64,000 nt of DNA from Corallochytrium limacisporum Hawaii. Lineage: Eukaryota > Protista > Pluriformea. The number at the start of each line of letters is the position of its first letter. Position 1 is the first letter of the stretch. Made by a program: the position numbers and the translations under genes. The stretch spans positions 186,588-250,587 of the forward strand of contig PDIP01000019.1 in NCBI GenBank assembly GCA_002811645.1, given 5' to 3'. The notes beneath the pieces are model-generated. The model saw nothing but the letters and a program-made list of their open reading frames with translations, did no database searches and was not told the origin of the DNA. This document shows, piece by piece, positions 1-64,000 of the stretch.

Positions 1-466
1 TAAGGGAATGCATACCGCCCAAAGCTGGCTCGGTTCGATTGCGAAGGGGCCCAATTTGATTATCAGATTATATGATTTACACATCAATGATTTTATATTA
101 TTGATTATTATGTAAGGGGGTCTTCAATTTCGTTCGAAGGTGGTGGAAGAGATTCCAACCGTTCAGACTCTCTCAGCCAGGCGAGCTTTGGTAGTGAAAG
201 TACTACATTTCCACATGCTTGTTCTCGCTTGCACATACGGTTGCTCTGTGAATCTGTGAGTTCTTTCAGCTGGCTGTTGTTTCAATGTCGCTAACAGTGT
301 CACTGACATCGTTTTGAGACTACAAGAAAGAAGCATCCACCATCTGGGAAGTGTATGCTTGGTGAATCGGCTGTTGGATCGTGAATGTGATCCATCACCA
401 TGTTCACAGCAACAAAGGCTATTCAGAAGGTGATGAGAAGTATATAGAATTAGTCCACGATTATCC

Positions 467-1141
467 ATGATTGTATGGCGTGAAATCTCATCCATAGTGC
501 AATTGGTATTTAAGGGAGATCATTCCATTAGATTACCACAGTCGCCCGCCAAAGAAAATGAGAGGTTGCACGCGGCCAACAGAGATAGAGACCTCCGTGT
601 ATTGTTTGACTATTCTTCAGACGTTCAGAGGATTTCGGCATTCTGTGTGCCACAGAAAGATCTTCCCAGCAAACGTAGAGTTGCCACGACCGAACACAAG
701 GGTGACCAAATAGATCAATTTATTGGACGACATCCGGTCCGGTGTTCGCACATGGTAGATTGCAGTCTTTTTGGTAGGCCCCTGATATTTATTGATTCTA
801 GAACCGGTTTGGCACAATATCCCCTTCCTATCTTGGCCATGCTAGATAGAGAACTGTATAAGCATAAGGTTGCGAGAGAGCTGGACGAGCATGGAACCAT
901 ACCTCAGTTGGTTCAACTAAGGATGTTACATGTAAACTACCGCGGGGGAATGGCCATCATCACCCCCATCAGCACATCAAGACCAACCATCAACAACCAT
1001 CACAGTCAAACGCCTAAGGTGCGGGCGGATATCAGCTCCCCTGCGGATATACCATCGTCGATGAACTTGCTGTACTGGATGTGTACCGATAATGGTGACG
1101 CTCTATCCCCTTTTCCGGACTCAGGTTATAGAATCATGTAA
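467..1141 (+). CDS. Possible orphan protein (224 aa), may be spurious
   Basis: ATG-initiated 224-codon ORF not overlapping any recognisable gene; no motif recognised. Confidence 0.22.
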   Translation: MIVWREISSIVQLVFKGDHSIRLPQSPAKENERLHAANRDRDLRVLFDYSSDVQRISAFCVPQKDLPSKRRVATTEHKGDQIDQFIGRHPVRCSHMVDCSLFGRPLIFIDSRTGLAQYPLPILAMLDRELYKHKVARELDEHGTIPQLVQLRMLHVNYRGGMAIITPISTSRPTINNHHSQTPKVRADISSPADIPSSMNLLYWMCTDNGDALSPFPDSGYRIM

Positions 1142-2773
1142 CGAACTCCTGCGCACCGTTCGCCATGCTCCAAGAGTCTCAATCTGTGGCATCAGTTTGA
1201 CGGGGTGCCCGCGCCCGAAGGATCCGCGTTTGTCCTCCTTGAAGAAGAATTGGGTCCCAAATAGTAAAGGCACATTCAATTCCGCAGATTGGCCTGAATG
1301 TTTGCCTCTGCAACATTGCTGATTGCAAAAGTGGGATGGACACCGGCAGTGAACTCGTGCAACCGCAGCTAATCAATCCATTTGACACGTTCACGGTGCC
1401 TATTGGAGGGGCCCTTGAGCAGTTCTGTATTCCTTACTTCTTCTCCCTTCACCTCCTCTCCGGTTTCATACCTTCCAAAAGCAGGAATCTAGAAATTCTA
1501 TATTTCTAAACATTGCTGTTCGAACAGTAATGGCTTAGAAAAAGGATTAAAGGGGGGTCGTATTTCCATATTAGAACTACCTAGCTCTCCACTGCCGGAG
1601 GAAAAGAGCCGTGAGCCCCCGCACAACCCCTGGCCCTCCCCCTCTTTCCTTCCCCCCCCCCCTTTCTTTCTCTTTAATTCCTAGGCCAGTGTGAAACACT
1701 GGGGTCTACAGTCGGAGTCTATTTTTTATTCCACACCTTGTCCAGCACCACCTCTGAGTGGTGGCGGACCCACCCCCACACTCTCAGCCCCCCCTGTCTC
1801 TCATTAGATTGACTAGGATGTATGAGTCCTTTCGGCGAACATACTGAGCCAACCAAAACCACCGGCCCCTTCGCATCTGTTCCCCGGCACGCTTTCCGGC
1901 TTGGGTCGGGGTTTCTGGAGGACCAACCTCGGAAAATGGAAACCCCCATCCAACTCCCCCACACCGCTACTGCGAGTCTGCCGGCTTTCCTCTGGAGAAT
2001 GCGGCTTGTGTGATTGGTGGGTCAAAATAGTGTGATGAACTGGAGAGAATGTAACCGCTGCCTTTTCCGTGTGGAGAGCAGCAGTCTAAGCTGATTTCGA
2101 ACAATGGGCATGTTGGAGTGGGAAAGAAATCAAAACTTTGGTTCCCTCCTTTCCGTTGGATTGGGGGGATGAATCCGGCACATGTCTTTTCTCCCCCCCC
2201 CCCCATCGGGGGCATGGGGGACCAGGGGCGGGGGGCTCGGGAGGAAAAGTTGTGAGACTTTGGAGGGGAGGGAGACGCGTATGATTGACAATCAGTACTT
2301 GGGCCCCCAGTGATGATGGGTTCAGTATAGCGGAGTATTGGGAAAGGAAGGGGACGGCCTTTTGCCTACATACTAAATGATGTCATGAAAAATAGGGATA
2401 ACAGGCGAGGGGCGAAGATTGTGAAGAAGGGCAAGCGTGACTCAGCGGATGCTATGATAACTATGTATTTTTATATTTTCGGAACTATTACGATGCTATG
2501 CAGATGTACATGTGAAAAGATGCAGCAGCTCATCCACAGGATGTCTAGAGTATGTTGGAAGTGGTTCTCGTAAGATGCTATGTGCAGGATGTGCAGTCAA
2601 GCTAATAATCTAAGTGTCACCGGGAATCCACGTCCCGTGATCACAGGAGGTCAACTCCTTTCTTACAGAGCAACCTGGCTCGTTGTTCATGGACCATCGC
2701 CGGTGTTCTGATGATCCTGCTTCTGTGTTAGTGTTTTTGTGAAATGTTTTTGATACCCCTGTGATGAGGATAC

Positions 2774-3928
2774 TCACATCAATAAGCTCATCGCGGGATC
2801 AAACAGGCCAAGAGAGACGCCCTCATCAGCAACAGAGTCTGTGGTGACAAAGTAGTCCGTACCAGGGCGAGCAGTATGGAGCTGCCAGTCGCTGGTTAGA
2901 CTGGAATGTGTAGTTTCCGAGGCATCAGTGATGAACAGCTCATCGAGGTCGGTTTGCAAAGGTTCGTCCTCAATCATGGGGAACTCGTTGCCAATGAACT
3001 CGAGGGACTCCGGGCTGTTGATGCTGGACAGGGTAGGGCTGAACTCGGCAAAGTTGATCTCTGCGGTGCCCAGTGCACTGTCGGTCTTGTCCATCTCAAA
3101 GAAGTCAGTAAGGATGGGCATAGAGTCGGCGGTAGGCTCACTAACCGCTGCCTTAGCTTTGCGCTTTTGGGCGTTCGCCTTGGCCTTAGCCTTGGCGGTC
3201 TTGTCGGGCTTCTTGGCTGCTTGGGCCTTCTTCGCGTTGAGCATAGCCTTTTTCTTGGCAGCCGCTTCCTTGGCGGCCTTCTTCTTTGCGTTTTTAGCAG
3301 CAGCCTTCCTCTTGTCATCTCTGGAGGCCGCGGCAGCCTTCCGTTCTTCTGCTTTCTTGGCCTCCTCCTTATTCTGCTTACCGCGGCTAGAGTACGGATG
3401 GGCAGTGGGAGTCTCAAACTGCTTCAAGAATTCAACCAGACCCTCACCATTTTTGAGGTTACTGATGATGAAGCTCTCGTACTTGTCATCAACGGTCCAG
3501 AAACCACCCTTTCCAGAGGTGGAACCAGGCTTGGGGATCTTTGTGAAGTTCTTGTTGAGGGAGAGATTGTGGCGCACACTGTTCTGCCAACCCGAAGGGG
3601 TAGTGGCAAAGTAAGGGAACAACGCCTGAATCCAGCTGTAGATGTCAGCCAGAGTGCGCCTACGGCCTGTGTTGGTAACACAAGCCAAGCAGATCAGGCT
3701 AGCATAGGAGCAAGGAGGCTTCTTCTCACCATGAATGTAGTCACGGATGTCCTGGCTCTCCTCGTTCTGTGAGCTGGTGTTTTCGGAGGTCTTGGGAGCC
3801 TCTGCCGCGGTCGTGGTTTCCGAGGCGGGCTTGCTATTCTCAGAGACCGTTGTGGTGGTAGGGGTCTCGGTCTTCTCTGCGGTCGGAGTGACCTGAGTAG
3901 TAGTGGTGGTGTTCTGTTCTTCCGTCAT
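2774..3928 (-). CDS. Forkhead (winged-helix) transcription factor, FoxJ/FoxN-like group
   Basis: Forkhead domain at aa ~70-150: [13 protein letters not shown]...TLADIYSWI...FPYF...[17 protein letters not shown].PK...GKGGFWTVD. Followed by a Lys/Ala-rich region and an acidic C-terminal tail. Confidence 0.95.
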   Translation of the reverse strand: [384 protein letters not shown]

Positions 3929-4429
3929 TGTGAAAGGATCTATGTGTCTTCCGATAGTGGATCTAGGTAAGTAGTCAGGTACTCGAGCTGTGAATCTGTG
4001 GGTTGAACAAAGGTATACTGCTACCGAGTGTGCAACTGCTGTGTGGTCCGAAACTCTTGAGGGGATTTATCTTACGTGCCCCTGCACTTAGACTTTCACA
4101 GATCATCTGTTTCCATCGAAGACGCCGGGAATCACTCCTCCTGAATAGCTGATCAGGAAAACAAGAAGGGTCATTACCAATAGTACACAGCAATTGAAAT
4201 CGTTAGTTCGTCACACGTATTTTGAAAAGAACCAAGCACAAACTAGTTGTAAAAGACTCTTGCTCCGCCGAAGCCAACCGTCGAACTTTAGTCCACCAAT
4301 TACGGCCGCACTGTGAAATGCTGCTTCCGCTCCGGAATCCGCGGCGGATCGCCCCACAGATGGGAGGAGCGCATCACCGCAAGGTACCATGAGAGGGAGG
4401 ACCACATAAACCGCCACCCCTTTCTCTCA

Positions 4430-4790
4430 TGAAGCCGCATTCTATTGACTTCTGTTCCCCCTTCCTTCCTCTAATTCCTCACCCTTGGAATTCGTCCCCT
4501 CTCCTTCCCCCCCCCCTCTTTTCCCCGGGGTCTCTCCACCTTCCAAAGTCCCCTACCCCCCCCCTCCTTTTTTTCCCCCCTGCCTTCCCCCGCTCCCGGC
4601 ACCCAACACAGTGAGTGAGAATGTCCTTGTCTCTTTCTCCCCCGCACACACTGGTACCATTTTCCTTCTGTTTCGCTCAATTTCGTCCTCCTCCCCCCTC
4701 CCCCCTAATTTTTTTTTCGAACTCTTCTTCTTTTTTCATCATTCCCACTTCATCTCGCTTTTTTTTTCGACCCCACGGCGCACCAGTATG
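4430..4790. promoter_or_regulatory. Poly-C/pyrimidine-rich island upstream of the forkhead gene (putative promoter region)
   Basis: Multiple long C runs and T runs 0.5-0.85 kb upstream of the forkhead ATG; the same island type precedes most genes in the window. Confidence 0.4.
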
Positions 4791-7700
4791 TAGACAGTTT
4801 CCCATGTTTCCTTGAATGGAAACTGTCTCTTTTTGAGTCCCTCTTCCTTTCGATCCCTGTTTTCTCCCTCTCGGCATTTGAGTCATTTCCACACTATGGA
4901 GGACTCATGGAATCGCCCACTATATCGTGTTTTGGACTTTGCATAAACTGGAAGCATTCGGTAATCTTTCTCCTTCTGGCAAATCTGACGCATTCGAAGC
5001 TGCGGCCACATTTCCCTAATTTCTACCTCATCCCCAGACAAACATGTCTAATATGTATTCTACATGGCTGATGCCCTTGCCAGGTTCTAAACAGCGAAAC
5101 GTACGTGGCTATTGCAACCTGAAGATCACACGTTGGCATCAGTAGTATCACAATTTATCAGGAAAGGAGGGAGCTATCGTCCTCTTGACTACACTGTTCT
5201 CTAATATTTCGGAATGTAGTAAGTCTTGATACGAGTGGATGGGCCTTGCCGGGTGTCTCTCACGTTTATGTTTTTGACCACTCCAGACCGGATGTTGTCT
5301 TTGAGCAAAAATGGGCTTGTCAACGAGTCTTGTTTCGGTCTCCCTGTCGCTGTTGCTTCAATGGTTAATCCCCTCCATAGCTTCGTAGCTCTCGCTGTTT
5401 TTTTTTTTTGGTAGAACGCCTCTGTTTACTTTTTTTTTTCGTTCCCTCTTTTTTTTTTCCGACAGGTCTTGGGAATTGAGGTCATATCTACAGTGTACAC
5501 AGTTTTTTTTCTACCCCCCTCAAACTCTGTTCTTGCATTCAGGATTTCATAATTTCCCAACTGCATCCATGAATTACGTGCGAACTGGACAGAGTAGGGT
5601 TTAAAGCCGCAAGGGTCAGGTTTTGGGCGGAGCGGACCGCTCCTGTGGATGTCTATGCAGACGAATTTGAGGATAGATAAACTAAAATGCTCATTGTTAT
5701 GATCGGGCGCCAATACTGAGTTGTCTGCCATTCACTATATAGGAACGACCACACCGGCCATGCTATTGTCAGTACGATGCCATCCCGAGAAAGAGTGTGA
5801 GGGTGTCTCTCAATTAATCTGACGGCGCACGTTAGTCGCATTCTCTTGGATTTCTCTGTTTTGGAAACTGACCAAGCCGGCAACCTACACAGCGCACGTT
5901 CGTGACCTCTCGCCACCTGTCAAACTTTCTAAGAATAGTGACATATATCGGGTATGTGTTGTGGAGAAATTCGAGAATGGTACACATAAAAATTAACGCT
6001 GTGGCGTCTTTTGGTGTGTGAGAGAAATGGGCTTGAAAATAATGATCTCTCGGAGTGGACTGTGGAAGCACAATCTTGAACTTAGAAATGTAACCGCGCG
6101 AGATCAGTATACAGTGTGACCGAATGACTGAAAGAGTGAGCACAAGGTGGGGAAGGGCCCCTGCCACAAGTTTTTGAAAAAAAAATTCACACAGTCTATG
6201 ATTAAAGCGCAGTTGCTCACAGAATCTGTTTGCGAAACTGGCCGACTTGATTTCCGCACCGGTCATCGTCCATCACTCTGATTCACATGCTATAGATACA
6301 ATCTCAGGAGAACCAATTAAACACGCGGCAATACGCCTAACAGTGAAGACACCATGCAAAGGGGAAAGTGTTTTAATATGAAGACGATGAATCATAGCAG
6401 GCCACGAAGCAAAGGTACGAATGCTTCCGTTTGAAGCGATTATCAATGACCGAGATCTCATCCTGCGAACTGCGGGAGAAAAGCGAAGAAAGGAGAATCA
6501 CATACAGTCTCGTTTTGCACTTGGTTGCCTTAGAACATTGCTCACTAATTCCCCACTCTGGGCATGTATGGGAGTAAACCAACATTCAACCTTTGTATGT
6601 CACCGTTCGATATGCTTACGGAAAAGCTACAGAGAACGGCATTGTCGCGACTGAACGAACTCTGCTCTCTCGCTCTCCAACTCATTGTTCTCTGCCCATG
6701 TTTACAGTACCACTGTTCGTATTCATGGCTTACAGGAAATGGACGGAGCAACAGCCGCTGTCCTCATTCCACTGACGCACAAGTGACACATTCGTTAGTT
6801 CAGTGAGGAAGGGTTTGGTGAGGAAAAGTAGTTCCTTCCCAACGGAGAGTTGTCTTTCCGCCGTTGCTCCTGTGTGTCTGTGTTCCTATTCGTTGAAAGT
6901 CCTCTCCCGTACAGTGGTAAATCAGAAGAGACCCGATCCAACTATTGTTCCGCTAGATGAGAGCTCGTACAGTGGAACTTGTATGGATCTTGTTTAATGT
7001 TTATGACGTGGAAACCGGAATGAGGGATAGTGTGCATGGATGTGCTCGGTGTGGAGAGTCAAGTCATGGACAAAGTGCGACATCAGTAACCCGTCTCGAG
7101 AAGAACATGGCCTTGAGCACCTCATCATCGCGAGATTGTGATCTGCATTAGTTCTATACTGAAACAAAGCGCTCATTTTCAATTACCAGGTTAGTCGTGC
7201 GGTGTGACACAAGGATGATCCTGTACGGACGCTCTGGAGGGGGGGTGTGGATTGGGACAGCGTGAACGTCCAAGAGAGCGAGAAAAAAAATCGTCGGCAA
7301 CCCACAAGCATACTTTTTTTTTCAGACGCCAACTAAGAGTTGGGAACCTTCGATTCATGGGGGTTAAATATATAGCACTTTAGAACATTCTTAATTTGGT
7401 TCTATAACTTTATATTTTAATATACGTTATTTTTTGACGAAGTATATGCCTATTCTCATATATTTACAAACACACCTATCATGATTTTACACTGTTCCTG
7501 CTATCAGGAGAAGAGAGGTCGAAAAAAAATCGACGACGGAACGCATTCCCTTTTTTTTCTCCCCGACAGCTTGGGCCCTTCCCCCCTCCCTCCCCCTCCA
7601 TCCCCCAATTCACTTACCGCACACATTCCGTAGGCTCGCTTCTCTCAGACGGGACCACTCTGTGGGAAGTCCGGGCAATACAAAATATGTGGGCAGATGT

Positions 7701-10700
7701 GAAAGTTCTTTACGGCTTGGTCATCTCTAGTACACCGTTGTGAATATTTCGAACAACGTCAGGTTCTGCTGCGTGTGTTTGACGCACGTACAACATGTGG
7801 AGTCTAGTTGGAAACACGCAGATCATTTAAAGTGGGCGGAAACCTTATGCTCGGTCAACGTTGTCTCAATACCGACTTGTGTCCCTCGGGCATGATTGAC
7901 ACTTCCTGCCATGTCACGGTTTACATGCAGGCCCAGAAACGTTTGGGACATCAATCGAGGAGGTAAGCAGTCTGAAACGGGGTATTTTTTGAGATCGTCT
8001 AGAGCTGAACTTCTCTTTGCTCTCGTTCTTTTCTCGATGCCTAAGGATTTGCTGCGGTATACGTTTCTAAAATTTCGTTCTTGGTGTCGAGCAGCTCAGT
8101 TTGCAGCGTCGCACCATGTGTCCTGTCGTTTGATCCTTCGGGGGGGTTTGCTATCTATGCAGTCATAGAAATTGGAGGGCCTCTGAAACGGAGAGCCTGT
8201 TAGTATTTGAAGACAAGAAAGTTGAACGGTGATTGCAACAAGAAAGATACAAAGAGAAATGAAATGCTAATGCCGGCAGATTCGAGGGAGTGAAGCAAAC
8301 CTTCAGCAAAATAATGGGAGCTTTGGTGGACAACTCTTCATGTGCCCCCGGTTTACAATCGGGTAGAGCGATGGTCAGTGCTCATCGTTAACATGTGTGA
8401 GAGGGGCTGGTTCAGCGACCGCGTTTCATTGGCATCAGTGACCAAAATGACTGCGCTATAAAATCGATAGCTCACCCATACAAGCGCAACCCGGTGATGT
8501 GGCACACGGATAAGGGTTTCCGCAAGGCTCTCCGGACATGTCTTCAAGGGAAAGAGAGCGCTTGCTGTTTTGGCTGGAAGAATATTCAATAGAGTATACT
8601 ACGTAGATTGTTTCAGGGAGAGCGTTTCAATTTCTGTTCAGGCACCTGACTCCGCTACTATTTAAACCGTCCTCTTGGATTCTTCTCACGAAAGAAAAAA
8701 TTAGCTTTCGTCAACGTCTGTTGCCGTCCGGACTCATCTTCTTTAAGAGGGTCATTAACACGCTTCCGTGTCATCCTTGAGACGAGGAGTCAAAATACAT
8801 GCAACCGTAGTTCATATAGTACGCGCCTTGATTCTTTTCTTACAGACTCTTTCCAACACCTACGAAAGAAATTTGAACTCACTGACACGGTTGCGGAATA
8901 TAGAACGTGAGCTTGGTGACGAGTGCTCTGCGTACACAAGAGTCAGTTTACTGTATGGAATAACCAAAAGTTTATCACTGTTTGAGCAGAGTCAATATTC
9001 TTCCGTTTTTCTGTATACGGCAAACATACGCTCGTTTCCAAAATTTTGACTGGTGATCCATGAGCGTCCAGTATCTATTTCGGTTTTAGTTCTAAATTAT
9101 CTCTTTACAAAATGGTATAGCGCCCGTGCTGACTTCAGGGCCACGCCGTTTTTCTCAGACTCATTCACCACCAATCCATTGACCAGTCAAGCATACCTTA
9201 AGCATTATCAGGGCTATTTTTTCTTCACGCTGACCAAATTTCTTCATATTTCTAACTTTTCTAGTCGAGTTGTGCCCGCGGTTGCATTCACTCACACACC
9301 GCAAGCGGCATATTATAGGCCCACACACCACTAGCGTCTGAATCTAGATATAACCACGGGACAAACACATGGCGCAGTACTATTGCACGACTGGACGGAG
9401 GAACACGAGGAGGAGAGCCATCGCTCCAATAATATCTTTCCGCTGCCTCCTCGGAGTACAGAAAAAGTAGGAAGAGTAACTATGGAAGACATATGAGGCG
9501 ACGACATAAAATTTCTAAGTACCTCTCCTACAGACACAGGGAACTTTCAACACTAACTGACACATACGTGGCTTCAAACTGTCCACTTTTTCTGCAAGGT
9601 GACATTTCGTGCCCTCGATGAACAGATAGCAATACCTTTCGCCGACAGCGTGTGCATCGTTTGTAGGGAGATACAGCCCTAGCTCTTCAACTGGCACCCT
9701 ATTACACAGAGTACCGGTGTGAATATCACGGAGAGGACGTATGGCCAAAGAAGGGCATGAGTATGGAAAATTTTGAGAATCATGCAGAGCGTTTAGAAAG
9801 CAGAAGTGTGATGTACACTGCACATGATCGTGCTCCATTCACAGTCAATGATGAAAATCACGAGCTTTCGACTCCAACCCGTGCCGAACGAGAGAGGTCA
9901 AAATGTCGCAATTCGCCGCTTTGAGAGTGTGTCGTGGAGCTTCATTTTTGAGAATACTAGCCGTAACATTTTTTAGTGGGCCAATTCAATAGTGTATGAC
10001 CGGTCCGCTCAGAGGGGATGATCTGTACATCGTACGACCGCCGGCAAAAGTTTAACAATTTTTATCAATCATCGTCCTAACACTTTCGCACACACACCAT
10101 CTCTCACATCCGACGGTAACTACTAGCTCTCAGTGTTGCGCCTACACTTTTGTAATCTCTGCCACCAACTAGGTGCGTATCCTCCAGACCTCAAAGCCCT
10201 CTTAAGGCTCCGGTGTCACACCCTATGTGTGTCGATCATCGGACTCACTCTATGTACGGCCCTATCAGGAGATTTGAGTTGAGAAGGGTACGTGGAGGAA
10301 ATAAGAGGCAGCGATTTCGATAGAATCGGCAGGAACGGAGAAAATGGGGGACCCTCTGGTGTAAGGGTCGATCAGCTCTTCTTGCATGGTTTCTTGCCAA
10401 TTTTCACAAAATCTTCAGTACCACACTTCGGATGACAGTTGCCGCTTGTAAGCCAAAACACAAGAACAGATTGACAGGTAGAGAGTACATGTCAATTGCT
10501 TGTATACTATTGCTTGATCGGCGATCACAGCAAAATGCTATTGCCGCTGAAGGTGTAGTCAGTGTGTCATGCATGTGTTCACCAAATCACGAGTTTTAGC
10601 TGTGCCCCAGCTGTTGCACATTTGGTCTAGCTGGCCACTAGCTCAAGAGGTCGTCCCTTTCTCCGCGCCAGGAAAGGAGTTTCATTTTGAGAAGTTCTGT

Positions 10701-13700
10701 TCTAATAGTAGTTCTGTGCGTGTTGCTCTTTTTCTGCTCGGCTTCAGAAGCGGAGTTTTTTTCAGCACACAGTGAGTCGAGAAACATGTTCAACTCTCGA
10801 AATGGACAACGATTGCAACATTTCTAACCACTGCGAAGGATGAGATTTGATAATAAATGTATTACTATTTTCGATCATCTCATCTTCATCCGCACACCTA
10901 CTTGCTACACCGACAGCCATAGACAGAACCAACACGCACACACTGCTGCCAATCCTTCAATCACTTGACCATAGACGGATGGGCAAGGTGTGCTGTACAC
11001 ACGCAAGGACCAATCGAACAAAGAGACAGTCCGGAGTGCCTGGGCGCTCATGGAAGCTGCCGAATGGAAACGAAAGTTTCTGGGTTTGTGATGGAAGAAC
11101 ACAAGGGCGAAAGTGTAAGGCATGACAGACCATAGATCACTGCATCCAAGCAATGCTTCATAGTTTTGTCTGAATCATGAAACTATTGTAAATTGAGGGA
11201 GGGGAGGGGCTCGGTGGGAATGAACTCCATCCTTGTGCTTTGGGGAAAAGTTCAAAGATAGTGTGGTGGCAAAATCGCATGCTCAAAATATTGCACGATA
11301 ATTGAAAACTCCGAACTCTCTCGTTCTCCCTGTTGCAATTCTGCTGGAGTGATGTGGTCCTTGTTTCCTGCTCGACACTCCTCCCCGAACCCGTTCTAGG
11401 GCTGGTATAAAGACTCTGACAGCAGAGCGAGATAGAGGGGAAAAGGGGAGAAGGGGGGGGGGTCAAGCTTTTGACCCAAGCAAGCCCGTCCCTAGACAGG
11501 CCCATAATCACGGAAACCCGGAAAAAACTAGAGAAAGGCTTGTACTTTGTGTTGTACATTCAGTACTAAATTTACACCAAGGGGGTTTCCTAGGGTCCAC
11601 GGGGGTTTCATACTCTCTTCCGAGTTCAACGGAAAGTCTTGTGAACGGACGACAGAAGCGGATCAAATTGTGTGTGATAAGGACGGAAGGAGGAGACCGA
11701 GATACGCTAGAGGTCAGGGCTAAGTTTATGGAAGACTGCATCGTTGCAGACTTAGTTCGGACTAGCTTTGAACAGCGAACGTTGCAAAAAGCAGTTGGAA
11801 TTCAGCGAACGATGGATGAAACGAAGAAACAGAGAAGGTAAGAGCAATGAGGCGTCCGTACGCGAAACGCTTTTTTTTGCTACTCAACACGTTACACGCG
11901 TTTTTAATTCCTTGTGGTGAGAGCCAGAGGCCAAGCGGTTTCTCGGGGATCGTTTCAATAGTGAGCGCCCTGGAGATCTGAGCATTATCTTTAGGAAGAG
12001 GCACAGAGGTACACCATTGAAACATAAGGGGAGATAAACACCGGTCCCAGTAAACGAGAAATTTGCAAACGATCCATGCCCCCCCCTTTTTTTCGACCCG
12101 CCTACAGATTTTTTTCGCCTTCGCGTGGCCCGAGCTTGTGCGAGATATCTATAGTAAATGTACATAGTTGTTGCAATTGCAGTGCAAGGTCGAAAAAAAA
12201 AAGGTCTGGGGAATCTTTGCAGTTCCAAAAGAAGGTAGAGATAGCTTGGACGGAGGTCTCCATCTTGATAGACCCACTTTCTCTAAGTACTTTGAGCACC
12301 GGGGAAAGGGGTGCGTCGCCCCCTGTCTCCTTTGTCACTATTCGGAAGACTTATTAAAGCAAAACGGGAGCGGAATGACCAGGACTTACTGCGCAAACTA
12401 CTATGCATTCTCTATGTCACACATTTTGTAGACAGATTGCTTTCGTCATATGTTTTGCGCAATAAACTCAGTGACGGAAAATTATACTGCGGGAGATCAC
12501 GGACAAAGTACGTGAGGGGAGAACGAAAATCGAGGGCGCCAGGGAGGAGGAAGATAGGCCCCCGCAGTTCCGCAGTACATGGCTGACCGCAGTGGTTGGA
12601 AGGGGGAGATACGGGAACTCTGGTGCGGCGTGCTGCAGAAGGTATTGCAGGGGAACTTCAAAAATGCACGAAAGAAATAGCATGGAGAAAGGAAGGATCG
12701 ATCGGCAGGGAGCTTGTATCAAAATAGACTCCCCGCTCCGAAGAGTCCTGTGATGGTAGCCGGGTGGAGCTCTGTGTAATCGGTAGCTTGAGTACACTAC
12801 TGGAAATTTCACCGCGCTGTGGGATTGAATGTAAAGCTCCGATGGATTGTTGGCACAAGCCCGGTGTCGTCCTTTCCTGGGGGCTCTCGGATTGTGAGAG
12901 ACGTTCATAATTGCTGCGCAGACTGACCAAAAGCGTTCACGTCCCATTGTCGAAAGACCGACACGAACGCCGCTCCCAACCCTTCCGGCCAATCGATCTC
13001 TCCAGGTGCTACATGGCATCCTCGGCGAGAAGTTACATATGGCCTCTCGTTTACTCTGAGCATGTCAGATGCTTCGCCACCCCTTGCTTGTCTCGGTGTG
13101 TACTAGTTTGGACAACGTTGCTGCCTGTCCCCCTTCGTTTTCTATGCAGGCCTTGCTGTAAACAAAAGAGTATGGCGTCCAGTACTCTAGCCGATTGTTC
13201 GGCCCTTTTTGCGGGGCTTCTCAATATACCAACCGCACATGTGTGAATGACAAAAGCCAGTTTCCAATCCTATTCTAATCAATAGTATCAAAAGCTCTTT
13301 ATGGATTATAAAATTTTCTATGATTAAAAATCCGTTCTCGAATCCCACACCGTGTCCGGGACCTGTGCTTCGTGAGCAGCCACCGGTGTTTTGCCCAAGC
13401 CCCCGGGAGCAGTGGAGGGGGATGTGCGGCTGGATTGCTGTCGTGAAGAGTATGGGTGGGCACTGCTCTGTCTCCGTGTTGCGCACCAATCACAAAGTGT
13501 TTCGAGTCGCGAATGAGTGAAACACAGTTCGAAAGGTAGATCAAGCCAATCTGAAACCGGAATTCGAGGAGACCTAACGGATTTGGGGTTGGTGACCTGA
13601 CACAGGCAGGTCACAAGGTCTTCAGTTGGCAACAGGGCTTTTGAGAATATGTGAAGACGGGCCAACGACGAGCAACAACGCCCACAAAATTCAATGTTTT

Positions 13701-13768
13701 CCTTTCAGAAGAGCAATAACCTGTTCCATTTAGCGTAGAAACACAAGACAGAAAGCAAAGTGAGAGCA

Positions 13769-15133
13769 ATGACTCAGACCGTTGACGTGAACACAGTCGT
13801 TCGCGACAGCGGAGAGCACGACCGCAAATCACAGCAATTTGCTCGGACCCTCGACAGCAAGGACGAGATTGCGTCATATAGGTCACAATTCTTGATTCCA
13901 AGCTACGCGGACATTCATGTGAAGAAACCAGACAGCATCGAGGATAAGCAGCGCAACGAGTGTGTCTACCTCTGTGGCAATAGTCTCGGCCTCCAACCAA
14001 AGAACGTGCCAAAGATCATGGATGTCGAACTGGAGAAATGGGCCAAGAAAGCTGTTATCGGGCACCACGATGACAGTGAACGACCTTGGGTGAGTTACGA
14101 GGACCACTTGAACGCAGGGATGGCACCACTGCTTGGAGCAAAGGAGGTGGAAGTGGCCGTCATGAATGGTCTGACAGTGAACCTACACCTCATGCTCGTG
14201 GCCTTCTATCGTCCAACAACGGATCGGTACAAGATCATTATGGAGGATCACGCCTTCCCCTCGGACCACTACGCTGTGGAAAGCCAGGTACGCTTGCAAG
14301 GGCAGGATCCAGCGAATGCTATTGTCTACATCAAGCCCAGGGATGGTGAAGAGACTCTAAGGACCGAGGACATAGTTGCCACTATACGGGAACATGGTGA
14401 GTCGTTAGCTACCGTCATGTTATCAGCGGTGCAATACTACACGGGTCAGTTTTTTGACATGCCAACCATCACGTCTGCAGGCAAAGCAGTCGGAGCGAAA
14501 GTCGGCTGGGACCTCGCTCACGCCGTTGGCAACGTGCCACTGTCCCTGCACGAATGGAATGTGGATTTTGCTTGTTTCTGCAGCTATAAATACTTGAACG
14601 CGGGACCCGGGGGTATTGCCGGCGTATTTGTTCACGAAACGTACGCGGACGCCACAGAGCAAGAATTGCCCCGTATGACCGGATGGTGGGCACACAAATT
14701 GTCGACGCGTTTTGAGATGAGCAACGTCATGGAGCTTAATCGCGGCGCCGCTGGATTCCAGTTGTCGAATGTTCCCATTTACAGTAGCGTCGGACTGACA
14801 GCATCGCTTCAAATCTTTAACGAGGTTGGCATGAGTAAGATTCGAACGAAGAGCATGCTTCTGACTGCGTACTTGGAGATGTTGCTTGAGGAATGTATAG
14901 GTGAGGAACATTACGATATCATCACACCACAGGATCCGGAACAACGAGGATCGCAGTTGAGTATCGTCTTCAAGACTGACGTCAAAGCAGCCCACAAGGC
15001 AATCAGCGACCGGGGCATTGTCTGCGATTTCAGAGCACCCAGTGTGATCCGCATCGCACCTGTGGCACTGTACAATTCTTTTGAAGACGTGTGGTATTTT
15101 GTCAACGAATTGCAGCATGCTCTGGAGCTGTGA
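13769..15133 (+). CDS. KYNU: Kynureninase (PLP-dependent; Trp to NAD kynurenine pathway)
   Basis: Motifs YLCGNSLGLQP, MNGLTVNLHL, AFPSDHYA, WDLAHAVGN, CSYKYLNAGPG (PLP Lys), GWW, QRGSQLS, RIAPVALYNSFEDV. First ATG at 13769 (the track ORF starts at GTG 13760). Confidence 0.96.
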   Translation: MTQTVDVNTVVRDSGEHDRKSQQFARTLDSKDEIASYRSQFLIPSYADIHVKKPDSIEDKQRNECVYLCGNSLGLQPKNVPKIMDVELEKWAKKAVIGHHDDSERPWVSYEDHLNAGMAPLLGAKEVEVAVMNGLTVNLHLMLVAFYRPTTDRYKIIMEDHAFPSDHYAVESQVRLQGQDPANAIVYIKPRDGEETLRTEDIVATIREHGESLATVMLSAVQYYTGQFFDMPTITSAGKAVGAKVGWDLAHAVGNVPLSLHEWNVDFACFCSYKYLNAGPGGIAGVFVHETYADATEQELPRMTGWWAHKLSTRFEMSNVMELNRGAAGFQLSNVPIYSSVGLTASLQIFNEVGMSKIRTKSMLLTAYLEMLLEECIGEEHYDIITPQDPEQRGSQLSIVFKTDVKAAHKAISDRGIVCDFRAPSVIRIAPVALYNSFEDVWYFVNELQHALEL

Positions 15134-15321
15134 ATTGCTTTCACCTCGATCATTGCTTAAGCTACTATTGTCCACAACTTCACCATTCTTTAGGACGTAA
15201 TCGAGAGTCTCAATGTGATTTTCGTGCACATAGTAAATAGTGTTTATATATGTTTGCTTCTTTAAAATTAGATTTCACATCTTGCCTGATGTGTACTGTT
15301 ATTCAGGGAGCGTGCAACGCT

Positions 15322-17331
15322 CTAGTTTTTGTCATTTCCATTGGCGTCGATCCCCATCAAGGACCGCCATATAACGAGAGCAGTGCGATCAATTGCCTCA
15401 AAACTGACGCTCGGCAGCGCGGCCTGGATCTTTGCCATCGTTGCAATGTCCCTAGTACCGGACACAAGCGTAACGACTTTGGGTGAGATGAGGCCCTCGG
15501 TCTCCTGCAGCTGCTGTAGCTCCCCCGGGTAACTTTGCGCGTTATCCAGGCTGGTCTGGGCCTGAGTGGCCACATCTCCGACTAGTGTTATGGCCTCCAG
15601 TTCCTGCTTGATCTGCTGATTCGCAACCCCCTTGGCCCTAACTGCGCGACCGGCACGGTGAACATAGTGCTCTAGATCTTTGGGCACGTCTGCGTTGAAG
15701 ACGTGGGTGATGCCATCGAGGTCGGTGCCAAAGCAATAGCTGTCTGGCAGGATCAGGTGCCGGATTTTGTTCTTTTGGAATTGACCCAGCGTCTTCAGCC
15801 GTTCTGACGGATGGGTGTGAAGGCCAGAGATCATTCCCAACGACCGTCCCATGCTCGGCATTAGTTCACAGAGCGCCGTGTACAGAGCGATGGCTTCCTC
15901 GTTCTTTGAAACAAAGATCACGCTCTTGCGCGGTCGCTCAGCTTCGAAAGTGTGCAGAAGTGGTAGAAGATTTGGAACGTTTTTGAGCCAATCGATGTGG
16001 GCATCGTCGAGCCTCTCCTGCAGCACCGCCTTCGCGTGCTCATCAGGGGCCATCTCCGGGGTGATGCAATCAAGCGGTGTCAGTCGATTGCCCCCGGTTG
16101 TTAAAGACAGAGGCAACCGGGTTTTCCGGTACGCCGACGCGTACTCCACTACGGAGTGCTGCAGACAGTCTGGCAGAAATGCATCCCCGTCCGGCCCGAA
16201 GAGCTGTTGGACCTCCGAAAACTCTTCGTTAAGGAGCTGCTCCGTCGCCTTACTCATTGTTGCGGAGGCGAAAATGATCTGAGGAGGCTTGGGATTGCGC
16301 TTGGCCGGACGCTCAATCTGTGAACCACCACTCAGGCACCAACGAATCAGCCGTGTCAGCTGCCTCCGCCCTTGCAATGAGTCCATCATGGCATCCGGCT
16401 CGTCAATGATAACAGCATGAAGAGTTCGTGGATCAACGGGGCCATCCGTAAGTTTCTGTTCCGCCAAAAGAGGCCATTCAATCAAAGTGTCTGCCATGCC
16501 CACAGTCGTGACAATGACTGTCGGCGGCAAATCAGCCAACTGCTGGCCATAATTGCGAAACTTAGGCTTGAGTAGGTTCTGCCACAATCGCAAGGTGGAT
16601 ATTTCACGCCCGGCCTTCTTTGCCTTCTTCGAACCGATGTTGGACAATTGCAGCCACGTCTTGTCCATTTGGTAAGTGAGTTGCATATTTGCACAGATAT
16701 GCAAAATGCGCACGCCTGAACCTTTGAGATCAAGGCCGTGCTGTGCGAGGCGTTGATGCAATGGCAGTGCATAGGCCAGGGTCTTACCACTACCAGTCGG
16801 TGCACGAATGTAGCAATGGGTCTGTTGGTTGCGTAGCAGCCAGGGAATCACTGCAATCTGGATGCCAGTTGGTTTCACCCAGCCCAATCGTTTGCGTAAC
16901 GTGGTGTAGTAAGGGTTAGGTAGCCGAACTTCGCCCCAGGCTCTGGCTGCACCCTGGTCAAGAGCTACCTCCTCGTCAGTGTGAGGTATGTGCTCTCGAA
17001 TGGCCAGGGTGTCACGTATGTAGTCAGAGCGAATGCGTTCAAAGGATCGTATACTGTCTCGTAGGTCATCGTCGGAATAGTAACCGTTCACATCCTCGTC
17101 GTATGACCCTTCTTTGTCATCCACAGGCCCGTCGATAGCCCCTGAGAGTCCTTCTTTTTGCACACGCCGCCGGAACTGATCATTAATCTTGCGGTACTTC
17201 TTGTTCCAGCGTGCCCGTTCTGTATTCACGCCTGGTTTTCCCACAAGCATTCTACGGGTACGTACCTGTTGCAACACCGGGTTGCGGATGCCATTGCTAC
17301 CAGTTGGCAGTCTCAGTGCCAAGCGTAGCAT
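15322..17331 (-). CDS. DEAD-box-like RNA helicase (DEPD variant), probably mitochondrial
   Basis: Q motif GWVKPTGIQ, Walker A APTGSGKT, motif II DEPD, motif III SAT, motif VI HRAGRAVR; Arg/Leu-rich, acid-free N-terminus resembling a presequence. Confidence 0.85.
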   Translation of the reverse strand: MLRLALRLPTGSNGIRNPVLQQVRTRRMLVGKPGVNTERARWNKKYRKINDQFRRRVQKEGLSGAIDGPVDDKEGSYDEDVNGYYSDDDLRDSIRSFERIRSDYIRDTLAIREHIPHTDEEVALDQGAARAWGEVRLPNPYYTTLRKRLGWVKPTGIQIAVIPWLLRNQQTHCYIRAPTGSGKTLAYALPLHQRLAQHGLDLKGSGVRILHICANMQLTYQMDKTWLQLSNIGSKKAKKAGREISTLRLWQNLLKPKFRNYGQQLADLPPTVIVTTVGMADTLIEWPLLAEQKLTDGPVDPRTLHAVIIDEPDAMMDSLQGRRQLTRLIRWCLSGGSQIERPAKRNPKPPQIIFASATMSKATEQLLNEEFSEVQQLFGPDGDAFLPDCLQHSVVEYASAYRKTRLPLSLTTGGNRLTPLDCITPEMAPDEHAKAVLQERLDDAHIDWLKNVPNLLPLLHTFEAERPRKSVIFVSKNEEAIALYTALCELMPSMGRSLGMISGLHTHPSERLKTLGQFQKNKIRHLILPDSYCFGTDLDGITHVFNADVPKDLEHYVHRAGRAVRAKGVANQQIKQELEAITLVGDVATQAQTSLDNAQSYPGELQQLQETEGLISPKVVTLVSGTRDIATMAKIQAALPSVSFEAIDRTALVIWRSLMGIDANGNDKN

Positions 17332-18031
17332 GGGAAGTATTCTTCGTCCTCGATATTCCTCCCTGGTTGATCTACATTTCTGTTGCTATGGCTCTCATTC
17401 CTACAACAAACGAAACCATATGGACAGCAAATAGAGACATGATACATCCTGGTGCTCTGGTTTGTCCCAACGACATCCGTAACAATATCTGGTGCATGCC
17501 CTGTGGTCCAAGTACCCGAACACGAGACCGCGCCGGTCCGCCGCCGAAAATCAGCCGTGCGGGTCTCATACCCCACCTCAACGCATGCGTGTTGGTAGGC
17601 CCGCCCCAACCCTCCCCGCCTTCGAGAGGATTTAGAGCTAAAAGTATATGATATTCCCGCATGAACACGCAGAGTATTAATGAACTGAGTACAACCGGAT
17701 AACTGGTGTATTGAATGGTAACCTGGGATCGATGGAGGAAGGGCGGGTCTTGTCTCCCGATCTGACGTGTTTTGTCAAACTACCGTAGCCGTCCTTGTGT
17801 TTGGTTCCTTTTTGGAACCCCTGTTATTAAGAGAGGTACGTAGTGATGAAGACTATTGTACAGTGCGCATCGCCACCAGATGACTTTTGAGGTGTTGGAT
17901 CAAGAGAAAGCTTTACGTTCATGGAAGGACGGATGCATACAAACAAGGAGGGACAGTAGGCATCCCAAGGAGAGGAAACCATAGAAAGGGTTGTAGGCGT
18001 GGCGCATTGAAGGCCACCCATACACACGCGA

Positions 18032-18946
18032 ATGGGTACCATGCTCCAGTCATTCTTGAGGATGAGCCGTTTGGTGGCATGCAAATCCAGTGCCGTTTCC
18101 TGTTCCGTACCGAAACCGCAGCGATCGTCATGGCTGATCCCAGCGCTTGTGAACGCTGCTTACCACAGGCGGCTGATGCACTCAAACCACGGCGAACCAG
18201 TCGAAGGTGAGCTAGTCCGGCGTCGCGTTGAGCGTGAGCGGTCGCGACCAAACCGAGCTCCGGTTCTGACCGACCGGTCACCGGTCGCACCGCTGCTCGA
18301 AGACCGAGCCCTGGTAGTCCAGCGTTACTTGGAAATGGGCCAACTCGTTTTTGGCTACGAAATGGCCAATCGGTACGCTCTCCAGAGCATCGACACAGGC
18401 CAGATAATGGGGTTCTTACTGGAGACCTCGTCGGTGTTCCAAGCCATTCAACGTAATTTCTTGAGGCGACACCGCCCGTTCTTGATGTATGTAACGGACC
18501 CTCGGGGCAATCCATTGCTGCAGATCCGTCGCCCCTGGTACATTTTCGAATCGACTATATATGTCGAGGACTTGATCAGTGGGAAAACCATCGGCGAAGT
18601 GCACATGGACTGGCATCCATTACGGCGTAGATATGATTTGTTCTTGGATAAAGTCCAATTCGGTCGGGTAGATGAACCATTCATGTCCTGGTTCTCATTT
18701 ACTGTAATGGACCAGTACGGGGACGCCATCGCAACGGTGGACAAAAACTTCCAGGGCCTCGCCCGCGAGTTCTTCACTGATGCCCACAGATACATTGCGC
18801 GCTTAGGCGATGATTCAAACTACAGCCTCGCGTCCGCGAGTGGACGGTCGGGCCAGAACAAGGAGGTCCTCACCTACGATGAACGCGCGGTTGTGCTTGC
18901 CCTGGCCGTGACAGTGGACTTTGACTACTTTAGCCGGCACAGTTAG
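18032..18946 (+). CDS. Phospholipid scramblase-family protein (Aim25-like, probably mitochondrial)
   Basis: LVVQRYLEMGQLVFGYEMANRY, RNFLRRHRPF, WHPLRRRYDLF, AREFFTDA, ERAVVLALAVTVDFDYFSRHS, typical of Aim25-type scramblase domains; presequence-like N-terminus. Confidence 0.88.
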   Translation: MGTMLQSFLRMSRLVACKSSAVSCSVPKPQRSSWLIPALVNAAYHRRLMHSNHGEPVEGELVRRRVERERSRPNRAPVLTDRSPVAPLLEDRALVVQRYLEMGQLVFGYEMANRYALQSIDTGQIMGFLLETSSVFQAIQRNFLRRHRPFLMYVTDPRGNPLLQIRRPWYIFESTIYVEDLISGKTIGEVHMDWHPLRRRYDLFLDKVQFGRVDEPFMSWFSFTVMDQYGDAIATVDKNFQGLAREFFTDAHRYIARLGDDSNYSLASASGRSGQNKEVLTYDERAVVLALAVTVDFDYFSRHS

Positions 18947-18989
18947 GGACGGAAGAGGGAAATCCGCCCGACCGCCCCGCGGGCCTCCC

Positions 18990-19027
18990 GGCCCGAACCC
19001 ACCCCCCCCGGGGGGTGAGGTCGGGCC
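18990..19027. repeat. GC-rich inverted repeat (hairpin)
   Basis: ggcccgaacccacccccc-cc-ggggggtgaggtcgggcc: 18-nt arms with 2 mismatches. Confidence 0.7.
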
Positions 19028-19395
19028 CACCGGGGTTTAGGAAGTAAGGAAAAGGGGGGGGCTAGTCGGGGTTGCCCCGGGCCCGGGTGAACGGACAGGC
19101 GGGGTGGGCGTCGGAACAGGGCAACACAGAGCTCATGGGTGTTGCGCAGCTTTGTCTCCTCCTTTCTCTATAATCTTGTTCTCTTCTGAGCTTTCGCTCA
19201 AGTCTGAAATCCATATACTCAAATAGATCACCTGTATATGACGTGACGCATACATTGTGCTGCATGAAACCATATTTAAAGCATGCCATGTTTTTTCAGG
19301 TTAGAACATATGACGTGTCGCAAGTGATACTTTGGTTGTGGGCAGAACCGGCTGCCAGAAAAGACATTGAAAACATGTAGGGGTGGAACAAAAAT

Positions 19396-21942
19396 ATGAA
19401 AATTGAATCCTTCGGCCTTTGGGCAACACTGCTGGCAGCAATACTGCTGTCTATGGTCACGCAGGGCCAGGCAGGCCAGGAAGGCTCCAATGAACAAATT
19501 ACTTTTCACGAGTGGCGGCAACACAATCTCGAAGAGTGGCCAACGGAATCCGCAGGCGGATATCCAGACACGGGTAGCAGTAGTCAGGAAAAATCAAGCA
19601 CCGGCCAAAATGTTTTCAGTGGAGACTTGTACAGTCTGCGCAAACTGCATACTCTACGACAAGTAAATCGGGATTGCAAATCTCGCAAGGCTGAGGTGAA
19701 CCATGCATCCTCAGACTGTGGTGCGTACGTACTACGAGCGTCTTCGGGAACGCGCACGGCATCTGGTGTATTGGATCCTCATCCAGACACGTATATGAAC
19801 TCACCATGCGGTGAACGTGGAGAGAAACGGTGGGTAGTTATTGAATTGTGCGAACAGATTCTTGTCAACTATGTTGAAATTGCGAATCTAGAGTTCTTTA
19901 GTTCGATGTTCCAGGAGGTTGCTGTCTTTGCTACTAAAGATGCGGCGGAACAACAGTGGATTGAACTTGGGCGATATCATGCGGATAATGTTCGCAAATC
20001 TCAGACCTTCTACATTGAGGATCCACAGTTTCCCACCCACCAGTTAAGAATTGAATTCATCGGCAAGTACGGCCACGAGTACTACTGTCCCGTAAGCCAA
20101 ATCAAGGTCACCGGAACAACCTTTTTGGAGGAGATCCAATTTGAGGCTGGAGGAGCGGACGACTTCCTGGAAGACTGTATTGAGGACACGGCGGATGATG
20201 AGGTGGACTACATGCTCTCACCACCAGTTGGCAGTGGACTGACTGACGCACCACTAGCAGATCTCTACGAATGGTATGAGCTTGCGGTAGTGCATTTGAA
20301 CGACATTCTGCGCCGTGGCCAGCAATCGCTTGAGGACGATGTTGACTATTCTAAAGCTGTGCAGGAGTATCTAGAGCAGCTGCCGGGACGGCTCAAGGAG
20401 GCGGGTACGGGGCTCATTGGGCAGGCTGTTGCGTTTTGGAGACGGCTGGGCCTCAGTCGCATTCAGGGAGAAGGCTTCTCGTCTCAATCGACGCGAGACG
20501 CCTGGGCTGAGTTTTTTCAACGATCTCCGCCAAATGTTCCAGATCTTACACAGCTGTCAGCTTCCGCGAGCAACCTGCCGGTTCTAGAGCTGGATCGAGC
20601 TCAACTCTTGGCCAAATGGGCCGGTTCCAACGTCACCGAACGGATCGATAGACATCTCCCGGTGAAGCCACTGGCCCTCGAAATCCCTCAAGCATTGGTG
20701 AAGCCGTCACCGGACGGCGGTGCTGCCGGAAGCAAAAGTGATGAGAAGGTCCCCGTGCAGGCTGGCCCAGAGGGACAAGTCCCCGGGCCCGAGTCGTCTG
20801 ACCCAAACCGCACAGGTGCTGAAGGCTCTGCCACGGCAGATAATCTCACAGGGACACCAACTGACTCTGAAGGTATTGGCACATCCCATTCCAACGGGGA
20901 ACCAAATGGCGTCAGCGATAGTTCAGCCCCCGCATATTCTAGCAGTCAGCGAACTGACCTGAGGGGAGAGCCACAGGAAGGCACCGGGGAACCTTCGACT
21001 GGAGCGCCATCAGGAGCTTCTCCGTCATCTGCTTCACCGATAAAACCTGTGGACGGCCGACGCACTCGGACTCCACCACCAATAGTGCCACAGCTGCAGG
21101 AAAATTCGAACAAACAGGAACAGCAGAACATCATGGGTATGAAGGAGAACGTATACATTCTGTCGCAAATGAGCGAAATCAGAGCGCAGTACCAACTACT
21201 GCAGTCCTTTGTTGAGGGCATGTCTGGCGAAATGAGCAGCAAGAAGGATGCCATGGACGATGCCATCGATGAATCACTCCGCCGTGTCTACGGTGATATG
21301 CATCGCATGAACATGATGATGGAGTCCATTGCTACCCACGCGACCGAATCCAGACAGCTGGATTGGGAATTACTAGCTACAGCCGGGGGAGTCCTTGTGA
21401 TTTGGTCAGTGCTTCTTCTACTCGGTGGATTCTACATTGCCATGTACACTGTTAATTCAAATGCATCAGCCCCGTATGCAGCACCTAAAACAATGAACAA
21501 GACCACCTCCCCCGACAAAAGCCCATCCGACACGTATGTTAAGCATTCATTGAAGTCCATAGGGACCGCGACTTCACAGAACTCCTCTCCGCGTGTGGAC
21601 GACCGAGACAGTTGTACTTGGAGCGATACTGGCGACACACCCCGTAGCCAAACCAGTGCCGAAGGGGAAGCTCCCTGGGATGTCAAGTCGGAAGGCGAGG
21701 CTGGCCGAAGACAGCAGCAGCAACAGGCGCACAACAGTTCACTACTTGACGCGTCCACCGTGAGCAGTCCCGCGGAGGTTATGCAAAGAGGATCAGGCGA
21801 TGGTAGGCACAAGTCACTCAGTCCGGTTGCTGTATTCAAGCGTCATTTAATCAATGGTCAGCACCGTCGCAGCCACGACGGTACAGTGCATGGAAAGCAA
21901 CAGCCAAGCAGTGCTCCAGTCGTGGTGAAGAAGGAGGAATGA
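19396..21942 (+). CDS. Mid-SUN domain ER membrane protein (Slp1/SUCO-like)
   Basis: Signal peptide; SUN-like motifs NHASSDCGA, DTYMNSPC, WVVIELCEQILV, IANLEFFSS, GHEYYCPVSQIKVTG; coiled-coil-like segment and one TM near aa 660-685. Confidence 0.88.
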   Translation: MKIESFGLWATLLAAILLSMVTQGQAGQEGSNEQITFHEWRQHNLEEWPTESAGGYPDTGSSSQEKSSTGQNVFSGDLYSLRKLHTLRQVNRDCKSRKAEVNHASSDCGAYVLRASSGTRTASGVLDPHPDTYMNSPCGERGEKRWVVIELCEQILVNYVEIANLEFFSSMFQEVAVFATKDAAEQQWIELGRYHADNVRKSQTFYIEDPQFPTHQLRIEFIGKYGHEYYCPVSQIKVTGTTFLEEIQFEAGGADDFLEDCIEDTADDEVDYMLSPPVGSGLTDAPLADLYEWYELAVVHLNDILRRGQQSLEDDVDYSKAVQEYLEQLPGRLKEAGTGLIGQAVAFWRRLGLSRIQGEGFSSQSTRDAWAEFFQRSPPNVPDLTQLSASASNLPVLELDRAQLLAKWAGSNVTERIDRHLPVKPLALEIPQALVKPSPDGGAAGSKSDEKVPVQAGPEGQVPGPESSDPNRTGAEGSATADNLTGTPTDSEGIGTSHSNGEPNGVSDSSAPAYSSSQRTDLRGEPQEGTGEPSTGAPSGASPSSASPIKPVDGRRTRTPPPIVPQLQENSNKQEQQNIMGMKENVYILSQMSEIRAQYQLLQSFVEGMSGEMSSKKDAMDDAIDESLRRVYGDMHRMNMMMESIATHATESRQLDWELLATAGGVLVIWSVLLLLGGFYIAMYTVNSNASAPYAAPKTMNKTTSPDKSPSDTYVKHSLKSIGTATSQNSSPRVDDRDSCTWSDTGDTPRSQTSAEGEAPWDVKSEGEAGRRQQQQQAHNSSLLDASTVSSPAEVMQRGSGDGRHKSLSPVAVFKRHLINGQHRRSHDGTVHGKQQPSSAPVVVKKEE

Positions 21943-22099
21943 AAACTCCATATGGTTCGGTAGCTTGACAGTGATGTCCCATCCGAGAGTGTAGATGCAG
22001 AATATGACCTTAACGATCAGTGGTATTGTTTTGTTTAGGCATTTGATATTATCACAAATTTATGAACAATATTAAGACTACAATTGCAAAAGGATACCC

Positions 22100-22999
22100 T
22101 CACTCAAACTTTTGTTTGAATTCGTCGGATCCATCGACACCACCCAGAGTTGGGGTTGATGCATATGGACTGATCTCCCACGGCCGCAGACTGCCATTCG
22201 CTCCTGTACCACCGGCGGCAGCTGCTGCATGGCCCCGGGTTGACGGTGGTGCTGTGTGGTGATGGTAAGCGAGGCCTGCTGCCTCTGTGTCGATGATCGG
22301 CATTGACCGACGTTTGCCCTTCAAATCGCTACGTAACCGATCTGCTGTCTTGCGTGCGAATTCTGCTGTCTGACGGTCAAAGGGTAGCAATGATTCCGAT
22401 GATCTCAGGCCATCGAAGCCCTGGGTGTGCCCATGTATGGCTGCCACTGTGTGGGTAACGCTGTCCCGTGATGCCGGTGCTGGTGGAAAGGTCCCCCCAT
22501 AATACCTATGCAGATCCAGCTGCTTGCCACCTTTGCTTGGAAAGTGTTTTTGATCACCATTGATGCCGTCACTATGCGCATGAGCAAGTCGTAAACGTGG
22601 AGTGCTGTTGTGTGCGGAACTGCGGCGACTGCTTGAGGCAGACGAGGTCGGTGTAGTACCCGTTGACGACAGCCGGCCTTTTTCGTTTGTTTTGATCCGC
22701 GTCCTTTTGGGACGGCGCTGGAAGGCTACACGTACCTGTTGTGTAACTAGGCGTAGGGACTCTGACACTGTCTCGCTTCGAACGACACTAAAAAGGAATA
22801 GAAAGTTTAGCAAGAAGACACCGATCCCTAGTGCCAATGCCCCCAGAACGAGTCCAGCTGCGGCGAATACCCAGACTGCCTGCCAGATCGCACCAGCCAC
22901 AGCGGCCAAAAATGGGAAAAAGTCAAAGAACCCGACTACGAAGCTACTCGTTTCGTATGTCCGTTCAAAGACCCAATCATACACTGACCGGGGTTGCAT
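22100..22999 (-). CDS. Hypothetical membrane protein (299 aa)
   Basis: ATG ORF convergent with the SUN gene; ~55-residue hydrophobic N-terminal stretch followed by a basic, Ser-rich disordered tail. Confidence 0.7.
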   Translation of the reverse strand: MQPRSVYDWVFERTYETSSFVVGFFDFFPFLAAVAGAIWQAVWVFAAAGLVLGALALGIGVFLLNFLFLFSVVRSETVSESLRLVTQQVRVAFQRRPKRTRIKTNEKGRLSSTGTTPTSSASSSRRSSAHNSTPRLRLAHAHSDGINGDQKHFPSKGGKQLDLHRYYGGTFPPAPASRDSVTHTVAAIHGHTQGFDGLRSSESLLPFDRQTAEFARKTADRLRSDLKGKRRSMPIIDTEAAGLAYHHHTAPPSTRGHAAAAAGGTGANGSLRPWEISPYASTPTLGGVDGSDEFKQKFE

Positions 23000-24434
23000 G
23001 TTTCAGTGTCGCATCCGTGTAAACCATTTTATATCATCTTTGCTACTATAGTGTGTTTCTTCGAGATTTCTAATTCAGTTGTTCGTCCATGCCCTCATCC
23101 TTTGTCGAAATCACTGCATGTTTCTTAACCCGTAGAGTGATTCAGACTTTCTATGTTCTTCTTTATTCTATTCACCGTAGCATCCGCGTCCTAACGCCAA
23201 CTCCACATTCCAACGAGCCGACACGTTGAGTACCTCTGCCATGGACTCACGTACAGCTCTACGCCATACGTGCAAACTACTCCATTGCGACACAGAACGT
23301 GCAGGTACTCGCCACATTTACCGCACGTGAATGGTCCTACCCATCGAATAACACTGTGTTCATCACAGTCACCGGTATCCCGTGGTCTCGTCGGACGCAT
23401 AACGTCCGCCACAGGCTTAAAGCGAAATGTCATCCTATTCCTGTCACTGGCAGCTGCTCATGCGATTGTTGTGTAAAAAGAACATAGCGACAAAAGCCAC
23501 ACGTACACATCGCAGTAGCTCGGAGACGCGCCCGTATACGCCCCCTAGCGTACACTAAGCAGCGTTGCACATCTCACCGCAAGGTGCAGCTGGAGCAAGC
23601 AGTAATGCAGAGAGCCCTCCAAGCCTCATTGCCTTTTGGCACACACGCGTGAAAGAAACAAACACATTGCCACACGGGGGAGAGCGAATGTTTCGGGACA
23701 CGTTTCCCGAGTAGAGTGCATGTTTGGCTGCCTTTCGACCGACTCTCCAATGCCTTTACAATCTTGCTTTGTGCTTGAAACCGCAAGTGCTGCTCCACCA
23801 AGGGGTACCTGGGCCGTGAAGAGCAACAATGATAGAAAATATTTGGCGGCGTGGCCCAGCCAAACATACGCTACATCGCGCACACAGCCAACAACGACGG
23901 GGAAGTTGTTCCCTGTCGGAGAGTTTGTCTTTTTTCCGGTGTGCGTCGGGCTTGGGAAAACGAGACACAGAGCGAGCGATAAAAGTGAAACAAAGGCGAT
24001 AGCCCGTTTGGAGAGGGAGCTGCCCTACACGAAAACTGCCCGTCCACGAGTGCCCCGGCCTCCCCTTCCTTTCGTTTTTTCCCGGTCTCCCCGCTTCTCT
24101 TTCTTTTCTTTTCCTTTTTCTTATTTCCTTCTCCCTTTTCTCGCGTTGGCGTTCAGACGTGGGGAGGGCTTTCTGCTCTCCGGAACTCTGTGAGACAGAA
24201 TCAGGCCGTGGAGGGCCTTTTCCCTTTACTCTGCCCCTCCTCCCCCCTCCTTGGCCGGGACCCACCAACTTTTCGCGCGCGGACCAGGACCCCCCACACG
24301 CTTTGCAATGTCTAACCACCACCAGAGTAGTACTTGACCGGTTCGCCCCGTGTTTCACCTTCCCACCCCAAGCAACCCAAGACTTCGGGCACTCACGCAC
24401 TCGCATGCAGCAACAGACTCACGGATCACGGACG

Positions 24435-24469
24435 CACACATACACACACACACACGCACGCACGCACAC
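24435..24469. repeat. (CA)n/(CACG)n microsatellite
   Basis: cacacatacacacacacacacgcacgcacgcacac. Confidence 0.8.
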
Positions 24470-25187
24470 TGCGCAAGTAGCGCAACGCGAATCATCGAGG
24501 ATGCGAACAGGAGAAAGCCCGACGGCGCGGTGGTGGCTGTTTGATTGGTTTCTACGAACTTTAGATTGAAACTTCAGGCTAGAGCCAGGCGGAAGGTTGA
24601 GTGGCACAGGCGGGTGGTGTGCTCGCCAAAATTGCCTCACTGCCATGTAAGTAATCCGAACACGATTTTCATACATTAAACTACAAAGATCTACCACTTT
24701 TCTTGGCTACCGATGGCGTGGCACAACAGGTACGGTCCCTTGGGTCACCCGCACCCACCGGAGAAATGGGGCGGAGCGCTGACAAAAAACTGGACTCCCT
24801 CGTCCGTACACGGTGGACACCACATCAACTGGCCCGCCTGTGTTGTGCCATTTTCGGGTTGGGGGGGGAGCCGGGTTGGAGGCGAGTTTCTTCTCCCAAT
24901 CACACAGGGCTGGATTCCTGCGCAACATAAGGTTGGGCCCGGAAGGCTTGCGCGCTCAGTGATTGTGTAGATGCGGAGGTGTGGAAACCGAACTATTTGC
25001 TTGCACACTTTATTCAGAGGTATACGGAGATCAATGCCCATAAATCTTTAGAATTTGTACAGCTAAAATCATGGAGGATCCGCATACAAACAAACAAATA
25101 TACCAGGCAAGGCAAGGCGAACCTGCAGGACAAAGTCAAGTCAGGATGAAGCTGTTGCGGTAAGAATACTTGCCATTTAAAGAAATA

Positions 25188-25886
25188 ATGCTTAACTCGG
25201 GAGCCCCCGGGTTCCATTACGCACCCCTAAGCGAGGCTGTCGTGTATACTGGCACTACACTATCGACACTGCGGTACCTGGCCGGCAATGGGGTCCTTCC
25301 TCGACAATTCAATACAATGGTTCTGCGCACTTTTGACGCGGGTCTGTCAAGATTTGCCTTCCCCAGTGCCGGTGCACTGTGCTTCGGGTGCGTACTGCTC
25401 TACTATTTCCGTTTGCTGGAGCGTAACTTTTCATCGCGTAAGTTTGCAGTGTATCTTATATTTACGGGCACCGTCAGCACGGCCGTGGATGTGGCCCTGG
25501 ACTTTGCCCTATCCTATGCTAAGAACCCCTACATTTCCTTAACTGGTAGCTCCGGAGGTGCTCTCACTGCTCTGATCATGGCAAGTCTAGTCCAGTTGAT
25601 TATGACAGTTCCTGCCACTGAGCGAGTAACGTACAGCAATGTTACATTCACGAACAAACAAGTTGTCTGCCTAATGGCTCTGGCGTACATCACGGCAGCA
25701 TGGCCATGCACGCCTTCAGTCGTTGGCGGACTGGTCGGAGGATGGCTCTATGGCATCAATTTGCTTGCTATTCGGGAACTTAGTATGCCTAAATCCGTGG
25801 CACGTTTTTTCGACTCCACCTTCGGTGCTTTCTTCGGGCAGCCACCACCACCTCCACGGACAATGCGTCGTCCAGGAATGCGCTAG
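25188..25886 (+). CDS. Rhomboid-like pseudoprotease of the UBAC2/Dsc2 type
   Basis: N-terminal GFHYAPLS and LCFGCVLLYYFRLLERNFSSRKF motif, several TM segments; first ATG at 25188. Confidence 0.75.
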   Translation: MLNSGAPGFHYAPLSEAVVYTGTTLSTLRYLAGNGVLPRQFNTMVLRTFDAGLSRFAFPSAGALCFGCVLLYYFRLLERNFSSRKFAVYLIFTGTVSTAVDVALDFALSYAKNPYISLTGSSGGALTALIMASLVQLIMTVPATERVTYSNVTFTNKQVVCLMALAYITAAWPCTPSVVGGLVGGWLYGINLLAIRELSMPKSVARFFDSTFGAFFGQPPPPPRTMRRPGMR

Positions 25887-26092
25887 AAGGCAGACGTTAC
25901 CGCATCATGCACATCTTCAAGACACACGTACTCCATAAAGGCTTTCACGTCCATTTATATCGTCGTTCCATACAGGTTCATTAACTCGCACCTAAGGCCC
26001 GCCGTGCACTTATCGCTGGTCCGTATCGACAAATTGGCATCAACAGGTCAGGTATGCTAGTGCGTATGATGGTACGGAATCTATTTACACCT

Positions 26093-27052
26093 TCAGTTTT
26101 CCTTGATGTGCTCAAGGAGGAAACCAGACAGCTCTTCGTAAGCCTCCAGAACGGCAAAATGACCAGCATTGGGAACTACACGGTCGTCAGCATGCGGGCA
26201 CAACTCCCGGAAGAGAGCGGTTGCCTTGGCCGGAATAACGGTATCCTTCTCTGCCCAGATGGCGCGAAGTGAGAAATCTTTGTGGTGTGCATCCACATTC
26301 TTGGCCATGTCATGGACCTCAAAGTCGAAATGTTGAATGGTGGACAGGAAGGACCGCAAGAATCCCGGATGGTTATGGATCTGGTCCTTGACCGTGTTGT
26401 AGTAGACTTCAATTTCGGGTCGCATCTCATCACGGCGGACCTCCTTTTGTACATTGGCAACTATCTCAATACCCACAGCAGAGATGACAGCATCGATGAG
26501 GAGCGGCATTTGGCGACCAACTTTGAGAAGCCCCGGGTTGCCAATCGCAAAGCCGGCAGGCATAAGCAGTGTCACACTGCGGAGACGTTGAGGGTAGGCA
26601 TCTGCAAACTGTATGCTGATTGCGCCACCCAGACTCAATCCAACCAAATGAATCTTCTCTTTGATATCCAAAGCAAACAGTATCTCAGCTAGCTGTCCCA
26701 CAAACAATTCATTGCCGTGTTCAGTATCCGCACTATCGGAGAAACCACGTCCGTAGAGATCGAAACGGAGGGTACGGTAACCAGCCTGGTTCAATCTCTT
26801 TGCGACCTGGTCAAAGACGAATAGGGGACTGCTGACACCATGCACAAACACCACCAGCTCTGAGTCCTTCTTCGGCGTGGTGGGTTCGTCAAGCCGATAG
26901 TGCACAGTACCGTGGCTCAACTTGACGAGCTTACCCGGTGCCTTGGTGACATCGACAGGTCTGAGGGGACCCGTTCCAAACCGATGGACCACGTTACCAG
27001 CGATGAGAGCCAAAAGGCCGATCACTAGAGCGGTAATGAAGAAGCTACGCAT
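26093..27052 (-). CDS. Alpha/beta-fold hydrolase with N-terminal signal/TM anchor
   Basis: VFVHG oxyanion motif, FDLYGRGFSD, nucleophile elbow GLSLGG, Asp in WAEKDTVIP, His in AGHF. Confidence 0.92.
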   Translation of the reverse strand: MRSFFITALVIGLLALIAGNVVHRFGTGPLRPVDVTKAPGKLVKLSHGTVHYRLDEPTTPKKDSELVVFVHGVSSPLFVFDQVAKRLNQAGYRTLRFDLYGRGFSDSADTEHGNELFVGQLAEILFALDIKEKIHLVGLSLGGAISIQFADAYPQRLRSVTLLMPAGFAIGNPGLLKVGRQMPLLIDAVISAVGIEIVANVQKEVRRDEMRPEIEVYYNTVKDQIHNHPGFLRSFLSTIQHFDFEVHDMAKNVDAHHKDFSLRAIWAEKDTVIPAKATALFRELCPHADDRVVPNAGHFAVLEAYEELSGFLLEHIKEN

Positions 27053-27805
27053 AATTCTTGCTATTCCAGTGCACTTCAGTATGACCAGAGCATTGAATCA
27101 GTAGCCCTTCATAAAGTTTGCAGGCCATCCACGCCCCAAGTAGCCAGACATTGACAGGGCTATTCCAGTGTTCTCACAGTCTTCGAAGTGTTTACACAGT
27201 ACACGGTCAGCACACGCTTACAGGGGACGGCGAGTGTTGGGTGCTAAATCACACGCAGGCTATAGTTTTGGCAATGTACAATCCCTCTGATAACCTTCGC
27301 CAGCGATTGTGCCACCGTACCGTCACCTCCCGCCCCCCTCCTCTCTGGACAGAAATTTCTCTCTGCATCTGCTGCGGAGACCCTCTGTCCACTCACCCGT
27401 GACACCGATGCCACCTCACAAAAATTCCAGCACTGGTGGTCAGGAGTGTGAAAAGGGGGGGAGGGGAAGAGGATACACACGATACGGTTGCGACCGACCG
27501 AACCCCATTCAGCGTTGTTTTGCACGGGACTGTTAGTTTGTTAAAGGGAGTGGTTTTCAGATGGGGGCCTATTTTCTCCCGTGGGTGGCTGGCGATGGCG
27601 AAAGAAAAACGATCGCCGGCCAAACTCCAAAGAAAAACTATCACGGGGCTTTCATCAACAAAAACAGTGAAAAGTTTGGCAGCGACGGTGGGCCCTTTGT
27701 GTGTGAGTTTGGGGAGGAGGTGGGGGAGGGAGGGACCCGATGTCCCGTCCCTCCGCCAGCCACGGGCGGGAACGCACTTCGCTGAAGGGGGCCCGCGGGG
27801 GGGGG

Positions 27806-28009
27806 NNNNNNNNNNNNNNNNNNNNNNNNNNNNNNNNNNNNNNNNNNNNNNNNNNNNNNNNNNNNNNNNNNNNNNNNNNNNNNNNNNNNNNNNNNNNNNN
27901 NNNNNNNNNNNNNNNNNNNNNNNNNNNNNNNNNNNNNNNNNNNNNNNNNNNNNNNNNNNNNNNNNNNNNNNNNNNNNNNNNNNNNNNNNNNNNNNNNNNN
28001 NNNNNNNNN
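27806..28009. other. Assembly gap (N run) flanked by poly-G
   Basis: 204 N bases with G runs on both sides. Confidence 0.99.
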
Positions 28010-28230
28010 GGGGGGGGGGGGGGCGCTAGGAGAGAGGCGGGGTGCCGGGACTCCAACGGAATGGCGTTCTCCCAGAAGCCTGTCTTGACTGTCTGCAATG
28101 CTACTTGACGGATTGCACCTGATTTTCAATTTTTTTGCCTGCCATTGACCGAACTGTGGGGTGGACTATACTAACACGACTTGGGAGCAGATCATTCCTG
28201 AGACTGTTCGGAATAGTATAGAAGCCAACC

Positions 28231-29700
28231 ATGTCAGCTGGAACTTGGGATGATCTCGACAGCGTCGAGCAGGAGGCCTTTGATTGGTCTGATAAGGTGC
28301 ATGATGTGCTCTTGATCGCAATAAAGGATGATGAAGCAGTGGAATTTGATATTTACGAGAAATTGATGGAATGCACGGAAGCAGTTTTCGGTGAATTTCT
28401 GCAGTACATGACAGAGGAATCATATGATGAAACACAACAGAAACAGGCCAGTATTCCAGAGCAACGGCGCATTGTTCTCCACTTTAGTGCTCTGGTCAAT
28501 AATTCTAACGTATTCAAATGCATGGTGCACCTCATCAGTACCAGTTGGCATGATGCAAAGCTTGTGAACGACTGGGCGGAAATGGACCCCGAGAGCAACC
28601 GGCACGAGTCTGAAGACGAGGACATCTGCAAGGACGTTGAGCTAGACTCAGGTGGGCGTCTGGGTGTATTCCGATGGTTGCATCTGTTGGCATCGCTACA
28701 AGTCGTCGGGCTTGATACGTTTCTGGCAGAAATTGCTCCGGTTGTCGGGGTATTTGCAATGCGTAGGCACGCCATGAAGGCCTCTGACCCTGCCCTTGAT
28801 GTTGTCTTGCAGGCCCTGGCACTGTCCCGTAATCTCAATCCCCAACACTCATTTGTGCGGGAGATCCCCGGGCCTTTTCAGGCTCATAGTTTGTACCCAA
28901 TTGACCGCTATGAAGGCTGGCAAGGCCGCCTCTTCATGGCGTTCCAACGATTGCGTCAGCAAGAACTGGCAGTCAGTCAGAAACATCTTCGGGACTCTGT
29001 GCGTAAAAATGGCGATGTCTCCAATGGCCCCAATACCCCTCGCGACAGCACGATGCGTGACACCCCGAGTGCGGGCTCCACAGACTCCAAACTCACCCGT
29101 GGTTCATCTAAGAAGGATGGAAGCACCATGCAGCGGGTCAACTCTGGGACCATGCTTTCGCGCATGGGCAGCGCTGGTCGCAATCCACTAACCGAGGCTG
29201 CTATTCATGCCCACGAGACCGAAAAACGTGGTCGTAATGCGTACATTGACCCATTCTACGACGTCCTTCTGGCCCTCAACAGTATCGACGGCAACACTCG
29301 GTCTCCCGCAGCAGCCCTATGCATTCGCGGTAGCAATCGCTATGGTGAGTGTCTTCCTGCGTACATTCGCAAATACCATCTTCACATCACCACCATAATT
29401 GCTGCCTCTGGTTTCAAAAACAAGGTGGTTCAGAATTACGAGGATGGAGAGCGGGTGATCATGTGCGACGACCTCACTCAGCAGCTGGCATTCATGGCAT
29501 ACGGATGCGCAACCGTCTCCCAAGGGGATTGTTTCGAAGAGGTCCGCAAGGTCCTCTCCGTTCTTGAACTCCGTGCTATTCATTCCCTCCAATGGGAGAT
29601 GGTCGTACTTCTACGCAGCATGCAAAAGACCCTGAGCCCGCGATCGGATGGCAAAGAAAGGGTCTTCCTTGGCGATGAATCCTTTGCTGTCACCACTTAA
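28231..29700 (+). CDS. Hypothetical protein (489 aa)
   Basis: Long ATG ORF in good context (aaccATGt) with protein-like composition; no family recognised. Confidence 0.8.
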   Translation: MSAGTWDDLDSVEQEAFDWSDKVHDVLLIAIKDDEAVEFDIYEKLMECTEAVFGEFLQYMTEESYDETQQKQASIPEQRRIVLHFSALVNNSNVFKCMVHLISTSWHDAKLVNDWAEMDPESNRHESEDEDICKDVELDSGGRLGVFRWLHLLASLQVVGLDTFLAEIAPVVGVFAMRRHAMKASDPALDVVLQALALSRNLNPQHSFVREIPGPFQAHSLYPIDRYEGWQGRLFMAFQRLRQQELAVSQKHLRDSVRKNGDVSNGPNTPRDSTMRDTPSAGSTDSKLTRGSSKKDGSTMQRVNSGTMLSRMGSAGRNPLTEAAIHAHETEKRGRNAYIDPFYDVLLALNSIDGNTRSPAAALCIRGSNRYGECLPAYIRKYHLHITTIIAASGFKNKVVQNYEDGERVIMCDDLTQQLAFMAYGCATVSQGDCFEEVRKVLSVLELRAIHSLQWEMVVLLRSMQKTLSPRSDGKERVFLGDESFAVTT

Positions 29701-30120
29701 AATTGTATACTATAGCATCCATTAGACTCTTGTAGAGGAGCACCGTTTGTTCTCTTCTCCCCCCCCCCTTCAATTCTCTCTGTCCAATTCCCCCCCCTCC
29801 GGAGCGCAGTGGCTTTGTTTTGGCGCGCGTGGTTTTTTGAGGTGTGGCGGTTGGCGTATGGACCCCTTTCTTGAACTCTCCACTGTTTGGTCTGCTGAAG
29901 CCAGTGGCGTCGGAGATTTCAGACCTACTACGGCGTTTTCCTGGGTACTTTAGGAAACTCGTTTGTCCATTGGTGTCGTACAATCTATCAGAGTGTCAAA
30001 GTAGTAAACTAATCTCCGGTTTGACGGGCGTGAAATAGGCATTAGTTTTGTACCTACATTTGGGCAACATGATGTAGACGGTTATTTCTTGTAATAGGAT
30101 ACATATACGTAGTAGTAACA

Positions 30121-33100
30121 ATGGAAGAACAGCCACTTGCGGGTCCCTCTGTATGGGATCCGAGCTTTGTGACGGCGCTGGCTTTACCAGCAGCAGTTAG
30201 CGAGGACCATGACTTTAGTATGCTCACACTTCCCGCAAGTGACGGTGATGGACTAGGTCTGGATTCCATGAGCGTGAATCCGCTTATTGCAACCGGACTC
30301 TTTGCATGGGGCCATGGCACGTTAGTGTGGAGGCAGACCTATCACGGTGGGGAAGCCCATGAATTCAAAGTCGAGCACATCAACCGGGAAGGACGGCAGA
30401 CCGAACTGGTCCGGCAGGTTATGCAAGGCCGTGCCCTAGAGTTGGGCGTCTTTACTGTTTGCCCAGAGGAGAATTTGGCATACGTCTATATCTGTACGAC
30501 CCTGGGAATCCATCGGGTGGCTGTTAAGCACACACCGGCGCATGGTGTGTCAGCGACAGTTAACACAGAATTGCACACGAGTCGCGTACCCGAGGATTCA
30601 AAGGTCATTTACACACCGTTGGACGGCCGTGAAATGGCAATGGCGTTAGTTATTGATTCAACCAATGTCATGTTGGCAGTGTACGATGACAGCTTAACTC
30701 TCAGGGCTGCGGCAAAGATGGGCTGGAGAAACCAGGGAATGTTTTCCTTCCTGAGCAGGCCTGCACCTCTGGTGTCAGCGGTAGTGCTTCCCTTTCACCA
30801 CGACGGTCCTGATCTGCTTCATGTCCTCGTTACCAATGAAGATGGTCAAGCACAGATCTGGGCCCTCGACCGCAACCAAGGGCTACGGGATATCGGTCAT
30901 AAGAGCCTTGATATGCGCCACAGTCTAAATCCAATGTCCCATGCTCGCACTGTCAACGGATTGAAAGTGGAAAGCATGTTTGCAATTGCCACTGCTGGCG
31001 ACGTCCTTCTCTTTGTTTCCACGGTACTGAAGGAATCAAACAACTCGCCAGACTGCCCCTATGAAATATTCACTGTGAACATTACCCCAACCATCCTTGA
31101 CGAAGACACAAGCAACCAAGTACATAGCAACGGGAACGGAACCGAAGATGAGAGTTTACTGGATGCCCTGAAGGTTTCTTCAGCTGCAAGCTCTATCACC
31201 GTGCAGAGCGCCTATGAGTCATATGGAGAGACCTACTCATACATTCTGGTGAAGGCAGCTGATGATGCCATAACTACTTGCTGGACCATCGACCACGAGG
31301 AGTGTGTGGTCGTGGATACGATTGAGGTGCCTGAAGCTCTGCTAGCGAACGACAACCCTGTGCTTGGCCTGGGCACTCTGTATGGCTGGGAAACAGACCC
31401 TGTTTTCATTAGTGGTCATGCTATGTGCCTTGTCACCGGCAGTCAGTCTCTGGTTAATCGCTACACTCCTGACGTGGACGGCCATGAGTGGGCATGGGAG
31501 CTACTCGGATTGGTGGCTGGCTCTCTATGGGATTCTACGGACGGGGAGGACGACGCAGAAGCTACGGAGGAGTCAGTCATGCAGTCTTTGCTGCAGGATC
31601 TCCGCAGCAATGTCTTGCAGAACTTGCGTGGTGTGGTCAAGGACATGATTGTGCAGGTTGGCAGTGGGCATCACGGTCCACCAAACTTGATACGTGAGTT
31701 GATTCTGCTTTTGCAGGATGGATCTAGTGCAACGGAAATGCAGCAAGGACTGCGGGCGATTCTCCAGATTAATGGCTCAAGCAGCGATAACACACTCAAG
31801 GTCAACAAGTTTGACATCAACAGTCTTACAGACATGTCAAACTTTACACTGTACGAAGCCATTACTGCCATGGAACTACAGAAAGAGGTCCATCGGCGGT
31901 GGCAATTATCTCTTGCAATGTTTGTGGCAGCCTCACTCGTGGTGGAATACGGAGTTGAAGCTGGTATGGACCGTGCTGAGTTGCAGAAGGCATTTAGTGG
32001 AGACTTCATGCATGAAATAGCTGATCATTTTCGCCGTTCATACGGACTGGCCATGGTCTTTGACGACAATGTGCACGCGCAGACCCTGGCACTGCAGCTG
32101 TTGTACATCCACTCCTGCGATCCCAACGCAGAGGGTTTCACCCTAGAACTGGCCACCAACATGGCACTTACCACCCTGTACCAGGAACTGTTTATCTGCG
32201 GTGGTGGGCATATCATCTATGTGACTATGGACGATGCTTCCAGGTGTCGCGACGTGCTCAGTGTTTTCAACGATGGCACCGCAGTGTATTCCTTCCTTGG
32301 AGCCGAGGTAGTGGCCAGGCATCCGCATGCATTGCCCCAACGGTACGCTATTGTGGAAGCTCTGGCAGCTGCCTTAGACCACTTTGGCAGCGAGGCCAGC
32401 GAGCTCGTTGTTTCTGCGTGCCCGAACCTAACTCTCTTTGACCCGCTACGACAGGGTCTGCTGGCATACTGTTTGCACCTGCTAAAGGTAGCGGACCACA
32501 TCTGCTACGTTGAGCGGCGGGCCAACATTGCGGTCGAAATTGGCCGCCTTTGCCTGAGTGTCGTCGAGTTTTCTCTGCGAAAGTACGGTAGCGAAGAACG
32601 CACCTCTACCGCGCTGCTACCCTATGATGACGCCCTTCGCTGCGACAGTGCAGCCCGCGGACATCTCATTCAGTACTTCTTCGATGCCGGTAACGAGACT
32701 GACTCTATTGCGTACGAAGAGGCCTTCCAGACCATCATTGGCTACCGCGAACATGAGGGCCGCAAGATCATGCTCATGCGGATGCTAGAACTCATGCACG
32801 GTCGTGGCTGTTTGAATATGCTGCTGGCCTTCCCCTTGGCTGGCCTTTCTGGGGACTTGCGCGATGGCATCTATGAACGCATCGATATTGCCTTTCGCCT
32901 CAGTGCCACATCTGCAGATGGCACTGGCGGTGTTCCTCTACTTGCCTTCTACCCGCAGAGCCAGTTTCTGTACTCTCTTTACGTCAAGCGTAATGACCAC
33001 ATGGGCGCTGCAACCATCAAGTATGAAATGGCCTCATTGCTGCGCGAATTGATCCTCCGCGCTCCTGGCCTGAGCCAGGAACAGCGAGTGCAGTGTTTAC

Positions 33101-33957
33101 GCGGTGCCGTGGACTCATACCGAAGCTGCCTTAATTCGCTAGCACTCTTCGACGACGACAGTGATGAACTTGTTCTAATCGCCGCACGACGGGCTATCAA
33201 TTCACAGGGCGTGCCAGAAGGCTCGATCCTGTGCCAGGTGCGGTACCGAGACGTCTTGGCCGAGGCTGAGATCATGTACGCCAAGGAGATCCTTCTCGAG
33301 GGCGCCATCGATGAAGGCATCCTGCGCACGGAGAATGCAGAAGCACTTATTCCTCTGCTAATTTCCAAGGAGAGCCGTGCCTTTCTGGCCGCTAAACGTC
33401 TTGCCATTCATAGCCGTAGCGAGCAGGCGATGGTACTTGTCATGAAAGGTCTCGCTCAAGGTCTGATTGACAGCAGCCGAGTCGACACGGACGAGTATCA
33501 ACTGGTGACGCAGCAGTTCCTTATGCGGAATCGAGTCCCGGCAAGTGTTGGTGGGCAGGCCAGCCGCGCGTACTGGTACCTCATCCGCCAGTACTCCACG
33601 GGCAGGGACGTTAAATCAGAACTACCTTCCGTCAAGCCCGCGCTGACTGTATTGGAGCACCTGCTGCAGCACAACTGCGCCGATTCGCTGGTGCGGTGGT
33701 TCTGGGATCTCTGTCTTGCTGAGGGCGGTAGTCAGACTATCCGCGCCTTTCTGCAGTATAATTACATAGCTTCTGCTGCACGGGCCTTTCTGCTCATGGC
33801 CCAGGCGGTGGAGGAGGAACTGGTCGAGGGCCAGGCGGTGCCCATGCCTTTGTTAGACGAGATCGTGGCAAAGATTGATATTGTTCTACAGGACCCGAAT
33901 GTCTCTGCCTCAACTCGGGAGACACTGCACAATCGTAAAGCCGCTCTCACAGCGTAG
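30121..33957 (+). CDS. NUP160: Nucleoporin Nup160/Nup120-like
   Basis: 1278 aa; beta-rich N-terminal half and helical C-terminal half. Segment FLYSLYVKRNDHMGAATIKYEMA...YRSCLNSLAL resembles the conserved Nup160 C-terminal block. Confidence 0.7.
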   Translation: MEEQPLAGPSVWDPSFVTALALPAAVSEDHDFSMLTLPASDGDGLGLDSMSVNPLIATGLFAWGHGTLVWRQTYHGGEAHEFKVEHINREGRQTELVRQVMQGRALELGVFTVCPEENLAYVYICTTLGIHRVAVKHTPAHGVSATVNTELHTSRVPEDSKVIYTPLDGREMAMALVIDSTNVMLAVYDDSLTLRAAAKMGWRNQGMFSFLSRPAPLVSAVVLPFHHDGPDLLHVLVTNEDGQAQIWALDRNQGLRDIGHKSLDMRHSLNPMSHARTVNGLKVESMFAIATAGDVLLFVSTVLKESNNSPDCPYEIFTVNITPTILDEDTSNQVHSNGNGTEDESLLDALKVSSAASSITVQSAYESYGETYSYILVKAADDAITTCWTIDHEECVVVDTIEVPEALLANDNPVLGLGTLYGWETDPVFISGHAMCLVTGSQSLVNRYTPDVDGHEWAWELLGLVAGSLWDSTDGEDDAEATEESVMQSLLQDLRSNVLQNLRGVVKDMIVQVGSGHHGPPNLIRELILLLQDGSSATEMQQGLRAILQINGSSSDNTLKVNKFDINSLTDMSNFTLYEAITAMELQKEVHRRWQLSLAMFVAASLVVEYGVEAGMDRAELQKAFSGDFMHEIADHFRRSYGLAMVFDDNVHAQTLALQLLYIHSCDPNAEGFTLELATNMALTTLYQELFICGGGHIIYVTMDDASRCRDVLSVFNDGTAVYSFLGAEVVARHPHALPQRYAIVEALAAALDHFGSEASELVVSACPNLTLFDPLRQGLLAYCLHLLKVADHICYVERRANIAVEIGRLCLSVVEFSLRKYGSEERTSTALLPYDDALRCDSAARGHLIQYFFDAGNETDSIAYEEAFQTIIGYREHEGRKIMLMRMLELMHGRGCLNMLLAFPLAGLSGDLRDGIYERIDIAFRLSATSADGTGGVPLLAFYPQSQFLYSLYVKRNDHMGAATIKYEMASLLRELILRAPGLSQEQRVQCLRGAVDSYRSCLNSLALFDDDSDELVLIAARRAINSQGVPEGSILCQVRYRDVLAEAEIMYAKEILLEGAIDEGILRTENAEALIPLLISKESRAFLAAKRLAIHSRSEQAMVLVMKGLAQGLIDSSRVDTDEYQLVTQQFLMRNRVPASVGGQASRAYWYLIRQYSTGRDVKSELPSVKPALTVLEHLLQHNCADSLVRWFWDLCLAEGGSQTIRAFLQYNYIASAARAFLLMAQAVEEELVEGQAVPMPLLDEIVAKIDIVLQDPNVSASTRETLHNRKAALTA

Positions 33958-34053
33958 GACACCACACACATTTACACCAAAATCGATCATACTTAATAAA
34001 AACCAGTATAGAACATGTAAATTAAATTGATGATTGTACGCAATATAAAATGA

Positions 34054-34458
34054 CTATGACTTGTCGCTTGTACCCGCTCGCTCCTTGAATGCCTGAACTT
34101 CTGCAGGATCAATGTCCGACATATACTTCTCCAGGGTGTTCTTTAGTTCGTGAATTGAGTAGCTCATTCCATTCGCATTCTCACTTTGTTCGATTGTCGA
34201 TTCCAAGAGCGCTCGAGCAAAGAGATCAGGGTTGCTGTCCTGGTCCACTGCTCCCAGCAGTTCAACGGGGATCATGACATCGCTTTTGTTGGCAGCCTCT
34301 ACATTGCGCATTAGCTCGAAGACCTCGCTCAGATACATTGCTGCCGCTTCTGGGGACTTCGGTTGCTTTGCCGCAGTTTCCACCAGGAAAACCTGATCTA
34401 TTAGACTCTTTACCGCATCTCCGAGCTTCTCAAGCTCAGAGTCCTTCTGTTCACTCAT
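34054..34458 (-). CDS. MED10: Mediator subunit 10 (Nut2)
   Basis: 134 aa; IPVELLGAVDQDSNPDLFARALLE...ENANGM matches the Med10 'IP.E...ID.G.NP..YT...E' pattern. ATG at 34458. Confidence 0.75.
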   Translation of the reverse strand: MSEQKDSELEKLGDAVKSLIDQVFLVETAAKQPKSPEAAAMYLSEVFELMRNVEAANKSDVMIPVELLGAVDQDSNPDLFARALLESTIEQSENANGMSYSIHELKNTLEKYMSDIDPAEVQAFKERAGTSDKS

Positions 34459-35239
34459 GGTTCTCAAACTTTCTTCGTCTGCTACGGATTCTTGTTCTTC
34501 AGGATCGATTCCTTTCTTTGAAATTTGAACTTCACAGCCACGTATCTGCTTTCGAACTAGACACGTTGTGGTTTAATATCCATATATAAAAAAAAAACTG
34601 GCGAAAGTCATCCAATGCTCCTGAAATAGTTTCTCTCGTTCGCTTACATGACCCCCAATTCGTAGCCAACTCAGGTCGCAACTCTATCTCCCGTCTCCCA
34701 GGGATCAGAGGGCGCAATACGTGCCACCCAGGGGCGGCGGGAGAGGGGGCATAGTTTTGGTGAAAGCCACCAAGGCAGTACGACACCAGATCAATAGCAA
34801 AGACCGGGGGGAAGGTCAGAAAAAAAACAGGCGGGGGAGGTTTGGTCCCCATTGGGGGCCCAGGAACTGGCGCGCTCTGCCTGCTGTTTCCTTTGTTATG
34901 CCCCTTCAACGGTTCGACCCCAGTACTGGCTGAGGATTCTGGACACTTTCGAGGTTCATAGCGGGTCAGGGGGACCCACTCTGGACCTGCGGAACAGACA
35001 CCAATCAATGCTCGTTTGGTTATGACATTGCAGATCTGGCTATTTCGGAGATGCTCCCTGCATCCTTAGCACCCCTGATAAGTGATTCCTATTGTAGGGA
35101 CATGTACAGAAAACGTCTCAGGAAATGATCGGATTGCCGCCATGAGTTGAGGACGGCCGAAACATAATCACAAGTCTTCGAACCTACAAACTGGGACAAA
35201 GAAGGTGAGATATTGGACCTTCTATCACCGACAGCAAAG

Positions 35240-37591
35240 ATGGCGGCGGGTCCATCATCGTCATATAGATCTGGGAGCAATATGGCACCCTTGCCCATCC
35301 TGGTCACTCGGGGGCTCAATGACAAATTGTACGACAGGAGAAAGATTGCGGCCCTCGAAGTAGAACGAATTGTGAAAGAGGCACTGCATGCTGAAGACCA
35401 GGAACATATTCAAGCCATTGTTGCATATATTCGGAAGGAATTCGCCTACTCTCCAACAGCCAATGCACGGAAAGGAGGTCTGATTGCATTGGCAGCCATT
35501 GCTATTGCCATGGGACCGGACAATATCAAAGACCACATCCACCAGATAGTGCCACCGGCTCTGGCCTGCTTTCAGGATCCGGACTCCCGTATTCGGTACT
35601 ATGCGTGTGAGGCCCTGTATAATATTATGAAGGTCGCACGGTACCACATCCTCGAGTTCTTCAATGACATCTTTGACAGTTTGAGCCGGCTAGCTGCGGA
35701 TCCGGATCCGAATGTAAAAAACGGGGCTGAACTCACAGATCGCCTTCTTAAGGATGTTGTAATCGAATCTACCTTTTTTGACGTGCAGAAATTTATTCCA
35801 CTATTGAAAGAACGTATTCAGGTCATTGATCCGTTCGTTCGCCAGTTTGTGGTCAGCTGGATTGACACCTTGGATGGGGTACCGGACATTGATTTGGTTG
35901 AGTACTTGCCAGAGTTTTTAGACGGTCTTTTTATGATCCTCAGTGATCCCAAGACAACGCTGCAAACCCAAACACAGAAACAACTTGAAGAATTTTTGCG
36001 GGAGATTGAGTCCAGCAATCGGGTAAACTACCGTGCTATGATCACTATTGTCATCAAACACTGTAATTCCCGCGACTTTGAGACGAGGCAGATGGCTCTC
36101 ACGTGGCTCTTTACCTTCACACGCATGTACGGCACCGGAATACTTGCATATTTGCCAGATATTTTACGTGTTGTACTGCCGTATCTTTCTTCACCCAAAG
36201 CCCAGTTGAAGTCTGCCGCAAAGGATGTAAACCAGGCTCTTCTACATGTCATTGAGCGCCCTGATGAGTGCATGCCGCCGCCAACTATTAACGATGCGAC
36301 TGGTGATGAGGAGAAGGTAGACCTGGAGAGTGAACTCAAAGTTGGCCCGGTAATTAAGACCCTGAATCTGCAGCTACTCGACAAAGCAACCGTGACACGA
36401 AGGGAGGCACTACTGTGGTACCTTACTCTCCACCGTCACCGTCCGGACGACCTCTTAGATCACGTCGACGAGTTCTTCCCTCCGCTGCTAAAGACCTTGT
36501 GCGATACAAGCAACGAAGTGGTTCTGAAGGCCTTAGAAATTCTGGCAGAGATTTGCTGTAGCACCGAAGACTCCAAGGGCACGCTGAACGGTGCGGTAGG
36601 GACTGCAGAACAGCAGCCGTATGTTCCACAAGTTAAGGTGAAAGAGCACTACTTTGATCGCTTCGTTAAAGAACTGATCAACTTGTTTGCAGAAGATAAG
36701 GATTTCCTGCTGTCCCGCGGCAGCTTCATTGTGAAAAAGGCCTGTACCTTGATGCCAGCTAGAGCATTACTCAGCTCCTTGGCCACCAACCTGACGCTGG
36801 AACGTGTGCCAGATGAACAGATCATTTGCAGCATTGTCCAGCTCGCCAACTACACACTTCTCACCGCCGGAGAGCTGCAGGAAGTGCGCAATACTATCAA
36901 GGAGCTGGACTCCGTGGAGGCTGTTGAGTTCTTCTCACTTCTATACAAGTGCTGGTCAGTGAATCCCATTAGTCTGTTCTCCCTTTGCCTGCTTGCCCAA
37001 AAGTATGAACATGCCTACAAGCTTATCGTCATTTGTGGCACACTGGAGATCAATGTTCAGTTCCTCATTGAAGTTGACAAACTGGTGCAGATGCTGGAGA
37101 GCCCGATTTTTGCGTATCTGCGACTTCAACTCTTGGAACCTGCGAAGCACCCTTACTTGTTGCAGTGCCTGTACGGTATTCTAATGATCTTGCCGCAGTC
37201 TCCTGCCTTTACGCTGTTGCAGAACCGTTTGAGTGCTGTACCCCCATCGATGATGACAGCCACGCATGGGGAGCACCGCAAGAACCTTAAGGAAGCGGCC
37301 ACAGACCGGAGTCCCGTGACTAAGAAAAAATCCAAGGACAAGTCACGCAGCTTCTTTGCAAAGTCCAAGGCGAATCAGGATGAGGTACCCGCTAACAACA
37401 ACGAAGGCGACGAAAACAACAGCACCGAGGACGGTCTGCAGCGTGGGTTCGGTTCCAATCCCTCCCTTCTCAGTGGTCGCAGTCGGGAGGTGAGTCGGGA
37501 CCAAACTGGTGATCTCGACTTTGATGACCTTTTGGTCCATTTCATGGATGTTAGGCGTCAGTTAGACGAGCTGCGTCACCAAAACCTGTAG
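35240..37591 (+). CDS. VAC14: Vac14 scaffold of the PIKfyve/Fab1 complex
   Basis: LNDKLYDRRKIAALEVE, RKGGLIALAA, DSRIRYYACEALYNI, VKNGAELTDRLLKD, IDLVEYLPEFLDGLF, DKLVQMLESPIFAYLRLQLLEP, LYGILMILPQS. ATG at 35240. Confidence 0.96.
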   Translation: MAAGPSSSYRSGSNMAPLPILVTRGLNDKLYDRRKIAALEVERIVKEALHAEDQEHIQAIVAYIRKEFAYSPTANARKGGLIALAAIAIAMGPDNIKDHIHQIVPPALACFQDPDSRIRYYACEALYNIMKVARYHILEFFNDIFDSLSRLAADPDPNVKNGAELTDRLLKDVVIESTFFDVQKFIPLLKERIQVIDPFVRQFVVSWIDTLDGVPDIDLVEYLPEFLDGLFMILSDPKTTLQTQTQKQLEEFLREIESSNRVNYRAMITIVIKHCNSRDFETRQMALTWLFTFTRMYGTGILAYLPDILRVVLPYLSSPKAQLKSAAKDVNQALLHVIERPDECMPPPTINDATGDEEKVDLESELKVGPVIKTLNLQLLDKATVTRREALLWYLTLHRHRPDDLLDHVDEFFPPLLKTLCDTSNEVVLKALEILAEICCSTEDSKGTLNGAVGTAEQQPYVPQVKVKEHYFDRFVKELINLFAEDKDFLLSRGSFIVKKACTLMPARALLSSLATNLTLERVPDEQIICSIVQLANYTLLTAGELQEVRNTIKELDSVEAVEFFSLLYKCWSVNPISLFSLCLLAQKYEHAYKLIVICGTLEINVQFLIEVDKLVQMLESPIFAYLRLQLLEPAKHPYLLQCLYGILMILPQSPAFTLLQNRLSAVPPSMMTATHGEHRKNLKEAATDRSPVTKKKSKDKSRSFFAKSKANQDEVPANNNEGDENNSTEDGLQRGFGSNPSLLSGRSREVSRDQTGDLDFDDLLVHFMDVRRQLDELRHQNL

Positions 37592-37751
37592 ATTTAACCA
37601 ACGTAACACTCACTTGAGTACACTCTTAGATTTTTAATGCGTTCAAGAGACTGCTTGTCTTTCATGGAACGGAGTCAAGGATGTGTCTCTACTGCCTCCA
37701 ATAATAGACTACAAAGAAAGAGGAACGAAAGACGACATGTCTGCAACACAC

Positions 37752-38753
37752 TTACGATCCGTCCGCCTTGGCAGTTTCCTTGTCCTTCTTGTCTGCCTTA
37801 TCCTTCTCTTCAGCAGCCTTCTTCTCCTTCTCCTTTTCCAGATCCTCCTCCAGACCATCCTCTCGCTGTTCGTGCTCCCGATTTTCAATCTTGTTGTCGA
37901 TAAGATTGTGCAGAGCAATGATGGAACGAATCATAGCGGCAAGGTAGATGATCAGGAACTGGTCGTTTGTCTTTACACTGAAGGCAGTGAGCAGACTCTC
38001 TAGGTTCAGGTTTGGGAGAAGGTTTAGCAGGTCCTGCAGCTGGTACATGATCTGGTAGTTGATGGGCAACTCACCTTTGTGTACCTTCTCCACGTACTGA
38101 TGAACATCGTCAAGCCGTGTCTTCAGACTGCGCAGCGCAGACATCTGGTTGCTGATTCGCTGAGCCAAAGTTCCTGCAGTGGAGTCCTTGATGTCACGTA
38201 ATAAGTGTTCCACACCGACTTCCTCCGCCTCTTCTGCACCGATCTCGGAAGGAATGTGCTCAAAGGTTTTGCTCTTCGGAGTACCGTCGTCATGAACCTC
38301 TTCAACGGCGTAGTAAGCGTCAGTAGGAATACCCATCTCCCGAGGAGTCACCTCAATGATCACCAGTACTGCATTGGGGCTGAAGCGGCGGATCAAGTCG
38401 TTGATCAGCATATCGTTCTTACGTAAGGCAGGTCCCGTTGAGTACCAACCTACAACACGTTCCCGAGCATTGACCTTGCGGAACATGTTGAACATATTTT
38501 CCAGGTAGTTGTGGTCCAGAAAATGGATGCTGGGATCCTTCTCGTCTTCCTCGAAGGGTACTGCGAACGAATTACTCACGTCTAGTTCATTACCCTTCCT
38601 TGCACCCAGCAGCACACCAACCACACGCTTGCTCGTGTTCTTTGCTACACGATTATAATGGTCTACCACGCTTAACAACACCAAAGGATGCACGACCACC
38701 CGTTGCGGCTTCCATAGTGTGTAGTTTGTGTTCGGTCCGAATGTATCTTCCAT
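37752..38753 (-). CDS. PSMD7: 26S proteasome lid subunit Rpn8 (MPN domain)
   Basis: [67 protein letters not shown]; charged KE tail. Confidence 0.97.
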
Positions 38754-39279
38754 AGTTTACGATGTGTCTAAACTTAAACTTACAACAAACCAGTGTTGAT
38801 ATACAGTTATTTAGTTGTTCTACTGCTCTCTTGTTCAGTTCCTCGAATTTCTTTGATCAAAGTCTGCGACAACACCAAACAAATCTATTCATCCAATTCC
38901 TATGTGAACTAGGTTACTCTCGGTCAACAACGCTGAATGTTGCTGTTACCCAATCAGGAGCAAAGACAGGCTTGATGTAGCTAACGAGACCTCAAAATTA
39001 CTTGAATTTGTCGAAAACGTTTTGCGGAAGGGATGATCCAGAAATATGCGGCTCCCGGGTGTTGTCCGGTCTGCGTCACATTAGTGGCTGTTTGGACTTC
39101 CTCTTCGTTCCCGAAGGCGAAGTCGGGCGGTTAAGAATCGGACCGTGTCTGGACTCCTCCAGCTCAGATATGACACCTGGCAGGTGTTTCTCTTTCCACG
39201 GCCGACGCAGTTGGCGCCTTTACAGTTTACCGTAGTAAATGTACCACAGACTTTGTTGTTCCTTTGCGTTTCTTGGACG

Positions 39280-39850
39280 AAGAAGGGGGAGGGGGGGGAA
39301 AGCAGGAGGGGACGAGGGGAGCCAGAAGGCGAAGGGCGCAACAGACGGAGAGGGGGCAGGAAGAGGGAGAGTGAGTGACTTGGTTTGGGACAGCCAATGG
39401 AAAAAGCGAAACCCCTAAACAGTTAATCCAATTTAATCACTTTTGGTTTTCTACCGGTGTTCTTCGGCTTCACGCGAAGGGCATAACAAAGGCGATTGAA
39501 GAAGAAATGACAGGTTCATCGTACACTAGGCAACTTATTAAGTATAGGCCTGGGCGGTAGTCAAATTGATCGGATGTATGTGAGCGCACTCTGACCTATC
39601 CTTCTCTTGTTCTTCAATGGGTCGAATAGTAAGAGTACTGTGTTTCCCTGGCTTGGCGGAAGCAACGGAAGAATGGCGCCCGGGGTGGGGGAGGAGGGGG
39701 GAGGGGGGACCAGAATTACAGCCAAGCGGGCGACACGTGGGGGGCCTCCCAGTGCTGCTCCTGCTGCTTACTTCAGCTGGATTCCCTGCCCCTTGGCCTA
39801 TTTTCCAGCCCACCACCCCGCAGCGGGCGCTCCTAGCGCAGGGGGGCTGT
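39280..39850. promoter_or_regulatory. G-rich islands in the Rpn8/eIF3c divergent intergenic region
   Basis: G-run clusters at ~39280-39375 and ~39680-39710; CCAAT at ~39394. Confidence 0.4.
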
Positions 39851-40158
39851 AGCTTCCCTATCCTCAGCTTACAAACAGCCAGGTCTCACACGCACGCAAG
39901 CAACTCATTCCGCCACAGATTACGCATGGGAAGAGTACCATCGCACACGAAACATTTAGTGCAGGAACCGTGGGCTCGGTCAGAACTGTAAATGGCAAGG
40001 GGTTCAGCCCATATACATTCTTATGTTACTGTGGAGGTAGAGCTATTGTATACTTTGCTGCTATTTAATCTATCCAGGTCATTGCATGGAAATATCGGAC
40101 AGAAACAATATTAGTGACACTTTTGTACAACTAGTGCGGGAAAAACGCTGCAGCAAGA

Positions 40159-42933
40159 ATGTCGGGAATCGCATCCCGCTTTTACGCAGCATCTTCCTCC
40201 GGGTCGGAGGACGAGCAGAGTGACGATGAGTCCTTTGAACAGCAGGTTCCGGCCGGACGTAGTCGTTTCCTGGCCAGTGACAGTGAGTCTGAAGACGAAG
40301 AACGTGTGGTAAAGTCAAAGAAGGACAAGCGTTTCGAAGAACTTGCTGAACTCGGTCGCAATATTCGCAACCATAAAAACATTAAGGACTGGAATGCCGC
40401 ACAGTCTGACTATGACGCAATGGAGAAGGCACTAAAGAAGACCAAGGGAATCGTTGGGGGTGGTGCCACGCCGAAGATATTCCTGAAGTACCTGATCGAA
40501 CTCGACGAAGCCGTGGAACAGGCAGCAGCAGATAAGGAGGGTCGCAAGAAAATGAGCAAGACCTCCGTGAAGGCATTGAACGCCTTGCGTCAGAAGCTGC
40601 GCAAGGCTGTGCGTGCTTATGAGGGTGAGATTGAGCTCTACAAGAAGGATCCTCTGGTATCTGGCGAATCTGACGACGAGGACGAAGACGAGGATGAGGA
40701 CGAGTCGGAGACTGAGAGCGAGGAAGAGGAGAGCGAGGACGAAGCCCCGAAGGCTGCTACTAAGGCTCCCGCCAGCCGTTTCCTGCGCGCCGCTGCGGGC
40801 GGTGATTCCGACTCTGAGACAGACAGTGACGAGAGTAGTGACGATGATGATGACCAGGTGGCTCCTTCATCCAAGTGGTTGAAGGCCAGCTCTGACAGCA
40901 AGAAGAAGAGCAAAGCCCCGAAGGAAAAGAAGACTAAGGTTTCCAAGGGACCTATCGAAGGCATTGACTCCGTAATCACCACTAATGACTTCACTACAGT
41001 GCAGGCACCTACTAGCAAGGGAGCCAAATCCAAGGATCTGTTTGAGGGTGAGAAGGACATTACAGTTGAGGTTGTGCAGAACAAGATTCTTGACGTCTTG
41101 GCCCAGCGTGGTCGCCGTGGTACGGACCGTGCTGAACAGGTTACCCTGTTTAAGAAGATCCGCGAAGTTGCCCGAGAGAACAAGCTTGGTTTGGGTATCG
41201 ACCTTAAAATCCTTTTGCACCTGATTAGCGCCCAGTTCGATCTGACTCCTGCGACAGCCACCCACATGGATTTGGAGCACTGGAATACCTGCTACGAATT
41301 CATTATGGAACTGATCCGTGAACTCGAGGATCATCCTGAGATTCGCATGGGCGAGGACTTCTCTGAGGAGGAAGAGATTCTGGAGCCCGAGGATGGCAAG
41401 TACATGATCAGGGGTTCCCCAATCTCCCTGGTGGAGCGTCTCGACGACGAGTTTACTCGTTCTCTGCAGAATCTGGATCCCCACACCACCGCCTATGTTG
41501 ACCGGCTCAAGGACGATCAGCGCCTCATTGAAATGATCATACACATGGAGAAGATCTTGGTGGCCTACGGCAACAATGCCAACATCTGCCGCATTTACCT
41601 GCGTCACCTGGAGCACGTCTACTATCGCGTGGACAAGGATCTATTGCAGCAGACCGACTTCTCCGCCCCATCTGCTGGTCGCAGCATCCAGACCGGCATC
41701 CATGGTTATGTTGAGGCCGACGTACACGCCGAGAGCTTGGAGCTTGTGACCAAACTGGCTACCTACCTGTACCGCTACGATGACACTGGTCGCCTGCGTA
41801 CTAAGGCTATGCTCTACCATATTTACTTCTTGGCTCTACACAATTTCTGGCACAAGAGCCGTGATCTGTTGCTAATGAGTCACTTGCAGGACGCTGTTGT
41901 GAACCTCGATATTCCTGCCCAGATTATTTACAACCGTACAATCGTGCAGGTTGGTCTGTGTGCATTCCGCACTGGTCACATCCGTGAGGCCCACCAAGCC
42001 CTTCACGACGTGATTGTTAGCAACCGGTTCCGAGAGCTACTGGCCCAGGGTACCGCCAGCCAACGCTTCCGTGACCAAGAACGCAATCGCGAACAAGAAA
42101 AGGTTGAGAAACGCCGGCAGATGCCCTTCCACATGCACATTAACCTGGAACTTCTGGAATGTGTCTACCACTGCTGCGTTCTCTTGCTGGAGATCCCCCC
42201 GATGGCTTCTGGTCTGCATGGTGACCGCCGTCGCATGATCTCCCGGCCATTCCGTCGTCTGCTCGATATCTTCGAGAAGCAGCCGTTCAATGGACCCCCG
42301 GAGAACACCAAGGAGCACGTCGTGGCTGCCGCCCGTGCTTTGATGCAAGGTGAGTGGCGAAAGACTCAGGACCTGGTCCTAAACTTGAAGATTTGGAACC
42401 TTATGCCCGATCACGAGAACGTAAAGAAAATGCTGGCCCGCAAGATCCAAGAGGAAGGTCTTCGCACCTACCTATTTGCCTACTCTGGCGTTTACGAGAC
42501 GCTGCGTCTTGAGGTTCTGGCTGAGATGTTCGAGCTGCCCACAAATGTGGCCTACTCTATCATCTCTAAGATGATGATCAACAACGAGCTCTCCGCCAGT
42601 TGGGACCAGCCTAGCCAGAGCATTGTCCTGCACCGTGCCGAGGCTACGAAGCTGCAGTTCCTGACCTATCAAGCCGCTGAAAAGGCCATGGACATCCTAG
42701 TCTACAACGAACAGATGCTTGAGCGCCAGTCAATGGGTGCTTTCAGCTTCCGTGGACGTGGACGCGGTGGCCGAGGCGATGGAGAAGGCTTCCAATTCCG
42801 CAAGCGGGAAGGTGGCAACTTCCGAGGAAGAGGCGGTCGTGGCGGTCGTGGCGGTCGCCGCGGGGGCCTGGGACTCTTCCGTACCATCGAACCCCCGAGC
42901 CAGCGCCGGATTGCACAGCGGGTTGGCTACTAA
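40159..42933 (+). CDS. EIF3C: Translation initiation factor eIF3 subunit C (Nip1)
   Basis: RVVKSKKDKRFEEL, ERLDDEFTRSLQNLDPH, QMPFHMHINLELLE, GPPENTKEHVV, PCI domain, C-terminal RGG tail. Confidence 0.97.
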   Translation: MSGIASRFYAASSSGSEDEQSDDESFEQQVPAGRSRFLASDSESEDEERVVKSKKDKRFEELAELGRNIRNHKNIKDWNAAQSDYDAMEKALKKTKGIVGGGATPKIFLKYLIELDEAVEQAAADKEGRKKMSKTSVKALNALRQKLRKAVRAYEGEIELYKKDPLVSGESDDEDEDEDEDESETESEEEESEDEAPKAATKAPASRFLRAAAGGDSDSETDSDESSDDDDDQVAPSSKWLKASSDSKKKSKAPKEKKTKVSKGPIEGIDSVITTNDFTTVQAPTSKGAKSKDLFEGEKDITVEVVQNKILDVLAQRGRRGTDRAEQVTLFKKIREVARENKLGLGIDLKILLHLISAQFDLTPATATHMDLEHWNTCYEFIMELIRELEDHPEIRMGEDFSEEEEILEPEDGKYMIRGSPISLVERLDDEFTRSLQNLDPHTTAYVDRLKDDQRLIEMIIHMEKILVAYGNNANICRIYLRHLEHVYYRVDKDLLQQTDFSAPSAGRSIQTGIHGYVEADVHAESLELVTKLATYLYRYDDTGRLRTKAMLYHIYFLALHNFWHKSRDLLLMSHLQDAVVNLDIPAQIIYNRTIVQVGLCAFRTGHIREAHQALHDVIVSNRFRELLAQGTASQRFRDQERNREQEKVEKRRQMPFHMHINLELLECVYHCCVLLLEIPPMASGLHGDRRRMISRPFRRLLDIFEKQPFNGPPENTKEHVVAAARALMQGEWRKTQDLVLNLKIWNLMPDHENVKKMLARKIQEEGLRTYLFAYSGVYETLRLEVLAEMFELPTNVAYSIISKMMINNELSASWDQPSQSIVLHRAEATKLQFLTYQAAEKAMDILVYNEQMLERQSMGAFSFRGRGRGGRGDGEGFQFRKREGGNFRGRGGRGGRGGRRGGLGLFRTIEPPSQRRIAQRVGY

Positions 42934-43713
42934 GTCACACGGCTTCGGACCTCTCGTAAACATGAACATCGCATCTCCTCTTTGCACCATCTCTTTTGCA
43001 TCAATGGAGATCGTCTTACAGCACAGAATACAAACTAGCTCCTTCTTTACCATATGTTGATACTGTATTACTTGTGGTTCCCTGCTACTGTCCTTCCGAT
43101 CTGACGGGTCAATAACATTTCGGACGGGGCCCTGATTCTCTGTTCATCTCCATGCTTTGCCCCTTCAAACACCATGGGCTCAGGCTGCTACGTCAACCAG
43201 CTGCAACGCCCTCCCCACTGCACCTACCGCACCCCCCAACCTTCCGCAACCGCAAAGCGTTGCCCAATTTTTCCGTTCGGGCTTGCTTACGTTTCGATTA
43301 CCAGGACGGGCACCCGCCGGCCGTAAGAAACAAGTGTCCCGGGCCGTAGGGATCGCAGTACGAGTCCAAACCCGGCAACAGAGGGTTCGTACGTGTTTTC
43401 TGACTGATCGTACGCGCTTTCGTTGGCTGTCAAATTCTTAGGGTGGAAGTATTGCGGTCCATATGGCAGGCACATCATCTTGCACCAGGGTGTGGCTGTC
43501 GTGGCTGCTGGTGGTCTGCAGAGGTGTGATTCGTTCTTCGTTTTCGGGCGTGGTGCATAGTATTTAAACGAGATAGAATGTCCAACGCAAACCGGCCCCA
43601 GGCCATACTGCCACATCCATAGTCTGCCCCAAGAATAGCATTGTGGTCTCCTCATGATCACAATAGCATCGAAACTTTAGTTACCAGCAAACGGAGAAGC
43701 AAAACACCTGTTC

Positions 43714-46542
43714 ATGGTGCGCTCGGGTGGTGGGTCGACCATTTATGGGTCGACTGTTAATGTCGACAACAGTGACCTTTCGTCACTGTTGTTGCAATGC
43801 GATTTGGAGCCCATCCACATCTTGGGCGCCATTCAGAACCATGGTGCTTTGATAGCCATCCGCCTTCAGTCTGGCATGATCGGAGTAGTTAGTGAGAACC
43901 TGAAGGAATGGGTTGGTGTTGGCCACGAAGAGGTTCGTGGCCGCCATTTTGCAGACGCCTTTGGAACAGAGTGCTGGAGATGTTTGCAGGAGTTTATGGC
44001 CACCGGTAGAGATCGTTTGGCCACTGTAATGCCCTTCAAGACCGGAGTTCCCAACCCAACTGGCTCCGGTAGTGAGGACAGGGGTGATGTAAGTGGAGAG
44101 ACCATGCATGATGTGATGTTGGTTGTGAGCAACGTGTATCTCGTGGTAGAGGTCTTTGGTCCTACGTGTGCAGGACACATTACCCTTGAATCTTTTCGCC
44201 AGCCTTTGAGCACGATTTTCGCTGCCACTGAACTACAGCAAGCGTACGATATCATGGCCGAGGAAATCAAGCAGCTCTCTGGCTTTGATCGTGTCATGGT
44301 GTACAAATTTGACGAACACGGCAATGGTTGTGTAGTTGCTGAGGCTAAGGAAGCTGAGATGGAACCTTATCTTGGGCTAAATTATCCCGCATCAGACATA
44401 CCTCGTCAAGCTCGTCGCCTGTACTGCAAGACATTTGTTCGTGTCATTGCTGATGTCACTGCCCAACCTGTAAACCTTTTTGCAGTCGGAGATGTTCTGG
44501 ATGAACAGCCATTCGACTTGAGCATGTGTAGTTTGCGTGCAGTAAGCCCCATGCACATCCAATACCTAAAGAATATGGGCGTCGGGGTGTCCATGAGTTT
44601 CTCCATCATTAAGAAGAATCATCTATGGGGCCTGATTGCGTGCCACAACCGCACGTATAAAAAACAGAACTTGCCCTTGCTCATGGTCTACGAAATGATG
44701 TCACAGGCGTTCAGTCTGCATCTGCTGCGCATTGCGCAGATGGACTATGAGCGCTACTTACAGACTCAAAAACAAACCATGGCAACAATTCTGAGCAGCG
44801 TCGACTGTAGCGAAGCACCTGGTCCTCAAATAGAGGAACGTGCCAAGGACCTGATGACTGTCTTTGGGGCCGGTGGAATGTATTGCCGCCTGGCCGACTA
44901 CGAGTTCACAGCGGGAGAGTGCCCCAAGAACTCCACAATCAAGCAGGTTGTAAATTTCGTCACAAGACAGTCACAACAAGTCAAGAGTGGCATTTTTCAG
45001 ACCAACTGCCTGAGCTCAAAGATTGCGGTAGTCCATGACAGTATCGACGTTGCCAGCGGTGTGCTGGCCCTGCATTGCAAGGGTAAAAACAATGTGATTG
45101 TCTTTTTCAGGCCCGAGGTTGTGCGCATGGTGAGCTGGGGCGGTAATCCGAATGATAGCCTGAAGGTTAATCAAGAAGCAGATGGTGGCGTCCACATTTC
45201 ACCTCGTCGCTCTTTCGCTATCTGGAAGGAGAACATGTGCGCTACTTCAAAGCCCTGGACTGAGATTGAGTGTCGCGAGGCAAATCAGTTCCGCCTGGTG
45301 GTCGAATCCTTCTTGAAGAGCCACGAAGACTTTATGCTCGAGAAGCGTCTCCAAAGCAATCTTAGTACCTCCTCCGTATCGAGTGACTCTGGCTATGATG
45401 GTGATATCTCTCAGCAGAGCAGTGTCAAGGGCATGCTGGGCCTGTTGGTCAGTGAAGATATCTCCATGGACATGAAAACCCGGCTGAACGATATTGTTGA
45501 GAGCCCGGACACCATGTTGCGTCTATTGAACGACATCCTGGATATGAGCAAAATGGAGGAGAACTTCAGCCATGTCCAGGAGCGGGAGTTCATGGTTATT
45601 GCCGATCTACAGGGCGTGTTTACGTACTTTGAGAAACACTGCGAGGAGAAGGGCCTCACCTTTGATGTGCAGTGGAATGTCAATCCAGAGGGCAACCACC
45701 TAGTCGGAGACCCCCATCGGATCCGCCAGGTTGTCATCTCCTTGCTCGAGAATGCCCATAAATTTACCTTCGAAGGCGGAGTCACCGTCAAGGTCAAGAC
45801 ATCATGCAACCAAGAGACACGGACATGCGAACTAAGCATTGCAATCAATGACACAGGATGTGGGATTCCTTCAGATAGCCTAGAGCTGATCTTCCAGCCG
45901 TTCAAGCAGGCTCAGGAAGTCGCTACCAAGTCTTCCGGCGGCAACGGGCTCGGTCTGACAATGGCCCACGTCCTCAGCCGCACAATGGGCGGTAAGATTG
46001 CAGTCAATTCTCTGGTGGGCAGTGGATCAACCTTTACTTTCTCCGTTAAACTGCCAATGGCTGACGATGCGCATGCAGTCATGAGTGCCGACGATACAGT
46101 CAGCGTAGGGTCACTGGTAGGTAGCACCTGTCTGGTTGCCGTTGAGCAAGAGCAAACTCCCGCAGACATCTGCTCTTTTCTCGAGGATGACACAATGCAG
46201 TGTGATGCAGTGACATCTCCAGTGGATCTGGTTCATCGTCTGCAAGAAACAAAGTACGACATTGTCCTTGTGTCTGTCCATTTCCAGCGTACTGATGTCG
46301 AAGAATTGCGGCGAAAAATGCAAGAGGGTGACCTGGGCGATGTCAATAGGGAGACTCCGTTGGTTTGCATAGCTCTGAATGAGGAGGAACAGAAGCGCAT
46401 CGCGGACCAACTGGGTGGCACTTCGCATGTCCTGATTATCCCTAGAGTAGAGAGCATGCCAGAGTTCCGCAAGAGAATCCATCGGATCATGAAGGACGCC
46501 CGCAGTGCTAGTTTAGTCAACAATGAAGATGACAATATTTAA
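43714..46542 (+). CDS. Phytochrome-like photoreceptor, biliverdin type (PAS-GAF-PHY-HisKA-HATPase-REC) with degenerate phosphorelay sites
   Basis: C29 in CDLEPIHILGAIQNHG, GFDRVMVYKF, YPASDIPRQARRLY, LRAVSPMHIQYLKNMGV, LWGLIACH, WGGNP, PRRSF; HATPase N/G1/F/G2 boxes; C-terminal receiver-like domain. Confidence 0.93.
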   Translation: MVRSGGGSTIYGSTVNVDNSDLSSLLLQCDLEPIHILGAIQNHGALIAIRLQSGMIGVVSENLKEWVGVGHEEVRGRHFADAFGTECWRCLQEFMATGRDRLATVMPFKTGVPNPTGSGSEDRGDVSGETMHDVMLVVSNVYLVVEVFGPTCAGHITLESFRQPLSTIFAATELQQAYDIMAEEIKQLSGFDRVMVYKFDEHGNGCVVAEAKEAEMEPYLGLNYPASDIPRQARRLYCKTFVRVIADVTAQPVNLFAVGDVLDEQPFDLSMCSLRAVSPMHIQYLKNMGVGVSMSFSIIKKNHLWGLIACHNRTYKKQNLPLLMVYEMMSQAFSLHLLRIAQMDYERYLQTQKQTMATILSSVDCSEAPGPQIEERAKDLMTVFGAGGMYCRLADYEFTAGECPKNSTIKQVVNFVTRQSQQVKSGIFQTNCLSSKIAVVHDSIDVASGVLALHCKGKNNVIVFFRPEVVRMVSWGGNPNDSLKVNQEADGGVHISPRRSFAIWKENMCATSKPWTEIECREANQFRLVVESFLKSHEDFMLEKRLQSNLSTSSVSSDSGYDGDISQQSSVKGMLGLLVSEDISMDMKTRLNDIVESPDTMLRLLNDILDMSKMEENFSHVQEREFMVIADLQGVFTYFEKHCEEKGLTFDVQWNVNPEGNHLVGDPHRIRQVVISLLENAHKFTFEGGVTVKVKTSCNQETRTCELSIAINDTGCGIPSDSLELIFQPFKQAQEVATKSSGGNGLGLTMAHVLSRTMGGKIAVNSLVGSGSTFTFSVKLPMADDAHAVMSADDTVSVGSLVGSTCLVAVEQEQTPADICSFLEDDTMQCDAVTSPVDLVHRLQETKYDIVLVSVHFQRTDVEELRRKMQEGDLGDVNRETPLVCIALNEEEQKRIADQLGGTSHVLIIPRVESMPEFRKRIHRIMKDARSASLVNNEDDNI

Positions 46543-46737
46543 CCGGTTGTGCCTTGTTTGTGATTCTATGTCACTGCGCCACCGTACCATTGTAATGCCT
46601 GTCATTTTCACATACAAACAGCAGATGGGACACCTTTTGCTTTAGCTTGTCTTTTGCTTGATCTATATTAAGTACATCGAATGTGATTTCGCTAAATGTC
46701 ATTGATTTCTGCTCTTAATCCTTCTCAGGAGCATGTC

Positions 46738-49143
46738 TTAGGTCGCAATGATGGGACTGTCACCATCCTTCGCATCGCCGTCAGCACCGTTCGGTACGTC
46801 GTCGCGCAGACCGACAGGCAACTCAGTGTTTTCTTCAAGCTCGCCAGTGTGGCCCACGAGGTCCTCGTAGGTGGCCTGGTCCTTAAACGGACGCGGTCCC
46901 AGAATATTCTCCATGTCTTTCCGGCTGATGACCTCCTTATCAAGCAATAGTTTAGCCACCGCCTCCACATCAGCCTTCTTTTCGCGTAGTAGTCGCATGG
47001 TGCGGTCAAAGGCATTCGAAACAAGCTCTCGCACCTCAGAGTCAATCATCTCGGCGGTAGACTCAGAGTACGGTTTGTCAAACGACGGCTCGCCTTCCCG
47101 GGGCATTTCAAAGCTCAAGTTGCCCACACGTTCGTTCATGCCAAACTGGGCGACCTGTGAGTAGGCCATCTTGGTGACTTTGGAGAGATCATCCTGAGCG
47201 CCGGTGGTGATCCGGTCAAAGAAAATGTGTTCAGCAACGCGGCCACCTAAGGTCATACACATCCGGTCGAGCAGTTGCTCCGTAGAGTACAGGTAGTGCT
47301 CTTTTGGCAGATACTGGGCATAGCCGAGGGCAGCACTGCCACGGGGAATGATGCTAACCTTCAGCAGAGGATCGGCATGCTCGAGGTACCAGCCACAAAC
47401 GGCATGGCCTGCCTCGTGGTATGCCACGGTGGTCTTCTCCTCACTTGACAACACTTTGGTTTTCTTCTCCAGCCCGGCAATGACACGCTCAATAGCCTGC
47501 TCAAAATGCTTCTCGGTCACTCCCGGGTCACCGTTGCGTGCCGCAATAAGGGCAGCTTCATTACAGACGTTGGCAATATCGGCACCGGTGAAACCGGGGG
47601 TGAGGGTTGCCAGCTGCTTCGCCATCTCCATGAGGTCGCCGATCAGCTTCAGGGGCTTCAAATGAACCTTGAAGATTGAATTGCGACCTTTGATATCGGG
47701 GCGATCGATGTGAATCTGACGATCGAAACGACCAGGACGCATGAGGGCCGGGTCGAGAATGTCCGGGCGGTTGGTACCAGCGAGCACCACAACGTTCGTA
47801 GAGCTGCTGAAGCCGTCCATCTCGACCAACATCTGGTTAAGAGTATTCTCACGTTCGTCGTGACCACCAAAGTTGCCACCACTGCCACGCTTGCGACCAA
47901 TGGCATCAATCTCATCAATGAAAATGATGCACGGGGAGTTCTTGCGAGCGTTCGCAAACAGATCACGAACCCGGGCAGGACCTACACCTAAGAACATCTC
48001 AAGAAATTCGGAACCGGAGATTGAGAAAAATGGTACATTGGCCTCACCTGCTGTGGCCTTCGCGAGAAGAGTCTTACCGGTCCCCGGGGGACCACTCAGA
48101 ATGGCACCCTTCGGGATCTTCGCACCTAGTGCACTGTACCGTTCGGGATGTTTCAGGAAGTTGACAAATTCCATTATCTCAATCTTAGCCTCTTCACAAC
48201 CAGCGACATCTTTGAATTTCACTGCAATCTTATCCTCCTTGTTGTACATCTTTGCTTTACTCTGACCCATGGAGAAAATATTGTTCCGCCCACCGCCCGC
48301 ACCAGGTAGCTGTGATGTCAGTCGCCGAGCAAGGAAGAATAGAGCACCAAGGATCAGTACAGTTGGACTCAAACGGATAAGCTCTCGTGAGAAGTCAGTT
48401 TCGCTGCGGTACTGAATCGGTATGTATTGCCCCGGCCTCATGCCCATGTCACGCTGCACTTGTTCCATCTGACGTTCAAATTGTTCCACGGAGCCGATAG
48501 TAAAGTACAGTGGGGCTTCACCTTCCTCCTGCTCCGCAGCAAACTTTGTGTTTTGAGTTGCGCTGGCACTACCACCGTACGCACCGCTGTCCATTCCCGG
48601 GTCCAGGAGTCCGCTGTCATCACCGGGTGACATACTATCCGAGACGGTCCGTGGATTCTTACCTACGCCATGCAGGTACACATTCGCGCGACCCTTATTT
48701 ACAACAACGATCTTCCGCACCTTTCGACGTTCTAAATACTGTGTCCGAAATTCCTGCCACGTAATCTCGTGCTGATTGGTTGGTTGCATGGTCCACAGGA
48801 AGATACCACTAGCCACCATGAACGCCAAAAGCATCTGGTAGTTTCGGTTGCTAAAATCAAATCGAAATACTTGTACAGTGTGATCTGGTTTCTTGCTGCC
48901 GCTCTGAGCGCCTTGTTTTCCGGAGGAGTGGGCTCCAATGGGAATGTCAACCTTTTTCTTCGGCCGGTATGACTCATATTTTCCGGAGGACGACGTAGGC
49001 TTCTTGTCGTTCTGCCAAAGTTGTCGTGATCCCCGGCTAAAGGAGCGTACGCTGCTGATACGCAGTTGTACAATAGACCTTGCCAGGAGGGGATTCCTGC
49101 TCCGCAGCAGGCCCCGGCCTACAGACGCGATCGTGAAAGACAT
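46738..49143 (-). CDS. AFG3L2: Mitochondrial m-AAA protease subunit (AFG3L2/Yta10-12 type FtsH)
   Basis: Presequence, two TMs, [28 protein letters not shown] zinc motif, GAQDDL, KPYSE. Confidence 0.95.
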
Positions 49144-51717
49144 CCTTCGATCGCCTGTGTTCCGTCACGGCCTGTCTCCCTTGCAATTCTTTAACACAAT
49201 ACGTTGGTTTCAATTGGGATCTTCAATACAACGCACAATATACAATTTCAAATAACATATTCCCCTAGTACATGCGAATCAAGTAGTAAGTACAGTGAGG
49301 AACATTAAACCACAGCCTACCAGCTGCTGATCCCAACCAAACAGGCTGTCCCTGTCTTCCAGCTCGGTCTCCGTACACCTACCCCCGCATCCCACCCTCT
49401 CCTCGGGTGGTCGGTCCCCCCCTTGGTTGACGGTTGGCCGGGTTGAGACATTTTGGGAGTAAGCGGGTGGCCGGTGAGCCATTTGAGGGCCGGTTCCACA
49501 CTGAACGGGCCTGGGTGACACCGTAAGAGCCAAGACCAACAGAAAGGCCCCTTTCCACAGTGTATGTATACCGGCAGGCTGTCAAATATGAGATTTACTA
49601 TATTTCATCTAGATTTTGTTTATTCTAGTATTCGCTGCGATGGGGCCGGTTTGTTAGTTCGACCTGGTCCCTCGGCTGTGAACTTATAGTGGACTTCGCG
49701 GGGTCTTGGGCCCTGAGCTCACTGCTGATTGTCACCTTCCAGGAGACGGGGCCAAGGTGTAACCTTGACCTTTTGGAGAGATGTCCATGATGAGTATTGG
49801 AATGGACGTGTTGGTTCGATGAGCATGGTTTGCCTCCTCATTCTCAGCTGTGTTCTGTCCGCTGCGAGTCCTATGGAAGCTGGTGTGGTCGAAGATCTAG
49901 GATACACTGCAAAATTTTATCAACAGTGCGTTTACATCACAACTGTTCTCTTGCATGATGTCTATTAACATGTCTAGCACATCCAGAAACGCAATCATCA
50001 GGCTCTGAAAGGTCATCTGTGCTAGACGATTGGGGAAATCCCTACCGACTGGAGGCCATCAGAGCTCATAGCTGATCACTAGGGACCACCGCACAGTGAT
50101 GGCACATGGGCATATCACACACCCCTCGACCATCCTTTTGTCCCAGGTGGTCAGTACGGCTGAATTGAATACTAAATCACACTGCAAAAAATGCATCCCT
50201 ACAGCCCTTACTTGCCGGTGTCTTGGCCTTGAGGACCATCGTTTCAAATCGGGAGGTAATACGTCACTCTTGCCCGTGTCAACTGATGATCGCTTTTCCA
50301 AAAACTAGGATTGCCGTCGGATGTTGATGGATGGCACCTTCCTTAGTGTCAGCTGTAAGTTACCAGCAAATTTCTTGTAGGCACTGCTTCAGAACACTGA
50401 CCTTGCAGTGTATCCATCACTAGTCCCAGCAAGCAGGGCCGCAAAATATCAGATAGATCAGAAAGCTGACGGGGATACGAACATGCAGCGTATATAGAAC
50501 GACGGATGATATTTTTTTTTGGTTTGGTTGTGGGCTGGTCCCATCTTTGCCGCTCCCTTACCCACTCAGTGCTTATTCTGCCGCCTTCCCTCTCTGCTGG
50601 CCGCCGCCCTGTCTAACTTCCTTGCAATGATCCACTGGCTGACACTTTCTTCACCTGACCGCATCAGGTGACCCATCCCTCAGCAGCTTGGAGCGGCAAG
50701 CTAGTCCCCTCGTCTTCGTTGGGGGGGAGGGGGAGTGAAGGGATTCCGGTGAGTGTGCATAGTTGAACGGGCAGGGGCACCAGGCTGAGACTGCAAAAAT
50801 TTGAAACAGAGTTACTGTGAAGGCATACCACTAAGAGAGAAACAGAAAGAATTGACCCAAACTGACAACAACCAATAAATAATGGGGAGAAATCCGAGGT
50901 TTGGAACGGCGGCACGGATTCGACAGGTTCCGTGTCGCACACCACTGTGTGCGACAGGTGGACTGGTCCTCCGTACTTATGAAGGCATATTTACAACGGG
51001 GCGGACATGTTTACTTTGCTAACGTAATGAGGTGATGTTTCATGTCTTTGGGCTCATCATCGGGTTACTACCGCTCTCGGCATTTTCAGAAGGGTTGCAA
51101 ACCATGTTTCTATACCAAAGTGGAGACTTAAAGGGAAGGGTATGTCGACATCTTAGGAAAAGCCATTGTCAGTACCAGACACCGGGGGCAGAGGTTTTCC
51201 TTTGTCAACCAGCAACCACCCCGTTCTACGCCGTCTTCGGCTTCTGTGGACCTTCTGAATCCCAACCACACGAAAGCTCAGGGCGCTCGCACGGGTGGCG
51301 TTGCTTGTTCGGTTTTCTCGCAGAGAAAACAACCTGGGATGCGCGGCTCCAGTTCTACCACGAAGAAAGAGATGAGAAAAAAAGGGGAGAGGGGGGCTTC
51401 CGGGGGGAGTGGTAAGAATGGACAAATCTCCTACACACCCAGTACTGCGGGGGCGGTTGGGGTGAACCAGCGCGTGAGGTACACAGAGGACCAACGGATA
51501 GGTAGGCCTGTACGTGTGTCATTCAGCCCCTTCAGATTTCGCTGTGCGTTGTTTGGATGCCCAAAGCTGTGAAATGATAGCAGCCACGAGGTTCGCTGTA
51601 TCATGCGTGCCATTGTCAGTGGGCATCGGGTGCTTTGTTGTTGGTTGGTCCGCCGGAGAGGTGGAAGTAGCCCGCAAACTGAGATGGAACCCTTCTTCCC
51701 TCCAGGGAGGTAGAGAG

Positions 51718-51888
51718 GATTTTCCCGTAATTTCAGTATGAATCGTGTCCCCCCCCCCCGGCCCCCACGGGGGGGGGCGGGGGGGGGGCTTGCAAAACNN
51801 NNNNNNNGATTTTCCCGTAATTTCAGTATGAATCGTGGCCCCCCCCCCCGGGGCCCACGGGGGAGGGCGGGAGGGAGGCTTGCAAAAC
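51718..51888. repeat. 81-bp imperfect direct duplication flanking a 9-N gap (probable assembly artefact)
   Basis: gattttcccgtaatttcagtatgaatcgtg...gcttgcaaaac at 51718-51798 and 51808-51888, differing only within C/G runs. Confidence 0.85.
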
Positions 51889-53270
51889 CACATGAATAGA
51901 TCCAGGGAAGATGTGAATGGCGATTTCAAGAGAATTTTCCACGGTATATTCACTACTAATATGAACACTCCGGAAAGTCGAAAAGGCCATGGCCATGGCC
52001 CGGGCACTCAGCAGCAGAGTCGTCAGGGAGCCAGCCATCAGCTGACGCAGACCAGGACCCGTTCATTTATTTAGCATGCATGTCGCATCAAGAACTGAAG
52101 AAAAAAAAAGGGGGAGGGGAGGGAGAAGGAACGAAAAGAAGCAAGGAGCCCGATCCGGAGAAAGGTGTGTCTTGTATTGCCTTTTGATTCGCTGGCTTGT
52201 GATAATGATGCTAGGGCGAGCGAAGACCAGTATGTGAATACATCTACTATCCTTGGCATTTGTTGGCACAATGACTCTGGCACACCCCAACGTACGGCAA
52301 ACGGCGGTGCCCGGATTCAACATTAGGACTACAGGGAAAGGGCACGGCCTTGTTGAGAAATGAAAAAATTGAACTGGGTGGAGCGCACTCGTGATGATGA
52401 CTGTGTATAATCTACCTCGAGTCGGCACGCTACTGAGCGAAAGGAATCTAAGACAAGCCGTGCTCGGTACCTTGGGTGTGTAAATTTTTGCCCCCGCAAA
52501 TCGTGCACTTTGCGCGGCACACCAGCACTTTTCTCCTCCCCGGCACACACAGGCGTGCGCGCCGTTTCAGTGCAGACCTTTGCACGCTGACATGAAAAGT
52601 CCCTAGCCTGACCACTGAACATTCAAAAACGCCCTTCACGCACTGCTGACAACAATGGACAGGAGCAAGTTGATGCGGTTGTACGAGTCTACCCGTTCGG
52701 TGGGACCACAGAATACAGAATATTAGAGTGACTAATACCCTGGACACAACGATTCAGGAATTGCGTCTCACGTAAAGGGAAGAGCCGGGAGGTGAGAGAG
52801 CGGATACGATAGAATTAGGTGTAGGAATGACCGGGCGAAGCGATCAGGAATTCTTCGGCACCGTATACCGCGAGCACCCGCACCAACAACCAACCCATCC
52901 GGCAAAAAACTAAGGGGGGGGGGGGAGAAGGGAGTAGGGACTTCGCGCTCGGTGGGTCCCCCCGCCCACCCGGGGAAGGGCAAGAGGAGCGAAAAATTGG
53001 AAAGGGACCTGTACATTTGGGAGAGATGGTGATCCGTACGGGTCGGTCAGGAACGTGAGTATGCTTTTGAAGATAAGATTGGTGCAAAGATGGCTGTGGA
53101 TCAATCCCAACCCATCTCCTGATGACATGGGAAGAATAATTGTTGCAGAATGGCACCAAACATGCGCACACGGTGACCTATTTAAAGATGGAAGAAACAG
53201 TCAGAGATCAAGCAAGCCCTATGTCGTTGTACTGTAGTGGAAGCATAGTAGAAAGAACCATCATATAACC

Positions 53271-55319
53271 ATGACAGAGAACACAAACGGACACGTCCCT
53301 GAACCGGGCGTCCCTGCCCCTGATTCGGGCGTCCCTGCCCCTGAACCGGGCGCCCCTGCCCCTGAACCGGGCACCCCTGTCCCTGACGAAGTTGTGGCCA
53401 ACGGCAAATCTCCGGAGAAGGATTTCAAGATTGAACAAGCCGAACGTCCACCGTCAAACATCAACGACATGTACGATACTGAGCGTATTGACTCACGCAT
53501 TCAGTCAAGCAAGCGCGCCCACGTAGGCAAAGTCCATCGTCTGGAATGGAGTAACCTGAGGTACTCTGTTGACATCAATGTGCCAAAGAGTGCGAAGAAA
53601 AACGATGTCGAAGCTGGTGAGTTCAAGAAGGAGCACAAGAAGCGGATTCTTCGCGGAATCACTGGTTACGTTGAATCCCGGGAAATGTTTGCCATCCTCG
53701 GTGCTTCTGGTGCAGGCAAGACCACCATGCTGGACGCGTTGAGTGGTCGACTCCCCTCTAAAGACCTGAACGTTGACTTCAAGATGAACAATGAACCCAC
53801 CCCGATCTCCAAGGCCATGGAAAGGGCGGCCTACGTGCAGCAGAGTGACGAGCTGTATCCTATGCTAACGGTCTACGAAACCATCATGTATGCGGCCAAG
53901 CTGAAGATTAACAAGAGTCAAGAGGAAAGGGAAGACATTGTCGAGGAGATTCTCGACGATTTGCAGCTGAACAAGGCGAGGGATACTCGGGTAGGCAATG
54001 ACATTTACCGTGGTGTGTCCGGTGGTGAGCGTCGTCGTGTCACTATTGGTGTGGAAATTGTTGCACGTCCCGATATTATTATTCTCGATGAGCCCACCAG
54101 CGGTTTGGATAGCTCCACCGCTGCAAACGTTTGTTCGGTACTGCGCACACTGGCCAAGCAGGGCCGCATTGTCATCTGCACAATCCATCAACCGAGCGCT
54201 CGTCTCATTACCATGTTTGACAGAATGACCTTCCTAGGCGAAGGACGTACCATCTACGATGGTAAGCCTGCCGATGTTGGACAATACTTCAGTAAGCAGT
54301 TCCAAATCACCATGCCACGTCACGTCAACGTGGCCGAGTTTGTGCTGGATGTCGCTGAAACTGCCCTGGCCGGACAAGACGGTCTTACGATGGACATGCT
54401 GCATTCGGGATGGGATGACTACAGTGGACTTCAAGTCCGGGGCAGTGACCTGGAGCCGAAACCTCATTCTCATGCTCTTCACTTCCCCAAGTCTTCTAAA
54501 GATCTATACGCAAACAACATGTTTTCGGAGATCGCAGTCCTTACCCATCGTGCATCTCTCAACAACACACGCAATCCGGAATTAATGTTTGCGGCTATTG
54601 GTATCTCCATTTTCAATGGTATCATTCTTGGTCTGCTGTACCGTGATGCTTTCAACTCAGCACTTGCAACCGTCACCATACCTGGTTTCATTGCATTCAC
54701 CCTGGCCTTGTACAGTTTCACCCAAGCAGACGCCTTGCCGATCTTTCTTCAAGAACGAGAAATTCTGAAGCGTGAGATCAGTCGGTGGTCATACCGTGTG
54801 ATCAGTTACACTGTGGCTAGCAGTCTTGTGTGGCCTCCTATCAAGCTGATTCCTGCACTGTTGTACACTCTCGCAACATTCTGGCTTCTAGGATTGAGCG
54901 GAGCCGGGCTCTTCTTCTTCATTGTCTTTGTGCTTACCGTTGCCCAGCTCGCGGCCCAGGCCTTTTGTCTGGTTGTCAGCGTTAACGCACCCAACTTCCC
55001 AACCGCAAATGTACTGGCCATCAGCTCCATTGCTTTCATGTTCCTATTCTCTGGATACTTCATCCCGCCAGATGAGATGCCTGACTATCTCGCTTGGATT
55101 CGCTACTTCTCTCTTCTGCGGTACGGTATCAATTCTTTGGTCATTGCTGTCTTTGAGGGCAGCCAGAGCGATCCCGAAGTTGTCGCACTCTTCGACACAT
55201 ACGACCTCACTGGGCAGAGCAAGTGGCAAGGCGTGGGTATCCTCATTGCATTCTACTTTGGCTTCCGCTTTATCTTCTTCATTCTCCTGTGGCTCAAGAC
55301 TCGTCGCCACAATGCATAA
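53271..55319 (+). CDS. ABCG (White/ABCG2-type) half transporter
   Basis: Walker A GASGAGKTT, signature VSGGERRR, LDEPTSGLDS, CTIHQP, then a 6-TM ABC2 membrane domain (NBD-TMD order). Confidence 0.96.
   Translation: MTENTNGHVPEPGVPAPDSGVPAPEPGAPAPEPGTPVPDEVVANGKSPEKDFKIEQAERPPSNINDMYDTERIDSRIQSSKRAHVGKVHRLEWSNLRYSVDINVPKSAKKNDVEAGEFKKEHKKRILRGITGYVESREMFAILGASGAGKTTMLDALSGRLPSKDLNVDFKMNNEPTPISKAMERAAYVQQSDELYPMLTVYETIMYAAKLKINKSQEEREDIVEEILDDLQLNKARDTRVGNDIYRGVSGGERRRVTIGVEIVARPDIIILDEPTSGLDSSTAANVCSVLRTLAKQGRIVICTIHQPSARLITMFDRMTFLGEGRTIYDGKPADVGQYFSKQFQITMPRHVNVAEFVLDVAETALAGQDGLTMDMLHSGWDDYSGLQVRGSDLEPKPHSHALHFPKSSKDLYANNMFSEIAVLTHRASLNNTRNPELMFAAIGISIFNGIILGLLYRDAFNSALATVTIPGFIAFTLALYSFTQADALPIFLQEREILKREISRWSYRVISYTVASSLVWPPIKLIPALLYTLATFWLLGLSGAGLFFFIVFVLTVAQLAAQAFCLVVSVNAPNFPTANVLAISSIAFMFLFSGYFIPPDEMPDYLAWIRYFSLLRYGINSLVIAVFEGSQSDPEVVALFDTYDLTGQSKWQGVGILIAFYFGFRFIFFILLWLKTRRHNA
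53295..53386 (+). repeat. 21-bp coding tandem repeat (~4 copies; PEPGVPA-like heptads)
   Basis: cctgaaccgggcgtccctgcc units encoding PEPGVPA/PDSGVPA/PEPGAPA/PEPGTPV. Confidence 0.9.
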
Positions 55320-55715
55320 GCTGCCAAAGCATATAACAAAAACATCATTTAGAAATCATAGACGTGGGACTCGAGAACAGCCCTGGTGAACACCAAAGTG
55401 CTCGCAGGCAACGATCCTAACTCAATACATAACATAATGCACATCTCAAAACCAGTATTCACACCGTACCCGATTCCCATACCGAGAGTTCCGAAACACC
55501 CCCCCTTGGCGGGCCTTGTACTTAGAGCGCGAAGCCCAAGATCTCGCTGAGAAGCAGCGCAAGAAAACTGGTCCTGGACGACGTCGTTGAAACGGTCAAA
55601 ACATTGCCTTTGGTTTATGATACATTTTTCATTCTCATGAGTATGTGGCGTTGTGTATGTATTTGTACATATTGCAGATAAACCGGTCTCACAGAAGGCG
55701 TCCTTGCGTGTTGCT

Positions 55716-56708
55716 TCACTGGCCTTCAGGCGGACCGCCAGAACCACCCATAAACTGACGGCGCATCTGCTCAATCATTTCCGGGTTTTGCTGTGCAAAG
55801 TTCGCAGCCATCTGCATCATTTGAGGATTGTTCATCAAACCAGCCAGGTCAGGCATACCACCAGCACCAGCACCGGCACCAGCACCGGCACCGGCACCAC
55901 CGGCACCTCCTCCACCGCCTCCCATCATCTGCTGAGCCATCTGCATCAGCTGAGGATTGTTCATCAGACCAGCTAAGTCAGGCATACCGCCCATGCCTCC
56001 CGGCATACCACCCATACCTCCCGGCAAACCTCCGGGTGAAGCAGCAGGGTTGGCCTCCTTGGTCGCTGTACTGCCCGACTCTTCTCCCAGCTTCTTGTTT
56101 ACAGTCTGGATCATGTCCTTCACTCCCTGATTTGTTGGTTCCAGCGCGTTGGCCTTCTCGTAAGCTTTCAGGGCGCTGGCATAGTCCTTCAGGCAGTACT
56201 GGGCGTAACCCATGCGACTGTAGGGCTTGGCAAAGTTCTCATCGAGTAGAATGGCCTCCTCACAGTCTTCGATGGCTTTGTGATGGTTACCCTGGCTGCT
56301 GTAGGCGGCAGCACGATTGGAATAGTAGACCGCGAGCGGGTTCAGCTCAATGGCCTTAGTGTATGCCTCAATTGCCTTATCAAACTCCTTGTACTTCATC
56401 TTCTCGTTGCCTTGTGTCTTCAATTCATCAGCCTTGGCAGCAGTCTCTGGATCGATGTCCTTGACACTTGCCTTAGGAGCTGCCTTGGCTGCGGGACAGT
56501 GGTCCTTGAAGGCTCCCAAGAGGTGATTGTCACTGATGTGTGAGAACTCGTTGCCGTCGGCATCAATTTCGTAGGCCTCAGCAATGCACTGAATGGCCAC
56601 CTCAAGCGACTCCCCGGCGTCTTCAGAGAGACCACCACGGCCTGCGGCATCAGCCCGCAGGTGCTGAACGATGGCAAATGCCAACTGACGGTGTTCACTG
56701 CTCACCAT
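55716..56708 (-). CDS. SGTA: Sgt2/SGTA TPR co-chaperone (GET pathway)
   Basis: Dimerisation domain ESLEVAIQCIAEAYEI, three TPRs (LKTQGNEKM, YYSNRAAAY, YSRMGYA), duplicated MPDLAGLMNNPQ.MQMA C-terminal motif. ATG at 56708. Confidence 0.95.
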   Translation of the reverse strand: MVSSEHRQLAFAIVQHLRADAAGRGGLSEDAGESLEVAIQCIAEAYEIDADGNEFSHISDNHLLGAFKDHCPAAKAAPKASVKDIDPETAAKADELKTQGNEKMKYKEFDKAIEAYTKAIELNPLAVYYSNRAAAYSSQGNHHKAIEDCEEAILLDENFAKPYSRMGYAQYCLKDYASALKAYEKANALEPTNQGVKDMIQTVNKKLGEESGSTATKEANPAASPGGLPGGMGGMPGGMGGMPDLAGLMNNPQLMQMAQQMMGGGGGGAGGAGAGAGAGAGAGGMPDLAGLMNNPQMMQMAANFAQQNPEMIEQMRRQFMGGSGGPPEGQ

Positions 56709-59252
56709 ATCTGACCTAGAGGTGCTATATTTGCCCGTCGGAACCAACCACCGGTTTCTTTTTGTGTTTGTGAATGTTCATGATCAGGGTCCTTTCATCA
56801 ATAACAAGTAGCAAGGGGCTAATGAATAGCAGCAATCTACATAGATTCCACACATGTGTGAACCCAATACCCACGCAACCGACGGAACGGCTTGACAATT
56901 TGGGTGCTCCTTGTCACCCCTGGCCTTTGTGATTGTCAGATGGTGTTCCTAACACAGAAACAGTGGCTTTCAGAAACTGTGTGCTGAGTGTATCCCCACC
57001 CGAATGCCCCAGGGGGAATGTGTGTGGCCCGGAGGCGATTCGCCTGTTCCGGGGAGGGGATCTTTCGCGAACGAAAACGCAGGTAATATAATATACTTAA
57101 TTTTTGTAATTTACGAGCAAATTGTGTATATTAAATATATGAATAAGGATTGAAGCTAGGGGCAATACATGCCACCTCACGCACCCAAAACTGAATGAAA
57201 TTATTATGCGTCTCTGTTGTGTAATTTAAAAATACCGTATATCTATTGAGGAACTGAAAAAATATCTTTCCCCCGGGGGGAGGGGGGCTCGGAGAGTGCT
57301 TGCAGTATATAGCTCAGTAGTGCCTGGGTAGTGGGGTCCTGAACACACTGGGCGGACGGTACTTCCGGTGGGACCGCCCCGGGCTCGTCACTTGACAGGG
57401 GTGGTGTATATGTATGCATGCCAAAGGGGTTTGTATGGGTGGCGCTGCTGAAGTCCGGAAGTGTGTAAACCATTGCAAAGGAGTGACGTCCGTTAATACT
57501 CCTCATCAATGTCATTTCCTCCTGCTCGTCTCTCCGATGGGACATGTAAATTGCGACCTATCTGCGCACAGCAACAGCTCAAAAAAAAACTATGGCTCCA
57601 GACATCCTTTTCTGATTCTGAGTATGCCATGAGTTCTACTTGCCAATCTGAGCGATAGTACAACATGAGCACCCCACCAACTGCCAGTGGTTCGCCGTAA
57701 TGAAATGGGCAGTGGGATTGTGGTGCACCGAAATACACCGCACACAAAGCCAACGGAGAAATTGAGCATTCCGCATAAGAAACCACGATGTCCGCCGCTT
57801 GGCAAAATTGGAATGCATTGGAATGATGCTGCTTCTATGCACAATGCTGGTCAAGAGTTTCTCGGCGCCTTGCATCGCATAGCCGTCGCGGCTGTCCGTG
57901 GAGTGGTAGGTTCACCATTACGTCGCCCGTTGGCCTACCCGTCGCCACGAACCTCTAACCTTTCCGATACACTCACCGTATGCATCGCGAGAATGACGAA
58001 TATGGCAAGATTTTTTTACGGATGTTCTCTTTTTAGGAAAAGACGGGCCAGGTGGTCGGGCTGCCTTGGCTTTTCGTTCCAAGATTCACGGAAACTCGGA
58101 AGGTCGAGGGCACCACGCAATCGAGTTGGCAAGAGGCTGCAGTAGTAGTAAATGTATTGAAATCTGTAATAGACAAAAACGATATTCTCGGGACGCCGCG
58201 ACTAAAGATTTTTTTCCGAACTGAAAGCTCTTCGATTTGTTTGTGGGCCACTGTAAGTATTTTCTTAAGTCGCGGCTGGTAGTCACCCACTGCGGACTGC
58301 CAACTTGTCCGCCCTGTGTTTGGGAATGGTGTCTTTGGTGCACTGGCAGCAAGCCCACTTCTACGTGCTGTGCGGTTCCTATCAAGTGTACTGGATTATC
58401 ATGAACACAGATTCGTTTTCGCGCGTTTTGCAAAGCCAGCCACATGGCCCACATACATGAGGCTTCCAGTGGCTGAAAGCGATGCGTGTGTGACTTTGTG
58501 CCCGTCATTGGCCTTCGATGCTAAATGTAAGAGTAAATTAAGAAATGATCAGCATTGCTGATTAGCCCCAGATGCACAGCCGTATAGAAAGGAAAGGAAG
58601 TCCGTGCTCAACGGGTACAAGTCGTATATTCAGTACGAAAATGTTAGATCTTTGAGGCGTATGCGGCAAATGACCACCACTAATCCCAGGCAGTTGGGGA
58701 CACAGTTGCGAATGTGCATGTGCTCGGTTTCACAACCGAGCGTCGGCATCCACAATCTCTTCGACAGGTTCGCTTGCGGACGCGCAGGCGGCTTTAGGAC
58801 CCAGTTTCACCGGCAAAGCATTGTCTCACACGGCAGTGATATACCTGAACATGGACACCCCGTTCATTGAATCTTTCTATTCGCAGTACCCAGCTCTGTT
58901 TCGTATATACCAAAGACAGGTATAACATCCTAGGAATTGGGCTTAGATCATACGTGAACAATTCCGGTACCATGGGGTATCACTGCCGCACGATGTACGT
59001 ATTCACGTGCTGTGTTTTGGTCCACCGCATTGTCAGTTTCACAAACGCGTGATATGTGGGGCCAGATCGCTAAATCTTTACTGCCTTGGTTCTGGTATCA
59101 AAATAACCTCATTGTGGAGAGAATGGAGTACGTCTGCCATAATTTTCCATAATTCCCCGTGGCTCTCACTCATTGTCTGCGGATCAGCTTCTGTTGTGTC
59201 CGTCTAGGTTTCCGCAAAAGGTTCAACGGTTTGCTCGAGTACCAAGGAAAGC

Positions 59253-59357
59253 GGTACCAACGAGCGGACCCAGTTGTGGAGAGGTACTAACGGGCGGACC
59301 CAGTTGTGGTCATCGAAAAATGGGAGTCTGCGGATTGTATGGGAGTCTGCGGATTGT
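59253..59357. repeat. Two adjacent short tandem duplications (periods 30 and 19 bp)
   Basis: ggtac(c/t)aacg(a/g)gcggacccagttgtgg at 59253 and 59283; atgggagtctgcggattgt at 59320 and 59339. Confidence 0.85.
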
Positions 59358-59964
59358 TTAGTGCGATAGGGTGCTCGAAGAACAAGAGTGGCTAATTTTA
59401 TACAGTAGGATGGGTATGGGGTTCAGGGAGTTTTTTCGGCACATCCTACGATGGGACACCTGTGTCTTGGTGTGGTCACCCGGAGATAAGGTCGGCTTAG
59501 AGCTCTCAACTTGCCTCTCCCTTCTTCGAGACAGTGAAACCATGTATGATCGTACCCAGATGCATTGGTGGCACTCAAATATCCTTGAGAGTTTACTTCT
59601 GTGAATGGTTTGATTAGAAGCATGTCCATTCACATCTTACGCAACCCTGCTTCGCTTTGATGCAGTTTGGAATGAACTGTTGTCGGGACTATTGTGAATT
59701 GAAGTTGTGAATTGAATAGATAGGCGTAGTCCGGTAGGCCGCTACTGCCTTTAAGTTCTTTAAGTTCTATCCAACATAGGTGCGTATCCAACACCATGGG
59801 CCATCCATATCCAAGAGTTTTGATGGTCGGTGTCGAGCGCAGCTGAGCCGCGCGAGAAAAGTGGGCACTCTGTCGAGCGCCCCTTTTCCCCACTCCCCTT
59901 GTGATTCCCAAGAATGAAGGTCCGCAAAAGGCCTCCAAAAGGAAAGAAAGTTACGTAGTTGTGT

Positions 59965-60370
59965 ACCTTCCCCCGCACTGCTCACTCCCCGGCCTCCCGC
60001 TTGCCCACCCCCCCCTCCCCCTTCCCCCAACTCGTTTGGCTCTTCGCACTTCTTGTCCCTTCCGGTGTCTCTCTCGATCCCCGCCTCGCGGGGCCCCGAA
60101 AATTTTTCTTGAACGAAACTGAAGAAAAAATAGGGTCCCCCGCGAGGGGGGTGGAGGGGACGGACAGGGAGAAGTGGGGATCTCAAAAGAAGCGAAGGAA
60201 GAGAAAAAAGAGGGAGAGGGGGAGAAGGGGGGAGGGGGGAGGGAGGGAGAGATTGGGAGATCGAGAGCGAAGCGGACAAAGAATGCAATGGAACAGGCGC
60301 AATAAAATTTTTGCATTGTGGAGAAACTTCTCGCTATGGGTTGTGTGTGTGTGTGTGTGTTGGTGGGGGG
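59965..60370. promoter_or_regulatory. C-rich then G-rich island plus (GT)n upstream of the 641-aa membrane protein gene
   Basis: C runs at 59965-60095, purine/G runs at 60140-60260, (GT)n at ~60340-60361. Confidence 0.4.
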
Positions 60371-60714
60371 AGTGGGACCTCTCCGACGAGGTCGTTTCGT
60401 GAGTGTCTTGTGGTGCAGGAGTACAAATATGTTTGCTTGCTGCGATCTGCCGCTGCCATTGCGGTGGACAGCGCCCTTCTGCTCTGAACTTAGCGCGACC
60501 GGGTTGTCTGAGGGTTGACAGTTCATCACGCACTCACAAAGAAAAGATGTCCGTAGAAGCGACCCAAAGCAGTAGTGGAAAGGAATTGGACATCGGAGGA
60601 GGTAGAATCTGTTGACGCGTTGGTATGGTACTCAAATGATCTTGCTCTCTGTTGGCTGGAAGTCTTTGACACGAAGAAATCATAGCCTTAAAGAATTTCA
60701 AACAAACTGCAAAC

Positions 60715-62640
60715 ATGCCTCAGTTTGAAACGAGCTCGGGAAGCTTTAGCTTCTTCGCCCTGACCATGATGGGCATGGTCTTGGTGTTTGCTTCTATCGG
60801 TCTACCTTGGGGTGAATTCGGAGGGCTGTACTTCTACCTGACCGGCATCTGTGACAAACCCACTGCAGTGAATGCCACATGCGAAGATTATCACGTCTCC
60901 GATAATCGCACCACAGAGGCTCTGGTTTTAGTTTGCATCGGTGGCGGACTTATCTTTCTCGGCCTAATTACTCGAATCCTTGCTCTCGGGCTTGATGTTT
61001 CCAAGAAAACAAACAAGATTGTGCGCACAGTCGCGTCTTTATTCTACGTCGGCGGCAGCGCCATGGCGTGTTCTGCTTTGGCTCCTATGATATCCTTCCT
61101 GCGGCCTTGGCAGACCGGTGCTCTGAACGTTGGGGTCGTTGTGGTAATCGTAGGATCCTTTGTTTCTGCATTCTGCGGATTGGCCAGCGCCATCCTTTCC
61201 TACCCTCCAGAGAAATTGTTGAACGACAAACGCCCTGCGGTTCCGGCACGTGTCGAACATACCTACGAGGATCCCACAACATTGAAGTCAGACAGCTCAC
61301 GGGGCCATCAGGATGAAATCGAAGTAGTACATGACAAACATTCCGACATTGTGGAGGAGCAAGAACGTCGCCATTACAAGCGGGCTATGAAGGGTCTATT
61401 CGTCACTCTTCTGCTGATCGTTGGAATCGTTGGTACTGCTTTGACTGCTTCCTTGGTCCACAGCCAGGTTAACTTGCAGCCAAGTAAGTACACCGTCTCA
61501 TCTCGTTCTGCTACCTCACACCCCATCGTTGCAACCAGCATTTATACTCAAGACCCAGTGGTCTGGGCCCCTGCCGGACGCAACGGCCTCATAATGGTAA
61601 ATGAGAATCTGGCACAGCAACAAGCAATGAACTTCAATGAGCTCAGTGACTGTGACTCTCTCTCTGTGATGCACGTGAACGTCACTCAGAATCTTAACAG
61701 AGAGCCCGATAACATCATTCTCTGCATGAGTTCTCGTAACGGCGCCGTCAACCATCGCTACCAGCTGGCGAGCAGCAACCTTGGAATCATTCCCGGATTC
61801 GAGCCGATCACTTGCGGTACAACCTGTCAAATCACTGCTGACGAAATCAATATGGTCTTCTGGGTCGCTGGTGGCGATAGTGGTGTTGTGACCATCTTGA
61901 ACCTGGAATATCCTGCGGAACCGTACAATCCCAACGCTCGGCCCACTCCATTGACCCTTACCGGATGGCAACACACCGTTGATACCGTGTTCTACGTTCA
62001 GCCTATTCCAATTGACGCTGAGTTATCGTCCGAAGGCATGCCTTTCGTCCTCATGACCACCATGGATACAAATGGTACATTCTACATTGACGCTGCCACT
62101 TACAACGACGTCACTGGTGAACTTGAGTTCTACAACACTCTGGCTCTGAAAAACACCAATGAGAACCCCGACGTCTTTGTACAACCTCGTCTAGGTATGA
62201 CTCAGAGTCCTAATGTAGTGACTTTCCGACCGGTTATGTACCGTACTTCAGATGGTGAAATTCTGGCTCAACCCGACACTGGCGTTCACTTCCTCATTTA
62301 CGACGGAAGCAAGTTCCAGACGTTCTACTTCGACACTACTATTGCTCCTTCCATCGGACCCCTCAGTGAAGTGATTGACAGCTTAATGAATCCCTTCGCG
62401 GATATATGGGTTCTGATGGAAGATGATACCGGTGAACAAATAACCGCATATGCTGTTGACGAATACGGCATGATCACGTTGTCAGACTTATCAGATGACA
62501 CACATCCAAAGTATGCCTTCAAGTATATCGAGTCTCATGCGACCGACACCCCCACGGGCATCGCTGTACTGATTGATGTCAACGCCATTGTATTGACTCT
62601 CAACCACGGGGGGGTATTGACAATTGAAGATTATGGTTAA
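60715..62640 (+). CDS. Multi-pass membrane protein: claudin/PMP22-like four-TM module, fifth TM and large extracellular domain
   Basis: TM1 ending in LPW, loop with two Cys (GIC-x9-C) and N-glycosylation sequons, TM2-4, charged loop, TM5, then a ~390 aa beta-rich domain. Confidence 0.8.
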   Translation: MPQFETSSGSFSFFALTMMGMVLVFASIGLPWGEFGGLYFYLTGICDKPTAVNATCEDYHVSDNRTTEALVLVCIGGGLIFLGLITRILALGLDVSKKTNKIVRTVASLFYVGGSAMACSALAPMISFLRPWQTGALNVGVVVVIVGSFVSAFCGLASAILSYPPEKLLNDKRPAVPARVEHTYEDPTTLKSDSSRGHQDEIEVVHDKHSDIVEEQERRHYKRAMKGLFVTLLLIVGIVGTALTASLVHSQVNLQPSKYTVSSRSATSHPIVATSIYTQDPVVWAPAGRNGLIMVNENLAQQQAMNFNELSDCDSLSVMHVNVTQNLNREPDNIILCMSSRNGAVNHRYQLASSNLGIIPGFEPITCGTTCQITADEINMVFWVAGGDSGVVTILNLEYPAEPYNPNARPTPLTLTGWQHTVDTVFYVQPIPIDAELSSEGMPFVLMTTMDTNGTFYIDAATYNDVTGELEFYNTLALKNTNENPDVFVQPRLGMTQSPNVVTFRPVMYRTSDGEILAQPDTGVHFLIYDGSKFQTFYFDTTIAPSIGPLSEVIDSLMNPFADIWVLMEDDTGEQITAYAVDEYGMITLSDLSDDTHPKYAFKYIESHATDTPTGIAVLIDVNAIVLTLNHGGVLTIEDYG

Positions 62641-62716
62641 TGCACGGGGAGTAAAATCAAAAACAAACAGCCAACTAGTTACAATAAAGAATTCATATAC
62701 GTCATCAAGCGATGTA

Positions 62717-63400
62717 CTATGAGTGACCGTCACCAATGAATGGGTTTTCAGATGTGACGTGATTGTGCTGTGCCCAGATCCAACCACGAAGAAATTGCTT
62801 GTGCTCAAATTCAAGATACTTCATATCCATGAGTGCGTGGTGGGCGTCCAAGGGGCTGACTGTCGGTCCAAGGTGGCTATCGTCATCGAGCTCAGAGATA
62901 TCATCGAGGGCATCCACGCTACCAAATACGTTCCCACTCTCTTGGGGACTGGTGCGTTTGATCATCTGAAGACGATCGGCCAATGTCAATGGGGGCATGT
63001 CATCATCGTCCTCGCCGAAATCGAGATCAAGATCCCTCTCAGCACTCCCAAACGGGCTACGTCTCGCACTCATTGACCCGTGTTCTGAAAGAGAGTCTTT
63101 TAGGACATTCGGATTAACAACAGGTGCATCAGTTGTACTGTGTTTTTTGTGCTTCCTCAGCCGAGGCTGTCCACGCCTTCTGGATTGGGCTTGGCTACCA
63201 AAGGGTTGCAACGATTTAGAGTCACGCAAAGACTTTAGTGGTGATGATGAGACATACTCGTGCCTAAATGGACCCTCCCTGGTGCAAGTACGCATGTAGT
63301 CTTCACATACCGTCAAGAATGCCTGGTCGAGTAGGTCCGGAATCTTACGTAGCGCCTCTCTCACAGTCTCCAGCTCGTGGATGATAGTCGAGGTCTCCAT
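62717..63400 (-). CDS. Hypothetical protein (227 aa)
   Basis: ORF convergent with the upstream gene; first ATG at 63400; helical N-terminus, basic then acidic disordered middle. Confidence 0.65.
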   Translation of the reverse strand: METSTIIHELETVREALRKIPDLLDQAFLTVCEDYMRTCTREGPFRHEYVSSSPLKSLRDSKSLQPFGSQAQSRRRGQPRLRKHKKHSTTDAPVVNPNVLKDSLSEHGSMSARRSPFGSAERDLDLDFGEDDDDMPPLTLADRLQMIKRTSPQESGNVFGSVDALDDISELDDDSHLGPTVSPLDAHHALMDMKYLEFEHKQFLRGWIWAQHNHVTSENPFIGDGHS

Positions 63401-64000
63401 GCCCGTCACCGTCACATATCGTTTCCACCGAGCAGGACCTGTCTATAAATTGGGATCATTGGTAAATAACATTTTTTTCATTATGTACAAACTGACTCAG
63501 TGATCCTGATAAGACCCGTGTTTGACATACCCCATCCACCCAATTGGTCTCATGGCCCCAAACTGCGCACAAAGGGAAGTCGTCCCATCTCTCCCCTCGA
63601 CCTTTCGCCCGGGGAGTTGGTCGGCAATGCGCGCGGACCAGTGCACACACACTGGAGGTTGGCAAACGGCGCCAAAAAATATGGTTAAGTTCCCAAAGCC
63701 CGCCGCCTTCCCTCCCTTCGCGCTTGCACACCGGCTTCCCCTCCCACTTTCCGCAGGGGCTCTCCCCTCTCTCCCGCCCCGGGTGCCCAACCCCACTACA
63801 CCCCAGGGCGAAAAAGAGGGAGGGGGGTTCCTCCATCTCAGTGGCGACAGTGCGAGAAAATAGGCCCCTGATCAATCCAGAAGTTGACCACCTGGGAATC
63901 CAGCCAATGGGGAACAGCAGGGGGGAGGGGTGTGTGTGTGTGTGTTGGCAGTACCACCCTCTGTCTGGGAATATTGTATCAAATCTACTCATTTTGATTT

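Follow-up and report, generated by a model that had tools for sequence, protein, structure and literature searches.

The question raised by this locus is whether a phytochrome can abandon His-Asp signalling while keeping the output module of a histidine kinase, and how a light signal might then leave the protein. A first-pass annotation of the window, by which we mean the whole analysed stretch of 64,000 nucleotides from Corallochytrium limacisporum, had proposed a phytochrome unable to run a His-Asp phosphorelay but with its ATP-binding domain kept. This proposal is upheld by our analysis, and the gene is apparently expressed and under purifying selection. As encoded, the protein cannot autophosphorylate on an H-box His, nor can it accept phosphate on a receiver Asp. 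By sequence and predicted fold it is a phytochrome, and neither an active hybrid kinase nor a canonical plant phytochrome.

The gene and its photosensor

The frame of 942 codons which the annotation had described as open was confirmed at 43714-46542. In its translation Pfam recognizes PAS_2, GAF, PHY, a partial HisKA, HATPase_c and a trace of Response_reg. The features to which we refer below are the following, all on the + strand of the window:

43714..46542, +, intronless phytochrome gene, 942 aa, PAS-GAF-PHY-pseudoDHp-CA-pseudoREC (ORF; Pfam; jointless contigs from two isolates)
43608..46630, +, transcript-shaped contig of a second isolate (run X4, presumed RNA), 3023 nt, wholly within the window
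43798..43800, +, Cys29, biliverdin-type attachment site preceding the PAS domain (alignment column)
43798..45312, +, photosensory core PAS-GAF-PHY with PASDIP (D228), H281, Y284, H311, WGG and PRRSF (conserved columns; model)
45262..45372, +, PHY output helix, residues 517-553, containing His537 (AlphaFold2 model; spacing test)
45352..45423, +, Ser-rich segment, residues 547-570, in place of the first half of DHp helix 1 (alignments; HMM; model)
45421..45561, +, rest of the DHp hairpin, residues 570-616, of canonical length (partial HisKA; PDB alignments)
45706..46056, +, CA domain (HATPase_c) with N680 and the G1, F and G2 boxes (Pfam, E 9.7e-24; conserved columns)
46123..46521, +, pseudo-receiver of CheY-like fold with S854 (46273-46275), Ile909 and E811 (weak Pfam match; model)

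The run X4 contig, from an isolate differing from the assembly, begins 106 nt 5' of the ATG, ends 88 nt past the stop codon and is colinear with the gene, with no joints and no indels. The run X1 contig starts at 43624 and shows no difference from the gene, and the region 43300-43533 upstream is not covered by run contigs. That both runs are RNA is a guess of the tool used; because of the gene-shaped ends and the uncovered upstream gap we read the contigs as transcripts, and the gene is probably expressed. Sequence errors, which the annotation had named as a possible source of the lesions, are not behind them, and neither are introns: both isolates carry all lesions, and neither the X1 nor the X4 contig contains a joint at which a hidden intron could restore the H-box.

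The closest named sequence matches are bacterial with 28-35% identity, which could point to contamination. However, the gene lies within eukaryotic housekeeping genes, its neighbours encoding eIF3c and an AFG3-type protease. Together with the identical X1 contig, the jointless X4 contig and exact short pieces in metagenomes, this leaves an assembly error, a hidden intron or bacterial contamination barely credible, and at the contig level this explanation is already refuted. Of the metagenomes with these pieces (window 45041-45237 and 45694-45926), one is from a sponge and one is marine, and hence this organism occurs in nature with the same allele. Elsewhere in the window, two ORFs at 28231-29700 (489 aa) and 60715-62640 (641 aa) have no Pfam match at E 0.001.

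The photosensor is well conserved. Counting as conserved, here and in all other domains, those columns in which conservation among homologues reaches 85% or more, we find 14 of 15 kept in PAS (93%), 42 of 44 in GAF (95%) and 16 of 17 in PHY (94%), and the predicted photosensor superimposes on solved photosensory modules with an rmsd of about 3 Å. Both the PAS-GAF-PHY core with the DIP, His, PRxSF and WGG motifs and the bilin-attachment Cys expected of a phytochrome are present. The latter is Cys29, which is aligned to the bacteriophytochrome motif CDREPIH in a column with Cys in 91 of 98 homologues, while the GAF Cys is absent (SPMH at the site). Because Cys29, D228, H281, Y284, H311 and PRRSF are present and the genome encodes a heme oxygenase (E 5.6e-45), biliverdin binding at Cys29 may reasonably be inferred. 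This points to a unicellular holozoan, a relative of animals, which senses red light.

Phosphorelay residues and the ATP-binding domain

The loss of the His from the DHp domain, as claimed by the annotation, is borne out by alignments and HMM. The position given for it, with an H-box at Met585 and exchanges of His to Met and Pro to Arg, turned out to be an artefact, the true site lying about 18 residues upstream of Met585. In a MAFFT alignment of 100 phytochrome kinases, in a second one with the kinases of the genome and with an HMM built without the query, the His position is taken by Gln567 (45412-45414), in a column with His in 97 of 98 aligned sequences. YDGDISQQ is paired with FLANMSHE and followed by a gap of five residues where LRTPL is expected. 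An ungapped register would instead put Asp562 at the His position. The distances to D610 are 25 residues for Met585, 43 for Gln567 and 48 for Asp562, compared with 48-49 residues from the canonical His to the Asp.

The six-residue hairpin described before was likewise an alignment error, as the remaining hairpin has canonical length. In PDB alignments SVKGMLGLL (570-578) falls on the canonical NGILGM of solved kinases, and ISMDMKTRLNDI (residues 583-594) is the beginning of DHp helix 2. The HisKA match covers only model positions 19-65 with 23.3 bits, under the cut-off of 26.9. Whichever register is used, Gln567 with the deletion or Asp562, the DHp domain has neither the H-box His nor the ExxT/N phosphatase motif of a hybrid kinase, and two of its five conserved columns (40%) are kept. 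The search for an alternative H-box His, which had been proposed as a check, found none. The one candidate considered, His537 ('SHED'), lies 22 residues past the last PHY Trp and 73 before D610 and belongs to the PHY output helix.

The segment which stands in place of the first half of DHp helix 1 contains ten Ser and one Thr in 24 residues. In the AlphaFold2 model (mean pLDDT 83.7) the output helix ends at residue 553 and is followed by coil (554-569); pLDDT is below 50 at residues 556-582, after which DHp helix 2 follows. The Ser-rich loop is thus predicted to be disordered, although the low values may partly come from the lack of close homologues and from the monomer model.

The ATP-binding domain shows the opposite picture. 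The boxes reported as intact are so: N box 677-685 with the catalytic N680, G1 713-718, F box 726-730 and G2 743-748, i.e. the complete set of a hybrid kinase. Conservation amounts to 18 of 19 columns (95%), the sole loss being the first N-box Asn, which is Ser676 and had been overlooked before. The domain is well formed in the model.

The receiver has a weak Pfam match (Response_reg, E 0.12), and the model gives five strands and five helices. As the annotation had stated, the phospho-accepting Asp, found in 61 of 62 aligned receivers, is replaced by Ser854, which the model places where strand beta3 ends, and the conserved Lys by Ile909 (alignment and model). Its claim that the acidic pair is gone holds for one residue, as V810-E811 is half lost. 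The conserved Thr is lost as well, so that of the phospho-Asp, acidic pair, Thr/Ser and Lys of a hybrid-kinase receiver only E811 is left. Five of 15 conserved columns (33%) are kept compared with a median of 93%, a value partly underestimated by local misalignment. Since the PAS, GAF, PHY and CA columns are kept and those of DHp and receiver are eroded, the loss is selective.

The two isolates differ at 20 coding positions, 15 synonymous and five replacement (pN/pS 0.10-0.15, p below 1e-4), so the gene does not evolve neutrally, a point on which the annotation had made its proposal depend. Within the output module there are six synonymous changes and one replacement (pN/pS 0.05-0.07, p 0.0007-0.004), a signal of small numbers resting on these seven changes; the receiver alone has only two changes and is not significant (p 0.05-0.10). 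None of the differences falls on a phosphorelay position. Selective constraint on the fold does not prove catalysis.

Sister phytochrome, relatives and known systems

The assembly searched (24.1 Mb, 286 contigs) encodes a second phytochrome:

L019:4334-5992, -, G000:C171, 552 aa, photosensory core only, stopping at an H-box remnant

This protein has no kinase module and ends two residues past the remnant, which itself ends in MSH. It has His instead of the attachment Cys, and Tyr at the equivalent of H311. The two Corallochytrium photosensors are sisters (support 99, FastTree, 341 sequences) with 35% identity. As the window gene carries the lesions described above and its sister is truncated, both phytochromes are cut off from His-Asp output, each in a different way.

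The sister also bears on the possibility that the output module is a vestige, retained solely by its fusion to a useful photosensor and heading for the truncated state, or that the whole gene is decaying. The sister, which ends at the H-box and has lost its chromophore Cys, fits this explanation, as does the long kinase-core branch (1.51). On the other hand, about 400 output codons are open in two isolates with the excess of synonymous changes given above (6 to 1), and only phosphorelay residues were lost, with the ATP pocket and both folds still in place. We regard both a vestigial module and decay of the gene as improbable.

No orthologue was found by word-index protein searches, an HMMER scan of 1.84 billion representatives and a metagenome DNA scan. 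The closest homologues are generic, with 28-35% identity over the full length and none above about 35%, and the top matches among named sequences are bacterial. Among Atlas look-alikes an Ascomycota phytochrome cluster comes first (0.92), by a small margin over bacterial clusters (0.91). In the FastTree analysis no group is strongly supported as sister to the Corallochytrium sensor pair; among the proteins in the tree, none could be recognised as coming from plants, algae or fungi. The kinase core does not group with strong support with any paralogue of the genome. In the searchable literature, which leaves the main phytochrome-evolution reviews outside, no paper joins Corallochytrium and phytochrome.

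Like plant phyA and phyB, the protein combines a PAS-GAF-PHY sensor with a His-less kinase-related domain which retains the N, G1, F and G2 boxes. Such a domain belongs to the definition of a canonical plant phytochrome (PMC4525182); the other marks, a PAS-PAS repeat, a GAF-linked Cys and no receiver, differ. In the Corallochytrium protein PHY stands directly before DHp and a receiver fold is found at the C-terminus (Pfam, model), the Cys is of the PAS type, and the loss of the His comes with a five-residue deletion and a Ser-rich loop. In plants the receiver was lost together with the His (PMC4525182). Because the PAS-PAS repeat is lacking, the Cys is PAS-type and the receiver is kept, the loss of the phosphorelay apparently occurred independently of plants, as judged from architecture and not from the tree.

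In Arabidopsis phyB the kinase-related domain (HKRD) serves for dimerisation; its N, G1, F and G2 boxes are present but the His is not, and phyA was little affected by mutations in G1 and G2 (PMC5712524). An intact ATP pocket therefore does not imply catalysis. The term 'undescribed system' used in the annotation was too strong, since phyB is also His-less with all four boxes (PMC5712524).

With fungal phytochromes and bacterial hybrid bacteriophytochromes (PAS-GAF-PHY-HK-REC) the protein shares the domain order and the N-terminal Cys. It differs from them by the loss of the His and the Asp, which they keep (97/98 and 61/62, respectively), and by the absence of a long N-terminal extension.

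The reuse of a kinase scaffold without a His-Asp relay is shared with PsmA, Caulobacter DivL, Pseudomonas RetS and chloroplast sensor kinase (CSK), none of which is a bilin photoreceptor. In RetS the G boxes are eroded. Pseudo-histidine kinases are thus a known class (PMC12963549), and the hybrid PsmA from Streptomyces has neither the His nor the phosphatase motif and has also lost the ATP-binding residues (PMC12963549), which are intact in the Corallochytrium protein. CSK carries Gln, Tyr or Glu at the His position, yet ATP binding is retained (PMC5054060). Since His-less kinases are already known, the novelty would lie in the convergence on the plant solution, read here from the sequence of one species.

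Possible routes of the light signal

The reading which we consider most likely, at about an even chance, is that, as in plant phytochromes, light-dependent partner binding carries the signal while the pseudo-kinase serves as a dimer scaffold. Biliverdin would be bound at Cys29 and undergo red/far-red photoconversion. The dimer would be held by what is left of the DHp helices, together with the CA domain, and the ATP pocket would be kept mainly for the fold or for nucleotide binding. The flexible Ser-rich loop would interrupt the helix from PHY to DHp, and because of this break the signal may leave via partner binding to the photosensor and/or to the surfaces of pseudo-kinase and pseudo-receiver, bypassing the HPt proteins of the genome. 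The broken helix of the model argues against light control of the pseudo-kinase by the usual helix route. The scaffold reading, for which a partner protein was not identified, gains support from the sister, which together with the window gene makes two phytochromes of this genome whose output does without phosphorelay. The ATP pocket, preserved as in active kinases and unlike that of PsmA and of the pseudo-kinase G000:C279 described below, would leave room for catalysis.

The main rival, which we hold to be unlikely, is a light-regulated GHKL-type Ser/Thr kinase in which the CA domain phosphorylates the Ser-rich loop, Ser854 or another protein. Ten Ser in 24 residues lie just where the phospho-accepting His meets the gamma-phosphate of ATP, the CA domain keeps 18 of its 19 conserved columns, and ETR2, PDK and BCKDK, all His-less, phosphorylate Ser/Thr (PMC5054060). 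However, the His-less CSK from Arabidopsis binds ATP while autophosphorylation was not detected (PMC5054060). Moreover, Ser-rich low-complexity loops are readily produced by decay, no orthologue was found which could show conservation of the serines, and the required catalytic base was not identified. Doubtful is also the scenario in which a two-component phytochrome became a light-regulated serine kinase independently of plants, with a Ser-rich acceptor loop for the H-box, Ser for Asp and possibly the sister phytochrome as partner.

A further explanation is that the protein regulates the canonical phosphorelay in a light-gated manner, comparable to RetS and DivL in bacteria. In addition to the window gene the genome encodes ten hybrid kinases, all with H-box His and receiver Asp, and several stand-alone receivers. 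Together with these, the following proteins are of interest:

L017 and L018, two HPt proteins (G000:C175 and C88)
L031:2292-4220, +, G000:C7, 643 aa, two receiver domains and bHLH (domain content)
L032:925-3747, +, G000:C176, Ser/Thr kinase of 941 aa with C-terminal receiver (domain content)
L035:4070-7180, -, G000:C279, pseudo-kinase of 1037 aa, GAF-PAS, Leu in place of the His, ATP pocket eroded, receivers degenerate

The intact hybrid kinases, HPt proteins and stand-alone receivers would offer targets for such a regulator, and DHp helix 2 and the CA domain are retained. However, receivers dock on the DHp surface surrounding the His, and this is the part lost; furthermore, the kinase core lacks a strongly supported paralogue grouping, and no partner gene was found in the gene neighbourhood. 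Such a regulator is in our view rather improbable, and the same applies to its possible routes, namely binding to or heterodimerisation with a hybrid kinase (by inhibition or by His phosphorylation in trans), or binding to an HPt protein or response regulator.

Whether the signal leaves by partner binding or by a kinase activity, the protein represents a second, apparently independent departure of a phytochrome from His-Asp signalling, here with the ATP pocket kept and the receiver still attached. It thereby bears on the disputed role of the plant kinase-related domain as scaffold or Ser/Thr kinase. This question becomes testable in a simple protein and in a protist which can be transfected (10.1101/2020.11.12.379420).

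Some of the other proteins deserve a remark. G000:C279 is a second pseudo-kinase of the same genome and more eroded than the window protein. G000:C7 is a candidate for a transcription-factor output of the phosphorelay, and the architecture of G000:C176 is one which we take to be Rim15-like. The second HPt protein (L018, C88) has an MG-xC N-terminus, which is suggestive of lipid anchoring.
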